64,000 nucleotides of DNA from Candidatus Spongiisociaceae bacterium (GCA_965262915.1 OZ253564.1:2336001-2400000), one strand, 5' to 3'; positions 1 through 64,000 are shown, counted from the stretch's first letter. The notes: generated by a model not told the origin, from the letters alone. Numbers and translations are program-made.

Positions 1-713
1 GAACCAAGCATCAACCAGCAGCCGGTCCGTGTTCGGGCCGCGACCACCGAAAAGGACGTTTACGCACCCTCCCCCTGCAACTGTCAGGGTGTACTCCGTC
101 CACACACCCACCGTCATTGTGGACGGATCAGGCTCGAACCACGCGTCAGTCACTGTGCTCACACCGGTCGGGAACGCTCCGATTTCGCACCCGGTTGAGT
201 CGTCCTCAGGGTCCTGGGACTCGCTGGCAACGGTGGTGCCCTGGGCCAGGTTCGACCAGGGGCTGTCGCCTTCGTGGTTGCGGGCCAGCACCCGCGCCTC
301 GTAGTCGGTGCCGGGGGTCAGGTCGGTCAGGGTGATGGACAGGCCCGTCCCCTCGTGATCGGCGTCGCTGTTCCACGACGACAGCGGGTCGGTCACCTCC
401 CGGTACTCGACGTCGTAGTCGGTGATCGCGGGGCGGCCCGCGTTGTCGGGCGCGGTCCATCCCACCACCAGGGAGGTCCGCGTCTGACCTGCTATGGAAA
501 CCGTCGGGCGGCCCGGTGGCTCTGCCATGTCGGTCACCGTGATGGTCACCGCGATGCTGGCGCTGGCTTCGTGGGGGTCGGCGGCGGTGACGGTGACCGT
601 GTAGCTCTGCCCCGTCTCGTGGTCCAGGACGGTTCCCTCCCCCACCGTGATCTGGCCGCCGCTGTCGATCTCGAAGGAGCCGGAGTCCGCGCCTCCCAGG
701 CTGTAGGTCAGCG
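1..713 (-). pseudogene. Cadherin + fibronectin type III surface protein; 5' part cut off by IS30, 3' part runs off the window
   Basis: Manual minus-strand translation, not in the ORF track: PLTYSLGGADSGSFEIDSGGQITVGEGTVLDHETGQSYTVTVTAAD (cadherin), then EPPGRP..LVVGWTAPDNAGRPAITDYDVEYR..LTPGTDYEARVLARNHEGDSPWS (FN3). The frame is open to position 1 and begins abruptly at the IS30 left end. Confidence 0.85.
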
Positions 714-3105
<2,392 letters not shown>

Positions 3106-3157
3106 GACTCCATTATCTCCCAACTAATCGAGTCTCCGGAAAACCCGGTGCGGTTCA

Positions 3158-3613
3158 CACAGCCGCCGACGAGGTCGTGTCAACCACCAGCGCCGGGCTG
3201 CCATGAGCTGCTGCGTCTTCGATCAACCGGCGGATAGGCCCCTCGTCGTTGGGAACCGGGCGGGCGAACAACGGCTCGCCTCGAGCCGACAGCACACAGG
3301 CGTAGTGTTTCCCCTTGGCGATATCAACACCGACGAACACCTCGGGGGTGGGCTGGGGACAATCTTGCATCAGGAGAATCCTTTCCGGTTCGGACGCATG
3401 CGACGCTGCCCGCAGGTACCAACGCCTCAACCACATCTGCGAACCAGCCCCACAATCTCGGTGCATGTCCCCCTCAGAGGTCGCAGGCACCCAACCACGG
3501 CAGGTGGCAACACCCCCCAGGCCATCTCTGTGACAGGGGGACAGAGCCCTGCCCGCCGCGGCGAGCAACCAGCCCCGATACTCACACACCAGAGCTACCG
3601 AACAAGGTATAAG
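3158..3613 (-). mobile_element. IS110-family remnant: non-coding left end plus N-terminal DEDD domain, cut by IS3
   Basis: ATG at 3370 gives MQDCPQPTPEVFVGVDIAKGKHYACVLSARGEPLFARPVPNDE (IS110 N-terminal signature). About 240 bp of non-coding leader precedes it. The left boundary is approximate. Confidence 0.75.
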
Positions 3614-3714
3614 GGGGGAAGAGGCGTGATGGCAGATGCCATGGTTGTGGTCTCTCGGATTGGTACATGTACCAGACCTTTGTGTCATTGAGGTGGCAGT
3701 CAAACCTCTTTGGG

Positions 3715-3806
3715 TAGCAGGATCGCAACAGTTGTCCTCCGGTGAGGTAGCAGCGGTACGATAACAGTTTTCCTCCGGTGAGGGATTATCGGGTGAGGGA
3801 TTATCG
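3715..3806. repeat. Short tandem duplications upstream of the IS481 remnant
   Basis: TAGCAG..AACAGTT(G/T)TCCTCCGGTGAGG twice (3715-3783) and GGTGAGGGATTATCG twice (3777-3806). Confidence 0.7.
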
Positions 3807-3821
3807 GGCCGGAACCTGTGG

Positions 3822-4105
3822 TTGCGGGTATTCGCCCTAGCCCGTGAGTTGGGGAACGTGTGTTTGGCGTGTCCGATGATGGGAATCCGTCATTCCACGT
3901 TCTATCGGTGGAAGTATCAGATGGAACGGCACGGCACCGAGATCCTGCGTCCCGGGGAGCGGCGCCGGCCGCGGACGCCCAACGCGACCAGTCCGCATGT
4001 GGAACATCGGGTGGTGGCGTTCGCGTTGGGTCACCCAGGGTTCGGTCCGGCTCGGATGTCAGCTGAGCCGGACCGAGAAAACTGGGGTGGGACCGTTATC
4101 TCATC
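3822..4105 (+). pseudogene. IS481-family transposase N-terminal HTH fragment
   Basis: RVFALARELGNV..AC..MGI..STFYRWK..G...LRP.ERRRPR.PN..VE.RVVAFALGHPGFGPAR; no DDE domain follows. Confidence 0.75.
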
Positions 4106-4115
4106 CGGTCAGGCC

Positions 4116-4448
4116 CTACGGGTCGACGTTGACGTAGTTGGACCGCTCGCCCGCTCCGGCCCCGTTGACGGCCTTCACCCGGTACACGTGCTGTGTTCCC
4201 GCCGTCACGTCGGTGTCGGTGAAGGTGGTCGCTGCGCTTCCCGTGTCCGCCACGTACACCAGCAGCGTCTCTTCCCCCTCGCAGGGACGCCGCCGCAGGA
4301 TCAGGTAGCCGCTGACCGAATCGTCGTCCGGGGCCTCCCAGGTCAGGATCACCGAGCCGTCGGCGTTCGCCGTGGCCGTCAGGTTCGTCGGCGCCGGAGG
4401 CGGCTCCGGCGCCGCCGTGGCCGAGCTGGTCAGCGTCTCGTCGTTCAC
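4116..4448 (-). pseudogene. Orphan FN3 domain, the 3' end of a lost surface-protein gene
   Basis: NDETLTSSATAAPEPPPAPTNLTAT..VILTWEAP..GYLILRR..FTDTDVTAGTQHVYRVKAVN; starts mid-linker. Confidence 0.8.
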
Positions 4449-7400
4449 TGCGCCGTCGGCACCTCATTGAATATGAAGGCGGTGTTGCCTGGTCCCCAGA
4501 TGTCGAGTCGGATGGCTACGCCGCTTATGAAGAGCGCGCCTTCGGCGCGGGTTGCCGGGCGGTGGGGGCAGAACAGTCCGGGTTCGCATCCGGGCACGAC
4601 TTGGAAGTCTGTCAGCCAGGCAATGGCCGGGGTGTAGAACCTTTCGGGCGCCACATCGGTGTAGGGAGGGGTTCCACCCTGGTGGTCGGCTTGCACATGT
4701 CAGTATAGGAGGGTCGCCATCTGTCCCCTGGTGACATCTTGGGTGGGGCAGAACCGCCAGTCGGGGTCTCCGAACCGGCCTTGGGTGCATCCCAGTGTGG
4801 TTCCGTTGGAGACCGCCCAGCCGATGGCTTGGTCGGCGTATACACCATCTGGGACATCGGTGAAGGCTTCCGATCCCCGATAGGTTGGGGTGGGTCGTCC
4901 GGCGGCTCTCCACAGGAAGGTCACGAATTGCTGGCGGGTGAGGTTGCTCTCAGGGCAGAACATTGTGGGTGTGCATCCTGCGGTGACTTGGTGGAGGATC
5001 ATCCACGACACGGCTGACTCGTACCAGGCTCCGGCTACGACATCGTCGAACAGTTCAGACGCTCTGGGCGGTTCACCACCACCATCGGCGCCACCACCGC
5101 CACCACCACCCGAAGAACCGCCGCTCGAAGAACTGCCGGAGGAACCGCCGCTCGAAGAACTGCCGGAGGAACCGCCGCCACCGCCGCCCGAAGAACCGCC
5201 GCCGCCACCGCCGCCCGAAGAACCGCCGCCACCAGCATCGCCACCGCCTGAGGGCGGGCTCTGATCGGCCTCGTTGACGTCGGTGACGTTGATCGTCAGC
5301 GTGACGCTGTCGCTCAAACCGTCCGGGTTGGTGGCGGTGACTATGACTTCGTATGAACGCCTGGTCTCGTAGTCCATTGCCGCGTTGGCCCGTAACTCTC
5401 CAACCGTCGGATCCGGGATGTTGAAGGACGCCGCATCGGGGCCGCTCAGCGTGTAGGTGAGCGTTGCGCCCTTCGGGTCAAGGGCCAGCACCTTGGCGAC
5501 GATGCTTAATGGGCTGTTGTTTTCCTCCGCATCTCGGACCTGGGTGTCGGTCATGAAGGCCGGCGCCCGGCTGGCAGTGACCCGGAGTATCCGGTCCCTG
5601 CCCAGACCTAAGTCTGATCGGTCGGTGGTGACGTAGAGGGCGCCGTCAGGACCCATTACGGGGCTCCGCAGCCGGCCCCATACCCAGTTGGGTTCGGGTG
5701 AAATGACATGGCTCACGAAGTCGCCTTCCTGGGTGAACTCGAAGATACGCAGCGACTTCATCTTGAGCGTGGCCACGGCCAGCCGCCCTTCCCACTCGCC
5801 CCAATCCTCCCCCTCCAAGAAGGCGCCGTCGCTGGTGGCCGGCGTCGGGTTCCCCGACGACCACTTGGCCTCGATGGCGTCGGGATAACGCTCGAGGTCG
5901 GTCATGGGGCCGTCCAAGCCGGAGCTCGCCGGATCCCAGCCGTAGTTGCCGCCTGCCACCAGCAGGTTGATCTCGTCATCCCAGTGCGGGCCGTGCTCCA
6001 CCGACCACATCTGGTTGGCGCCGGGCCGCAGGGCCAGGCCCTGCGGATTCCGGTGGCCGTAGGTATAGACCGGCGACGGAGCGAAGGGATTCGTAGGCGC
6101 CCCGGCGCCTGTCGATGCGTCAACACGCAGGATCTTGCCGGCGAGTGAGCCGAGGTCCTGGGCGTTGGTCTGCACCCCTCCGTCGCCGGTCGAGATCCAC
6201 AGGTAGCCTTGCGGGCCGAAGCGGACCCGGCAGCCGGCAAGACCGGCGCCGAAGTTGCTGATCTCCCAGTAGACGAGGGGATCGTCTACCCGTGTGGCTG
6301 TGGTGTAGCCATCGTCGATAGTCCAGGAAACCACCTGCACTGCGACATCCCAGTGGCCCTGGCAGGTGTAGAACCGCCGGTTGGACGCGAAGTCGGGATC
6401 GGTGACGATCCCCATCAGGCCAGTCTTCACATCGACCCATAGATCGCTGAAGTCGGCGGTGACGGTCTGGATCGTTCCGTCGGTGAGGCGGCTGCTCAGT
6501 ACCCCCCACCGCTCGGTAAACAGCATCGTCCCATCGGGCGTGAAGGCGATGTCCCACGGGTGCGACAGGCGCGAGACGAGTTCCAGGACCGACAACTCAG
6601 GCGCCGGTGCGGGTTCACCGACCGGGTGGTCCGATACGACCTCCGCGGTCTTGCCGGAGCCCTGCGCGTCGGTGTACGTCGCCGTGGCCCGAAGATACAT
6701 TCCCTCTTTGTCGCCGTCAGGCGCGTAATCAACGCCGGCCCAGCGGTCGGGCATGTCGGAAACAGCCGTCCAGCTGACCTTGTTCGAGGAAAACGCCCAC
6801 TGCCATTCCACAGGCTGGCCGTATTCGTCCACCACACCGCCGTCCGGGTCGTCCACCCTGGCCCTGAGCACGGTTCCAACCCGCGGCTGGGTGGGAAACA
6901 GGGTGACGGTTCCGTCCTCGTCAACGTTGATCACGTCGATGGTCACCACGATCTCGCCGCTGAGGCCGAGGCTGTCGGTGGCGATCACCGTCACCGAATA
7001 CTCCGACTTGGCCTCGTGGTCGAGGGCGGCTTCCGTGCGCATCTGGCCGGTCGTGGCGTCGATGGCGAACGATGCGGCGTCGGGGCCGCCGAGCGAGTAG
7101 CTCACCGAGTCTCCGCTGTCGGGGTCCGTGGCCACAAACGGTTCGCCGAAGTCCACACCGGCGGCCGTATTCTCGGGAACGGCGCGGGCGCCGCTCTCCG
7201 TGGCCGGGAAGGACGGCGAGAGCGACTGGAGGGTGAAGGTCAGCGTGGCGATCGGCTTGGCCGAGAAACTGCGGGTGCCGCTGATGCTCGCGATCACGCC
7301 CTGCGGGTTGGTGGCGACGCTGGGGCTGAGCGAGAAGTCGTCGCCGTCCTCGGTTCCGGCGTCCCACGGGAAGAGGTCCACCTCGCGGGAGGCGAGCCGG

Positions 7401-8098
7401 CGGCCCTCGCTGTCGAGCAAGGGCAGCCCGGAGACGCCGACAAACCAGTCGTGGCTCGGCGCGATCATCGTCGTGAGCGTCACCGCGGGTACCTGCTGGT
7501 GAGCGTGACGTCGCTCAAGGTTCTTCCGACGGTCCTTAACGTAGCGTTGCTGCCATTCGTGGTGGCGGTGACGGTGGTCTGCGCGACCGTGTAGCCGACG
7601 GACGCGGTGTAGGAGGTCGTTGCGCCGACGAACGTCGGGTACAGCCTCGCGCCGGTGAGCGTAGAGGTCGCCGAGGGTGGCATCGTCGGAGAGCGTCGTC
7701 GTCCGCGCCCGGGTGGCCGCGCCCGTCACCGTCTCGTCGTTACCGTCGTCGGCACTGGAGCTCACCCTCACCTTGGCGGCCTTGCCTTCGTCTGAGTCCA
7801 CCAGCGTCACGGCACTGCTGGTAACGGAGCTTTCCATCCTGCTCGGACCGGGGACGACCTCGACGATCTGTGGGGACGGGGCCTGTTCGTCTTCCGACCC
7901 TTCTGCCCGCACCGGCCCGGCGGAGACCAGAACGGCGACCGCGAGCACGCCCAATAGGCCGCCCACTCCAACCGTTCCACTTTCCTGTTCGTCTGGGGAC
8001 GGTAGGGTCGGATCAGCTTGTGGGCGGCGCCGATCTCCGAAAGGGCATCTGCGAAGTGTTTGGTTTCTGCGGTAGGCCATGGCGTCGTCGGTCATCAC
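4445..8098 (-). pseudogene. Large secreted mosaic protein: cadherin-like sandwich, partial Spondin_N, cadherin, Ig-like, PQQ glucose/sorbosone dehydrogenase-type propeller, cadherin, G/S linker, 3 SLH. Nonsense codon at 4700-4702.
   Basis: MIAPSHDWFVGVSG..DAGTEDG (spondin); VPENT..ATDPDSGD..YSL..LDHE..Y (cadherin); LSHPWDIAFTPDG, YGHRNPQGLA, EHGPHWDDEINL (GSDH); FDDV..WY..AV.W..GC..FCP..TRQQ (SLH). ORF 4445-4696 continues the same frame after the TGA. Start codon uncertain. Confidence 0.8.
5070..5256 (-). repeat. Gly/Ser low-complexity linker repeats
   Basis: GGGGSSGGGG / SSGSSSSGG units between the last cadherin domain and the SLH domains. Confidence 0.85.
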
Positions 8099-8248
8099 CG
8101 GTCTATGCGATACCCACAGATGGCAAGCCGGCGGGCCGCGCGAACGAACCCGGCGCAGGTCCGTCCGTCCTCCGGGTCGAGGACTTCAGATCGGGCCGGA
8201 CCACTGTGGTTGTCGACCATGGAGTGCACGTACTCACATCCCACTTTC

Positions 8249-8326
8249 TGTTCAGGACATGAAGTGTCCATTATCATGAAGTGTCTATCATACTGTGTCT
8301 ACTAATATCTAGTTGAATGTTCAGGA
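8249..8326. promoter_or_regulatory. AT-rich direct repeats between the divergent surface-protein genes; candidate operator/promoter
   Basis: CATGAAGTGTC at 8258 and 8275, a degenerate third copy at 8289, and TGTTCAGGA at 8249 and 8318. Confidence 0.4.
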
Positions 8327-9071
8327 GAACAGTACCGATGCTACTCACTGCGTCCAAGAGGCTGTGTCCATGAGTCGGAGTCGTGTGAGACCGCTTCGCG
8401 GGGCAGGCGCCCCTGCCGGTTCCGCCGCGGGGGGATCCGCAGCGGCGATGCTCTCGATACCGCCAGATGCCCATGGCCGGTGGAGTCCGTGGTCTTCGCG
8501 TCCGGTCCGGTTCCCGGTGGGCGAACTCAGGAGGTCCGATTGATGACTGTACGACGGTGGAATTCGGTTTGGGCGGTGCTGGTTCTATCGGTTGTCTTGC
8601 CGGCCGCGCAGGCTACGCCGACCCCGGCTCAGACCCCCACATCGCCGTGTACCACGTCCGGAGCGTTACCGACTGACGCATCCGATGCATTGACAGCCGA
8701 CTGCGATGCCTTGTGGGCGTTCTACAACGGCCTCACCAATCAGGGACGCTTGGCTGCGGGTGCCGGTGTTTGGGGCGCCGGCTCGCCTCTGGCGGCTTGG
8801 ACGGGGGTAGAGGTCACGAGCGGCCGTGTCAGTGGGCTGGATCTCGAAGCAAGTGGCTTGGAGGGGACCATCGGCTCCGAACTGGGCAACCTCGACGCGC
8901 TGGTGGTTCTGAATCTCGGCAGCAACGGTCTAACCGGCGCGATTCCCTTCCAATTGGGAGGCCTCGAAAATCTGGAAGAGCTGTTTCTCTACCAGAATGG
9001 TTTGACCGGTGGGATCCCCACCCAGTTTAGCGGTCTCGTCAACCTAAGGAATCTGTTTCTTCAAGAAAACC

Positions 9072-10504
9072 GGCTCTTCGGAAATGAGTGGGGAGTAGGG
9101 GATCTGCCAGGGGGAGTTGGAATCCACCAGAAGTGAGGAGGGGTCCTCCATAATCGGGTGTTGGTAATGACATCCGAGGCAGGAGGACCCCTGTGGAAGC
9201 TGATCCTACGCGCATGTGCGAGAAGTTGGTAGGCCTAGGTGAGGTTGATCTGGTAGGGATCAACGACCCGGGCGAGGAGGCACCGTTGGAGGTGGTGATC
9301 CGGTCCCGCAAGCCCCGGCCGTTGTGTGAGTCCTGTGGCGGGTCGGTGTGGTCGAAGGGCTATCGGACGGTTGTGTTGGTGGATTTACCGGCGTTCGGCC
9401 GGCCTGTGCGGCTGCGGTGGCGGAAACGGCGCTGGACATGTCCGAACCCCGACTGTGCGCTCAGATCGTTCATCGAACAAGACCCCAAGATTGGTCCCCA
9501 ACGGGCGTTGTTGACATCCCGAGCGGCCCGGTGGGTGACCATCCAGGTGGGTGGGCGGGGCCGTTCGGTCGACGAGGTCGCCGCAGAACTTGGTTGTGAT
9601 TGGCATACGGTGAACAAAGAGGTTGGCCGCTGGGGCGAAGCGCTGCTGGAAGCAGACACCGATCGGGTCGGGACCGTCGAAGCTGTGGGAGTGGACGAGA
9701 CGTTGTTCTGGCGTCGGGGCCGTTGGCGTACCAAAGTCTGGTGCACCTCTGTCGTCGACGTTGGCGGCCACCAGCTGATCGACATAGTCCCTGGTAGAAC
9801 AGCAGAAAGCGCCGCAGCCTGGTTCCGGTCACAACCCACCGAATGGTGTGAGGCTATCCGCTGGGCGGTGTTGGACATGTCCGGTTCGTATCGGAAGGCG
9901 TATGACAGGGTGCTGCCGCACGCGCTGCAGGTAGCGGACCCGTTCCACGTCATCCGCCTCGCCAACCAGCGTCTCGACGAGGTACGACGAAGAGTCCAAA
10001 ACGAAACCCTCGGGCATCGAGGCCGCAAGGATGACCCGCTGTATCGGATACGGCGGCTCCTAACCGCTGCGCATGAGAGGATCAGCGACCGGGGTCAAAT
10101 ACGGCTGCGTGGTCTCCTCGATGCTGGTGACCCCTACGGGGAAGTGCGCACAGCCTGGCACGCGAAAGAGACGGTACGAGGCATCTACGGGATCGAGAGT
10201 CCGGTCCTTGCTCTCCGATACACCCTCCAGCTCGCAGACGACCTCCAACACGAATCCTGCCCACCCGAGATCAACAAGCTGGGTCGTACCATCGCCCGCT
10301 GGACCCCCCAGATCACCAACTGGCACATCTCGAAGGTAACCAACGGACCCACCGAAGCCCTCAACAACCTCATCAAACGGATCAAACGAGCAGCGTTCGG
10401 GTTCCGCAACTTCGCGAACTACCGAATCCGCGCCCTTCTCTACGCGGGGAAACCCAACTGGGACCTACTCCCATCGGTCACTCCCCACTGAAATCCGATG
10501 AGCC
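9072..10504 (+). mobile_element. ISL3-family IS, intact, with 8-bp TSD
   Basis: IRs GGCTCTTCGGAAATGAGTGGGGAGT / GGCTCATCGGATTTCAGTGGGGAGT; TSD AGAAAACC at 9064-9071 and 10505-10512. Confidence 0.95.
9193..10491 (+). CDS. ISL3-family transposase
   Basis: Zinc finger CESC..CPNPDC, VGVDET, VLDMSGSY, DPFHVI, TNGPTEALNNLIKRIKR..FGFRN. Confidence 0.95.
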   Translation: MEADPTRMCEKLVGLGEVDLVGINDPGEEAPLEVVIRSRKPRPLCESCGGSVWSKGYRTVVLVDLPAFGRPVRLRWRKRRWTCPNPDCALRSFIEQDPKIGPQRALLTSRAARWVTIQVGGRGRSVDEVAAELGCDWHTVNKEVGRWGEALLEADTDRVGTVEAVGVDETLFWRRGRWRTKVWCTSVVDVGGHQLIDIVPGRTAESAAAWFRSQPTEWCEAIRWAVLDMSGSYRKAYDRVLPHALQVADPFHVIRLANQRLDEVRRRVQNETLGHRGRKDDPLYRIRRLLTAAHERISDRGQIRLRGLLDAGDPYGEVRTAWHAKETVRGIYGIESPVLALRYTLQLADDLQHESCPPEINKLGRTIARWTPQITNWHISKVTNGPTEALNNLIKRIKRAAFGFRNFANYRIRALLYAGKPNWDLLPSVTPH

Positions 10505-11144
10505 AGAAAACCAGCTATCGGGGACGATCCCCGACCTGTCTGGTTTGGACAATCTCGTAGAGGCGTTCCTTCGCGATAACAACCTGTCAGGGACAGTCCC
10601 TACCTGGCTCGGTGATCTCGATAGCTTACGAGTACTCGATCTAAGCCACAACGCGTTGACCGGAACCATCCCCACCCAGATCGGTGAACTAAAGGCGATA
10701 GACTTTCTCAATATCAGCAACAATCAGCTGACGGGTACGCTTCCCACCGAGCTGGGCGATTTGAAGAATACCCTAACTCACCTCCAATTCGAACGTAACA
10801 GCCTATCGGGATCAATCCCTGCTTCACTGGGCGAACTCGAACACCTGGAGCGTGTACATCTCTTCGACAACCAGTTGACAGGATCGTTACCTGATGAGAT
10901 AGGTTCCCTCACCGGATTGAAACACCTATACATCCACGACAACAACGGTTTGATACTTCGGCAAGAACAGTTCGAAGGTTCCAACTATCCCGGTCTCCTT
11001 ACTCTCAAGATCACGAACAACGCCGGCAACAAGATGCTCAGACAAGCACTGATATCCACCAGACCTGCCTTGGACGTAACCTTGTTGCCTGAGGACCCAC
11101 CGGATTCGGACCCTGAACCAATCCCCGACCCACCGCCCCAGGAC

Positions 11145-11360
11145 TCTTCGGGTGGTGGCTCTACCGGTGGTGGTGGTTCTTCGGGTGGTGGCTCTACCGG
11201 TGGTGGTGGTTCTTCGGGTGGTGGCTCTACCGGTGGTGGTGGTTCTTCGGGTGGTGGCTCTACCGGTGGTGGTGGTTCTTCTGGTGGTGGTGGTTCTTCT
11301 GGTGGTGGTGGTTCTTCTGGTGGTGGTTCTTCCGGTGGTGGTGGTTCTTCTTCGGGTGGT
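11145..11360 (+). repeat. Gly/Ser linker; 33-bp unit (SSGGGSTGGGG) x4 plus shorter units
   Basis: TCTTCGGGTGGTGGCTCTACCGGTGGTGGTGGT repeated in tandem. Confidence 0.9.
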
Positions 11361-11393
11361 CGCCCGGCGGAGAAGGCTGAGCCGGTTGACAGT

Positions 11394-12416
11394 TTCGGTG
11401 ACGATGATGGCTCGGTGCATGAGGACGCGATCAATCGTCTGGCCGCAGCGGGGGTCACCGGGGGCTGCGGAGGGCGGGAGTTCTGCCCGTCGGCACCGGT
11501 AAGCAGGGCCCAGATGGCAACCTTCCTGGCCCGGGCGTTGGGCTTACCTGATACAGGTGAGGACTACTTCGGTGACGATGATGGCTCGGTGCATGAGGAC
11601 GCGATCAATCGTCTGGCCGCAGCGGGGGTCACCGGGGGCTGCGGAGGGCGGGAGTTCTGCCCGTCGGCACCGGTAAGCAGGGCCCAGATGGCAACCTTCC
11701 TGGCCCGGGCGTTGGGCTTACCTGATACAGGTGAGGACTACTTCGGTGACGATGATGGCTCGGTGCATGAGGACGCTATCAATCGTCTGGCCGCAGCGGG
11801 GGTCACCGGGGGCTGCGGAGGGCGGGAGTTCTGCCCGTCGGCACCGGTAAGCAGGGCCCAGATGGCAACCTTCCTGGCCCGGGCGTTGGGCTTACCTGAT
11901 ACAGGTGAGGACTACTTCGGTGACGATGATGGCTCGGTGCATGAGGACGCTATCAATCGTCTGGCCGCAGCGGGGGTCACCGGGGGCTGTGGGGAGCGGG
12001 AGTTCTGCCCGTCGGCACCGGTAAGCAGGGCCCAGATGGCAACCTTCCTGGCCCGGGCGTTGGGCTTACCTGATACAGGTGAGGACTACTTCGGTGACGA
12101 TGATGGCTCGGTGCATGAGGACGCTATCAATCGTCTGGCCGCAGCGGGGGTCACCGGGGGCTGCGGAGGGCGGGAGTTCTGCCCGTCGGCACCGGTAAGC
12201 AGGGCCCAGATGGCAACCTTCCTGGCCCGGGCGTTGGGCTTACCTGATACAGGTGAGGACTACTTCGGTGACGATGATGGCTCGGTGCATGAGGACGCGA
12301 TCAATCGTCTGGCCGCAGCGGGGGTCACCGGGGGCTGTGGGGAGCGGGAGTTCTGCCCGTCGGCACCGGTAAGCAGGGCCCAGATGGCAACCTTCCTGGC
12401 CCGGGCGCTTGATCTG
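11394..12416 (+). repeat. Six near-identical 174-bp tandem repeats, each encoding one SLH domain
   Basis: Units start at 11394, 11568, 11742, 11916, 12090 and 12264 (last one shortened): FGDDDGSVHEDAINRLAAAGVTGGCG(G/E)REFCPSAPVSRAQMATFLARAL. Confidence 0.95.
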
Positions 12417-12565
12417 TGATCCAACACCTCCGCGGTCATGCGCCCGCGACCCGAGGCAGAGCCGGCGCACACCCGATTGCTCCTACTTCCGCCGGGCGCC
12501 GATCCAGTCTTTCCTACCAGCTCAGTTAGAACCAGATCGGAGCGGACTCGTCGTTGCTTGCAGAC

Positions 12566-12680
12566 CTATGCACCGTTGCCCAGGTCACGAATTGCACCAC
12601 CGACCACCAGTTCGGCGACGTCCCTCCAGCCGTAGCACACCTCGACGAGGTCTGTTCCGGCGATGTCGTGGGTTCTACGT
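12566..12680 (-). pseudogene. 3' remnant of a paralog of the GNAT gene at 15335-15892
   Basis: HDIAGTDLVEVCYGWRDVAELVVGGAIRDLGNGA* aligns with LEISGQGIAEVSYGWRNVADLVIGRGVGDRSDGR*. Confidence 0.75.
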
Positions 12681-12683
12681 CGT

Positions 12684-13016
12684 TACTTGGGATGTCCGTA
12701 CCAGCCGGGGGGACATCCACGCCGAGCATGTGGTCAACGCCGGCGGTTTCTGGGGTCGCGACGTGGGACGGATGGTGGGGCTGGAGCTACCGCTCCTGGC
12801 GATGGCCCACCAGTACATCCTCACCGAACCGGTGCCCGAGGTGGCCGAATACCGCCGGACGACGGGTAAAGAATTGCCTACGGTGGTCGACTTCGGGTGA
12901 CATCTATATGAGGGAGGAGTCCGGCGGCATCCTGATGGGCACCTACGAGCAGGACCACAGACCGTGGTCGCCCCGCGTGACACCCTGGAGTTTCGGGAGC
13001 GAGTTGCTGACGCCGG
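12684..13016 (+). pseudogene. Internal fragment duplicate of the GcvT/DMGDH-like gene (16613-16947)
   Basis: About 333-bp direct repeat with roughly 14 substitutions (hand count) and a 2-bp frameshifting deletion. Confidence 0.9.
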
Positions 13017-13163
13017 TAAGCGAGGAGCGATCGGGTCGGGATCAGTCGGTGAGAGGTCCAAGAAGGAGGCAGGCCTGTTGGGGTGATGTCATGCTGGTCT
13101 AAGTGGGGCTGCCACGCCGCGAAGGTGCGAAGCATCCGCATCCTGGCCAGCACCCGGAACCGG

Positions 13164-13736
13164 TCAAGGACCCGGCTCAGGGGAATTCTCAACCGCTCCG
13201 GCTAGCTCGGCCAACACGTCCTGAAGCATCCCCAGGGTCGATGTATCGCCAATACCGCCGTCCGGGTCGACCAATTTGAACACTCTCTTGACCGGGTGCG
13301 GACCTCCTACAACCCTCGCGTTAGCGCTGGTGAGGACCGCGATCGCGGTTTCCTGAGACCGTAGAGCTCCGAAGCGGGACGGGCTTGCGCCCACCACCGA
13401 CACCGGCTTGTCCGCAAAGGCGGACTGACCGTAAGGGCGCGATGCCCAGTCGATCAGATTCTTCAACACGCCCGTGATGCTGCCGTTGTATTCAGGGGAT
13501 GCGATGAGCACCGCGTCAACTGAGCGAATCCTGCGGCGCAACTCCAGCACCGACTCCGGGGTCAGATCGCCCTCTGTGTCCTCGTTGAACAGCGGTATGT
13601 GCAGTCCGTCCTCGTAAATATTCACTTCGACCGGAGACGGCGCCAACCGCCTCGCAGCCTCGAGCAACATCCTGTTGTACGAGGCCGTCCTAAGGCTCCC
13701 GGGTATTGCCAAGATGCGTACGGGTCGGTTTTTCAA
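13164..13736 (-). CDS. NAD(P)H-dependent FMN reductase (FMN_red/ChrR-like)
   Basis: GSLRTASYN, SPEYNGSITGVLKNLIDWASR, KPV..GAS. Confidence 0.9.
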   Translation of the reverse strand: MKNRPVRILAIPGSLRTASYNRMLLEAARRLAPSPVEVNIYEDGLHIPLFNEDTEGDLTPESVLELRRRIRSVDAVLIASPEYNGSITGVLKNLIDWASRPYGQSAFADKPVSVVGASPSRFGALRSQETAIAVLTSANARVVGGPHPVKRVFKLVDPDGGIGDTSTLGMLQDVLAELAGAVENSPEPGP

Positions 13737-13990
13737 ACTGAACTCCTCATGCAGAGGTCACGTCCAGGCACGATGTGAACGGATGAGTTCCGCGTTGCCT
13801 GGGTTGCCGGATTCTGTTGTAGCTGATCCCGGGGCCTTAGGTGACATCTGTGGCTCTGTTCTAGTTCCGGTTCGGGGAGCCTGCCATGGCCTCGTTGAGA
13901 CTGTGGCTCTCGGTGCCCCTCGTTGGTGACCTCCCCGCTGCAGGTGCAGAGGTCACCACGCCGGAGTTCTCCGTCGCACCCTCCAAGCTG

Positions 13991-14680
13991 TCAGTCTCTC
14001 TGCCATCCGTCCCAGTGGGTGAACTCCTCGGCGGGGATCCTCGTGACGGGCTTGAAGTCATGGGCGGGATATCCCAGCGGGATCAGGGCGACGATCTGGG
14101 TCTCCTCGGGCATCCCCAGCGCGATCTTGGCGTCTTCCTCGAGGATGTTGAGAGCCGTGGTGAGGCATGTGCCGAGACCGAGCCCGCGGGCAGCCAGCAT
14201 CAGGTTCTGAACGCAGGGCATGATCGATGCGAATACCGAGTCGGCGCGGATGGCCTTGAGCGCCCCGTAGCGCGGGAGGTTGTCCTTCTCTCTGTCCATC
14301 GCTACGACGATGAGGACCGGGGTCTCTTCGAGGTGGTCACGGAAGTAGTGCGATTTCCTGAGCATCGTCTTCTGGAAAGTACGCTTGTCGAACTCCCGGT
14401 AGCCTTGGCGGCGAGGGTGGTCCCACAGGAATTTCAAACCCGCCCGGTAGAGGTCGGCGAGTTTCTGCTTGAGGGCCGCATCCCTGATGACGATGAACTC
14501 CCACGGCTGCGCGTTGCCGCCGCTCGGAGCCCAGGTGGCCGCCTTCAGAATGGTGCGGATGTCGTCGTCTGACACCGGGTCCGGCTTGTATCGTTTGACG
14601 CTCGGAAGCGTTCGCATCGCCTCGTATAGGTCCACTTCCGCCTCCCTCTCCATCTGCTGGGCCAGCGGAAGGTTACTCAA
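13991..14680 (-). CDS. Nitroreductase family protein
   Basis: SVKRYKPDPV, APSGGNAQPWEFIV, QNLMLAARGLGLGTC, LIPLGYP. Confidence 0.9.
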   Translation of the reverse strand: MSNLPLAQQMEREAEVDLYEAMRTLPSVKRYKPDPVSDDDIRTILKAATWAPSGGNAQPWEFIVIRDAALKQKLADLYRAGLKFLWDHPRRQGYREFDKRTFQKTMLRKSHYFRDHLEETPVLIVVAMDREKDNLPRYGALKAIRADSVFASIMPCVQNLMLAARGLGLGTCLTTALNILEEDAKIALGMPEETQIVALIPLGYPAHDFKPVTRIPAEEFTHWDGWQRD

Positions 14681-14821
14681 AGGTTCCGGGCGTTATAGGG
14701 CGGTCAAGTACCGGGGCGAAACGTGCCGCCCGATCAGTGGTTCTTAGCGGTTACACCAACCGGGAAGCGAGATCCGGGTATAGATGTCCTCAGTCGTCGG
14801 ATTGCCCGCCCAGAGACGGTG

Positions 14822-15058
14822 TCATGTACGGCGATGTCGCAGGACCGTCTCCACGGCCGCCGTACCCAAGGTGGCCAGAAGCACGATCCCGATCGTGAAC
14901 GGTGCCGTCATCATGGCGGTCAACGCCCAAGCTTCGGGCTGCACGCCGGCGATTACCACGTCCAAGAGCCGGACGACGGCAACAAACAGAGCTATCAGTG
15001 CCAGCAATCCTCCGCCAACGACAGCAACTCGCCTTGTCCGATGATAAGCGTTCATCAT
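14822..15058 (-). CDS. Small membrane protein (2 TM)
   Basis: GAGGAGG RBS; two hydrophobic segments. Confidence 0.55.
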   Translation of the reverse strand: MMNAYHRTRRVAVVGGGLLALIALFVAVVRLLDVVIAGVQPEAWALTAMMTAPFTIGIVLLATLGTAAVETVLRHRRT

Positions 15059-15334
15059 TCCTCCTCGATCCTCAGGGGAAGATCCGCGATCAACCTCGCA
15101 ACCGAAGCCTACTTCAGCACGAGGACAACGCCTACAGATGAGGGAGGTAGCCCTTCAAACCCCGTTGACGGACCAAGGACAGCCGGGTCCCCCTAGCCGG
15201 TGAGCAGCGGACCGCCGGCCATGCTGTCCAGCAGGACCCTTGGTCTCGCCGATTTCACCTCTGGGCGATTGTCAGATGAACCCATGCGGGTGATCACTAC
15301 AGGTTTCCGGATGGGCTAGTTGTCGATCGAACGG

Positions 15335-15892
15335 CTACCTGCCGTCGGACCGGTCCCCAACTCCACGGCCGATCACCAGGTCGGCGACGTTCCTCCAACC
15401 GTAGGACACCTCGGCGATGCCCTGCCCGGAGATCTCGAGGGTTTGACTCCCGACGAGGTCACCCCCAAGCGCTTCGTAGAACCGGCAGGCTGCAAGGTTA
15501 TCCTTCGCCACCCACAGCAGCATCGAGTCGAACCCGTTTGCCAGCAGTCTCTCAGCCACTGCCGACACAAGGCGACGCCCCAGACCCTTGCGCTGGTACT
15601 GATCAAGTAGGTAGACGAGATAGAGTTCGCCCCGGTAGGTCTCGTCTCCTGTGCGCTCCGGTCCTCCGGCGGCCAAGCCGACCACCTCGCCGCGTTCGGT
15701 TGCTGCAAGGAAGTTGCTAACGGTGGGCCGCGCCGTCGTGAGGATCTGTTCCCAGTACGATTCCCTATCCCGGTAAGAGAGGCCGGCCAGGAACTCGTCA
15801 GGAAGGATGCCGGTATAGGTGGAGCGCCACGAGTCGACGTGAACCCTGGCGAGGGAACCGGCGTCTGCCGGTTTGGCGGCCCTTATCCGCAT
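15335..15892 (-). CDS. GNAT-family acetyltransferase
   Basis: MRIRAAKPADA..VHVDSWRSTY.G; QRKGLGRRL (acetyl-CoA motif A); N..ACRFYEALG. Confidence 0.9.
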   Translation of the reverse strand: MRIRAAKPADAGSLARVHVDSWRSTYTGILPDEFLAGLSYRDRESYWEQILTTARPTVSNFLAATERGEVVGLAAGGPERTGDETYRGELYLVYLLDQYQRKGLGRRLVSAVAERLLANGFDSMLLWVAKDNLAACRFYEALGGDLVGSQTLEISGQGIAEVSYGWRNVADLVIGRGVGDRSDGR

Positions 15893-16022
15893 AGCCCATC
15901 CTAACTCTCCTGTCTTGTACTGATCGACCCGTCCCTCCCGCCTGGTTCTAACCAACTCGCGGCTCTCACGCTATCCCCGCTAGTCCCCTAATATCCTCAG
16001 GCCCGCTTGGGAAGGGTTCCGG

Positions 16023-18491
16023 TTGTCGAACCGGTCGGCCGCTTCCCTACCGAGGAGGTTTCGCTTGAAGTCGCAAGCCCAGGTAGTGGTGGTCGGCGGT
16101 GGCGTGGTCGGTTGTTCGGTGCTCTACCACCTAACCAAGGCGGGGTGGACCGATGTGATGCTGGTCGAGCGACTCGAGTTGGCGGCGGGGTCTTCGTGGC
16201 ATGCGGCCGGGGACATCCACACCCACAACGGCAACGTCTACCTGGCCGATCTCCAGAAGTACACGGTGGAACTGTATCCGGAGCTCGAGAGAGCATCCGG
16301 ACAGGACTGCGGTCTCCGCATGACGGGCGGGTTGCAGCTGGCCAACTCCCCGGAGTGGATGGACTGGCTCAAGATGGTGCATGCCCGCGGGCGGTACCTG
16401 GGGATGGACACCGAACTCATCTCTGCCCGGGAGGCGGCCGGGTTGTTCCCGCTCATGGACCCCTCGCTCTTCGTGGGTGCCATGTGGACCCGTCAGGAAG
16501 GCCATGTGGACCCCTCCGGAGTTACCCGGGCCTACGCGAAGGCCGCCGAGGTCGGAGGAGCCACCGTCGTGCGTAACACGATGGTCGAGGGTCTGTCACA
16601 ACGTCGTGACGGTACTTGGGATGTCCGTACCAGCCGGGGAGACATCCGCGCCGAGCATGTGGTCAACGCCGGTGGTCTGTGGGGTCGCGAGGTGGGACGG
16701 ATGGTGGGGCTGGAACTACCGCTCCTGGCGATGGCCCACCAGTACATCCTCACCGGACCGGTGCCCGAGGTGGCCGAATACCGCCGGACGACGGGTAAAG
16801 AGTTGCCTACGGTGGTCGACTTCGGCGGTGACATCTATATGAGGGAGGAATCCGGCGGCATCCTGATGGGTACCTACGAGCGGGACCACAGGCCGTGGTC
16901 GCCCCGGGTGACACCCTGGAGTTTCGGGAGCGAGTTGCTGACGCCGGACATCGAACGGATGGTTCCCGAACTCGAAGCCGGATTCGCCCACTACCCCGCC
17001 CTGGCCGATGCCGGCATCCGGAGTGTCGTACACGGTCCGTTCGTGTTCTCCCCGGACGGCAACCCTTGTATCGGACCGGTCCGGGGGCTTCCCAACTTCT
17101 GGCTGGCGGTCGGGGTAATGGCCGGTTTCTGCCAGGCCGGCGGAGTGGGTCTCGCCCTGGCCAACTGGATTACCGAAGGGGATCCCGGCATGGACATATG
17201 GGCGATGGACGCCTCCCGCTTCGGTGGCTGGGCCACCGCTGCCTACACGAACGCCAAGGTGCGGGAGTTCTACTCCCGACGATTCAAGATCACCTTCCCC
17301 AACGAGGAACTCCCCGCCGGCCGCCCGCTCCACACCACTGCCCTGTACGACCGGTACACGGACGCCAACGCCGTGTGGGGCGCGTCGTTCGGTCTCGAAG
17401 TGGCGCTGTGGTTCCAGGATCGGGGCCGGGAACCGGTCGAGGAGATCACGTTCCGCCGTTCCAACGCCTTCCCGGTCGTAGCCGCGGAGTGCGCGGCGGT
17501 TCGCAACCGGGTGGGTATAACCGAGACTTCAGGGTTCGCCAAGTACCGGGTCGAAGGTCGAGACGCCGGGGCCTGGCTGGGCCGGATATTGGCCAACCGG
17601 ATTCCGCCTCCCGGGCGTATAACCCTCAGCCCTATGTTGAACTACAAGGGCAAGTTGATCGGTGACTTCACCCTCGCCAACCTCGGCGATCACTTCATAT
17701 TGTTCGGCTCGGGCCCGGCCGAGGAGTATCACATGCGCTGGTTCATGTCGGAGCTTCCCCCGAACGGCGATGTCGAGGTCGCCCCGCTCGGGCAGACCAT
17801 GGTCGGCCTGTCGATAGCCGGCCCCGCCTCGCGTGAGGTGCTGGCGTCGGTGGCGGACCACGACGTGGGGCGGGCGGACTTCCGGTTCATGGACATCAAG
17901 GCCATGGACCTAGGTATGATCCCCGCCCTGGTCGGTCGGCTCACCTACACGGGAGATCTCGGATACGAGATCTGGGTGGGTCCGGAGAACCTGAGGGGGC
18001 TCTACGACCTGCTGTTGCAGGCAGGTAGGAAGCATGGGATTGTTGACTTCGGTCTCCGGGCACTCGACTCCCTACGGCTGGAGAAGGGGTTCGGTTCCTG
18101 GGCCAGGGAGTACCGACCCATATACGGTCCTGCGGAAGCGGGCCTGTCCCGCTTCGTGGCTCTCGACAAGGGCGAGTTCGTCGGTAGTGAGGCCGCCCGG
18201 CGGGAGCGGGCGAACGGTCCGAAACGGCGGTTGGTAGCGATGGTCGTCGATTCGGACAATGCGGACGTGGTGGGTGACGAACCGGTCTGGCATGACGGTG
18301 AGGTGGTGGGTTGGGTTACCTCGGGTGGCTACGCCCATACGGTGGGATGCTCGGTGGCGCTCGGATACGTACCTGCGGAGCTGGCTGATCCGGCGGTGAG
18401 GCTCGAGATCGAGATCATCGGGAGTCGTCGCGGTGCCGAGGTGCAGCCCGCTCCCCTATTCGATCCTGACGGCCTTCGAATGCGGAGCTGA
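16023..18491 (+). CDS. Dimethylglycine/sarcosine dehydrogenase-like flavoprotein (DAO + GcvT domains)
   Basis: [53 protein letters not shown]. Confidence 0.92.
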
Positions 18492-18564
18492 TGCTCGAAT
18501 AACTACAAGACTGGTATTACAGTCGGCTCGCTGGATGTCAGCTGGGCCCGATGGAGGATTTGCG

Positions 18565-19302
18565 ATGAGGAGCCACGAAGTCGACTACCGGATATGGGGG
18601 GATGACCTCCAGTTCGTCGAGATCGAACTAGATCCGGGGGAATCGGTCATCGCCGAGGCCGGCGCCATGATGTACGTCGAAGAAGGCATCGTCTTCGAGA
18701 CCCGGATGGGTGACGGGTCCGAGCCGAACAAGGGAACATGGGGCAAACTGAAGTCGGCCGGAAAGCGGGCTTTGGCGGGTGAGTCACTGTTCCTCTCCCA
18801 CTTCACGAATCACGGAACCGGGAGGCGGAGCGTGGCCTTCGCCGCGCCCTATCCCGGCACGGTCATACCGTTAGACCTCGGCGCGGTCGGTGGCCGGATA
18901 CTGGCCCAGAAAGAGGCCTTTCTGTGCGCGGCGATGGGGACCAAACTAGGTATCGCCTTCAACCGCAGGTTCGGGGCTGGTGCGTTCGGTGGTGAAGGGT
19001 TCATCCTCGAGGACATCCAAGGTGACGGTCTCGCCTTCCTCCACGCCGGAGGCACCATTGTCGAGAAGCGTCTGATCGGAGAGACGCTGCGCGTGGACAC
19101 CGGCTGCATCGTCGCCTTCGAGCCGCAGATCGAGTACTCGATCGAGCGGGCCGGCCGGGCGTCCACGATGATCTTCGGAGGAGAAGGACTGTTCCTGGCC
19201 ACCCTCAGCGGCGCAGGCCGGGTCTGGCTCCAGTCGCTGCCTTTCAGCAAGCTGGCCAACGAGGTGATACGGCGTATTCCTCCTTCGAGATCAGGAGACT
19301 AG
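18565..19302 (+). CDS. TIGR00266/AIM24 family protein
   Basis: [50 protein letters not shown]. Confidence 0.9.
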
Positions 19303-19478
19303 ATTCTTCGTGCATCGGGAGTTCTGACCTGGTCGCAGTTCCTGGCGGGTCCGCGACCGAGACCGACCCGGAATCTCGAGCCGGCCCGCACCCGGTGTTC
19401 CCGAGCTCGGGAACGCGGACGGAACGTACCGGCTGACTCGATTAGATTGAGTGACCGACCACGAGTTCGGGAGGGCGC

Positions 19479-21017
19479 ATGAAGGTACCGCTGACGGTCC
19501 GGGACTTCCTCGACCGGGCTGCTCTGATCTACCCGCACAGCCCGGCGGTGATCGACGAGCCTGACCAGCCGGCGACGAGTTGGGGAACGCTCACCTACGG
19601 CGAGGTGGCGGACCGGACCCGGTCGTTGGCCGGAGCGCTCGATCGTCTGGGCCTGGGTTGGGGCGAGCGGGTGGCCGTCGTGTCCCACAACGCCGCCCGG
19701 CTGCTCGTGATGATGCTGGGCGTCAGCGCCTACGGGCGCATCTCGGTCCCCATCAACTTCCGCCTCAACGCCGCGGAGGTCGGCTACATCGTGTCCCACT
19801 CCGGGGCGCGGCTGCTTCTGATCGACCCTGAACTGGCCGACGACCTGGCCGGGGTGGACTGCGAGCACCGCTACGTGATCGGCGCGGAGTCCGACGACGC
19901 CCTGTTCGGCGACACCGATGCGGACCCCCGTTCCTGGGTTCCGGACGAGGACGCTACAGCCACCATCAACTACACCAGCGGGACCACGGCCCGCCCGAAG
20001 GGTGTGCAGATGACCCACCGCAGCCTGTGGCTCAACGCGGTGATGTTCGGTTGGAGCGCCGGGGTCAGCGACCGCGATATCTACCTGCACACGCTGCCCA
20101 TGTTCCACTGCAACGGTTGGGGCATGCCCTACGCCCTCACCGGGATGGGCGCCGCCCAGGTCGTGCTACGAAACGTGGACGGGGCGGAGATCCTACGCCG
20201 CGTGGATCGCCACGGGGTGACCTACCTGTGCGGCGCCCCGGCGGTGGTGGCGGCGACTCTGACGGCCGCCGCGGAGTGGCCCGGACCCATCCCGGGATCG
20301 GGTCGGGTGCGCATGACCGTGGCGGGTGCTCCCCCGCCCACGAGGATGATCGAGCGCATGGAGTCCGAACTGGGCTGGGAGTTCATGCAACTGTACGGGC
20401 TCACCGAGACAGCCCCTTACCTGACCATGAACCGGGTCCGACCCGAGTGGGACGATCTGGGATCCGGCGAGCGGGCCAAGCGTCTGGTCCGCCAGGGTGT
20501 GCCTGCACTGGGCATTCGCCTACAGGTGTCACCTGAAGGTGAAGTCGAAGCACAGGGCAACCACGTGATGGAGGGCTACTGGGACCAACCCGACGCTACC
20601 GATGAGGCTCTGGCGGATGGATGGTTCCACACCGGAGACGGTGGCTATCTGGACGGGGACAGCTACCTGGTGCTCACCGACCGACGCAAGGACGTCATCA
20701 TCAGCGGCGGCGAGAACGTGTCCTCGATAGAGGTTGAGGACTGCCTATTCACCCATCCTGCGGTGGCGGAGGCGGCCGTCATCGGTGTTCCCGACGAGCG
20801 CTGGGGGGAGACGCCCAAGGCGCTGGTGGTGCTGGTCGAGGGTTCCCCAGCCACCGAGCAGGAACTGATCGACCACTGCCGGGAGCGCATGGCCCACTAC
20901 AAGTGCCCCTCGTCGGTGGAGTTTCGCGATGTCCTGGCGCGTACTGCCACCGGCAAGCTGCAGAAGTACAAGCTCCGCGCCCCCTACTGGGAAGGTCGAG
21001 ATCGCCGGATCAACTAG
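19479..21017 (+). CDS. AMP-binding acyl-CoA synthetase
   Basis: YTSGTTARPKG, LPMFHCNGW, YGLTET, FHTGD, DRRKDVIISGGEN, ATGKLQK. Confidence 0.93.
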   Translation: MKVPLTVRDFLDRAALIYPHSPAVIDEPDQPATSWGTLTYGEVADRTRSLAGALDRLGLGWGERVAVVSHNAARLLVMMLGVSAYGRISVPINFRLNAAEVGYIVSHSGARLLLIDPELADDLAGVDCEHRYVIGAESDDALFGDTDADPRSWVPDEDATATINYTSGTTARPKGVQMTHRSLWLNAVMFGWSAGVSDRDIYLHTLPMFHCNGWGMPYALTGMGAAQVVLRNVDGAEILRRVDRHGVTYLCGAPAVVAATLTAAAEWPGPIPGSGRVRMTVAGAPPPTRMIERMESELGWEFMQLYGLTETAPYLTMNRVRPEWDDLGSGERAKRLVRQGVPALGIRLQVSPEGEVEAQGNHVMEGYWDQPDATDEALADGWFHTGDGGYLDGDSYLVLTDRRKDVIISGGENVSSIEVEDCLFTHPAVAEAAVIGVPDERWGETPKALVVLVEGSPATEQELIDHCRERMAHYKCPSSVEFRDVLARTATGKLQKYKLRAPYWEGRDRRIN

Positions 21018-21057
21018 GGAATCCAGTCGTATCGTTGGAACCACGCGGTCCGCTCTA

Positions 21058-21517
21058 CTAAGAGATCCCGGGGTGGGGCGGTATACGAATCCAGTTACCG
21101 TTCAGGAAACGAGCAAGCCGTCGTGCCTCGCTCTTCTGGATCTTCGAGCCACCGTCGATGCGGAAGACTACTACGTGCTCGGGGTGCTCATCCGTAGGCC
21201 AAAGGTTGTGCTCCGAGCTTTCCTCCGAGCCGAATCACGGCAGCGCTCACTTGTGCTAAGCCATATGTGGGATAGTCGTTTATTAGACGATCAATAGAGT
21301 TCGGTGTACTTTCTAGGTGGAAGGACATAGCTGGTCCGGGGCAACCAAGTTTCTGAGCCTGCGCTGGTCGGTAGAACTGAATTGCCTGACTGTTAATCCG
21401 TGGTCTCCCCATATCATCTGGTCTGCTCCAGTCACAGAACTGTGAGTTAATCCTACGGATAAGTAGTGATTCGGGAGGAACACCTGTATGATCATCTCTG
21501 TAGTATTCCCCTGGCAT
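21058..21517 (-). pseudogene. Hypothetical, possibly ADP-ribosyltransferase-fold toxin-like protein, with a 1-bp frameshift at about 21201-21203
   Basis: ORF 21188-21517 (LLIRRI..RINSQA..MSFHL..YGLAQV). Removing one T from CCTTTGG continues QPWPTDEHPEHVVVFRIDGGSKIQKSEARRLARFLNGNWIRIPPHPGIS* to TAG 21058. The function is inference. Confidence 0.55.
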
Positions 21518-21522
21518 TATAG

Positions 21523-22047
21523 CTATTTATGAAGTACTTCACAGCTGTACGCAGAGAGAACTCGGTATAGGTCAGTACCGGCAGCATCCCGCAAGAGCCC
21601 CTCCCATTCGAGTCCCATGCCTTCGTCTTCATATTCAAGTTCAATTTCCCCGTTGTCCGCTACAGTAAAGGCAACGATGCGGTTCGGTGAGTACCACTCA
21701 ATATAGATACCTAGATAAGGAGTCGGAGTGATAGCAGGAACAGGAAGGTTTGGCATTGCCCCTGCGAGGGCACTGATCAGATTGGAGGCTGTTCCGATCG
21801 CGATAGGACTAATAGGGCCAGAGTCGGACTCATCCCAGCCTGGAGTCAACCATCGTAAGTTTCGCACGCTGACAAGAGTTGGGTCTTTCCAATTCGTCAG
21901 AATATGAGGATTCGACAGTACGGCACCAGTAGCCCATTCAGAAGGCTCGCCCGTATGCCATCTAACAACGGAGCCAACACTACTGACATCTATTGTTTCA
22001 TATAGTGAAGGGAATGGAGGCAAGCTTGCTGCACTCGTTGTAGTCAT
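21523..22047 (-). CDS. Hypothetical protein, middle gene of the island; candidate antitoxin/immunity
   Basis: GGGAGG RBS and ATGA coupling to the upstream gene; pattern L..L.PGWD..P.I.PTP..GI.IEW; acidic C-terminus. Confidence 0.7.
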   Translation of the reverse strand: MTTTSAASLPPFPSLYETIDVSSVGSVVRWHTGEPSEWATGAVLSNPHILTNWKDPTLVSVRNLRWLTPGWDESDSGPISPIAIGTASNLISALAGAMPNLPVPAITPTPYLGIYIEWYSPNRIVAFTVADNGEIELEYEDEGMGLEWEGLLRDAAGTDLYRVLSAYSCEVLHK

Positions 22048-22725
22048 GTCAAAGCCTCCCTTTGTCTATACCCCCAGCTCTTGTGTATAGAGGGTGTTGT
22101 AATATCATAGAATCCTCTTACGATCCACTCACGACCACAATCAAGAAACTTAACGACACCAGTTATATCACTAGCTGTGGGTTTACCTCGTGCAGTCAAA
22201 CTTAGTATTACGTATGGCATGTCTGACTGGACGTCATAACTCGTTAGTGAGGAAGTCACTGAGTGCGGTGAGATACCGCTTGAATCTGGTTCTACCAGAT
22301 TCATAACGTTCGTAGTGAGGCTTGGCTGGTGTCTTGCGCCAGTTATACGCGTACCAGTCGGACTGTAACTGTACGAGGTGGTTGTCGTCGAAGAACAAGA
22401 ATCGTGGTGGACGCGGTTCATTCCGCACCGTCAACGTGACTCCACTCTTGGCAGGTACGGATGGGACGCGTTCGATGGGCATGTCGTAAGGGGGAGACTG
22501 GGCATCTGACGGCAGTTCACGAGCGAACTCGCGGTCCCAGAAGCGAACGATCTGCGCTGAGGTGAGTTCAGGTACCTCAAGAAACCCGACACCCAGCACA
22601 GTCTCCACGACGGGCGGATTAGAGAAGTCCGGCAGGTTATCGCCGCTCAAGAGCGAGGGATCCGCAGACGATGCATTGTCCGCCAGTGTAGTACTGGAAG
22701 GGTGAATCCGAATGATGCTCGGCAC
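22044..22725 (-). pseudogene. TIGR04255-like protein, broken at about 22236 (frameshift or internal deletion)
   Basis: LPDFSNPPVVETVLGVGF..RFLF..LVQLQSD..NWRK..Y..YE in one frame; C-terminus LSLTARGKP..FLDCGREWIVRGFYDITT..HKSWG in another. Family recognised from the N-terminal motif. Confidence 0.7.
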
Positions 22726-22815
22726 GAGTGGTGGGAGCCTTGCGGCGGTGGCACGCGCTAGAGGTGGTTCGCTTGCTTGACAGCTGGACGCCGGCGACAG
22801 TCGGTTTCTGTCTCC

Positions 22816-23235
22816 TCAGGCGCGCTCCAAGTCGATCGACGCCGAGTTGATGCAGTAGCGCAGGCCGGTGGGTCGGGGTCCGTCGGGGAAGACATGGCCG
22901 AGATGGGACCGGCAATTCCCGCAGATCACCTCGGTGCGGGCCATTCCCAGGCTGCGATCGGTGTGCTGCTCGATGGGCGCCCCGTCCACTACATCGTAGA
23001 AGCTCGGCCATCCCGTCCCGGAGTCGTACTTCTCGTCACTTTGGAACAGCGGAGCGCCGCATCCGATGCACATGTAGGTGCCGGCCTCCTTGTTGTTCCA
23101 GTACTCGCCCGTGAACGGCCGCTCGGTGCCAGCCTCCCGGGCCACGTAGTACTGCATCGGTGTCAGTTGCTTGCGCCACTCCCGTTCCGTGGTCGGAAGC
23201 GGGTTGTCCTCCGTAGTCGTGCTGGTCTCGGTCAT
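22816..23235 (-). CDS. msrB: Peptide-methionine (R)-S-oxide reductase
   Basis: [41 protein letters not shown]. Confidence 0.96.
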
Positions 23236-23367
23236 TTCTTGGTTCCTTCCACTGCCTCGGGTAAGTGAACTCCAGGTCCGGCATGCGAGGCTCGCGTCTG
23301 TAAACAATCCGGCTAGCAGGGTGAATGCCGCTACCGATAGTTTCGCGAGCATCCTAATCTCGGGTGT

Positions 23368-25089
23368 ATGCAACACGAAGCTCCACTTCTGGACGACAAG
23401 CCCCCCACCTCCTGGCGATCACGCCTTGACTACGCCCTGTTGGGGGTGGTCGCTACCGGCGCCGCACTGGCCTCTTCCGAACTGATCGCCGGCATCTTCC
23501 TGTCGGCCCCGTCCCTGATCCGTTCCATCGGCCAGTGGGTCATCGACATCACGCCGGCCCCGGTGGAGGACTGGGCGATCTCCACCTTCGGTACCAATGA
23601 CAAGTTGGCGCTCATAACCGGCATCGTCGTGGTGTCCCTCGCCATCGGAACTCTGCTCGGTCTAGTCGCCAGGAACCGGCCGGCCGCCGCTGCGGCCGGA
23701 TTCGTGGTGTTCGGAGTGGTCGGGTACGTGGCGGGGCTGACGGATCCGCTTGCCGGGGCGGCTCTCACCCTGGTGGCCGCTGCGGTCGCCGCCGCAGCGG
23801 GAGTCGGCATCCTTCTCGGGCTCCGATCGGTGCTGCAGCGATCCTCCTCCGCGGCCGGTTGGACGCCCGCCGGGTCGCGGCGTGTCTTCCTTACGGCGGC
23901 GGCCGCAACCGTAGTTGCTGCAGTCGGTGAGGTTTTTCTAGGGCGTTACCTCGCCAACCGGACTCAGGCTGCCGTGGCGGGCCGGGAACAGGTAATCCTC
24001 CCCTCTGCCTCACAGTCCCAGCCCGCCACGACGACGACCGCTGCGGCGGCCGTGGCCGACACGCCTGACACCACAGCGACCGTTGCCGAGACCCCCGAGA
24101 CCGCCGAGGCCGTCGAGACCGTTGCGAGCGGTGTTGCGACCGAACCCGATCCGCAGCAGGCGGTCTCCGGGGTCCCGGATCCGACCCCTGCCCAGATCGC
24201 CCCGGTCGACGCCGTGTCGGAGTTGATCACCCCCAACGACGAGTTCTACATAATCGACACCGCCCTCAGCGTTCCCCGGGTCGATCTCGAAACCTGGACC
24301 CTCTCCTTCACGGGTCTGGCGGACACACCCTTCAGCATCACCTACGACGAACTGCTGGCCATGCCGATGGTGGAGCGCTACGTCACGCTGTGCTGCGTGT
24401 CGAACCGGGTAGGCGGCGGCCTGGTAGGCAACGCCAAGTGGCTGGGGGTTCCCCTGCGGGAACTCGTCGAGCGGGTCGGTGTCAGGCCCGAGGGCACGCA
24501 GCTAATCGGCAGGTCGGTCGACGAGTTCACGGTCGGCTTCCCCACCAGCGCGGTGTTCGACGGTCGGGAGGCGCTGGTGGCGGTCGGGATGAACGGCGAG
24601 CCGCTGCCGCTCAAGCACGGGTTCCCGGCCCGGCTGGTCGTTTCGGGCCTGTACGGTTACGTCTCGGCTACCAAGTGGCTGGCGGAGGTCGAGTTCGCCG
24701 GATGGGACGACTTCGATGCCTACTGGGTCCCGAGAGGGTGGGCCAAGGAGGCGCCGATAAAGACCCAATCGCGGATCGACACCCCCCAACCGGGGAGAAT
24801 CACCGCCGGCGCGAACGTCATCGCCGGGGTCGCATGGGCCCAAAGCCGGGGGATCGAGAGGGTGGAGATCCAGGTCGACGAGGGTCCCTGGATGGAGGCG
24901 GCCCTACCGGAGGAGTTGTCGATCGACTCGTGGCGGCAGTGGTACCTGCAACATGACTTCGCTCCCGGTTCCCATGTGATCTCTGTGAGAGCTACCGACG
25001 CAACCGGCGCGACCCAGACCGCAGAGGTACAGGATCCCCGGCCCGATGGGGCAACCGGCTACCACATGGTCCGTGTGAATGCCGCCTGA
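23368..25089 (+). CDS. Membrane-bound molybdopterin oxidoreductase (sulfite oxidase family)
   Basis: N-terminal TM helices, internal [47 protein letters not shown]. Confidence 0.9.
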
Positions 25090-25774
25090 CCGAACGCGGA
25101 CCCTCTAACCCTGAATCCACCGATGGGGAGGGCGCAGCGGACATGGAGATATGGTGGAAATGCCTCCTGATCTGCGGCGATAGCTATTGGTAAGGATGGT
25201 TCGGTCCTGGGAAGAGGAGCAACTTCCTGTGAGTGGTGGATCCCGGAGATCGCCCTGGTCAGGATTGGTTTTCGGAATATGAATCGGTGGATTCAGGCTA
25301 ACGCAGTACATCCCGACCGCCAAAACAGTGGCGGTCCCAAATAGGTGCCCGCGTCAGAACCGCCAGGTCGCGAAAAACGCCGCTACGATCTCTCCGCAGG
25401 GCCCCCCCACCGTTCCTGGGGTCGGAGCGCGTTGTTCCCGCCTGGGCCGGTCTACCTGGCTCCGAGATCGTTTTTCCCTCGGGCGGTCGAATGACGTCCG
25501 TTCGTACCGCGCGGGTGCTTGGTACTTCCCATAGTGCAACACGGCTGTGACAACTTCAACCCCCTCGTCGGCCGTCATCTTGGTGAGCAGGAGTTGCATG
25601 CGCCCGCCCACCTGCTCTGCGGGTGGCTTCTTCGGCCGGCTGGATTTGGCTCCTCTGGGTGAGTGGTTCGGGGTCTTGCTTCTTGGGTGAGCGTTCCCCG
25701 GGTAGCGTGCAGCGGGGAGCACCATGTCCTGTCGTCAGCCAGGCACGGGGGGACGGAGGAGAGTAGAGATCACC

Positions 25775-26872
25775 ATGGCGGGTTCAGGGGCCGTGCGGGT
25801 GAGGATCGTTGCTGGTGCGGTCGCTATGGCCCTGGTGGTCTCGTATCTCCTGTGGCTGCGGGCCCGTGACGAGGTCATCGAGCCAACCACCATGATTACC
25901 TGCCCAACCCGAACCGTCCCCACCATCACAGCCGGCTCGGGGCCTACCGGTGGTCGCATCGTTTACGAGAGTCATCGCGACGGCGACAGCGAGGTCTACG
26001 TCCTCGACCTGGACTCCCGAACCGAACAGCAAGTGACCAACAACATCCACTTCGACAGGGGTCCGCGGTGGGCGCCCGACGGTTCCCGCATCGCATACCT
26101 GAGCGACCGTGACGGCGACTCCGAGGTCTACGTCCTCGACCTGGACTCCCGAACCGAACAGCAAGTGACCAACAACACCCACTTCGACAGGGGTCCGCGG
26201 TGGGCGCCCGACGGTTCCCGCATCGCATACCTGAGCGACCGTGACGGCGACTTCGAGGTCTACGTCCTCGATCTGGAAGGCGGGACGGAACATCGAGTGA
26301 CCGACAACACAGCCGACGATCATTCCCCGGATTGGTCACCGGACGGTTCCCGCATCGTCTACACCAGCGACCGTGACGGGGATTTCGAGATCTACATCCT
26401 CGACCTAGCCGGCGGGAAAGAACGACAACTCACCGACAACACGGCGGACGATTGGTGGCCGCTGTGGTCACCGGACGGTTCCCGTATCGCATACGCCAGT
26501 GACCGTGACGGTGACCAGGAGATCTACATCCTCGACCTGAACACCGGGACCCTACGACAGATCACCCACAACACCCGCCTCGATTGGTGGCATCTGTGGT
26601 CACCCGACGGCACCTGCATCGTTTACGCCAGTGACCGTGACGGTGACCAGGAGATCTACATCCTCGATCTTGACACAGGCGTCGAACAACAACTCACCAA
26701 CAACACCCACGACGACGAACGCCCGGTTTGGTCACCGGACGGCACCCGCATTGCCTACGAAACCGACCGCGACGGCAACTGGGACGTATATGTCCGCGAC
26801 CTGGAAGGCGGGACGGAACAGAAAGTCACGAACAATCCGGGCGGAGTCGTGGGGTTGCAATGGTCTCCTTAG
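25775..26872 (+). CDS. Membrane-anchored TolB-like (PD40) beta-propeller protein
   Basis: One TM anchor, then seven 44-aa repeats WSPDG.RI.Y.SDRDGD.EIY.LDL. Confidence 0.9.
   Translation: MAGSGAVRVRIVAGAVAMALVVSYLLWLRARDEVIEPTTMITCPTRTVPTITAGSGPTGGRIVYESHRDGDSEVYVLDLDSRTEQQVTNNIHFDRGPRWAPDGSRIAYLSDRDGDSEVYVLDLDSRTEQQVTNNTHFDRGPRWAPDGSRIAYLSDRDGDFEVYVLDLEGGTEHRVTDNTADDHSPDWSPDGSRIVYTSDRDGDFEIYILDLAGGKERQLTDNTADDWWPLWSPDGSRIAYASDRDGDQEIYILDLNTGTLRQITHNTRLDWWHLWSPDGTCIVYASDRDGDQEIYILDLDTGVEQQLTNNTHDDERPVWSPDGTRIAYETDRDGNWDVYVRDLEGGTEQKVTNNPGGVVGLQWSP
25975..26869 (+). repeat. 132-bp tandem blade repeats; the first two are nearly identical
   Basis: GAGGTCTACGTCCTCGA recurs at 25991, 26123 and 26255. 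Confidence 0.9.
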
Positions 26873-27194
26873 GCAACATAGGGGTGGGGCGAGGGTTCCT
26901 CTCCGCCACCTCCGTCAGAGTTCGCGGGAGTCGCGTACCAATACAGACAGAGGTCGGAAAGTGTCGGCACTCCGACCCTTGATCCGGCGAGACAAGCCGC
27001 GCATCCGCCGCGCGCTGACCAGCGTCCGACAACGAGGTGCTATACCAGCAGGCGTTGGCCGGAAAGGCATCAACCTGGCCCTACCAGGTGCTACGAGAAC
27101 CCGCCTTCTGAGTCGTGAAGTTGGCATGCATTCACAGCATTTTCCCCCGGCACGCCCTCAGATCGAGCGTCGGTTGCGTCTCTCGGAAGTACAG

Positions 27195-27938
27195 CTAGCG
27201 GCTAGCGAGTGACTCGAGGATCCCGTCGGGTATGTCGAAGTTTCCGTAGACCTCCTGCACGTCGTTGAGATCGTCCAGGGAGTCGACCAGGCGCAGGACA
27301 CGGGAGGCTTTGCGGGCGTCGAGTTCGACGGTGGTGGAAGGAAGCCGGGTGACCTCGGCGGACTGTACGGCGAGGTCGGCTTCGGCCAGTGCCTCCCGCA
27401 CCGCGGCGAAGTCGCCGGGCGCAGTGATCACCTCGAACTGGTCGCCGCTCGGGCGAATGTCCTCGGCGCCGGATTCGAGCACAGCTAGAAAGATGTCGTC
27501 CTCATCACCTTCGACGAGAAGGTAACCCTTCTGGTCGAACAGGTAACCCACTGAGCCGGGTTCACCCAGGCTGCCGCCGTTCCTGGTGAAGGCGGACCGC
27601 ACATCGGATGCCGCACGGTTCCGGTTGTCGGTGACCACCTGGACGAGGAGCGCCACTCCCCCGGGCGCGTATCCTTCGTAGTAGATGGTGTCGAGCCGTT
27701 CTGCGACGAGTTCCCCGGTGCCCCGCTTGATGGCCCTTTCGATGTTGTCCTTGGGTACCGAAGAGGAGCGGGCCTTGTCGATGGCGCCCGCCAGGACGGC
27801 GTTGGCGGTCGGATCTCCGCCCCCCTGACGCGCGGCCGCCTCGACCGCCCGGCACAGTTTGGCGAACAGGTTCCCCCGGGCGGCGTCCTGGCGGCCTTTC
27901 CGGTGCTTGATGTTGGCCCACTTGGAATGGCCCGCCAT
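27195..27938 (-). CDS. yebC: YebC/PmpR family protein
   Basis: MAGHSKWANIKHRK, YEGYAPGGVA, TDNRNR, DVQEVY.N. Confidence 0.96.
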   Translation of the reverse strand: MAGHSKWANIKHRKGRQDAARGNLFAKLCRAVEAAARQGGGDPTANAVLAGAIDKARSSSVPKDNIERAIKRGTGELVAERLDTIYYEGYAPGGVALLVQVVTDNRNRAASDVRSAFTRNGGSLGEPGSVGYLFDQKGYLLVEGDEDDIFLAVLESGAEDIRPSGDQFEVITAPGDFAAVREALAEADLAVQSAEVTRLPSTTVELDARKASRVLRLVDSLDDLNDVQEVYGNFDIPDGILESLASR

Positions 27939-27971
27939 CACCGCCCTCCTGCCATCGGTCTCTCGTCTCCG

Positions 27972-28574
27972 TCAGCTGTCACCACCGTCGTTCCTCCCCA
28001 CCATCTCGAGGAGCATCCGGTGGAGCCGCAGATCCCCCGTCAACTCCGGGTGGAAGGCGGACGCCACCACGTTGCCCGTCCTCACCAGGACCGGACGGCC
28101 CTCGTGGCCGGCCAAGACCTCGATGTCCGATCCGATCGTCTCGACCAGAGGAGCTCGTATGAACACCGCACGGACGGCTTCGTCCCAGCCCTTGACCGCC
28201 AGGTCACACTCGAAGGATTCGTTCTGGCGTCCGAAAGCGTTCCGCTCCACCACCATGTCCAGGACGCCCAGTTGTGGCTGGGTGCCCTCGGTGATTCCCG
28301 AGGCGAGGAAGATCATGCCCGCGCAGGTTCCCAGGGTGGGCATCCCCGAGTCGATGTGCTTGCGCAGCGGGTCGATCAGCCCGTAGAGACCGGCGAGACG
28401 GCCGATGGTCGTGGACTCGCCGCCCGGGATGATGAGGGCATCGATGGCATCGAGGTCACCGGGCATGCGAACCTCGACCGCGGTGCCGCCTGCCTCCGCC
28501 ACCATCCGGATGTGCTCACGCACGTCTCCCTGCAGGGCGAGCACCCCGACGACCGGCGCCGGCGCTTCGGGCAC
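27972..28574 (-). CDS. pdxT: PLP synthase glutaminase subunit
   Basis: GVLALQGDVREH, PGGEST, GTCAGMI, RNAFGRQ, FIRAP, FHPE. Confidence 0.95.
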   Translation of the reverse strand: MPEAPAPVVGVLALQGDVREHIRMVAEAGGTAVEVRMPGDLDAIDALIIPGGESTTIGRLAGLYGLIDPLRKHIDSGMPTLGTCAGMIFLASGITEGTQPQLGVLDMVVERNAFGRQNESFECDLAVKGWDEAVRAVFIRAPLVETIGSDIEVLAGHEGRPVLVRTGNVVASAFHPELTGDLRLHRMLLEMVGRNDGGDS

Positions 28575-28579
28575 GGTTC

Positions 28580-29482
28580 CTACCAGCCCCGATCCTGCAT
28601 GCGCTGGGAGGCCGGGATGGTGTCGATCTCGATACCCACCATGGCCTCTCCCAGGTTGCGGGAGACCTTGGCGAGTATCTGGGCATCGTTGTAGAAGGTG
28701 GTGGCCTCGACGATGGCCCGCCCCCGCTCCGCCGGGTCGCCGCTCTTGAAGATCCCGGAACCTACGAACACCCCGTCGCAACCCAGTTGCATCATCATGG
28801 CCGCATCCGCCGGGGTGGCGATACCGCCGGCGGCGAAGTTCACCATCGGCAAGCGGCCGAGTTCGGCCACCTCGCGGAGCAACTCGACCGGAGCGTTGAG
28901 ATCCCGGGCGGCGGCCATGATCTGGTCGTCACCGGCGTGGGCGGCCCGCCTTATGTCGTTGTTCATGCGACGCATGTGGGTTACCGCCTCCACAACGTTG
29001 CCGGTACCGGGTTCGCCCTTGGTGCGGATCATCGCGGCGCCCTCGCCGATACGGCGCAGCGCCTCCCCCAGGTCCCGGGCCCCGCACACGAACGGGGTCG
29101 TGAAGGCCCACTTGTCGATGTGATGCTCGACATCGGCCGGGGTCAGCACCTCGGACTCGTCGATGTAGTCGACCCCCAGGCTCTGCAGTATCTGGGCCTC
29201 GACGAAGTGTCCGATCCGGGCCTTGGCCATCACCGGTATGGAGACGGCCTCCATGATCTCCTCCACCCGGGAAGGATCGGCCATGCGGGCCACGCCTCCG
29301 TGGGCCCGGATATCGGCCGGTACCCGTTCGAGGGCCATGACCGCCACCGCACCGGCCTCCTCGGCGATCCGGGCCTGCTCGGCCGTTACGACATCCATGA
29401 TGACGCCGCCCTTCAGCATCTCGGCCAGTCCCCGCTTTACGCGGGCCGTGCCGGTGGAGCGGCCCTTGGTCCCCTGTTCCAC
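28580..29482 (-). CDS. pdxS: PLP synthase lyase subunit
   Basis: [44 protein letters not shown]. Confidence 0.97.
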
Positions 29483-29521
29483 GGCTCTTTTGTCCTTTCG
29501 ATGGTACCAGTTAGGCCCATT

Positions 29522-29549
29522 ATTCTACCGGGCCTCGCCCCCGATGCAA
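29522..29549 (-). promoter_or_regulatory. Putative housekeeping promoter of pdxS
   Basis: TTGCAT-N16-TAGAAT upstream of the start. Confidence 0.45.
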
Positions 29550-29673
29550 GACTTCGCCAACCCAACCACATCACCCCCAGGTCAACTCCGACCCCTAACC
29601 GACGCTTTCTGTACCGATGCTGGATCTACCCCGGGTCGCGGTGTTGGCCGCCGGGTGGATGATGCGGGGCGGT

Positions 29674-30651
29674 TCAGCCTTCTGGGCTGTCGGGGCCGCT
29701 GAGCAAGGCCATCTCCTCGGGTGTGAGGCATCCGAGCATCATGGCGACGATCGCCTGTTCCGCCGGCATGGCGGCGTCAGTGTCGCTCTCGTCAGTGTCG
29801 CCTTCGCCGGAGGGGATCTCGCTGAGGGCGTCGACTTGTTCCGCTACGCACGCGGCGCTCTCGGGTGAGACTCCCACCAGGATCAGTTGCGCTGCTGTGA
29901 GCCTTCCGGCCGGTGTGTCGGCTTGGGAAGCGCCGGTCTGAGGCAGGCATTCCGGCGGCAGCAGCAGATTGAGGACTGTCCCAAGCTCCCCGCCGAACAA
30001 CGCGATGTCTGCGGCGAGTCGGTCGGTCTCGGCGCTGGGGGCCGCTGCCTGCGCGCACTCCAGCAGCGCCGGTGGTACGTCGGGGAGTTCTTGCAGCGAC
30101 TCCAGGATGGTCTGTGTCCATGGCAGGCACCCTGCGGCAGCGTCGACGATCCGGTCACGTTCAGGGTTCGAAACGACACCGGCGGGCAGCACAGCGAAGG
30201 ACGGCTCGGCGAGCGCAGCGGCGAGCTCTGAGAGGCGTTCCTCTTCGAGAGCGTCGACTGTCGCGGAGGCCACGCACGCGATCTGTTCGTCGGTGACGCT
30301 TCCGGGGGCGTCCTCCGCCAAGCGGGCCGCGACGGCGAGTTCTGTTTCGGCGCGCAGCGGCGACGGCTCCCCAGCCACAGCGGTGGTGCTCGCCGGTGGT
30401 GCTGTGGTGGTGCTCGCCGGTGGTGCTGTGGTGGTGCTCGCCGGTGGTGCTGTGGTGGTGCTCGCCGGTGGTGCTGTGGTGGTGCTCTCCGGCGGTGCTG
30501 TGGTGGTGCTGGACACGGCCGCGGTGGTCGCTGGTTCGATCACCTCCAGCTGGGAGGTTTGCGTCGCGGGCGGTTGAGGCTCTGTGTCGCCCCCGCACGC
30601 GGAGACTGCAAGCATAGCGACAGCTACTACTGCGAGGAAGAAATTCTTCAT
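29674..30651 (-). CDS. Lipoprotein with Thr/Pro linker and Cys-pair helical repeats
   Basis: Lipobox VSAC; STTTAPP(A/E) repeats; ACVA..GCL motifs; TATGAT 6 nt before ATG. Confidence 0.8.
   Translation of the reverse strand: MKNFFLAVVAVAMLAVSACGGDTEPQPPATQTSQLEVIEPATTAAVSSTTTAPPESTTTAPPASTTTAPPASTTTAPPASTTTAPPASTTAVAGEPSPLRAETELAVAARLAEDAPGSVTDEQIACVASATVDALEEERLSELAAALAEPSFAVLPAGVVSNPERDRIVDAAAGCLPWTQTILESLQELPDVPPALLECAQAAAPSAETDRLAADIALFGGELGTVLNLLLPPECLPQTGASQADTPAGRLTAAQLILVGVSPESAACVAEQVDALSEIPSGEGDTDESDTDAAMPAEQAIVAMMLGCLTPEEMALLSGPDSPEG
30380..30512 (-). repeat. 24-bp tandem repeat, about 5 copies (STTTAPPA)
   Basis: GGTGGTGCTCGCCGGTGGTGCTGT units on the + strand. Confidence 0.9.
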
Positions 30652-31490
30652 ACCGGGATCATAGACACGAGCAGCGACGCGGGGAGGTGACCGTGGCGGT
30701 TAGCGGAATAGCGGCTCTCCCCCTCGACGAATCGAGAGGGTCGAGACCCTGACCCGTTTCCGTCCCAAACCGGCCGACTCCGGCCCGTGGACGTTAACCA
30801 TCGTAACGCAAGGGGCTAGGAGGCGATGTGCGGGCCGGGAGAACGTCGGCACGCACAGAAAGGCCGATGGCCGAACGGTTTGCAAGGCGGGATCAGGAAT
30901 CGACGTGCCGATCTGACGAGGCCCGCGGCGACCCGGGGCGCAATCCGACACGAGATGTGCCGGCCTATCCGCTGCCCGGTGGGCCGATAGTTTGCCTCCT
31001 TGTACCGACGGTTCCGTACACCACTGCAACTTACGGGGAAACCCATGCCTCGGTGGAAGTGGGTATGGCAGGTATCCCGCTGGGACCAAGCATCTGTACG
31101 TTGGCGATTGCCCATGGTCAGCGGATTGTCGGGTGCTGGTTGTGATGGTGATCGCCAAAGTATCTCCTGGGTTGACCATCGAAGTCTCGCCACCCTCCTG
31201 GAATCCGGCCGGGTGTGGCTGCCGGTATGTTTCTCCCCACACCGGGGGTGGTGCCCGGGACCTGCTTCAGGTAGATGTGGGGTCCTTGTTTCGGCAGGCT
31301 AGATGCGGTCGTAAGGCTCGATCTGACCCGCCTGGTCGATCAGTACCCGGCTCACGAGTGGGTTTCCGAGAACCAGCCGGTTCCGACGCCGGAGTATCTT
31401 GGCTAAGGTTTGAGTTGAGGAAACCGACTGATTGCACTCGTCGGTAGCAGGTGGATCGGAGGCAGTATTCCAGAGTCGCGCCCCATAGCT

Positions 31491-32177
31491 ATGCTGGTTG
31501 ACGGTGACAACGCGCAGCCATCCTTGATAGAGCATGTCCTTGCCGAGATCACAAAGTACGGGACAGTAACTACGCGACGGATCTACGGCGACTGGACCAC
31601 AGCACAGATGAGGGGATGGAAAGACTCGCTTCACACCTTTGCCATCCAACCCATCCAACAGTTCCGCTATACCGTCGGTAAGAACTCCACCGACAGCGCA
31701 TTGATAATCGATGCGATGGATCTACTCCATGCAGGAACGGTTGACGGCTTCTGTATAGTATCGAGTGATAGTGACTATACGAGGCTGGCTACAAGAATTC
31801 GTGAACAGGGCTTGTTTGTGATGGGTATAGGTCAGGCTCATACACCCGAGCCGTTTGTGAAGGCATGCGAGATATTCGTCCATACGGAAAACCTGGTTCG
31901 ACCGGCGCAACAAGAAACCCGTACCAAGGATATGGACAAGAAAGAGTGGATCCAGATAGCCGAGCGTGCTGTCGAGATGGCTACCCAGGATGATGGTTGG
32001 GCTTCCCTTGGGGAGGTCGGCGCCTACATACGTCAATTGGACCCTGCGTTCGACGTGCGCACCTATGGATACAAGCAACTATCGCTGCTGATCAAGTCTC
32101 GTCCTAAGCTATTCGAGACACGACAGTCGAAGACCGAGGGAGGGTCCTCACACATATACGTGAAACTCAACTCATGA
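31491..32177 (+). CDS. NYN (LabA/DUF88) domain protein with C-terminal LOTUS/OST-HTH
   Basis: LVDGDNA, RRIYGDW, GKNSTDSALIIDAMDLL, VSSDSDYTRLA; DDGWASLGEVG..FDVRTYGYKQLS. True start may lie slightly upstream. Confidence 0.92.
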   Translation: MLVDGDNAQPSLIEHVLAEITKYGTVTTRRIYGDWTTAQMRGWKDSLHTFAIQPIQQFRYTVGKNSTDSALIIDAMDLLHAGTVDGFCIVSSDSDYTRLATRIREQGLFVMGIGQAHTPEPFVKACEIFVHTENLVRPAQQETRTKDMDKKEWIQIAERAVEMATQDDGWASLGEVGAYIRQLDPAFDVRTYGYKQLSLLIKSRPKLFETRQSKTEGGSSHIYVKLNS

Positions 32178-32448
32178 AAGCCGTATCCCGGTTCTTCACT
32201 GAGGTGTTGCCTAAGTTAGTGACGCTTCACTCGCATACCTATCGCTTGTAACGACTCTCAAGTAGAAGCCACGGGGTGGGACCCGCCGGAGAGACAATCC
32301 GGTGAGTCGAGGTCCGGCCTAGACATTGATGGGAAAAAAAGGGTTCGCTGAGCGGCTACTGTCCCAGGATGATGACAGCGGGTGCCGTGAACGCGCGACT
32401 CACCCATCCTTGAGCACGCAACGCGTGTAGGGGTACCGCACCGGTGCT

Positions 32449-32483
32449 CACCGACCACCGACCACCGACTACCGGCCACTGAC
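32449..32483. repeat. Heptamer tandem repeat (CACCGAC-type) over the pimA stop
   Basis: CACCGAC x3, TACCGGC, CACTGAC. Confidence 0.7.
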
Positions 32484-33503
32484 CTTCCGGTAGAGCCCCG
32501 CGTAGCGGCCGGTCACCTTCTCCCAGTCGAACGCCCGGACGCGGACCGAGGCGGCCTCCGCCAGCCCGTTGCGTAGGTCCGGTTCGGTCAGGACCCGTAC
32601 CAGAGCGGCCGCCAAGCCGGCCCGGTCCCCGTTCCGGAACAGCAGGCCCGAACCGCCGAGCACATCCGAGAAGGCGTCGAGGTCGCTGGCCACCACCGCA
32701 CAGCCGGCCGCCATGCCCTCGGCGACCGTGATGCCGAAGCTCTCCCCTCCCCGGTTTGGCGCGCAGAACACGGCGCTGGTCGCCAGGGTCACCCGCTTGT
32801 CCTCCTCGGTCACCCGGCCCAGGTACCGCACGCCCTCCACCGGGGGGGTGTTCCCGCCTCCGATGATCGCCAGCGACGCTCCGGGTACCGCGGCACGCAC
32901 GTCCGGCCAGGCCGCCAGCAGCAGGTCGCGGCCCTTGCGCGGATCGGGACGGCCCACGAACGCCACCTGGCGGGGGTTCCTGCGGGCCGGAACCCGGAAC
33001 GAGCGGACGTCGATGGCGTTGGGAATCTCCTCGGGCCGGATGCCCAGCGGCTCGATCGCCCCCATGGCGGTCCGGCTCACCGTTGTGGCGAGCGAGCCGT
33101 GCAACACCCGGCGCAGCAAGCCCCTGGCCAGCCGGTAGGCCGTCCTGACCGTCTTCGAGGGGTCGGCGTGGAAGGTCACCACGGTGGGTTTCCCGCTGCG
33201 GAGGGCGGCCCACCCCACGATCGGTACGAACGGTTCGTGGACATGTACCACCTCGGCCGTCGAGACCGCCTCCCTGACCCGAGCGGCCACCCGCGGTGAG
33301 ATCGCCAGCGGGGCCCGAGAACGGTTGACCCGCACCCCTGTCCAGCTTCCCACGTCGATCCGGTCCGGTCCCTCCCCCGCGGCGGGCGCCACCGCGTAGG
33401 CGTCCTCGCCGATCCTGCGGAACTGCTCCACCAGGCCGATCACCTGCTGCTGCACCCCGCCGGGAACCTCGAGAGCGTACGGGGAGACGACGGCGATCCT
33501 CAT
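32469..33503 (-). CDS. pimA: GT4 phosphatidylinositol mannosyltransferase (PimA-like)
   Basis: MRIAVVSPY..PGGVQ, HVHEP, GR..PRKG, GESFGI..EGMAAG; follows pgsA-acyltransferase. Confidence 0.85.
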   Translation of the reverse strand: MRIAVVSPYALEVPGGVQQQVIGLVEQFRRIGEDAYAVAPAAGEGPDRIDVGSWTGVRVNRSRAPLAISPRVAARVREAVSTAEVVHVHEPFVPIVGWAALRSGKPTVVTFHADPSKTVRTAYRLARGLLRRVLHGSLATTVSRTAMGAIEPLGIRPEEIPNAIDVRSFRVPARRNPRQVAFVGRPDPRKGRDLLLAAWPDVRAAVPGASLAIIGGGNTPPVEGVRYLGRVTEEDKRVTLATSAVFCAPNRGGESFGITVAEGMAAGCAVVASDLDAFSDVLGGSGLLFRNGDRAGLAAALVRVLTEPDLRNGLAEAASVRVRAFDWEKVTGRYAGLYRKVSGR

Positions 33504-34405
33504 ACGCCCCCCCGTCGGGCGGCGAGGAACTCCCGGTCGGAGGGCCAGTTGGGTTGCACCAGGTGCCACTGGGTGGGCGCCTCCTCGATGAGTTGCTCGA
33601 ACCGACGGGCCAGTTCCTGGGTCATGACCGTCGCCCGGCCGGGTGTCCGGGCGGCGGGAACCTCGACGGGGGGAAGAAGAACCATCCGGTGCCCGCCTCC
33701 GGCCCTGAAATAGGATGCCCCCGGAAGCAGGACGGCGCCGGTCCGCAGGGCCAGCACCGCCGGTCCGGCCGGGAGCGTGGTTCGCTCGCCGAAGAACTCC
33801 ACCTCTATGCCTTTCGCGCCGATGTTCCGGTCCGCCACCAGCGCCACCAGCCCCCCCTCGCGGAGTGCGGTCAGCAGGGCCCGCATGGTGGAGATCCCTT
33901 CGGCCAGGATGACCTGGATCGAGAGTTGCGCCCTCATGTTCGTGAACCACTCGGCGAGCCGGCGGTTGGCCAGCGCCTCGGCCACCGCGGTGATGCGCAC
34001 GCCCGCATCCTCGGACAGTGTTCCGGCCATCTCCCAATTGCCTATGTGCGGCAGGGCCACGATCACGGCACGGTCCTCCTCCCGGGCAGCCCGCACGTGC
34101 TCCAACCCGATCAGGGTCACCCGGGAGCGCACCTCACCGAACCGGCGGGGACGGAACCAGAGCGTCTCGGCCCAGTACCGGCCGTAGGCGCTGAACATCT
34201 CCCGGGCGGCCAGTTCCACGGCCCGTCCGTCGGCCTCGCCGAGTACCCGCCGCATGTGCCGGATCGCCATGGCCTTACGGTCCCTGGCCCAGTGCCAGGC
34301 CAGGCGGCCGGCCCAGCTGCCCAGCCGGCGGATTACGGGTTCGGGGAAAGCGCTGATCAGGCCTGCACCGATCCGGTAGGCCAGGTAGGTGGAGCGGTCA
34401 CTCAC
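33500..34405 (-). CDS. patA: Phosphatidylinositol mannoside acyltransferase
   Basis: YGRYW.E, LPHIGNWE, LVADR, VEFFG..LPAGPA, QWHLVQPNW; synteny. Confidence 0.85.
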   Translation of the reverse strand: MSDRSTYLAYRIGAGLISAFPEPVIRRLGSWAGRLAWHWARDRKAMAIRHMRRVLGEADGRAVELAAREMFSAYGRYWAETLWFRPRRFGEVRSRVTLIGLEHVRAAREEDRAVIVALPHIGNWEMAGTLSEDAGVRITAVAEALANRRLAEWFTNMRAQLSIQVILAEGISTMRALLTALREGGLVALVADRNIGAKGIEVEFFGERTTLPAGPAVLALRTGAVLLPGASYFRAGGGHRMVLLPPVEVPAARTPGRATVMTQELARRFEQLIEEAPTQWHLVQPNWPSDREFLAARRGGV

Positions 34406-34994
34406 TCTTGAGTTGGCGCCAGGTCTTGTGGAACCGCTGGAAGACGGTGAGCCAGCTGAGAATCGCCATCACCCACAGCATCTGGCTGACCCAGCCGGTG
34501 AGGAAACCGACCGTGAACAGGATGACCCGCTCGGCCCGGCCCATGATGCCGCCCCGCCCCTCGACGCCGCCGATGTCGGCCTTGGCCCTGAGGTAGGAGA
34601 TCACCAGCGCGGCGCCCAGGCTCAGCACGCACAGAACGACCAGGCCCGGGTCTCCCTCGTAGGGATGCATCCGTGACGAGAGCCAGAACGCGCAGGCGGC
34701 GAACATTGCGGTCTCCCCCACGCGGTCGGAGACCGAGTCGATGAGGGCGCCCCTGGGAGATGCCGAGCCCGAAGCCCGGGCCACGGCCCCGTCGAGCCCG
34801 TCGAGCGCCGAGCCGACCAGGATCACCAGCGCTCCGACCTTTACCGTGCCGTTGGCCAGCAAGCCGGACCCGACCAGCGTGACCGCCAGGCCTGTCAGGG
34901 TGAGGTGGGCGGGCCGGACCCGCATCCACGCCAGGGCGTGACCAACGGGTGCCACGACTTTCTCGACGTGCGGGCGGGTCCAAAGTTCGATCAC
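34398..34994 (-). CDS. pgsA: CDP-alcohol phosphatidyltransferase (PI/PIP synthase)
   Basis: DGLDGAVAR..GALIDSVSDR; first gene of the PIM operon. Confidence 0.88.
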   Translation of the reverse strand: MIELWTRPHVEKVVAPVGHALAWMRVRPAHLTLTGLAVTLVGSGLLANGTVKVGALVILVGSALDGLDGAVARASGSASPRGALIDSVSDRVGETAMFAACAFWLSSRMHPYEGDPGLVVLCVLSLGAALVISYLRAKADIGGVEGRGGIMGRAERVILFTVGFLTGWVSQMLWVMAILSWLTVFQRFHKTWRQLKSE

Positions 34995-35085
34995 GTACTG
35001 CTCCTTCCCCTCCCGGCAAAGTACCACAGTCACCGCCCAAATCATGATCACCTACACTCGGGCGACCGAGAGGAAGCGGAGGAGG

Positions 35086-37134
35086 ATGGGACCGGAGAGA
35101 ATACGCAACGTGGGCTTGTTCGGCCACGGCGGCGCGGGCAAGACCGCCGTGGCCGAAGCACTGCTGTTCAACGCCGGCAAGACCACCCGGGTCGGTACCG
35201 TGGAGGCCGGCAACACGGTCATGGACTACGAACCCGAGGAGATCGAGCGCCAGAACTCGCTCGGACTCGGGATCGCATCCTTCGTTCACGACGGCTGCCG
35301 GGTCAACCTCATCGACAGCCCGGGTTACGCGGACTTCGTGGGGAGCGCGCTCGCGGCCCTACGGGCGGTGGACCTGGCCGTATTCGTCGTGTCCGCGGTC
35401 GACGGCGTCGAAGTGCAGACGGAGCTGCTCTGGGAGGCGGCCCTCCGGGAGGGGCTGGCCAGGGCGGTTTTCGTCAACAAGCTCGACCGCGACCGGGCGT
35501 CGTTCTCGCGCACCCTCGCACAGCTGATCGATGTCTTCGGCAAGCAGATCGCCCCGGTGCAGATCCCGATCGGCGAGGAGCATCGCCTGGCGGGAATCGT
35601 CCGGCTGGTGTCGGGCCGGGCGTTGGGATACACCGGCGACCGGACCAAGGGGTCGCCGATGGACATCCCATCCGAAGTGTCCGAACTGTTCGAAGAGACG
35701 CGTTTGGCCCTCGTCGAGTTGGTGGTGGAGACCGACGACGACCTGCTCGAGGCGTACTTCGAGGGTGAGGAACCCTCGCGCGCCAGGATGGTCGAGGTCG
35801 TCCACGACGGCATGATCTCCGGGGACATGGTTCCGGTCCTGGCGGGGTCGGCCAGCGCCCTGGTCGGGATCGACACCCTGGCCGAATTCATGGTCGATTT
35901 CGCGCCCTCGCCCCTGGAGCGTCCTATGCCGCCGCTGGTGGCCGGGACGCTGAACCCCACTCCCCACGGTCCCGTCGCCGCCTACACCTTCAAGACCGCG
36001 GGTGACCAGTACGTGGGGCGTATCAACACCTTCCGGGTTTTCTCGGGATCATTCATCGCCGACGCGGCGCTGGAGACATCGGCCGGGGACAGGATCAAGG
36101 TGGCCAACTTCTTCGCCATGGAGGGCAAGGACCATACCAACCTCGGATCGGTCGCCGCGGGATCCATCGCCTCGGTGGCGAAACTGGACGCCCTCCGGGT
36201 GGGCGACACCTTGCGGTCGGCGGGAAGCCAGGTGGAGATCGCTCCGGTGGAGGTCCCCCGCCCGGTCTACGAGGTGACGGTCTCGCCCCGTTCCACCCAG
36301 GACGAGGACAAGCTCTCCACCGCGCTGGCCCGGGCCCAGGAGGAGGACCCGACGATCCTGGTGGAACGCCGGGCGGAGACCAAAGAGACCGTCCTTTCGG
36401 GTCTCGGCGAGGCGCACGTGGCGGTTACGCTCGCCCGGGTGGCGCGCCGGTTCGGGGTGGAGGTGGATACCGGGATGCCGCGCATCCCGTACCGCGAGAC
36501 GATCCTGGGCCGGGCCGACGTCGAAGGAAAACACAAGAAGCAATCCGGCGGGCGGGGACAGTTCGGCGTGGCCTACGTCAAGTTCGAGCCCAACGAACGA
36601 GGCGAAGGGTACGAGTTCGTCAACAAGATCAAGGGGGGTTCCATACCCCGCAACCTCATCCCGGCGGTGGACAAGGGCATCCGGCAGGCTCTCGAGCGGG
36701 GGATCCTGGCCGGCTACCAGGTCATCGATGTAAGGGCGACCGTCCACGACGGCAAGTACCACTCGGTGGACTCCGACGAGTTGAGTTTCCGCATGGCGGG
36801 GATCATGGCGGTGCGGGCCGCGGCGCCCCGGCTGCGCGCCACTATCCTTGAGCCCCTGGCGGTGGTCACTGTCCGCGTACCCGACGACTTCATGGGGGAC
36901 GTGATCGGGGATATAAACGCCAAGCGGGGACGGGTCCTGGGGATGGACGCGGACGGTCGGAGCCGGGTACTCACCGCCGAGGTTCCGATGGCCGAGATGC
37001 AGCGGTACTCTGTCGATCTCCGGTCCATGACCGGGGGACGCGGATGGTTCGAGATCGAGTTCTCGCACTACGACCCGGCGCCTCCCCAGGAGGTGCAGAA
37101 GGTCGTGGCGGCGGCCAGGACCGAAGCCGATTAG
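35086..37134 (+). CDS. Elongation factor G-like protein (EF-G2 type)
   Basis: GHGGAGKT, DSPGY (Tyr at the position of the canonical His), NKLD, HKKQSGGRGQFG, HSVDS, LRSMTGGRG. Confidence 0.93.
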   Translation: MGPERIRNVGLFGHGGAGKTAVAEALLFNAGKTTRVGTVEAGNTVMDYEPEEIERQNSLGLGIASFVHDGCRVNLIDSPGYADFVGSALAALRAVDLAVFVVSAVDGVEVQTELLWEAALREGLARAVFVNKLDRDRASFSRTLAQLIDVFGKQIAPVQIPIGEEHRLAGIVRLVSGRALGYTGDRTKGSPMDIPSEVSELFEETRLALVELVVETDDDLLEAYFEGEEPSRARMVEVVHDGMISGDMVPVLAGSASALVGIDTLAEFMVDFAPSPLERPMPPLVAGTLNPTPHGPVAAYTFKTAGDQYVGRINTFRVFSGSFIADAALETSAGDRIKVANFFAMEGKDHTNLGSVAAGSIASVAKLDALRVGDTLRSAGSQVEIAPVEVPRPVYEVTVSPRSTQDEDKLSTALARAQEEDPTILVERRAETKETVLSGLGEAHVAVTLARVARRFGVEVDTGMPRIPYRETILGRADVEGKHKKQSGGRGQFGVAYVKFEPNERGEGYEFVNKIKGGSIPRNLIPAVDKGIRQALERGILAGYQVIDVRATVHDGKYHSVDSDELSFRMAGIMAVRAAAPRLRATILEPLAVVTVRVPDDFMGDVIGDINAKRGRVLGMDADGRSRVLTAEVPMAEMQRYSVDLRSMTGGRGWFEIEFSHYDPAPPQEVQKVVAAARTEAD

Positions 37135-37158
37135 CCGAACAGGAGGCTGCCCGACCTG

Positions 37159-38439
37159 ATGGACAGAGCGACGATCCGGGCCAACGATGAGGATCTCGTA
37201 GCCCTCCCGATCAACACGGGAACGGAAGGCGAGCGGGTCCTCGACATAACACGACTGCGCGGGACAACCGGTATGGTCACGTTCGATCCGGGATACGGGA
37301 ACACCGCCGAGGCGGCCAGCGCCGTGACCTTCATCAACGGGGAGGAAGGCATCCTACGGTACCGGGGTTACCCGGTGGACCAGCTGGTCGAGGAGTCATC
37401 GTTCCTCGAAGTCGCCTATCTCCTCGACCGGGGCGAGCTACCTTCCCGGGCGGGGCTGGATGCCTACGAGGAGGAGATCAGGCGTCACGCGACGTTGCCG
37501 AAGGGTCTTACCTCCGCCCTCGAGTCCTTTCCGGCGGGTACGCACCCGATGCAACGGCTGGCGGTGTCGACGGCCTTGCTGGGCGCGTACTATCCGGGTA
37601 CCGGTAGCCCGCTGAACGCGGAGGCCAACCGGTTGGGCGCGATCCGGCTCATCGCCAAGATGCCGACCCTGGCCTCTTGGTCGTACCGGTCCGGCTCGGA
37701 CCGGACCTACGTCCGGCCCCGCTCCGATCTCGGGTATACGGCCAACTACCTCAACATGATGTTCAATCCCGAGGGCGGGGACCACGAGTTCAGCCCCATC
37801 CATGTCCGGGCTGTGGAGACCTTGCTGGTGCTTCATGCCGACCACGGCCAGAACCTCTCGACATCGGCCGTACGTCTGGTCGGATCGAGCCAGACCGACC
37901 TGTTCTCGGCCATCTCGGCGGGGATCCTGGCCCTCTCCGGGCCGCTCCACGGCGGCGCCAACCAGCGGGTGGTGGAGATGCTGGAGGGCATCCTCGCCGA
38001 CGGGGGCGACACTCGCCGCTGGCTGGACCGGGCCAAGGACCGGAGCGATCCGTTCCGGCTGATGGGCTTCGGCCATCGCGTGTACCGGAACTACGACCCC
38101 AGGGCGGAGTTGATCAAGCGCCATGCCACGGAGTTGCTCGACGAGGCGGACAGTCCCCTGCTGGAGGTGGCGTTGCAGCTCGAGCAGGAGGCGCTGGCCG
38201 ACGACTACTTCATGGAGCGCCGCATCTACCCCAACGTCGACTACTACTCGGGAATCATCTACCGGGCGATCGGATTCCCCAGCGAGATGTTCACCGTCCT
38301 GTTCGTGCTCGGACGGCTGCCGGGATGGCTCGCCCAATGGCGGGAGATGATCGTCGACCCCCATGTCAGGATCAAGCGGCCCCGGCAGCTCTACACCGGG
38401 TACACCCGGCGGGACTACGTACCGATCTCCGAGCGTTGA
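37159..38439 (+). CDS. gltA: Citrate synthase
   Basis: DPGYGNT, GILRYRGYP, GPLHGGAN, MGFGHRVY, YPNVDYYSG. Confidence 0.95.
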   Translation: MDRATIRANDEDLVALPINTGTEGERVLDITRLRGTTGMVTFDPGYGNTAEAASAVTFINGEEGILRYRGYPVDQLVEESSFLEVAYLLDRGELPSRAGLDAYEEEIRRHATLPKGLTSALESFPAGTHPMQRLAVSTALLGAYYPGTGSPLNAEANRLGAIRLIAKMPTLASWSYRSGSDRTYVRPRSDLGYTANYLNMMFNPEGGDHEFSPIHVRAVETLLVLHADHGQNLSTSAVRLVGSSQTDLFSAISAGILALSGPLHGGANQRVVEMLEGILADGGDTRRWLDRAKDRSDPFRLMGFGHRVYRNYDPRAELIKRHATELLDEADSPLLEVALQLEQEALADDYFMERRIYPNVDYYSGIIYRAIGFPSEMFTVLFVLGRLPGWLAQWREMIVDPHVRIKRPRQLYTGYTRRDYVPISER

Positions 38440-38927
38440 TGGACGGGATCCGCATCCCGGAGGAGGTTGCCCGGGCAGAAGGCGTGCCCGACGATCTCGA
38501 CTCGGGAGTGCTGGGACCGTACCGGTTCCCCTCGCCGGCGCGTCGCCGGACGGCAGGTCTCGTGTATGTGGTGGGGGCCGTCCTCGCCGTGTTGGGGGCA
38601 CTGGCCGGTCTGGCAACCGGGTTGTGGGTGATCGCGGCGGGGTTCCTGGTGCTGGCCTTCCTGCACGACCGCGCCGCCTGGCCGTTGGTGATCCGCCAGG
38701 AGGAGGCGCTCGGCACGGCGGCGGCCCTGGTGCCCTTCGCCGTGGGGCATGCGTCGGCCGCGCTCGGATTCGTGGGCCTGCAGTCCCGGCCGGTCTGGGC
38801 CGTCATTCTCTACTCGGCCGAGGAACCGCCGGATCGCCGGGCGCTGGTCCGGTTGGACGCCGTGACCGGGGTCCAGTTGGACGACCCCTATGTCGAGGCC
38901 CTCGAACCGCCGACCACTGACCACTGA
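38439..38927 (+). CDS. Hypothetical membrane protein coupled to gltA
   Basis: TGATG overlap; PDDLD..GPY.FP..RRR, 2 TM, RPVW..ILYSAEEPP. Confidence 0.75.
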   Translation: MDGIRIPEEVARAEGVPDDLDSGVLGPYRFPSPARRRTAGLVYVVGAVLAVLGALAGLATGLWVIAAGFLVLAFLHDRAAWPLVIRQEEALGTAAALVPFAVGHASAALGFVGLQSRPVWAVILYSAEEPPDRRALVRLDAVTGVQLDDPYVEALEPPTTDH

Positions 38928-38984
38928 CCAGCACCCACTGATCACCGGCACCTGGCACCTGGCACCTGGCACCTGGCACCTGGG
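38908..38984. repeat. Heptamer tandem repeats between convergent genes
   Basis: CACTGAC x2 and variants, then ACCTGGC about x5. Confidence 0.85.
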
Positions 38985-40919
38985 CTAGTGAGGCGGCCGG
39001 GCGGCGGTAGCCAGTTCCTCCGCAGCTTCATGCAACGGTACCCCGCGCCGGTCCTGTTTGGTTCCTCTCAGCCGGAGACCCACGGTTCCATGGGCGATGT
39101 CGTGGTCGCCCACCACCACCACGGCCGGTACCTTCCGTGTGATGGCCTGGCGGATCTTCTCCCCCAGCCTGCCAGGCCCGCTTCCCTGCTCGATCCGCAG
39201 ACCCCGATCCTTGAACGATCCGGCGACCGTTGCCGCGTAAGGCTCGTGACGGTCGGCCACCGGGATGACCACCACCTGCACCGGGGCCAGCCACATCGGC
39301 ATCGCGCCGGCGTAGTGTTCGATCAGCACCCCGACGAACCGCTCGACCGATCCGAACTTGGCGGAGTGGATCATCACCGGACGCTCCCGCGTGTCGGCCG
39401 GGGTCACGTATTCGAGATCGAAGCGTTCGGGAAGCGAGAAGTCCATCTGGATGGTGGACATCTGCCAGCGTCGGCCGATGGCGTCGCGGACATGGACGTC
39501 GATCTTCGGTCCGTAGAAGGCGCCCTCTCCCTCGGCCACGCGGTGGGGTACCCCGACCGTCGTCAAAGCGTCCGCCAAGGCTCGCTCGGCCAGTTCCCAG
39601 AGTCCCGGTTCGCCCACCCACTTGTCCTCGGGCCGGGTGGCCAACTCCGCCTCGAACTCCTCGAAGCCGAAGTCGCGCAGCAGCTGCAGCACGAAGTCGA
39701 GGTGGAGCAGGAGTTCGGACGGAACCTGGTCCCTCGTACAGAAGGTGTGCGAGTCGTCCTGGGTGAACCCCCTGGCCCGCAGAAGGCCGTGGACGACGCC
39801 CGACCTCTCGTACCGGTAGACCGCTCCCAACTCGGACAGGCGCATCGGCAGGTCCCTGTACGAGCGGGCCGCGGCGCGGTAGATCAGGACATGGAAGGGG
39901 CAGTTCATCGGTTTGACCCGGTACTCGTCCCGCTGGTCCATCTCGAGGCCCGGGTACATGCTCTCTGCGTAGAACTCGAGGTGGCCCGACGTTATCCACA
40001 GATCGGCCCTGGCGAGGTGTGGCGAGTTGACGAAGTCGAACCCGAAGGCCTCGTGGATCCTCCGGCTGTAGTCCTCGACCTGGCGCCGCAGCATCCCGCC
40101 CTTGGGGTGCCACACGGCCAGCCCGGGTCCGAGTTCGTCGGGGAAGGAGAAGAGGTCCAGTTCCCGTCCCAGCTTGCGATGATCCCGCCGGGCCGCCTCC
40201 TCGATCCGCTGCAGGTAGGTTCTCAGGGCCTTGCCGGTCTCCCAGGCCGTGCCGTATATGCGCTGCAACTGTGGCCGGTACTCGTCGCCCCGCCAGTAGG
40301 CGCCCGCCGTCCTCATCAGCTTGAAGGCCGCGACACGCCCGGTCGACGGCAGGTGAGGTCCCCGGCACAGGTCCACGAAGGCGCCATTGCGGTATACGGA
40401 GACCGCGTCGGCCGATTCAACCTCCGAGGGGTCCACCGACAGGATTATCTCGGTCTTGTAGGGGTGGTCGCGGAACAGCTCCAGCCCGGCTGTACGGGAC
40501 ATCTCCTCCCGGATGAACGGCTGGTCGGTCGCCACTATCCGCTCCATCTCGGCTTCGATCCGGCGAAGGTCGTCTGGCGTGAAGGCACGACCGATGTCGA
40601 AGTCGTAGTAGAAGCCGTCGGTGATGGCCGGGCCGATCGCGAAGGTGGATCCCTCGAAGAGGTTGAGCACCGCCTGGGCGAGCACATGGGCGGCCGAATG
40701 GCGCAGCACGCTCCGACCCTCCTCCGAGGATTCGGTGATCACCGCGAACCGGCCGCCCGTCTCCAGAGGGCGGTCGAGATCCATCAGGATCCCGTCGAGT
40801 GACACCGCGACCGCCGCCGAGGCGAGGCTCCGGCCGATCGAGTGGGCTACCCCGCGTCCGGTGGTCCCCCGATCATGGAGGGCGACGGTGTTGTCGGGAA
40901 GGATGAGTTCGATAGTCAC
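38985..40919 (-). CDS. thrS: Threonine--tRNA ligase
   Basis: RHSAAH, DLCRGPH, RDHRKLG, KPMNCP, RGFTQDD, GAFYGPKID. Confidence 0.97.
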   Translation of the reverse strand: MTIELILPDNTVALHDRGTTGRGVAHSIGRSLASAAVAVSLDGILMDLDRPLETGGRFAVITESSEEGRSVLRHSAAHVLAQAVLNLFEGSTFAIGPAITDGFYYDFDIGRAFTPDDLRRIEAEMERIVATDQPFIREEMSRTAGLELFRDHPYKTEIILSVDPSEVESADAVSVYRNGAFVDLCRGPHLPSTGRVAAFKLMRTAGAYWRGDEYRPQLQRIYGTAWETGKALRTYLQRIEEAARRDHRKLGRELDLFSFPDELGPGLAVWHPKGGMLRRQVEDYSRRIHEAFGFDFVNSPHLARADLWITSGHLEFYAESMYPGLEMDQRDEYRVKPMNCPFHVLIYRAAARSYRDLPMRLSELGAVYRYERSGVVHGLLRARGFTQDDSHTFCTRDQVPSELLLHLDFVLQLLRDFGFEEFEAELATRPEDKWVGEPGLWELAERALADALTTVGVPHRVAEGEGAFYGPKIDVHVRDAIGRRWQMSTIQMDFSLPERFDLEYVTPADTRERPVMIHSAKFGSVERFVGVLIEHYAGAMPMWLAPVQVVVIPVADRHEPYAATVAGSFKDRGLRIEQGSGPGRLGEKIRQAITRKVPAVVVVGDHDIAHGTVGLRLRGTKQDRRGVPLHEAAEELATAARPPH

Positions 40920-40989
40920 GATCAGGTTGCTCGAGGATGGCGTATCAGAGATTCATCGTAATCGCCGGCCGCCGGGGTCCGGCCGCCGG

Positions 40990-41874
40990 TCACGGGTCCC
41001 GGACCCACCGGTAGGCCCGGTCCACGTGCTCGGTCGCGAAGCCCAGGGTCCGGTAGAGACGTACAGCCGCCTCGTTGGAGGAGTCGACGTACAGGATCGC
41101 CCGAGTGGCATGGCGCTGCTCGGCCAGGTAGCGGAATCCGTCGAGGGCCAGGGCGCGTCCCAGTCCCCTCCTCCGGTAACGCGGGTCGACCCCGATGGAG
41201 TAGATCTCGCCCACCGCACCCCCGTCCGGCGCAGGATCCTCGTGCACCTTGGTCCAGTTGAAAGCAGCCATGCGGCCCTCGATCCAGGCCGTGCGTACCC
41301 CACGCGGATCGAACCAGGACAGGGCCAGGCGCCGGTCCAGGTCCTGCCTGCTCCAATCCCCCTGCTCCGGATGGCCGGCGAAGGCCCGGTTGTTCAACTC
41401 GAGCAGGGCCGCGCCGTCCCGGTCCACGTCGAGGCCCCTGAACTCCACGCCCTGCAGGGTGACCGGATCGTCCGCCACCGGAAGATCGGTGGCCATGCGG
41501 TGCAGATCACGCTCCTTCGTGAGGAGACCGCCAGGAGGTTCCACGGCGCCGGTGTGGATCCAGAGGACGGCCTGTTCGACCCCGGCGGCTGCCAGCCGGT
41601 CCAGGACCTCACCGAGGAACCATCCGTAGGCGCCCGAGCCCTCGGCTATCTCCAACGTCCATGCCCGACCGTCGGGGTTGGGCGCCGCGAAGCCGTATGA
41701 GACCAGTTCCCCGTCCCTCTCGGCCGCGACGCCGATGGCTTCGCGGCCGGGTCGGCTCATAGCCGTCAGCAGAGCCTCACCGAACGGAGGAGCCGCTTGC
41801 AACTGCTCCACTCCGGCGATGAGTTGCCACAGGCGATCTCCCAATTCCTCCGGCGGGGCGCTCCGAACTTGCAT
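40990..41874 (-). CDS. mshD: Mycothiol synthase (tandem GNAT)
   Basis: NNRAFAGHPEQG.W, WFDP.G, FNWTKVH, GEIY.IGVDP..GLG, LYVD..N..A..LY. Confidence 0.88.
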   Translation of the reverse strand: MQVRSAPPEELGDRLWQLIAGVEQLQAAPPFGEALLTAMSRPGREAIGVAAERDGELVSYGFAAPNPDGRAWTLEIAEGSGAYGWFLGEVLDRLAAAGVEQAVLWIHTGAVEPPGGLLTKERDLHRMATDLPVADDPVTLQGVEFRGLDVDRDGAALLELNNRAFAGHPEQGDWSRQDLDRRLALSWFDPRGVRTAWIEGRMAAFNWTKVHEDPAPDGGAVGEIYSIGVDPRYRRRGLGRALALDGFRYLAEQRHATRAILYVDSSNEAAVRLYRTLGFATEHVDRAYRWVRDP

Positions 41875-42055
41875 AGACGAGGAGGGTAGGCGACCGAGTG
41901 ACCAGGTGGGGAAGTCAGGGCCTGGCGGGACGGTCCGGCCCCATCCGAACCGCTAACCCACCGATGCGGGTCGGACCCGGGCATTTGCTCCGTACCCCGG
42001 GGTATCCGGGAGGGATTGTCAAGGGGAGGGGGTTCGAGGTCACTATTCTCGTTCC

Positions 42056-43066
42056 TTGACAGGAAACCTACAGGAGTGTGCCTTGGCCGATTCGGACGAC
42101 AGGAGTTCTCCGGACGAGCGTTCTGGTCCGGACGATCCCCGCCGCGTGTTCGTGCGCCCGGCGGAGCCCACTCCGGTGACCGAGGCAATGGTCACCCCCC
42201 GCACCACTCCCTCGGATCCTGAAGAGGCCGAAGAGATCGAGGTTCGGTTCTGCCAGTCATGCGGCCGGCGGAACACCTCCGGCGGTTCCTACTGCCTGGC
42301 CTGCGGGGTCAGGTTCCTCCGCCCTGACGCGCCACCGGCGGAGCTCTCCGAGGCGAGGGACGAGCAGGTCACTCCCCAGCCGACCGGTGATCGACCCGTG
42401 GTGGGAGTGACCGAGTCGCCCACGCCCTATTGGGACGAGGAGGACGACCTTGCAGGCCCGCCGGCAGGGTCGTCCCCGACCCTGAGGCGGGTTCGTTTCC
42501 TGCTCGTCATGATCGTGGTCGTGGCCATCCTCTTCCTGGGGTTCAACGCGTTCCAGAACAGGGACACCGAGCCGGTGGAGGAACCGGAGCAGAACGAGGC
42601 TGTGGCCCCGACCGTGGCCGAGGAGCAGCCCACGACCACCCTCCCCGCACCCGACGATACGGAGTTGCGGCTCTACGTGGTCCAGATCTCGGCAGTGGCC
42701 GACGATGTGGCGGAGTTGACGGTCACGGGCCGCGAGGTCAACGATGCGTGGGACAACCGCACCCAGGACTACGACACGACTCGCGAGCAGATGAGCGCCC
42801 TGGCGTCGCGGGCCGCCGCCCTGCCCGATCGACTGAGCGCTATCACGCCCCCCGATAGGGCCGATCCCATCGGGCACCAACGGCTGGTCAGGTCGCTTTC
42901 GACCCTGGCTTCAGCCGCCGAGGGGATGAAGGCCGGGCTCGATTCTCCGGATACGGGGGAGACCCGGCATTCCGAGTTGGCCCGCTTCGAGGATGCCTCC
43001 AGCGAGTTCGGGGGGTTGGTAGCGGAGTTGGAAAGTTCCACTGGGAGCCCGCCCGGGTCTGGATGA
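42056..43066 (+). CDS. Zinc-ribbon membrane protein
   Basis: CQSCG..CLACG, single TM, helical extracellular domain; start uncertain. Confidence 0.75.
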   Translation: MTGNLQECALADSDDRSSPDERSGPDDPRRVFVRPAEPTPVTEAMVTPRTTPSDPEEAEEIEVRFCQSCGRRNTSGGSYCLACGVRFLRPDAPPAELSEARDEQVTPQPTGDRPVVGVTESPTPYWDEEDDLAGPPAGSSPTLRRVRFLLVMIVVVAILFLGFNAFQNRDTEPVEEPEQNEAVAPTVAEEQPTTTLPAPDDTELRLYVVQISAVADDVAELTVTGREVNDAWDNRTQDYDTTREQMSALASRAAALPDRLSAITPPDRADPIGHQRLVRSLSTLASAAEGMKAGLDSPDTGETRHSELARFEDASSEFGGLVAELESSTGSPPGSG

Positions 43067-43961
43067 CAACCGCCGCCAGGATGATGGCACCGCCGATGAT
43101 CGTCGTGCCGGCCACCGTTTCCCCGAATGCCCACCAGACCCAGATGGGAGCGAACACCACCTCGGTCATGGAGATCAGGATCAACTCGGCCGACCGCAAA
43201 TACCGAGAACCGGCCGTGTAGAGCGCCAACCCGCCGGCCAGCGCCACACCCCCCAGATAGAAAACCACCACGAGGTCCAACCGGCTGATCCCCCCACCGT
43301 CGATGAGCCAACCGGTCGTCACCAGGATCAGGGCCCCGGCGACCACGACCGACGGGAGCATGTCCACCTGCTTGCCGCGGCGCTGGAACACGGTGAAGGC
43401 CGCGAAGCCGAGCGCCGCACCGAAGGCGAGCACGGTGCCCCTCAGGCTTCCGGTGTCCCCACCCGTGGAGGTCATCACGGCGACGCCGCCGGCGGCCATG
43501 CCCATCGTCAGCCAGGTGGTCCTGATGACGGGTTCCCTCATCAGCAGCCACGCGAGCAAACCCGCCAGTACCGGGGCCGCGCCGAGGATGAGGGTTACCT
43601 CGGCCACCGTGCCGAGGGTGAGGGCGTAGACCATGCAGCACGATGAGAAAGCCAGGGAGGCCGCACCCATGAGACCGTTCGAGCCGATCCTGACGAAAGC
43701 CTGCACGAAGCCGCGAGGATTGCGGGCGGCCACCATCGCACCCACCACGAGGATCTGCGCGATGGAGCGGTAGAAGAGGATCCGCCAGGGTCCGGCGGAG
43801 TCCATGAGCCGGACGCCGAGACCGAGCGTGCTCCATAGGAGGCCGGCCGCCGCGACCAGCGCGATCCCCCGTGACCGAGAGCCGAGGGCCCCACCCGTCG
43901 AAGCCAAGATACCCGGACCTGACCGGGTCAACCGCCGGGCCCGACCCGGCTCCGGATCCAT
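42888..43961 (-). CDS. DMT/EamA family transporter
   Basis: About 10 TM in two EamA halves; hydrophilic tail overlaps the convergent gene; start uncertain. Confidence 0.85.
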   Translation of the reverse strand: MDPEPGRARRLTRSGPGILASTGGALGSRSRGIALVAAAGLLWSTLGLGVRLMDSAGPWRILFYRSIAQILVVGAMVAARNPRGFVQAFVRIGSNGLMGAASLAFSSCCMVYALTLGTVAEVTLILGAAPVLAGLLAWLLMREPVIRTTWLTMGMAAGGVAVMTSTGGDTGSLRGTVLAFGAALGFAAFTVFQRRGKQVDMLPSVVVAGALILVTTGWLIDGGGISRLDLVVVFYLGGVALAGGLALYTAGSRYLRSAELILISMTEVVFAPIWVWWAFGETVAGTTIIGGAIILAAVVIQTRAGSQWNFPTPLPTPRTRWRHPRSGPTRNAGSPPYPENRARPSSPRRLKPGSKAT

Positions 43962-44764
43962 GCCGTGATGTCGTTGACCAGCGGGAGCCCCTGGGGCTCG
44001 TTTATGGATCCGTGCCTGATACCGGGGTACACCCTCCGCTCCACGGACGGGCGTTCGCCCAGCGGCGCGCTCACGTCCGGAGGCACGAGGGTGTCATCCG
44101 CACCGTGGAGTACCAGGGTAGGGGCGGTGTACAGATCGAGAGAGCGGCTCACCCGGTCCATACGATCCAGCAGGATCGCCCCCAGACGCACGGTCGTCCG
44201 GGTGACGGCCAGCGGATCGGCCAGGTAGTTCCGGACCGTCTTCGGATCGGAGAAGATCTCCTCGGGGTAGATCGGGTTGGCCAGCGTCAGGCGGGGTACC
44301 AGCCTTGCCAGCACGGGCGCTCCTTCCCGCTGCCAGGTCGGCACGACCGCCCCGATCGCCGGCGCGTTGAGCACCACCAGGTCCGGTTGGCGATGTCGGG
44401 AGAGGGTGTAGTCGACCGTGATCAGTCCCCCGACCGAGTGGCCCAACAACACCACGGGGAGCTTGGTGGCGAAGAGCGAGACCAGGTTGTCCAGCACTTG
44501 TATCAGGTAGGTGGACCAGCGATCGATGTCGGCCCTTCCTCCCCCCGACGCCCCGAACCCCTGGAGGTCGAAGGCGTGGGTATCGATCCCGGCCGCGGCC
44601 AGCCGGGCGCCGCTGTGTTCGTAACGGCCCGAGTGCTCGGCCAGGCCGTGAACGATGAGGGCGGTCGCCCAGGGGTCGGAGGCCGGCCATCGCCGGCGCA
44701 GTTCCGTGACGCCCGTCCGGGTGGTGACGATCTCCATCATGCTCTTGTTGGTCGCCATCGACAA
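43928..44764 (-). CDS. Alpha/beta hydrolase (lysophospholipase/monoacylglycerol lipase-like)
   Basis: VHGLAEHSGRY, DLQGFG, GHSVGG, HGADD. Confidence 0.9.
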   Translation of the reverse strand: MSMATNKSMMEIVTTRTGVTELRRRWPASDPWATALIVHGLAEHSGRYEHSGARLAAAGIDTHAFDLQGFGASGGGRADIDRWSTYLIQVLDNLVSLFATKLPVVLLGHSVGGLITVDYTLSRHRQPDLVVLNAPAIGAVVPTWQREGAPVLARLVPRLTLANPIYPEEIFSDPKTVRNYLADPLAVTRTTVRLGAILLDRMDRVSRSLDLYTAPTLVLHGADDTLVPPDVSAPLGERPSVERRVYPGIRHGSINEPQGLPLVNDITAWIRSRVGPGG

Positions 44765-44876
44765 CGCTCCCGATCGGCTCCGCTTGGAAGATGTGACGGT
44801 ACTGCGGCCGATTCTACGACACCACGAGCCAGGATCGATCCCGGTGCGTCACCGGCGTCGGATGACGGGAACCCTC

Positions 44877-45320
44877 CTAACCGGCGCCGGCCCGGTCGCT
44901 CAGGCGCACGACCCGGGGTGGTCCGGGGAACCGGACGGGGGCGCGTACCGGCTCGCCGGTTTCGTCGTCGAGTCCGTACTTGGCCACCAGGTGCAGATAG
45001 TCGCGTTGGTAGAGGATCTTGATGTTGATGTCGGGATAGAGCTCACGGAGTCGCCGGACCTTGCGGTTCTTCTTCGTGACCAGTTTTTGGTTCATCGTGG
45101 TGATCTCGACGTAGATGTCCTCTTCGGGGAGGTAGAAGTCGGGTGTGAACAGCTTGGCGGGCCGGCCTGCCTCGTCCCATTCGACCGGGAACGATCGGGG
45201 CTCGTACTCCCATCTGACCTCGTAGAAGTCCAGCAGGCGGGCGAACTGCCGCTCGCTCCGATGGGCGAAACGGATCGCTGCCGCGAGGTGAGGATCCGGG
45301 GTGCGTCTACCGTGTATCAG
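44877..45320 (-). CDS. PD-(D/E)XK nuclease-like protein; the ORF track shows only its C-terminal 72 aa
   Basis: FAHRSERQFARLLDFY..WEYEP..FTPDFYLP..YVEITTMNQKLVTKKNRK. The frame is open to a CTG at 45320 overlapping the upstream TGA; there is no ATG/GTG/TTG. Confidence 0.75.
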   Translation of the reverse strand: MIHGRRTPDPHLAAAIRFAHRSERQFARLLDFYEVRWEYEPRSFPVEWDEAGRPAKLFTPDFYLPEEDIYVEITTMNQKLVTKKNRKVRRLRELYPDINIKILYQRDYLHLVAKYGLDDETGEPVRAPVRFPGPPRVVRLSDRAGAG

Positions 45321-45862
45321 GTTGCGCCGGCTTCCCGGCCGGTTCCCGGTTGCGTGGCTTCCCGGCCGGTTCCCGGTTGAGCGGACTCTACTTCCACCGG
45401 GAACAGTTCTAGTGTCTCACCTTCGAGGTCACGTTGAACCTGTCCGACCGCGATGGCGAAGACACCTTGACCGCGCCGAAGAATGTCCATCAGGTATTGC
45501 TGTGTCTCGTCGGAGCTGTAGCTGGTCCAGATGTCTATCCCGTCGGACAGGAGCGTCGAGTCCTGGAGAGGGTGGTCGGTGTGCGTCTCGGACTGGAGCC
45601 AATCGACGGCCTTACGGATCTTGGCCAGGCCGACCCCTGTGTCGAGCAGCCGTTTGATCACCCGGAGAGCTACGAGATCGGTGAACGAGTAGAGGCGCTG
45701 GGTTCCCGAGCCTTCCGCGGCCCGCAGTGAAGGTTTGAGCAGGTCTGTTCGGGCCCAGTAGTCGAGTTGCCGGTAGGAGATCCCCGCCACCTTGCACACC
45801 TGGGGCGCCCGGTAACCGTGCGGGACGCCAACCGTGGCGCCGACATCGATCGAGCTGTCCAT
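45317..45862 (-). CDS. MerR-family regulator (Rv1830-like)
   Basis: GYRAPQVCKVAGISYRQLDYWART..GSGTQRLYSF; GQGVF; 27-bp tandem duplication at the C-terminus. Confidence 0.92.
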   Translation of the reverse strand: MDSSIDVGATVGVPHGYRAPQVCKVAGISYRQLDYWARTDLLKPSLRAAEGSGTQRLYSFTDLVALRVIKRLLDTGVGLAKIRKAVDWLQSETHTDHPLQDSTLLSDGIDIWTSYSSDETQQYLMDILRRGQGVFAIAVGQVQRDLEGETLELFPVEVESAQPGTGREATQPGTGREAGAT

Positions 45863-46159
45863 AGACCTTCCTTCCCTGGCCATCGGTTCCTCCGGCATCG
45901 CGGTGGCAACCGAACCGACCGACGCAGACCGCAGCGCGTCGCCACGGCTTACAGCTTCGTAATTACCTGCCCGTCACAGGCACGATAGACGATCGGGAGG
46001 CAGCTATCAACGGTTTCTGTGGAAAACTCTGGTCTGCGGTCGGTGGTCGGTCGCGACCGGGATCGTGACTAAGCACCGGGGGGCTTTCGGTATCGTCAAT
46101 ATGATTCGTTCGACTTGATGGCTGAGACCGAGCCTGTGCGTTTCCCAAACGGCGAACAA

Positions 46160-46300
46160 GGCGGTTGTGGTTGTCGGCTCCCCACGGATACGGGTCGCCG
46201 AAGTCGACCAGCCAGAGTTCGTCAACCGATACCATCGGCCACCGAGATCGACTCCGCCTCCTCCAAGTAGGCCAACCATGCTTCACGGTCGTTCCGAGTA
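46160..46300 (-). pseudogene. Type II TA remnant: antitoxin C-terminus plus PemK/MazF-like toxin N-terminus
   Basis: NDREAWLAYLEEAESISVADGIG* (stop 46222) overlaps ATG 46235, MVSVDELWLVDFGDPYP, then a frameshift to GEP. Confidence 0.6.
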
Positions 46301-46394
46301 CCGCTTGTTCCGCCGGCTGCCCACCGCCACCGGCGATTATCAGGTCACCGGCTCTTGATGAAGGCTTCGATCGCTTCCGGCCACCGGTTAATGC

Positions 46395-46880
46395 TTACGT
46401 CTGGAAGTCCTCGGGGGTCAGGTTTTCGAGGAACTCCCGGAAGCGTTCCACCTCGGCTTCCTGCTCCTCGTCCTTTATCTCGATCCCGGCATTGTCAAGG
46501 ACATCGGTCGTGGCGAAGAGCGGCGCGCCCGTCCGGGCCGCCAGTGCGATCGCGTCGGACGGGCGGGAACTGACGTGGAGTTCCTGGTCGTTCTGGGTGA
46601 GCACCAGGTCGGCGTAGTACACGCTGTCGCGCAGTTCCGTGACTGTGACCCGGGCCACTTGGCCTCCCAGTACCTCGGTGGTGATACGGAGCAGGTCGTG
46701 GGTGAAGGGTCGCGGGGTGGTGACGCCTTCGAGGGCGTAGGCGATGGCGGTCGCTTCCATGGCGCCGATCCAGATGGCCAGATACCGCTTACCACGCGAT
46801 TCTCGGAGCAGAACAATGGGTTGGTTGGTCGGGTACTCAATCCGTACGCCTACCAGGTCCATCGGAACCGTGTCGCTCAT
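46395..46880 (-). CDS. Bifunctional nuclease family protein (DUF151, Rv1829-like)
   Basis: PIVLLRE, IWIG..EA.AI, RPFTHDL, SRPSDAIALA. Confidence 0.93.
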   Translation of the reverse strand: MSDTVPMDLVGVRIEYPTNQPIVLLRESRGKRYLAIWIGAMEATAIAYALEGVTTPRPFTHDLLRITTEVLGGQVARVTVTELRDSVYYADLVLTQNDQELHVSSRPSDAIALAARTGAPLFATTDVLDNAGIEIKDEEQEAEVERFREFLENLTPEDFQT

Positions 46881-47470
46881 GGCTTGAGACTATCACCACG
46901 CGCCGAGTCCGCAACCTCGAACAGGACGGAGGGGTCCTCCGTGAAGCGGGCGAAGTCGAGGACGGCCCACAAGGACGGCAGGTTGCGGAACCATCCCTTC
47001 CAGTCGAGGCCGTATCCCACCAGGAACTCGTCACCGACCTCGAACCCCCGGTATCCGATCGGCACATCGACGATCCGGCGCGATGTCTTGTCCAGCAGCG
47101 CCACGGTCTCGAGGCTGGCACAGTTGCGGGCCTCCAGGGTCCGGCACAGGAGATGGTGGGTCAGGCCCGTGTCGACGACATCCTCGACCACGAGGACGTG
47201 ACGATCCTCGAGGTTGGTGGCTGTGTCCATCGCCAGCCGTACCCTTCCTCCCTGGCCGAACCGGGTCAGAGCCAGGAAGTCCGTCTCGCAGTGGATCGAG
47301 ACCTGGCGGATGAGGTCGGCGTGGAAGACGAGCGAGCCGGACAGCACGCATACGAGCACCGGCTCGAGACCCCGGTAGTCCCGGGCTATCCGTTCGCCGA
47401 GTTCCCTCACGCGAGCGGCGAGGATCTCCTGCGGCACGACCTCGGTGACGATCTCGTGGCGGACGGTCAT
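46877..47470 (-). CDS. hpt: Hypoxanthine phosphoribosyltransferase
   Basis: RVRELG..I..DY, VLVVEDVVDTGLT, LLDK, FLVGYGLD..RNLP. Confidence 0.88.
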   Translation of the reverse strand: MTVRHEIVTEVVPQEILAARVRELGERIARDYRGLEPVLVCVLSGSLVFHADLIRQVSIHCETDFLALTRFGQGGRVRLAMDTATNLEDRHVLVVEDVVDTGLTHHLLCRTLEARNCASLETVALLDKTSRRIVDVPIGYRGFEVGDEFLVGYGLDWKGWFRNLPSLWAVLDFARFTEDPSVLFEVADSARGDSLKP

Positions 47471-48615
47471 GTCTCCCCCAGGATCCAGTCCCAGTAGCGG
47501 CCGATCCATGCCAGCGCGTCTCCCATGCCGGGCAGCTCCGGTATTCGCTCGAACTCCCGCACGACCGGCGCCGTCTCCTCCTCCGGCTCGGGTTCGGGAA
47601 GTGGTTCCTCCGCCTCGGGCACGGGTTCTCCTCCCGGGTCCACCGCCACCCGGGCCTCCTCCGGTTCTTCGGCGATGAACAGTTCGAAGTCCGCCTCCGG
47701 TCCCCGGTCGAGACCGGCCACCAGCGGTCTTCTGGCGTCGGACGTGGCGGGCACCAGGGTCATGGGGCTGAACTCTTCGAATCCGTAGTCGAGCAGGGCG
47801 ATGGCGTCGCCGAAGTGGTCGGTGGAACCCAGCACGACAGCGTAGAGCCGTCTCCGGTCCCGCTCCGCGGCCGCCACGAGTGTCAGGGCGGCGCGGTCGG
47901 TGTAGCCGGTCTTGATGCCGATGGCGCCGGGATAGTTGGCCAGGAGCTCGTTGCGGTTGAGAGCAACCCGCGGTTCCGCGTCGGGAGTGGCCGGCAGGTT
48001 GGCGCTCCGGGTCTGCACGAGCCGAGCGAAGAGCGGGTTATCCATGGCGGCGACGGACAGGGTGAGCAGATCGCGTGCCGAGCTGTAGTGATCCCGGTGA
48101 TCGAGACCATGGGGATTGACGAAATTCGAGTTCACCAGACCGAGCCCGGACGCCTTGGCGTTCATCAGATCGGCGAACCTTCCGACCGATCCGGCCGCAT
48201 GTTCGGCGAGGGCCACCGCGGCATCGTTGGCGCTGTGCAGTATCAGGGCGGCCAGCAGTTCCCCGACCGTCCAGGGTGGTTCGTCGGCGACCAGGCCGAT
48301 CTCCGATTCCCCCGCGAGGGCTGCGGTGTGGGTGATCTCCACCGGCTCGTCGGTCTTCTCCTGCTCGAGGATCACCAGCGCGGTCATTATCTTGGTGGTG
48401 GAGGCCACCGAGCGGCGGACATCGGCGTCGCGTTCGGCCAGAACCTGCCCGAAGGTGTCGTCGTAGAGGATCCACGACGCCGCCGTGACCGAGGGTGGGT
48501 CCGGTGCGACCAGCCCGTCGTCCGGAGGAAGGGTGGCGTGACCGGCCGGGATAACGCCGAGGGGCATCACCAGCGTGGTCAGCACCACCAGGATGGCTGC
48601 CCCGGTACGCCTCAT
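47467..48615 (-). CDS. D-alanyl-D-alanine carboxypeptidase (peptidase S11)
   Basis: STTK (SxxK), SAN (SxN), NPHGLD, KTG; signal peptide. Confidence 0.93.
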   Translation of the reverse strand: MRRTGAAILVVLTTLVMPLGVIPAGHATLPPDDGLVAPDPPSVTAASWILYDDTFGQVLAERDADVRRSVASTTKIMTALVILEQEKTDEPVEITHTAALAGESEIGLVADEPPWTVGELLAALILHSANDAAVALAEHAAGSVGRFADLMNAKASGLGLVNSNFVNPHGLDHRDHYSSARDLLTLSVAAMDNPLFARLVQTRSANLPATPDAEPRVALNRNELLANYPGAIGIKTGYTDRAALTLVAAAERDRRRLYAVVLGSTDHFGDAIALLDYGFEEFSPMTLVPATSDARRPLVAGLDRGPEADFELFIAEEPEEARVAVDPGGEPVPEAEEPLPEPEPEEETAPVVREFERIPELPGMGDALAWIGRYWDWILGET

Positions 48616-48623
48616 CGAGAAGG

Positions 48624-49319
48624 TCAATCCTCGTCGAGGATCGCCCTCACCTCCGCCAGGAACAGCAGGTCGATCAGCCGCCTCATCGCTTCGGCTCCCG
48701 TTGTCAGGTTCTCGACGGCCTGGCGACGGGCTTCTGGGCTCCGATTGCGGCGCATGGCGAGCGTGAGTCCTTCGAGAAGCTGGACATGGCGGAGGACCGC
48801 GTTGCGGATGATCCGGAGGTGCCTGGCTTCGAGCCCCTGCTCCAGGAGGACGCCGCACAGGCGGGCGACGGCGACGTCTCGGTTGTCGAACCTGGGTACC
48901 CCGTCCCCTTCGGCAGGTGCGAAGAGCCCGTGGCTGACGAGTTGGCGGATCTCGCTCCTCGAGACACTTGCCCGGCGGGCGAACTCACCGAGATCCAGGA
49001 CCTCTACGGAGGGTTCAGGTGACGAGGAGGTGTCGCCGGCCTCCGCCCGCTCCGGGTCGGCTTCCCCACCCTGCTCCCACCGGGCGAGTTGCGACTTGAT
49101 CACCTTGAGGGGCAGGAAATGGTCGCGCTGCTGGCGAAGTATGAACCTGAGACGGCTGATGTCACCCGGGAGGAACTGGCGATAGCCGGAGGGCGACCTG
49201 GTGGGATGGATCAGGCCCCGGGTCTCCAGGAACCGCACCTTCGACATTGTCAGGCCGGGGAACTCCTCCTTGAGCAGGTCGGTGACCCTACCGATGGTAA
49301 GGGCCGAGGTGTCGCTCAT
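48624..49319 (-). CDS. MerR-family regulator (Rv1828-like)
   Basis: TIG.V..L..EFP..T.SKVRFLE..GLI.P.R.PSGYR..QRDHFLPLKVIK. Confidence 0.9.
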   Translation of the reverse strand: MSDTSALTIGRVTDLLKEEFPGLTMSKVRFLETRGLIHPTRSPSGYRQFLPGDISRLRFILRQQRDHFLPLKVIKSQLARWEQGGEADPERAEAGDTSSSPEPSVEVLDLGEFARRASVSRSEIRQLVSHGLFAPAEGDGVPRFDNRDVAVARLCGVLLEQGLEARHLRIIRNAVLRHVQLLEGLTLAMRRNRSPEARRQAVENLTTGAEAMRRLIDLLFLAEVRAILDED

Positions 49320-49753
49320 CGCCCTCGGGCCACCAGGAGATGGAAAGTCCCGATCATCAGCGTGTCGCCGGCGCGGAGCGGTGCTTCCTCGACCAGGCGG
49401 TCGTTCACGTAGCTCCCGTTGGTGGAACTGAGGTCTCTTAGGGACAGCCCGTTCGAATCGAGACGGATACGGCAGTGCCGTCTCGAGACCGTGATGTGAT
49501 CCAGAGCTATGTCGCTGTAGGGGTGCCTACCTACCCTGGTGACTCCGGGCAACAAGAGCCACGTCCTGCCCGCCTGCTGGCCCTTCCGCACCACCAGCGC
49601 GTATTCGGGCGCGTCCGATGGGGTGTGCACGCCTTCGCGGACCGGCGGGACGACTCGGGTCTCCTCGTCGGAAGGATCGAGAACCATCGTGAGGTCGGCT
49701 TCATCGTCGTGTTGGACGAAGCCTTTGTTGGATTCTCGCTCGTGATCCGCCAT
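49316..49753 (-). CDS. FHA domain protein (GarA/OdhI-like)
   Basis: GRHP.SDI.LD.ITVSRRH, DLSSTNGSYVN; synteny with MerR/BFN; TACAAT 6 nt before ATG. Confidence 0.9.
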   Translation of the reverse strand: MADHERESNKGFVQHDDEADLTMVLDPSDEETRVVPPVREGVHTPSDAPEYALVVRKGQQAGRTWLLLPGVTRVGRHPYSDIALDHITVSRRHCRIRLDSNGLSLRDLSSTNGSYVNDRLVEEAPLRAGDTLMIGTFHLLVARGR

Positions 49754-49884
49754 AGCGTGATTGTAGGTTGGGCCGACTGGTATGGGACGCCTTTTTGGGG
49801 GACGATGGTCCCGAGATCATCCGGGGAGACTGTGGGCCGAGGTTCCTACGAGGTCTCAAGATCCTCCATCGGTCGGTCGTCCGT

Positions 49885-50502
49885 TCAGGGCCGTCCGGAT
49901 CCCTCTTCGCCGACGAGGCGTATCGAGCGGCGCATGTCGCCCAGGTACTGCCAGGACACGATCAAGTAGAGCAGGAGACCTGCGCCGCCGATCAGCCCTC
50001 CCGGCCACTGCCAGAAACCCGGGGCGATCCCGGTGCCCGCCAGGTAGTAGAGGGGTACGGCCAGGAACACCAGGCCGGTAGCTACCTTGCCGAGCTGCCG
50101 GACGGGGACCCTCAGCTTGAGTTTCGATAGGAGGTAGAGGGTCATCAGGCCTATCACTGCTTCCCGGGCCAGCAGTGGCCATCCAAGCCACGGGGGGACC
50201 AGACCTGCCAGGAGGCCGCCGACCACCGAGGCGAACACCACGAGACGGTCGGCGAGCGGGTCGAGGAACTTCCCGATCTCGGAGACCTGTCCGAGTTTGC
50301 GGGCCAGGACGCCGTCGAGGTAGTCGGTCGAGGCGATCACGCCTAGGAGGACCGCGGCCACGCCTGGGTCCTCCCTGCCGAGCAGGACCCACAGGAAGAA
50401 GGGGATGGCGACGATCCGGAGAACCGAGATGAGGTTCGGGATGGTCCACGGTCCGGCGTCCGGCTCGGGTCCAGGCCGCTGGCTGGGAGTGGATACGTTC
50501 AG
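49885..50502 (-). CDS. CDP-alcohol phosphatidyltransferase (PgsA2-like)
   Basis: WTIPNLISVLR upstream of the track ORF; DYLDGVLAR..GKFLDPLADR; inferred CTG start at 50502. Confidence 0.88.
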   Translation of the reverse strand: MNVSTPSQRPGPEPDAGPWTIPNLISVLRIVAIPFFLWVLLGREDPGVAAVLLGVIASTDYLDGVLARKLGQVSEIGKFLDPLADRLVVFASVVGGLLAGLVPPWLGWPLLAREAVIGLMTLYLLSKLKLRVPVRQLGKVATGLVFLAVPLYYLAGTGIAPGFWQWPGGLIGGAGLLLYLIVSWQYLGDMRRSIRLVGEEGSGRP

Positions 50503-51506
50503 TCAGGGACTCCCTTCTCCGCCCGGTAGCACGATACCAAGTGGCCGGGTCGTACCTCCTCGAGCGGAGGGTGGCCGCTGGAGCGGCAGATGTCGGCGGC
50601 GATCGGGCAGCGTTCGATGAACCTGCAGACCGGGGGTGGGTTGATCGCCTTGGAGATCCCCCCCACGATCTCCGCCTGTGGTCGGCGGTGGGTGGGATCG
50701 GGAACCGGAACCGACGCCAGCAGCGCCTTCGTGTAAGGGTGTTGGGGGTTGCCCAGCAGTTCCTCCGTGTCGCCCACCTCCACGATCTTGCCCAGGTACA
50801 TGACCGCGATCCGGTCGCACATGTAGCGGGCCACCGCCAGATCGTGGGTTATGTACAGGTAGGAGACGTTGAACTCCTCCGCCAGGTGCAGCATGAGGTC
50901 CATGATCGAGATACGGATCGACACGTCCAGCATGGAGGTCGGTTCGTCGGCCACCACGAAGGACGGCTCGAGGACCAGAGCCCGGGCGATGGCGACACGT
51001 TGCCGCTGCCCCCCCGAGAGTTCGTGGGGAAAGCGGAACAGGAACGTCGGGGCGGGGGTCAGCCCCACGTGTTCCAGTAGCCGCGCCACCAGCTCCTCAC
51101 GGTCCTTGACGGCGCCGATCCTCTGGACTGTGAGGGGTTCCGCCACCGTGTCGTACACCGTGCGCCGGGGGTTGAGAGACTCGAAGGGGTCCTGGAAGAT
51201 CATCTGCACCCGCCGGCGGAAGTGCCGCAGGTTCTCCTTGCCGGAGATCGAGGCCACATCGACCATCTCGCCGTCCTGCTCCAGCAGGATCCTGCCCGAG
51301 GTGGCATCCAGGAGCTTCACCATCAGCTTGCCGGTCGTGCTCTTGCCGCAGCCGGACTCCCCCACGAGGCCGAGACTCTCGCCGGGGGCGATCTCGAAGC
51401 TGATCCCGTCCACCGCGTGGACGAACTCGGTGGCCTTGCGCAGGGCGCTGCGGGCGATGGGGAACCGCTTGGTCAGATCCTCTACCCTCACCAGCGGCCG
51501 CGTCAT
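50499..51506 (-). CDS. Peptide/nickel ABC ATPase (OppF/DppF-like)
   Basis: GESGCGKS, FPHELSGGQRQR, ADEPT, HPYT, C.F..RCP. Confidence 0.93.
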   Translation of the reverse strand: MTRPLVRVEDLTKRFPIARSALRKATEFVHAVDGISFEIAPGESLGLVGESGCGKSTTGKLMVKLLDATSGRILLEQDGEMVDVASISGKENLRHFRRRVQMIFQDPFESLNPRRTVYDTVAEPLTVQRIGAVKDREELVARLLEHVGLTPAPTFLFRFPHELSGGQRQRVAIARALVLEPSFVVADEPTSMLDVSIRISIMDLMLHLAEEFNVSYLYITHDLAVARYMCDRIAVMYLGKIVEVGDTEELLGNPQHPYTKALLASVPVPDPTHRRPQAEIVGGISKAINPPPVCRFIERCPIAADICRSSGHPPLEEVRPGHLVSCYRAEKGVPD

Positions 51507-52933
51507 GATCGCACGCCCTTGCTCAGCGTGACCGGAACGCTGGTCCAGTTCCAGCAGGCCACCTTGTAGCCGGTTTCCGCCTCTACGACCTCCAGAGTGG
51601 GCTCCTCCTCGCTGCACCGCGCCGTGGCGTACGGGCAGCGAGGATGGAACCGGCACCCGCCGGGCGGATCCAGGAGGTCGGGCGGTTCCCCCTCGAGAGG
51701 CGCCAAGGCGCGCCGGGGTCCGGTTATGGACGGGGTGGAGCGAAGGAGCAGATAGGTGTAGGGATGCCGCGGGTGGGCGAAGACCTTCTCTGTCGTACCG
51801 AACTCCACCAGCCGTCCGGCATACATCACCCCCATCACCTCGGTCACCTCGGCGATGACCGCGATGTCGTGGGAGATGTAGATGATGCTCATCCCCAGAG
51901 CGCTCTGGACCTTCTTCAGTTCCTTGAGGATCTGATCCTGCACGATCACGTCGAGGGCCGTGGTCGGCTCGTCGGCGATAATGATCTGAGGGTTGCACGA
52001 GAGCGCCATCGCGATGACGGCCCTCTGCCGCATCCCGCCCGAGAACTCGTGGGGGTACCGGTTCGCCATGGCCGGGCTGAGCCCGACCATCTCGAACAGC
52101 TCTCCCACCCGGGTGCGGATCTGGGCCTCGGTGAGGCTTCCCTCGAAGTGGGTGACCATCGCCTCCCGGATCTGCTCGTAGACGGAGTAGACCGGGTTCC
52201 AGGCGTTCATGGCTCCCTGGAACACCATGGCTATGTCCGACCAGCGGTGGGTCCGCATCTCGTCCTCGGTCACCCCGAGCAGGTCCAGCCCGTTGAGGCG
52301 TATCTGCCCGCCCCGGAACTCCCCGTTCTCCGCCACGAGACGCAGCAGCGACATGGCCACCGAGGTCTTGCCGCAGCCGGACTCCCCCACCAGTCCCAGC
52401 GCCTGTCCCTTGTGCAGATCGAAGCTCACGCCGTCCACTGCCGACACCCAGCCGTGGGCGGTCCTGTAGTGCATGCTGAGGTCGTCCACCTCCAGCAGGG
52501 CCGCAGCGCCGGAGCCGCCGGCGCCGGAATCCGGCGCTTTCCACCGGGAGTCCAGGCGGTACCCGATCCGGCCTGCCACGTGTCCGCCCAAGCCACCACC
52601 GAAACCGAAACCCAGAGCCCGCACGATGACCGTGCCGATGGCCAGATCGCCCGCCACCGCGCCCCAGATCACCTCCAGGGCGAACATGCCCAGGGCGGCC
52701 AGGATCCCGTGCGTCGCCCGGCGATGGCCGGCCGCCAGGCCGGAGGTCAGCGCGCCCAGGAATCCGGGCACCAGCAACGCCACGACGATGACCAGGTAGC
52801 CCGGCCGGTACTCACCCTCGGGAGGGGTTATCCAGCCTCCCAGCCACCAGTTGAGCACCGCCACGACAGCCGTGCCGAGCGCGATCTTGAGCGGGTTCAG
52901 CCGCGGCGGCTGCGGCGTCCCGGACCGGGTCAT
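51503..52933 (-). CDS. Peptide/nickel ABC ATPase (OppD/DppD-like) with an N-terminal ~4-TM domain
   Basis: GESGCGKT, YPHEFSGGMRQR, ADEPTTALD, GCRFHPRC; strong RBS before 52933. Confidence 0.9.
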   Translation of the reverse strand: MTRSGTPQPPRLNPLKIALGTAVVAVLNWWLGGWITPPEGEYRPGYLVIVVALLVPGFLGALTSGLAAGHRRATHGILAALGMFALEVIWGAVAGDLAIGTVIVRALGFGFGGGLGGHVAGRIGYRLDSRWKAPDSGAGGSGAAALLEVDDLSMHYRTAHGWVSAVDGVSFDLHKGQALGLVGESGCGKTSVAMSLLRLVAENGEFRGGQIRLNGLDLLGVTEDEMRTHRWSDIAMVFQGAMNAWNPVYSVYEQIREAMVTHFEGSLTEAQIRTRVGELFEMVGLSPAMANRYPHEFSGGMRQRAVIAMALSCNPQIIIADEPTTALDVIVQDQILKELKKVQSALGMSIIYISHDIAVIAEVTEVMGVMYAGRLVEFGTTEKVFAHPRHPYTYLLLRSTPSITGPRRALAPLEGEPPDLLDPPGGCRFHPRCPYATARCSEEEPTLEVVEAETGYKVACWNWTSVPVTLSKGVRS

Positions 52934-52967
52934 CGTCTCCTCCCTCCGGGCGCGGCCGGGCGTGCCA

Positions 52968-54227
52968 TCATCGCTTCCTCAGCCGGGGGTTGATCACCTC
53001 GTCCATCGCCCGGCCGACGAGGAAGAAGGCCGCGGCCAGGAGCGACACGCAGAGGCCGGCCGGGAAGACCAGCCACCAGAAACGCATGCCGGTGAGGAAG
53101 TATCCCTGGTTCCTGGCCAGCTCGATCATCAGTCCCCAGCTCATATCGATGTTCAGCAGACCGAGGAACGAGAGGATCGCTTCGGTCTGGATAGCCGCGG
53201 TGACGGTGAACATCATGTAGAGAAGGCTGAGCGGCATGACGTTGGGCACCACGTGGACGACGATGACCCGGATCGTGGACCCTCCCGCCACGCGGGCCGC
53301 CTCGATGAACGGTTTGACCTTCACCGCAAGAGCCTGGGACTTGAGGACGATGGCCACCCCGCCGAACCCCGACAATACGCCTATCAGAACGGCCAGGTGC
53401 CACAGCTCGAACCTGAACACCGAGCTCATCACGATGAATATGGCGAGGGCGGGGAGCATCAGGAGGAGGTCGGCCAACCTCATGAAGAACGAGTCGATCC
53501 AACCTCCGAGATAGGCGGCGACCGCACCGACCGATGTGGCGAAGAACACGGTAACCAGGGCCGCCACCATGCCGAGGAGAAACGCCCCCTGGGCCCCCTT
53601 CATCAACTGGGAGAGGATGTCCCGTCCCAGCGGGTCCGTACCGAGCAAATGCCGTCCGTACGGCGCGGTGGGTTGCTCCCGCACCTCGACCACGTCTCCG
53701 GGCAGCAGGGGTGACCCGTCCGGGTTGGAGTAGAGGATCGCCTCACGCATCGACATCTCGATGGCCGGATCGGTCACCTCGTTGACGACCGTCTTGACGT
53801 AGGTCGGTGGGTTCGCCTCGTTGCCTACCACCGGATGGTAGGTGCCGGAGTCCCATACCCCTCCGAGGCCCACCCCCACGGCCGTTACCAGTACCGCGGT
53901 CAGACCTACGGTGAGCGGGAGCGTGACCCGCCGCTCATGGCGGAGACGCCCCAGCAGCGGGAACGTCGACCAGGCCACGCCCGGCCAGCACACCAGGAAC
54001 AGGGCAGCCGCCGAGTACCAGCGGAGACCGGACATCAGTACAGGATGGATGAGTGCCAACAGTCCGAAGAACAGGATGATCAACAGCCCCACTATCCCGA
54101 TGCGGTTGGCCCTGAACAGGTTCCAGCTGTTGGTAAGGCCCGCCCAGGCCAGGCTGGTGCGGATCTTCCACCGCGAACCGGCTCGAACGAGATCCCGGGA
54201 GACGGGGGCATCGAGCAGATCGGTCAT
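52968..54227 (-). CDS. ABC permease (OppC-like)
   Basis: HLLGTDPLGRD, FIEAARVAG, H..PN, LSFLGL..SWG. Confidence 0.93.
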   Translation of the reverse strand: MTDLLDAPVSRDLVRAGSRWKIRTSLAWAGLTNSWNLFRANRIGIVGLLIILFFGLLALIHPVLMSGLRWYSAAALFLVCWPGVAWSTFPLLGRLRHERRVTLPLTVGLTAVLVTAVGVGLGGVWDSGTYHPVVGNEANPPTYVKTVVNEVTDPAIEMSMREAILYSNPDGSPLLPGDVVEVREQPTAPYGRHLLGTDPLGRDILSQLMKGAQGAFLLGMVAALVTVFFATSVGAVAAYLGGWIDSFFMRLADLLLMLPALAIFIVMSSVFRFELWHLAVLIGVLSGFGGVAIVLKSQALAVKVKPFIEAARVAGGSTIRVIVVHVVPNVMPLSLLYMMFTVTAAIQTEAILSFLGLLNIDMSWGLMIELARNQGYFLTGMRFWWLVFPAGLCVSLLAAAFFLVGRAMDEVINPRLRKR

Positions 54228-54246
54228 CGCAAGGGACTCCGCACAG

Positions 54247-55422
54247 CTACTCGCCCGCGACCCGGATGCGGGGATCGAGGAACATGTAGAGGATGTCGAC
54301 CACCAGGTGTCCGACCATGGCCATGACCCCGACGAACGAGAACGCCGCTATCGCCAGGTTCAGGTCCTGTTGGACCACCGACGTGAACAACAACTCACCC
54401 ATACCGGGCCAGGAGTACACCGTCTCGGTGATGATCCCTCCGTCGATGACCGTCGCCACCGCGATGACCAGGCTGGTGGTGACTGGCAGCAGGGCGGTGC
54501 GGGCGGCGTGGCGGTCCCGCACTGTCTTCTCCGCCAGGCCCTTGGCCCGGGCTGTCAGGATGAAATCCTCGCGCATGGTCTCCAGCATGGAACTCCGGGT
54601 CAGGAGCATGATGCCGGCGAAGCTGATCAACGTGATGGTGATGACGGGCAGGACCATGTGATGGGCGATGTCCCCGGCATAGAGGCGACGGGCCGATCCG
54701 AAGTCGCTCCAGTACCAGAACCAGAGTATGACCAGCGCCAAGACGGTGTTCCCCCCCCACACGACCCGCTTTCGTAACACCGGGTCCCGGATCCGGCGGG
54801 AGAGGATCCACAGGGCCAGCGTCAGGATCCCGCCGACCAGCATCACTCCGAATATCACCATGAACACATGGTTGGAACTGAACGGGGCGTCCACCCACTC
54901 CTGGGGGTCGAGGAACTTGTTGATCGGCACCACGTCGGCGTAGAAGGCGAAGAACCAGATCAGCATCAGTGCGAACCACGGATAGAAGACCGTGTACAGG
55001 AACACGCCGCCGATCGTTATCGCATGCTCGCCCCGTCGGCCACGGCGCCACGCGATGAACTTGCCCGCCACGAATCCCAGCACGTAGTAGCTCACCACGA
55101 CCGTCAGGAACAGCACCATGGTTCTCGGCAGCCGTTCCAGGATGATGTCCGACACCGGCCTCGGGTACTGGATGAAGGAGAAGCCGAAGTCGCCCCGGAA
55201 GAAGTTCCACATGTAGCTGCTGTACTGCTCCCACAGGGGCTTGTCGAGGCCCAGCCGCTCGATGGCCAGCTGAGCCGCCTCCGGGGGAACGTTGGGGTTG
55301 GTTGCGAAGCGCTGCTTGACCGCATCTCCGGGCAGGGCCGTGAGCAGCAGGAACGTAAGGGTCAGGAAGACGATGAACAGCAGGAACATCTGAGCGGTCC
55401 GCCGCCCTATGTAGCGCATCAT
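54247..55422 (-). CDS. ABC permease (OppB-like)
   Basis: LPGD, GLDKPL..QY, GDFG.S, TARAKGL, ITETVYSWPGMG, LDPRIR. Confidence 0.93.
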   Translation of the reverse strand: MMRYIGRRTAQMFLLFIVFLTLTFLLLTALPGDAVKQRFATNPNVPPEAAQLAIERLGLDKPLWEQYSSYMWNFFRGDFGFSFIQYPRPVSDIILERLPRTMVLFLTVVVSYYVLGFVAGKFIAWRRGRRGEHAITIGGVFLYTVFYPWFALMLIWFFAFYADVVPINKFLDPQEWVDAPFSSNHVFMVIFGVMLVGGILTLALWILSRRIRDPVLRKRVVWGGNTVLALVILWFWYWSDFGSARRLYAGDIAHHMVLPVITITLISFAGIMLLTRSSMLETMREDFILTARAKGLAEKTVRDRHAARTALLPVTTSLVIAVATVIDGGIITETVYSWPGMGELLFTSVVQQDLNLAIAAFSFVGVMAMVGHLVVDILYMFLDPRIRVAGE

Positions 55423-55477
55423 CTCATGGTCACCTCCGCTATGCCGGTCTTACCCGGTCCGGATGTCGTGGCGGAGT

Positions 55478-55516
55478 GGAGGCGGTGGGAGGAAAGGCCC
55501 TCCTCCCACCGCCTCC
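55478..55516 (-). terminator. Perfect 16-bp stem hairpin after oppA (terminator or mRNA stabiliser)
   Basis: GGAGGCGGTGGGAGGA-N7-TCCTCCCACCGCCTCC; no U tract. Confidence 0.7.
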
Positions 55517-55529
55517 GTGCCGCCGATGG

Positions 55530-57746
55530 TTACTGGGCCAGGTTCACCGATCCGGGCAGCGCCAGGAAGTTCTGCAGGCCGTCGAGGGTGACCGTGCTCG
55601 GGAAATCGAGCGTGTTCCGGTAGGTCTCCAGGACCGGCGTGGTGAACAGGACCACGTACGGCACTTCCATGGCGATGATCGCATCCATCTCCCGCACGAT
55701 CGCCGCCGCATTGTTGAGGTCCGTTTCCGCCTTCAGAGAGTCCGCCATCTCGTCGAACGCCGGGTTTGCGTAACCCGGAATGTTGAACCCGCCCGCGGTG
55801 GCGGAGTCGGCCCGTGAGTCGAAGAAGTCCGCCACATGGTCCGGGAAGATGGTGAGTCCCCATCCGAGGATGTACATGTCCCAGTCGACCGGCCCGAACA
55901 CCTTGTCGACGATCACCGAGAACCCGGTCGGCTCCGCCCGCAGCGGGACTCCGAGGTCGTTGGCCCAGTCGGCGATGAACAGGCTGTAGGTGGCCCGGAG
56001 CGGGTCGTAGCCGGGCCCGGGCGCCAGCAACTCGAGCTCTCCGACCGGGGTGCCGTCCGGACCCGCCAAGCCCTCGCCCTTGGGAATCACGTCCCGGTTG
56101 TCGGCGTTCCACTGGGGCTCGACGGTCCAGGTCCATCCGGCGTCCTTGAGGATGCCGACGGCCGAGTTGACCCGCTCCTCCTGGCTCTGGCCGGCGCACC
56201 AGGCGTCCAGGTCCGGGTTGGCCCAGAAGGCGTTACCGGGAGGCACCAATGAGTTCAGGGGGATGGCCACGCCCTGGAGGACGTTGGTGGCCATGAACTC
56301 CTTGTCGATCATGCATGCCATGGCCTGGCGGAAGGCCACATCCGAACCGGGGAACCGCCGCGTGTTGAACGCGAGATAGCGGAAGCCGTTCGACGAGTTG
56401 GCGATCACATCGAGGTCGCCCGCTTCCAGCACCGTGGACTGGAGACCGCGCTGGAGACCCAGCGGGTTGAGCAGGAAGTCCACCTCCCCGTCGGCCAGGG
56501 CCAGTACCGCCGCGTCCTGGGTGTCGTAGACCGAGTAGATGGCGTCGCCCGCATAGGGCCCGTCGGTCCATTCGGCGATCACATCGCCGGAGGTGTTGCC
56601 CACCTCCCAACTCACGTCTCCCGAAAACGTCACACCGCCGGTCGAATAGCTGGCGTTGCGAGCACCCTGGTCGTTGGCGTTGGGGTTCGCCAAGTTGCGG
56701 GCGAAGGCGCCGGGCTCACGCTGGTCGAACACCATGCTGCCGCCCGAGGGCGCCCCCTCCCCGGACACGGCGTACAGTTCGCCGGCGTCGCCCGCCGCGG
56801 CCACGTGCGGTCCCCAGAAGGCTTCCGAGAAGACCGCCGCCTGGGCGGCCCCGAATTGCCATTGGGCAAGGCCGGGCTGCGAACTCCAGGTATACCGGAC
56901 CGTAGAGTCGTCGATCGCCTCGACTGAGATCAGTCCTTCGGCGCTCTCGTCCTCCTCGGTGGCCGGGTCGTCCGCTTTGGCCAGCGGAAGGGCGGAGAAC
57001 CAGTTCCCGCCCATCCCCAGGTCCTTGACCGCGTTGAAGGTGAAGGCCACGTCGTTGGCGGTGATCGGCGAGCCGTCACTCCACACCAGCCCCTGCCTCA
57101 GGTTCACTTCGATGACCCAGTTGTCGCCCGACGCGGCGCCCAGCGGGGGCTCTACGTCCGCTGCCAGGCCCGGAACCACCGTGTAGCTCGGGAACGCCGA
57201 CCCGTACAGGCTTGGTATGGCCGGCGACAGCAAATACTGGTTCCACACGTCCGCCTCGGTGTCGAGGTACGCCCAAGGATTGTCGGTGGTCGGATCGCTG
57301 AAGATGGCCAGCTTGTAGGTGAAACTCGGAGCGGCTTCCGGCATCGCCTCTACTGCCGTCGTGCTGGTCGCCGCGGCTTCCTCCGCCTCGGCTGCCTTCA
57401 TGGCGTCCGCGGCAGCTTTCTCGGCATCCTCTAGAGCTGCCTCGGCTGCGGCGAGCGCTGCGGCGAGCTCGGCCTGGGCGGCCTCGTCGCCCTCCATGGC
57501 CTCGGCCGCAGCCGCCTTGGCGGCTTCCAAATCGGCTTGCGCCTGGGTCAGCGCGGCCTCGGCTGCGTCTGCCTCCGCCTGCGCCGCGTCTGCCTGAGCC
57601 TGTGCTGCGGTGGCTGCTTCCGCCTGGGCCTGCGCGGCCGCTGGTTCATCCGGTTCTTCCTCTGCCCCGCAGGCGGCGGTAAGCATGGCCAAAACGGTCA
57701 AAGCCGCGAGCCACCGCAGCGGCCTATGTTTCGATGACACCTTCAT
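55530..57746 (-). CDS. ABC substrate-binding lipoprotein (family 5, OppA-like) with Ala/Glu-rich N-terminal stalk
   Basis: Lipobox TAAC; LR..L.WSDG.PITA.DV.FT; FN..R.P..D..FRQA...IDK; Y.NP.FD. Confidence 0.92.
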   Translation of the reverse strand: MKVSSKHRPLRWLAALTVLAMLTAACGAEEEPDEPAAAQAQAEAATAAQAQADAAQAEADAAEAALTQAQADLEAAKAAAAEAMEGDEAAQAELAAALAAAEAALEDAEKAAADAMKAAEAEEAAATSTTAVEAMPEAAPSFTYKLAIFSDPTTDNPWAYLDTEADVWNQYLLSPAIPSLYGSAFPSYTVVPGLAADVEPPLGAASGDNWVIEVNLRQGLVWSDGSPITANDVAFTFNAVKDLGMGGNWFSALPLAKADDPATEEDESAEGLISVEAIDDSTVRYTWSSQPGLAQWQFGAAQAAVFSEAFWGPHVAAAGDAGELYAVSGEGAPSGGSMVFDQREPGAFARNLANPNANDQGARNASYSTGGVTFSGDVSWEVGNTSGDVIAEWTDGPYAGDAIYSVYDTQDAAVLALADGEVDFLLNPLGLQRGLQSTVLEAGDLDVIANSSNGFRYLAFNTRRFPGSDVAFRQAMACMIDKEFMATNVLQGVAIPLNSLVPPGNAFWANPDLDAWCAGQSQEERVNSAVGILKDAGWTWTVEPQWNADNRDVIPKGEGLAGPDGTPVGELELLAPGPGYDPLRATYSLFIADWANDLGVPLRAEPTGFSVIVDKVFGPVDWDMYILGWGLTIFPDHVADFFDSRADSATAGGFNIPGYANPAFDEMADSLKAETDLNNAAAIVREMDAIIAMEVPYVVLFTTPVLETYRNTLDFPSTVTLDGLQNFLALPGSVNLAQ

Positions 57747-58465
57747 GGGATTTCCTCCGTAATAGGTTCGATCACGCTTAGTCCGCGATCCCTTGAGTCT
57801 ATTGGTTCGCCGTATTGTTAGTAACGACGTATCAGGGAAAATTTGGTCCGCACAAACAAGAGGAATAACAAGAGATGGCAGTCGCAGTTAGACGCAACTG
57901 CTGCCCGGTCGACACGCGGCGTATAGTCGCGGCTCGATTTCCCGGAGTGATTCTCCGATTGGTAGTGTTTGGAAGGCGCTAGTAACTTGACGGCCGGTTG
58001 TCTTATGAACCGGATGAACTGGTTAGGTGCCGGCTGTCGGCACCGCCGGTCGTCGCTAGTATCGGGGTCTGGCCTGCACGGTTTAGGAACGGATCGACAG
58101 CGGTTTCGATGCGTCGGTAACAGGCACGCCAACAAGCGTGGGTTATCACGAAATAGCAAGGGCAAGCGAGGAAGGTTGTCGACAGTGTTCGGCCGGTCCG
58201 GTCGTATCGCCGGCCGTCCGGATCGCGATGGCTGCGAGCCACCGTTGCAACCGTGGAAGGGCGGCATCGCCTCCCTTCGAGCCGAGCCGGTTCATCCGGT
58301 CCTCCATTCGGTCGGTTCCGGTCCTCTCGAGCAGCGACCGGCATCTGCGCGACCACGGCTGCGGCCGGCAACCAGCACCTCCATGAGGCCGGTTGCAGGA
58401 CGCCATTACGATGGCGGCGCCACGCCGATGCATCTGTCATCCGGTATCCTTCCGGAACCGGCTGG

Positions 58466-58474
58466 TGATAGACT
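58466..58474 (+). promoter_or_regulatory. Extended -10 element of tRNA-Pro
   Basis: TGaTAGACT ending 9 nt before the tRNA 5' end. Confidence 0.5.
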
Positions 58475-58483
58475 GCTGATCCG

Positions 58484-58557
58484 CGGGCTGTGGCGCAGTT
58501 TGGTAGCGCGCTTGACTGGGGGTCAAGAGGTCGTGGGTTCAAATCCCGCCAGCCCGA
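58484..58557 (+). tRNA. tRNA-Pro(GGG)
   Basis: Acceptor CGGGCTG/CAGCCCG, D-arm GCGC..TTTGGTA..GCGC, anticodon arm CTTGA-CTGGGGG-TCAAG, T-loop GGTTCAAATC; CCA not fully encoded. Confidence 0.96.
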
Positions 58558-58614
58558 CCGCAGCCGGCAGCTCGACGCACGGTCGTCTCCCTCGACTCCT
58601 CATGGGGGACGCCG

Positions 58615-58758
58615 TCAGGTGATCCACCGAATGAAGGCGGCGATGCCCTGGACGAGGCGCCATCCGAGGTACAGGACCGCCAGCCCGACCATCAACTTGA
58701 AGCTGAAGGGAGTCTTCGGGGGTGGTTCCCGGTCCCCTTGCGAGACCGGGTCGCTCAT
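58615..58758 (-). CDS. 47-aa single-TM small protein coupled to der
   Basis: ATGA overlap with the der stop; MSDPVSQGDREPPPKTPFSFKLMVGLAVLYLGWRLVQGIAAFIRWIT*. Confidence 0.7.
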   Translation of the reverse strand: MSDPVSQGDREPPPKTPFSFKLMVGLAVLYLGWRLVQGIAAFIRWIT

Positions 58759-60083
58759 CGAGGGCGCGACCGTCCGGACCCCCGGCGCACCACCACGTGG
58801 ATGGGGGTACCGGTGAAGTCATATGCCTCGCGGGCCCTTCGTTCCAGGTAGCGGAGGTAGGTGTCGTCCAGCTTCCCGCCCTTCACGAACAAGGCCAGGG
58901 TGGGAGGGGTGGTCCTGGCCTGGGCCGTGTACAGGATCCTCGGCCGGCGCCCCTTGCGCGTCGGGGGCGGGTGCTCGGCTGTCCACTCCGTCACCAGGCG
59001 GTTCAGCGTTCCCGTGGGAATCCGCCTGGACCGGTTGGCCAACACCAGTTCCAGCGCCGGACCGAGCCGGTGCATGCGAGCCCCGGTCAGGGCGGAGATG
59101 CGCAGGACCGGTGCCCAGCCGGCGAAATGCAGCTTGGTGCCCACTTCCCAGGTGGTCTGTTCCCGGCGTTCCCGGTCGGCTGCATCCCACTTGTTCAGCA
59201 GGAAGATCAGCGAGGTGCCCGAGCGGACCGCTTCTTGGGCGATCCGCTGATCCTGGTGGGTCACCCCGTCCACAGCATCCACCAGTAGCAGGGCCGCGTC
59301 GGCTCGTTTCAGCACCTCGCGGGCCCGGACCACCGCGAAGAACTCCACATCTTCGGAGATCTTGGGCCTCCGTCGGATCCCAGCCGTGTCGATCAGCCGG
59401 TAGGCCGCTCCGTCGAGTTCGACGGTGACATCGATGGGGTCGCGGGTGGTTCCGGGGACCGGAGACACCACGACCCTCTCCTCCCCCACCAGACGGTTGA
59501 GCAAGGTGGACTTCCCGACGTTGGGACGTCCGATTATGGCCACGTCGGCGAAAGATTCCCGGTCGGGCTCCTCGATCGTGACCGGGAGCCGTCCGATGGC
59601 GATGTCCAGCAGGTCCGCCACACCCTGACCATGGATGGCCGATATCGGGATGGGGTCGCCGAGGCCCAACCGACCGAAAGCCGCCGCTTCCCTGGCGATC
59701 GTCTCGTTGTCGGCCTTGTTGGCGGCCACCACCACCTGATCCCCCACCGGGCGGAGCAACTCGGCGACCGCCGCGTCGTCGGTGGAGATGGTTCCTTGGG
59801 CGTCGACCACGAACACGATCAGGTCCGCCGCGGCCATGGCCAGCTCCGCTTGGGCACGGATGTCCTCCACCAACTCGGCGTCCTCGCTCCGCTGCCACCC
59901 TCCGGTATCGATCACGCAGAATGCCCGGCCCGCCCACTCCGCCTCGAACTCGCGGCGGTCTCGGGTCACGCCCGGCTTCTCCTGGACGACTGCCGCCCTC
60001 CAACCGACGATCCGGTTGACCAAGGTCGACTTGCCCACGTTGGGCCGACCTACGACGGCGATGAGGGGTTTGGAAATAAGCAC
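58755..60083 (-). CDS. der: Ribosome biogenesis GTPase Der
   Basis: Two GRPNVGKS G-domains, PGVTRD/PGTTRD, DTGG/DTAG, NKAD/NKWD. Confidence 0.97.
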   Translation of the reverse strand: MLISKPLIAVVGRPNVGKSTLVNRIVGWRAAVVQEKPGVTRDRREFEAEWAGRAFCVIDTGGWQRSEDAELVEDIRAQAELAMAAADLIVFVVDAQGTISTDDAAVAELLRPVGDQVVVAANKADNETIAREAAAFGRLGLGDPIPISAIHGQGVADLLDIAIGRLPVTIEEPDRESFADVAIIGRPNVGKSTLLNRLVGEERVVVSPVPGTTRDPIDVTVELDGAAYRLIDTAGIRRRPKISEDVEFFAVVRAREVLKRADAALLLVDAVDGVTHQDQRIAQEAVRSGTSLIFLLNKWDAADRERREQTTWEVGTKLHFAGWAPVLRISALTGARMHRLGPALELVLANRSRRIPTGTLNRLVTEWTAEHPPPTRKGRRPRILYTAQARTTPPTLALFVKGGKLDDTYLRYLERRAREAYDFTGTPIHVVVRRGSGRSRPR

Positions 60084-60357
60084 AACAGATGGCCACCCGC
60101 TACGAATCGAGGGCTCCCGCCGACCAGTCTACGAGAGTTGTCACGTCGTGTTGCCGGGGGCTTGCTGTTCTGGTCGAGGATTGAGGTCTCCTACCGCGAG
60201 AGCCACCCGGCCATCCGTTCGGGAGGATCGCTCGAACGGCCGGCCCTCTCGGCCCCTCCCCCCACCGCCACCAATTCCTGGACCGGATCGCGGACGGGCG
60301 CGTCCGGGGGGCGGCGACAGGGGGAACGGGGGCGTATGTTCTGGTGGTGGCTGTCAG

Positions 60358-60500
60358 AGGGTGCGCGGATCGGCGGACGCGACTGCTCCTATCCGTAGAC
60401 CCAACCCGGTTTCCCCGCCGGAGAACCCCTGGTCAGGGCCGTGGACTCGTCAACTGTCGCGGTCACTGTTTCCCCAGGTGAGCACCTATCCGCGCACCCT
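60358..60500. mobile_element. Putative MITE or IS scar
   Basis: Perfect 13-bp IRs AGGGTGCGCGGAT / ATCCGCGCACCCT bound 143 bp; no TSD seen. Confidence 0.4.
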
Positions 60501-60524
60501 GTTGGGCCGGGTATGATAATTCTG

Positions 60525-61592
60525 ATGTCTCTGCGCGGCTCCCGCCGTCCCACCAAGGTCCTGCTGGCCGAACCCAGTGGTTTCTGCGCCGGAGTGGAGA
60601 TGGCTATCAAGGCGCTCGTATGGATGACCCGGATCTTCGATCCTCCGGTGTACTGCTACCACGAGATAGTCCACAACCGCTTCGTGGTGGAGGTCTTCGA
60701 ACGGGCCGGCGTAGTCTTCGTCGATTCGATAGAGCAGGTGCCCGAGGGCGTCCCCGTGATGCTCTCGGCCCACGGTTCGGCCCCCGAAGTGGTGAACGGA
60801 GCCCACGAGCGGTCCGGGGTGGTCATCGATGCGGTATGTCCGCTCGTGACCAAGATCCATCATGAGGTCAAGAGAGCCGCGGCGAAGGACTTCGACATCG
60901 TCTTCGTAGGGCACGAGGGCCACGACGAGGCGATGGGAACGATGGCGAGGGCGCCCGGGGCCATAACGCTGGTCGAACCGGAGACAGGACTCGCCGCATT
61001 CGAGCCTCGGAATCCCGGACGGGTGGCCCTGTTCGCCCAGACCACGCTCGGTGTCCACGAGTGGGAGGCGGTGCGGCTGGAAGCCGTCGAGCGCTACCCC
61101 GACCTGGTGACGGCCCGCAAGAGCGACCTCTGCTACGCGACCACCAACCGCCAGCAGGCGGTGCGGGAGATGGCCAACGACTGCGACCTGATACTGGTGG
61201 TGGGATCCGACAACTCGTCCAACACCAAGGCCCTGGTCCGAACAGCCAGGGTGCTGGGCACGCCCGCCTACCGGGTCGACTCCGCGGAGGCCATCCGCCG
61301 CGAATGGTTCGACGATGCGGACATGGTGGGGGTGACGGCCGGAGCCTCGGCGCCCGACCACCTCGTCAAAGCAGTGCTGGAGTGGCTGGATCCGGTCGAA
61401 GGCTGGGACCTGTTCCGGGTGATCGAAGAAGATGAGTACTTCCCGCTCCCGAGGGGTCTCAGATCCTTCCTGACCGCCCTCGGATCTGCCCTGAAGCTCG
61501 GGTTCACCGCTCGCAGGAACGGTCTGGTACGGCAGGATCACGACCGTGAGATCACCGCTGCCGACACCCTGGCCGCTCTGCAGGTGTCCTGA
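60525..61592 (+). CDS. ispH: HMBPP reductase
   Basis: GFCAGV, EIVHN, SAHG, DAVCPLVTKIH, QTT, CYATTNRQ, NSSN, GVTAGASAP; TATGAT 7 nt before ATG 60525. Confidence 0.96.
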   Translation: MSLRGSRRPTKVLLAEPSGFCAGVEMAIKALVWMTRIFDPPVYCYHEIVHNRFVVEVFERAGVVFVDSIEQVPEGVPVMLSAHGSAPEVVNGAHERSGVVIDAVCPLVTKIHHEVKRAAAKDFDIVFVGHEGHDEAMGTMARAPGAITLVEPETGLAAFEPRNPGRVALFAQTTLGVHEWEAVRLEAVERYPDLVTARKSDLCYATTNRQQAVREMANDCDLILVVGSDNSSNTKALVRTARVLGTPAYRVDSAEAIRREWFDDADMVGVTAGASAPDHLVKAVLEWLDPVEGWDLFRVIEEDEYFPLPRGLRSFLTALGSALKLGFTARRNGLVRQDHDREITAADTLAALQVS

Positions 61593-61611
61593 CCCGACCC
61601 ACCGACGTTCA

Positions 61612-62301
61612 TCATTCCGAGACGGGGGGCCGACCGATACCCCGCTCCGTACAGAGCTGCAGCACCTGGTCGACCACCGAGGTCGCCCCGATGTCGGAAG
61701 TGTCGATCACCACGGCATCCTCCGCCAAGGCGAGCGGCGAGGCCCGCCGGGTCGAGTCGATGCGGTCCCGCCGGGCCAGTTCCTCGCGGACCTCCTCGAC
61801 CGTGGCATCCGATTGGCCGGCCCGGCGGGCCGCCCGCACCTCGGGGCGGGCGGTCAGGAACACCTTGAGCGATGCGGCGGGGAACACCACCGTTCCGATG
61901 TCCCGGCCCTCCACCACCGCCCGGCCCCCGCGCGAAGCCAGCCACTCGCGCTGGCGACGGGCCAGGAGCAGCCGCAGGCCCGCGAGTGTCGAGACCCCGC
62001 TCACCTCCGCGGTGACGGCTTCCGTGCGGATCGCCCGGCTCACGTCTACGCCCTCGACCAGCATCGCGCCGCCCTCGTAGTCCAGATCCGCCCCTGCCAT
62101 GACGGCCATCACATCCGCATCGTTGGACAGATCCAGCCGGTGCAGCATCGCGACCAGGGTGGCAGCCCGGTAGAAGGCGCCCGTGTCCAGATGGGGACAC
62201 CCCAGCGCGGCGGCCACCCGCCGGGACACGGTGGTCTTGCCGACCCCGGCGGGTCCGTCCACCGCCACCACGTGTACCTGTTCGGACAGGTCCGATCTCA
62301 C
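61612..62301 (-). CDS. cmk: Cytidylate kinase
   Basis: DGPAGVGKTT, LDTGAFYR, EGRDIGTVVFP, RD..DS.R; GTGA overlap with aroA. Confidence 0.95.
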   Translation of the reverse strand: MRSDLSEQVHVVAVDGPAGVGKTTVSRRVAAALGCPHLDTGAFYRAATLVAMLHRLDLSNDADVMAVMAGADLDYEGGAMLVEGVDVSRAIRTEAVTAEVSGVSTLAGLRLLLARRQREWLASRGGRAVVEGRDIGTVVFPAASLKVFLTARPEVRAARRAGQSDATVEEVREELARRDRIDSTRRASPLALAEDAVVIDTSDIGATSVVDQVLQLCTERGIGRPPVSE

Positions 62302-63551
62302 AGCTTCTCCAGCATTTCGAAGAACCCCGGCCAGGTCTTCGCCACGCAGCCCGGGTCCTCTATCACGATTCCCGGCTGCACCAGGCCCGCCACGGCGAAG
62401 GCCATGGCGATGCGGTGATCGTCGTAGGTGCGGATGCGGGCCGGCCGGAGCGGACCGGGGATGATGGAGATCCAGTCGGGGCCGGCGGTCACTCCGGTAC
62501 CGAGCCGGGCGAGTTCGGTCTCCAGCGCCGCCAGGCGGTCCGTCTCCTTGATACGCAGGTTGGCGATGTTGGTGAAGCGGGTCGGGGTCCCGGCGAAGGC
62601 GGCCACCACTGCCAATCCCAGGGAGGCGTCCGGGCAGTCGTTCAGGTCGGCGTCCACCCCCGAGAGTATCGGAGGGCCGGTTACCGCGATGCCGGCCCTG
62701 CCCGACCGTACCTGGCAACCCATCCGCTCGAGCACACCGAGGGCGGCCATGTCGGCCTGGGTGCTGGCCGCGTCGAGCCCGGTCACGGTGATCGTGGCGC
62801 CGGTGACAGCGGCGGCGGCCCACGGGTATACGGCGGCCGAGGCGTCGGCCTCCACCGTGAACGAGGTAGCCAGGTACCCGCTCGGCGCCACGGTGATCGA
62901 ACCCTCGTCCAGCCAGCCGGCCTCGGCCCCGAACGAGGCCATCACCTCGAGCGTGGTGTCCAGGTAGGGCCGCGATACCGCCCCCCGGCCGAACTCGAGC
63001 GTGACCCGCTGTTCGGCTCGCGGAGCGCTCAGCAGGACGGCCGAGATGAACTGGCTCGACTGGGAGCCGTCGAGCGTGATCCGGCCGCCCGCCATCCCGC
63101 CGCCCGCCACCCGCACCGGTGGGTATTCCCCGCAGCGCTCCGCCTCCACCCCGGCGCCGAGGGCGCGCAGGGCGGTCACCAGCGGACCGATCGGACGCTC
63201 GCGCATCCGGGCGGTGCCGTCGACCAGGCTCGGGCCATCCGCCAGGGTGGCGGCGGCGGTCATGAAACGGGCCGTGGTTCCCGAGGCACGCACATCGAGT
63301 CGGCTTCCCCCCCGGAGGCGGCCCTCCGAACGGATCTCGAAGGCTTGGTCGGTCACCTTCACCCCGACACCCATCCGGAGGAGGCATCCCACCATGGCGT
63401 CGGTGTCCTCGCTGCGGAGCGGGGCGGCGATCCGCGAGCTGCCCGGGGCCAGGGCAGCCGTCACGAGGGCCCGGTTGGTGATGCTCTTCGAACCCGGCGG
63501 GCGCACCGTGCTGTCGCCTATCGGCTTGGGCCTCACCTCGTAGATGGTCAC
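62298..63551 (-). CDS. aroA: EPSP synthase
   Basis: PGSKSITNRAL, SGTTARF, RPI..L, SSQFIS, LRIKETDR, DDHRIAM, KTWP.F. Confidence 0.96.
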   Translation of the reverse strand: MTIYEVRPKPIGDSTVRPPGSKSITNRALVTAALAPGSSRIAAPLRSEDTDAMVGCLLRMGVGVKVTDQAFEIRSEGRLRGGSRLDVRASGTTARFMTAAATLADGPSLVDGTARMRERPIGPLVTALRALGAGVEAERCGEYPPVRVAGGGMAGGRITLDGSQSSQFISAVLLSAPRAEQRVTLEFGRGAVSRPYLDTTLEVMASFGAEAGWLDEGSITVAPSGYLATSFTVEADASAAVYPWAAAAVTGATITVTGLDAASTQADMAALGVLERMGCQVRSGRAGIAVTGPPILSGVDADLNDCPDASLGLAVVAAFAGTPTRFTNIANLRIKETDRLAALETELARLGTGVTAGPDWISIIPGPLRPARIRTYDDHRIAMAFAVAGLVQPGIVIEDPGCVAKTWPGFFEMLEKL

Positions 63552-64000
63552 GTGCCCTCCGTAGCTTTGCCCGGCTCGACGGTATCGCCGCTGTATCGAA
63601 TGTCGCCGTATCGGTAGAAGGATCGCACCTCCTGGACCTCCAGCCGCCGCCACTCCCCCGCTCTGAGCACCGGGTCGCGTAAGGGACCGATCGAGGTGCG
63701 GTGGAGTCGCACGACCGGAAAGCCCGCCGCCCTGCAGAGCCGCCGGACCTCCCGGTTCCGTCCCTCCCCCATCGAGATCTCCAGGTGGGTGCGGTGCCCG
63801 GCCGACCCGATCCTACGCACCGATACCGGCCTGGCCGGACCGTCCTCCAGATGGACACCCCGCCGTATCGACGCCAGGTCCCGCCTGGTCGCTACACCGT
63901 CGACCAGCACCTCGTAGGTCTTGACGACGCCGAAACGCGGATGGGTGACCACGTTGGCGAAGTTACCGTCGTTGGTCAGCAGCAGGAGACCGGTCGTGTC
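63548..64000 (-). CDS. rRNA pseudouridine synthase (RluB/RsuA family), 5' end outside the window
   Basis: DTTGLLLLTNDG, THPR..V.K.Y.V, EGRNREVRR, LHRT.IG.L. Confidence 0.92.
   Translation of the reverse strand, partial: DTTGLLLLTNDGNFANVVTHPRFGVVKTYEVLVDGVATRRDLASIRRGVHLEDGPARPVSVRRIGSAGHRTHLEISMGEGRNREVRRLCRAAGFPVVRLHRTSIGPLRDPVLRAGEWRRLEVQEVRSFYRYGDIRYSGDTVEPGKATEGT

What the first reader, a model, noticed from the sequence alone, without database searches (positions are those of the whole stretch)
21018..22815. AT-richer three-gene operon (TIGR04255-like, unknown, ART-like): candidate undescribed toxin-antitoxin-accessory or defence system
Seen: a visibly lower-GC block between acyl-CoA synthetase and msrB carries three tightly coupled minus-strand genes (ATGA overlap at 22044-22047, then a 5-nt gap). 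Established: TIGR04255 is a sporadically distributed family of unknown function. Inference: gene 3 has an early-strand Arg (LIRRI), a mid Ser (MSF) and a late His (PEHVVV), as in Tse2/CmdT-like ADP-ribosyltransferase-fold toxins. Gene 2 is a small protein that could be the antitoxin. The layout parallels three-part toxin-antitoxin-chaperone anti-phage systems, with TIGR04255 in the accessory or sensor slot. Genes 1 and 3 are broken while gene 2 is intact, which fits decay of a toxic module.
Basis: partly seen in the sequence, partly recalled or inferred. Interest (0 to 1): 0.75.

Follow-up and report, generated by a model that had tools for sequence, protein, structure and literature searches.

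The report
Decayed three-gene toxin-antitoxin-accessory cassette
This is a broken copy of a widespread, uncharacterised three-gene cassette in which a probable NAD-using toxin and its likely antidote travel with a third, swappable helper protein, a layout that resembles known anti-virus alarm systems of bacteria but is built from different parts.

Summary
A low-GC block (0.51 against 0.65) carries three coupled minus-strand genes. Gene 1 (TIGR04255 family) lacks about 72-76 codons and shifts frame, gene 2 is intact, and gene 3 has a one-base frame break. The triad is real: contiguous in 69 of 80 GTDB loci fetched with gene 1, and found again in a P2-like phage record by a gene 3 query alone. 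An intact gene 3 relative folds as an ADP-ribosyltransferase-type domain with conserved Arg, Ser and His in the order of the Tse2 pocket, not the His-Tyr-Glu triad of CmdT. Genes 2 and 3 are distant relatives of the untested PADLOC candidate PDC-M32 and form the constant core. Gene 1 is swappable: other domains replace it, and distant TIGR04255 genes precede other toxin-like genes. Its model is a two-repeat beta-saddle (guanidino kinase/TBP-like); SecB was not among the top matches. Best reading: toxin, antitoxin and accessory sensor or chaperone, probably anti-phage. Toxicity, binding and protection are untested, and defence-island enrichment was not shown. New variant of a known kind; this copy is probably dead.

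The parts
22234..22650 (-). Gene 1, N-terminal piece (TIGR04255 family; first of two alpha/beta repeats), ends at a premature TGA
   Evidence: TIGR04255 E 1.2e-5; 61% identical to residues 1-138 of the intact L002 protein from TTG 22650
22044..22241 (-). Gene 1, C-terminal piece in another frame, after a deletion of about 72-76 codons
   Evidence: family profile positions 211-274, E 7.5e-23; alignment with 13 relatives; tblastn
21523..22047 (-). Gene 2, intact, 174 aa: variable N-terminal tail plus an acidic conserved domain (GWD and P..G..IEW motifs); candidate antitoxin; homologous to the C-terminal domain of PDC-M32A
   Evidence: GGGAGG ahead of the ATG and ATGA overlap with the gene 1 stop
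21188..21517 (-). Gene 3, N-terminal piece (109 aa to the first stop) with the conserved Arg pair and Ser of an ART-type domain
21058..21200 (-). Gene 3, C-terminal piece in another frame, with the conserved His and Trp
   Evidence: (profile 101-137, E 7.9e-6); in frame in P0005
22651..22815 (-). Leader between msrB and gene 1; holds a TACnnT hexamer about 40 nt ahead of the start, as do L002, L003 and L015 (possible -10 element, by eye)
   Evidence: the sigma-70 consensus scan found no site

Best explanation
The block is a decaying copy of a mobile three-part toxin-antitoxin-accessory cassette. Gene 3 is a small NAD+-using ADP-ribosyltransferase-fold toxin with an Arg-Ser-His site (fold and residues shown computationally; toxicity and target inferred, nucleic acid or the translation apparatus most likely). 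Gene 2 is its cognate antitoxin: a conserved acidic domain that holds the toxin, with a variable N-terminal tail (inferred). Gene 1 (TIGR04255) is a non-catalytic scaffold that stabilises the antitoxin or senses a phage protein; when it is occupied or lost during infection the toxin is freed and arrests the cell (inferred by analogy with TAC systems). In this genome genes 1 and 3 are broken, so the cassette is probably inactive and gene 2 is an orphan.
For: Triad contiguous in 69 of 80 loci, 51 distinct flanking contexts; gene 2 directly after gene 1 in 74 of 80 with a profile built from proteins found without gene context. Gene 3 model pLDDT 94; its first 28 and about 46 of 50 structural rows are ART-superfamily by my reading of the titles, top: KptA Z 6.2, AvrPphF Z 6.0, Tpt1 Z 5.4, Tse2 Z 5.2 (rmsd 3.7, 111 aligned). 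S65, R96, H114 in 61 of 61 full-length rows, R21 57 of 61; the Tse2 pocket is R14, T79, S80, H122 (10.64898/2026.06.15.732508 passages). Genes 2-3 stay together when gene 1 is replaced: 5 of 7 plasmid loci fetched with gene 2 have a gene-3-like ORF next and none has TIGR04255. Distant TIGR04255 genes head operons ending in an annotated zeta-toxin-family gene and a HEPN-like ORF; L059 ends in a PIN-like ORF. Loss is lopsided: gene 3 broken, lost or replaced with gene 2 intact in 5 of 80 loci, gene 2 broken with gene 3 intact once, in a second copy in L052. Genes 2-3 are homologous to defence candidate PDC-M32; the triad sits between DUF1156 and DUF499 genes in L023 and in a low-GC patch of a P2-like phage record. 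Lower GC than flanks in 56 of 59 loci.
Against: No experiment. The best Z for gene 3 is only 6.2-6.6, a range the tool calls possibly generic, Foldseek gave no match at E 0.001, and the top match is KptA/Tpt1, a non-toxic RNA-repair enzyme. No catalytic Glu is invariant (E111 in 46 of 61). Defence or TA domains were not enriched next to the cassette: 8 of 124 nearest genes against 5 of 110 genes over 6 kb away, by my classing; most copies sit among housekeeping genes. Gene 1 stands alone in 5 related Bryobacterales/Terriglobia loci. Gene 1's best fold matches are guanidino kinases (Z 7.8-9.1), which are enzymes. The 80 loci were chosen by gene 1 motifs and include near-copies, so counts are not independent.
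Confidence: 0.5

Rival explanations
1. Same toxin-antitoxin core, but a selfish addiction or stress module with no anti-phage role; it spreads and decays as neutral cargo.
For: No enrichment of defence neighbours; insertions beside tuf-rpsJ, rplK, hem and dnaK-type genes; frequent decay.
Against: Homology to PDC-M32, which was picked by embedding in defence systems (10.1101/2024.01.29.577857 section 10); one embedded copy (L023) and carriage by a P2-like phage record.
Confidence: 0.18
2. Gene 3 is not the toxin: it is a regulatory or repairing ADP-ribosyl enzyme (KptA-like RNA-end processing, or modification that silences a partner), and the upstream protein is the effector.
For: Best structural matches are KptA/Tpt1; in three Hymenobacter plasmids the pair follows a DUF4209 protein with a HEPN-like motif (motif recalled); no invariant catalytic Glu.
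Against: Gene 3 is lost or broken while gene 1 stays intact in several loci, which a protective enzyme should not allow; its slot is held by zeta-family, HEPN-like or PIN-like genes elsewhere.
Confidence: 0.13
3. Gene 1 is an ATP-using enzyme of the guanidino kinase/glutamine synthetase fold that modifies gene 2 or gene 3 to switch the toxin on or off.
For: Top structural rows are creatine, arginine and McsB kinases (Z 7.0-9.1, about 185 residues aligned); polar residues on strands are invariant in this subfamily.
Against: Two of those motifs were the scan patterns, so their invariance is selected. In five distant members only a few positions persist (E16, Q94, Y113, Y151, N153) and most Arg, Asp, Glu and His positions change. 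rmsd is 4.2-5.5 and TBP scores nearly as well (Z 6.0-6.8).
Confidence: 0.1
4. It is an ordinary TAC system whose chaperone is a diverged, fused SecB dimer.
For: The second half of the gene 1 model has four long strands followed by two helices, an order that recalls SecB (from memory); partner toxins vary as in TAC.
Against: No Pfam SecB match in 72 members at E 0.1; SecB absent from the 50 rows shown in two structural searches; gene 2 has its variable part at the N-terminus, whereas the ChAD element is C-terminal (10.1101/2024.02.24.581848 passages).
Confidence: 0.09

Closest known systems
CmdTAC (PD-T4-9) and other toxin-antitoxin-chaperone systems
   Same: Three coupled genes; ART-fold toxin; third gene shared among different toxin-antitoxin pairs; occurrence in a P2-like phage (CmdTAC: passages; here)
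   Different: Arg-Ser-His instead of H-Y-[EDQ]; order accessory-antitoxin-toxin; accessory is a 275-aa two-repeat protein with no SecB match found; gene 2 has a conserved C-terminal domain and a variable N-tail; no PADLOC model named PD-T4-9 matched
PADLOC candidate PDC-M32 (A and B)
   Same: Gene 2 matches the C-terminal domain of PDC-M32A in 63 of 63 members; gene 3 matches PDC-M32B in 11 of 63; same order
   Different: PDC-M32A carries about 250 N-terminal residues unrelated to TIGR04255 by hhalign (probability 0.1-0.2%); here that place is taken by a separate gene. PDC systems were predicted for future study; I saw no test of M32
Tse2/Tsi2 of Pseudomonas aeruginosa
   Same: Structural match Z 5.2, 111 residues; Arg, Ser, His in the same order and similar spacing as the Tse2 pocket
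   Different: Tse2 is a secreted T6SS effector; no Pfam match to its family; 11% identity; residue-level superposition not seen
KptA/Tpt1 and AvrPphF (HopF) ART domains
   Same: Best structural rows for gene 3 (Z 6.0-6.6)
   Different: Only the NAD-binding lobe of KptA is matched (chain residues 84-180); no sequence match
TIGR04255 family
   Same: 72 of 72 relatives match; intact L002 passes the cut-off
   Different: No function is attached to the family; the name returned no paper; the window copy is a broken gene

Membership tests
TIGR04255 | Score above the curated cut-off of 30 bits | tested here: met
   Intact relative L002 38.8 bits over 9-269; window fragment 25.2 bits over half the model
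ART superfamily | ART-type split beta-sheet fold | tested here: met
   First 28 rows of 48,161 chains are ART-superfamily by title, best Z 6.2, rmsd 3.1, 93 aligned; Z is modest and Foldseek found nothing at E 0.001
ART superfamily | NAD+-dependent transfer or hydrolysis | not testable with these tools
   Needs biochemistry
CmdT (CmdTAC toxin) | H-Y-[EDQ] triad with catalytic Tyr | tested here: not met
   Conserved columns are R21/R22, S65, H114; no Tyr column reaches 50% in 61 rows; CmdT triad from PMC11618068 passages
Toxin-antitoxin-chaperone (TAC) | Three coupled genes | tested here: met
   69 of 80 loci, overlaps or gaps under 40 nt in nearly all
Toxin-antitoxin-chaperone (TAC) | SecB-like chaperone | tested here: inconclusive
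   No Pfam SecB match; top fold rows are guanidino kinases and TBP; halves were not folded separately
Toxin-antitoxin-chaperone (TAC) | Antitoxin with a C-terminal disordered ChAD element | tested here: not met
   Conserved domain is C-terminal; the variable part is an N-terminal tail of 16-82 residues in 61 proteins; gene 2 was not folded
Toxin-antitoxin-chaperone (TAC) | Neutralisation depends on the third protein; phage triggers release | not testable with these tools
   Needs toxicity and phage assays
Tse2 family (Pfam ADPRTs_Tse2) | Profile match | tested here: not met
   0 of 63 members at E 0.05
Tse2 family (Pfam ADPRTs_Tse2) | Arg-Ser-His pocket | tested here: inconclusive
   Same residue types and order; the structural search gives no residue pairing
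PDC-M32 | Gene B and the C-terminal domain of gene A | tested here: met
   Weak but consistent: window gene 2 E 2.9e-4; 63 of 63 and 11 of 63
PDC-M32 | Full-length 375-aa gene A | tested here: not met
   Only profile positions 260-340 match; gene 1 does not match the N-terminal part
Guanidino kinase / glutamine synthetase fold enzymes | Catalytic residues kept across the family | tested here: inconclusive
   Fold Z 7.8-9.1; most polar positions vary in five distant members; no residue pairing available

The most novel reading that the evidence does not exclude
TIGR04255 is a second, SecB-independent class of phage-sensing or chaperone scaffold that is plugged onto interchangeable toxin-antitoxin warheads (Arg-Ser-His ART here; HEPN-like, zeta-family and PIN-like elsewhere), while the gene 2-gene 3 warhead is in turn plugged onto other sensors (PDC-M32A N-domain, DUF4209). 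That would define an unrecognised combinatorial family of tripartite defence systems and an ART toxin class with a His in place of the catalytic Glu.
Probability: 0.35. Interest if true: 0.8.

Novelty: new variant of a known kind. Interest (0 to 1): 0.6.

Why it matters
It gives a testable role to a named family of unknown function, links it to an untested defence candidate, and supplies dozens of intact operons for testing. If gene 1 is a sensor, chaperone-like control of toxin-antitoxin pairs has arisen with a second scaffold. An intracellular Arg-Ser-His ART with a cognate antitoxin would also be a handle on the chemistry of Tse2-type toxins. The window copy itself is a pseudogene cluster and matters only as a pointer.

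Tried and rejected
Complex prediction of gene 2 with gene 3 was not available, so binding is unexamined. The cluster-member look-up could not be made, so the alleles P0002, P0005, P0006 and P0020 could not be tied to contigs. Metagenome and viral contig collections stayed unchecked. bioRxiv supplements were closed; Tables S3-8 of 10.1101/2024.01.29.577857 may annotate PDC-M32. Sequence searches of PDB with the three family profiles gave nothing credible. Pfam gave nothing for genes 1-3. The Atlas gave no usable hit for the gene 3 fragment and only unnamed clusters for gene 2 (0.93). A search for longer fused forms of gene 2 found none among 8,000 candidates, although such forms exist, so that negative is uninformative. 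SecB was absent from the rows shown. No internal sequence repeat in gene 1 and no gene 1-gene 2 homology by hhalign. No terminal repeats, target duplication or consensus promoter at the block. Programmed frameshifting was rejected: 61 relatives and P0005 read in one frame. Fusion of TIGR04255 within PDC-M32A was rejected. The Crinalium third gene has Arg, Ser and His in a similar order but no detectable homology to gene 3 (probability 0.3%). Phage searches with gene 1 and gene 2 and plasmid searches with the window gene 2 and a gene 3 relative found nothing. The gene 2 tree is the quick one; the careful search did not finish; it groups mostly by phylum and does not prove transfer. Literature searches listed no paper on this triad; the library lacks most subscription journals.

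Full report
Observation. The block between an acyl-CoA synthetase and msrB is the lowest-GC stretch of the window: 0.514 over 21058-22650 against a mean of 0.654 and a minimum of 0.566 elsewhere. Three minus-strand genes are coupled by an ATGA overlap (22047-22044) and a 5-nt gap. Gene 1 starts at TTG 22650, stops early at 22234 and resumes in another frame; about 72-76 codons are missing relative to relatives that are 77-80% identical over the N-part. Gene 2 is an open 174-codon frame. Gene 3 is in two frames with the break in a run of three T at 21203-21201. Five flanking genes scanned against family models look whole. The truncated products of genes 1 and 3 are listed on a 2,127-base contig, and another assembly has gene 3 in frame (P0005), so broken and unbroken alleles both exist or one is an error. 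The nearest relatives are from Acidimicrobiia genome bins (quick tree, support 98).

Recurrence. One GTDB scan with a gene 1 alignment found 287 relatives; the best 80 were kept. A gene 2 profile built from 150 proteins found without gene context hit the ORF directly after gene 1 in 74 of 80. A gene 3 profile seeded with 9 close loci and iterated on the same loci completed the triad in 69 of 80; 5 had genes 1-2 only and 6 gene 1 only. The 69 fall into 51 flanking contexts across Actinomycetota, Acidobacteriota, Planctomycetota, Nitrospirota and smaller groups. All three genes are intact in 68 of 80 (this counts L067, where a long unrelated ORF, probably a transposase, separates genes 2 and 3). 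A Mycobacterium paragordonae plasmid has the same triad. A gene 3 query alone reached a P2-like Ralstonia phage record (flagged unverified, tblastn E 0.1) that holds all three genes in a patch of GC 0.49-0.57 (profile E 1.7e-5, 3.1e-15, 1.7e-13). The cassette is lower in GC than its flanks in 56 of 59 loci with enough flank. These counts are not independent and were ascertained through gene 1.

Gene 3. The intact L002 relative (58% and 55% identical to the two window pieces) was folded with 63 aligned rows: pLDDT 94. Foldseek gave no match at E 0.001. The exhaustive aligner ranked KptA (Z 6.2, rmsd 3.1, 93 aligned), AvrPphF (6.0), Tpt1 (5.4) and Tse2 (5.2, rmsd 3.7, 111 aligned) first; the first 28 rows and about 46 of 50 are ART-superfamily proteins by my reading of the titles (family labels partly recalled). 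The Z values alone are weak; the uniform ranking carries the call. In 61 full-length rows S65, R96 and H114 are invariant, R40 is in 59, R21 and R22 in 57 each; no Tyr column reaches half, and the only Glu column (46 of 61) is absent from the window's lineage. This fits the Tse2 pocket (R14, T79, S80, H122; passages of 10.64898/2026.06.15.732508) and not CmdT (H-Y-[EDQ], Y41; passages of PMC11618068). ART clades were checked in passages of 10.1101/2020.07.21.169896, Tse2 background in passages of PMC6099711 and KptA chemistry in passages of PMC9503650.

Gene 2. A variable N-terminal tail (16-82 residues) precedes an acidic conserved domain (mean net charge -8). It is the fastest-changing of the three (mean identity 27% against 43% and 37%). 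It matches the C-terminal domain of PDC-M32A in 63 of 63 members, and gene 3 matches PDC-M32B in 11 of 63. [quoted passage not shown] It was not folded.

Modularity. A gene 2 query hit 10 plasmid records; I fetched 7 and left 3 that looked like near-copies. One was a false match (L086); five have a gene-3-like ORF next: two Rhodococcus plasmids with true PDC-M32A/B (similarity of their B genes to my gene 3 profile is weak, hhalign E 0.001-0.003) and three Hymenobacter plasmids where DUF4209 comes first; one has a doubled gene 2 domain before SspB. None has TIGR04255, and the PDC-M32A N-domain is unrelated to it. Conversely, three distant TIGR04255 genes on plasmids lack genes 2 and 3 but still lead two further genes: an unknown gene and an annotated zeta-toxin-family gene in Vibrio; an unknown gene and an unannotated HEPN-like ORF in Thermus (only PDB hit a retron HEPN, E 0.96, motif by eye), beside a VapC pair, a methylase and cas6; two unknown genes in Crinalium. 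L059 has genes 1-2 followed by a PIN-like ORF, perhaps with its own antitoxin segment fused to gene 2. So genes 2-3 are the core pair and gene 1 is a swappable partner of several toxin-like pairs.

Gene 1. The model (pLDDT 89) has two alpha/beta repeats forming one large sheet. Best matches are guanidino kinases (Z 7.8-9.1, rmsd 4.2-4.8, about 185 aligned), McsB, TBP (Z 6.0-6.8), RepDE and glutamine synthetase-type ligases; viral rows are TBP-like or unnamed. SecB is not among the rows shown, which does not exclude it. Polar residues are invariant in the subfamily, partly by selection through the scan patterns, but few persist in five distant members, which argues for a binding scaffold over a conserved enzyme.

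Decay and context. Gene 3 is broken, lost or replaced with gene 2 intact in L032, L042, L041, L059 and L061 (L063 is a contig end); gene 2 is broken with gene 3 intact only in a second copy in L052. The asymmetry suits toxin and antitoxin but the numbers are small and long-read errors may contribute. For 31 contexts with full flanks I scanned the two nearest genes on each side and genes over 6 kb away, using my own gene calls: 8 of 124 against 5 of 110 carried clear RM, restriction-like or TA domains by my classing (one gene was in both sets). That shows no enrichment, though the far set lies in the same regions. L023 is embedded between DUF1156 and DUF499 genes downstream of a helicase-motif gene; L002 and L014 adjoin type I RM genes.

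Mechanism and verdict. Shown computationally: conserved triad, ART-type fold and Arg-Ser-His conservation, TIGR04255 identity, link to PDC-M32, swappable first gene. Inferred: gene 3 toxic, gene 2 neutralising, gene 1 stabilising or sensing as the SecB-like chaperone does in TAC (passages of 10.1101/2024.02.24.581848), and an anti-phage role. It works most plausibly like a TAC system but fails two tested TAC/CmdT features and is not filed as a member. Ten literature searches listed no paper on the triad or on TIGR04255 (listings only, unless named above). New variant of a known kind; best explanation 0.5; interest 0.6.

Noticed in passing
L091:3001-4695 and L090:158-2105: Distant TIGR04255 genes head other three-gene units ending in a HEPN-like ORF (unannotated in the Thermus plasmid record) or a zeta-toxin-family gene
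   Followed up: partly
L023:2508-14731: The triad is inserted between DUF1156 and DUF499 genes of a restriction-like gene set, all on one strand
   Followed up: partly
L083:4037-5342: Acetobacter plasmid protein made of two gene 2 domains, directly before an SspB (ClpXP adaptor) gene
   Followed up: no
L082:1927-4834, L084:1985-4893, L088:1944-4752: DUF4209 gene followed by gene 2 and gene 3 homologues in three Hymenobacter plasmids; gene 3 is unannotated in L088 and split in L084
   Followed up: partly
L089:2260-4555: After the triad the phage record carries ORFs that look like a PAAR, adaptor and nuclease-toxin cassette (by eye, labels recalled)
   Followed up: no
L052:6142-8030 and 9983-11810: Two different copies of the triad within 4 kb; gene 2 of the first is frame-broken
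   Followed up: partly
L050, L051, L056, L066, L078 near 10001-10830: Gene 1 kept intact without genes 2 and 3 at one shared position in related Acidobacteriota bins
   Followed up: no
window 30785-32377: Second-lowest GC stretch (0.566) with a 228-aa ORF at 31491-32177 that looks like a NYN-type nuclease (label recalled)
   Followed up: no
window 1579-3370 and 9868-10491: Transposase-like ORFs and fragments (labels recalled)
   Followed up: no
window 25724-26872: Protein of near-identical TolB-like propeller repeats (label recalled)
   Followed up: no
window 21523-21756 (protein P0020): A 77-aa protein 97% identical to the C-terminal part of gene 2 is in the collection, so gene 2 may be split in another assembly
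   Followed up: no
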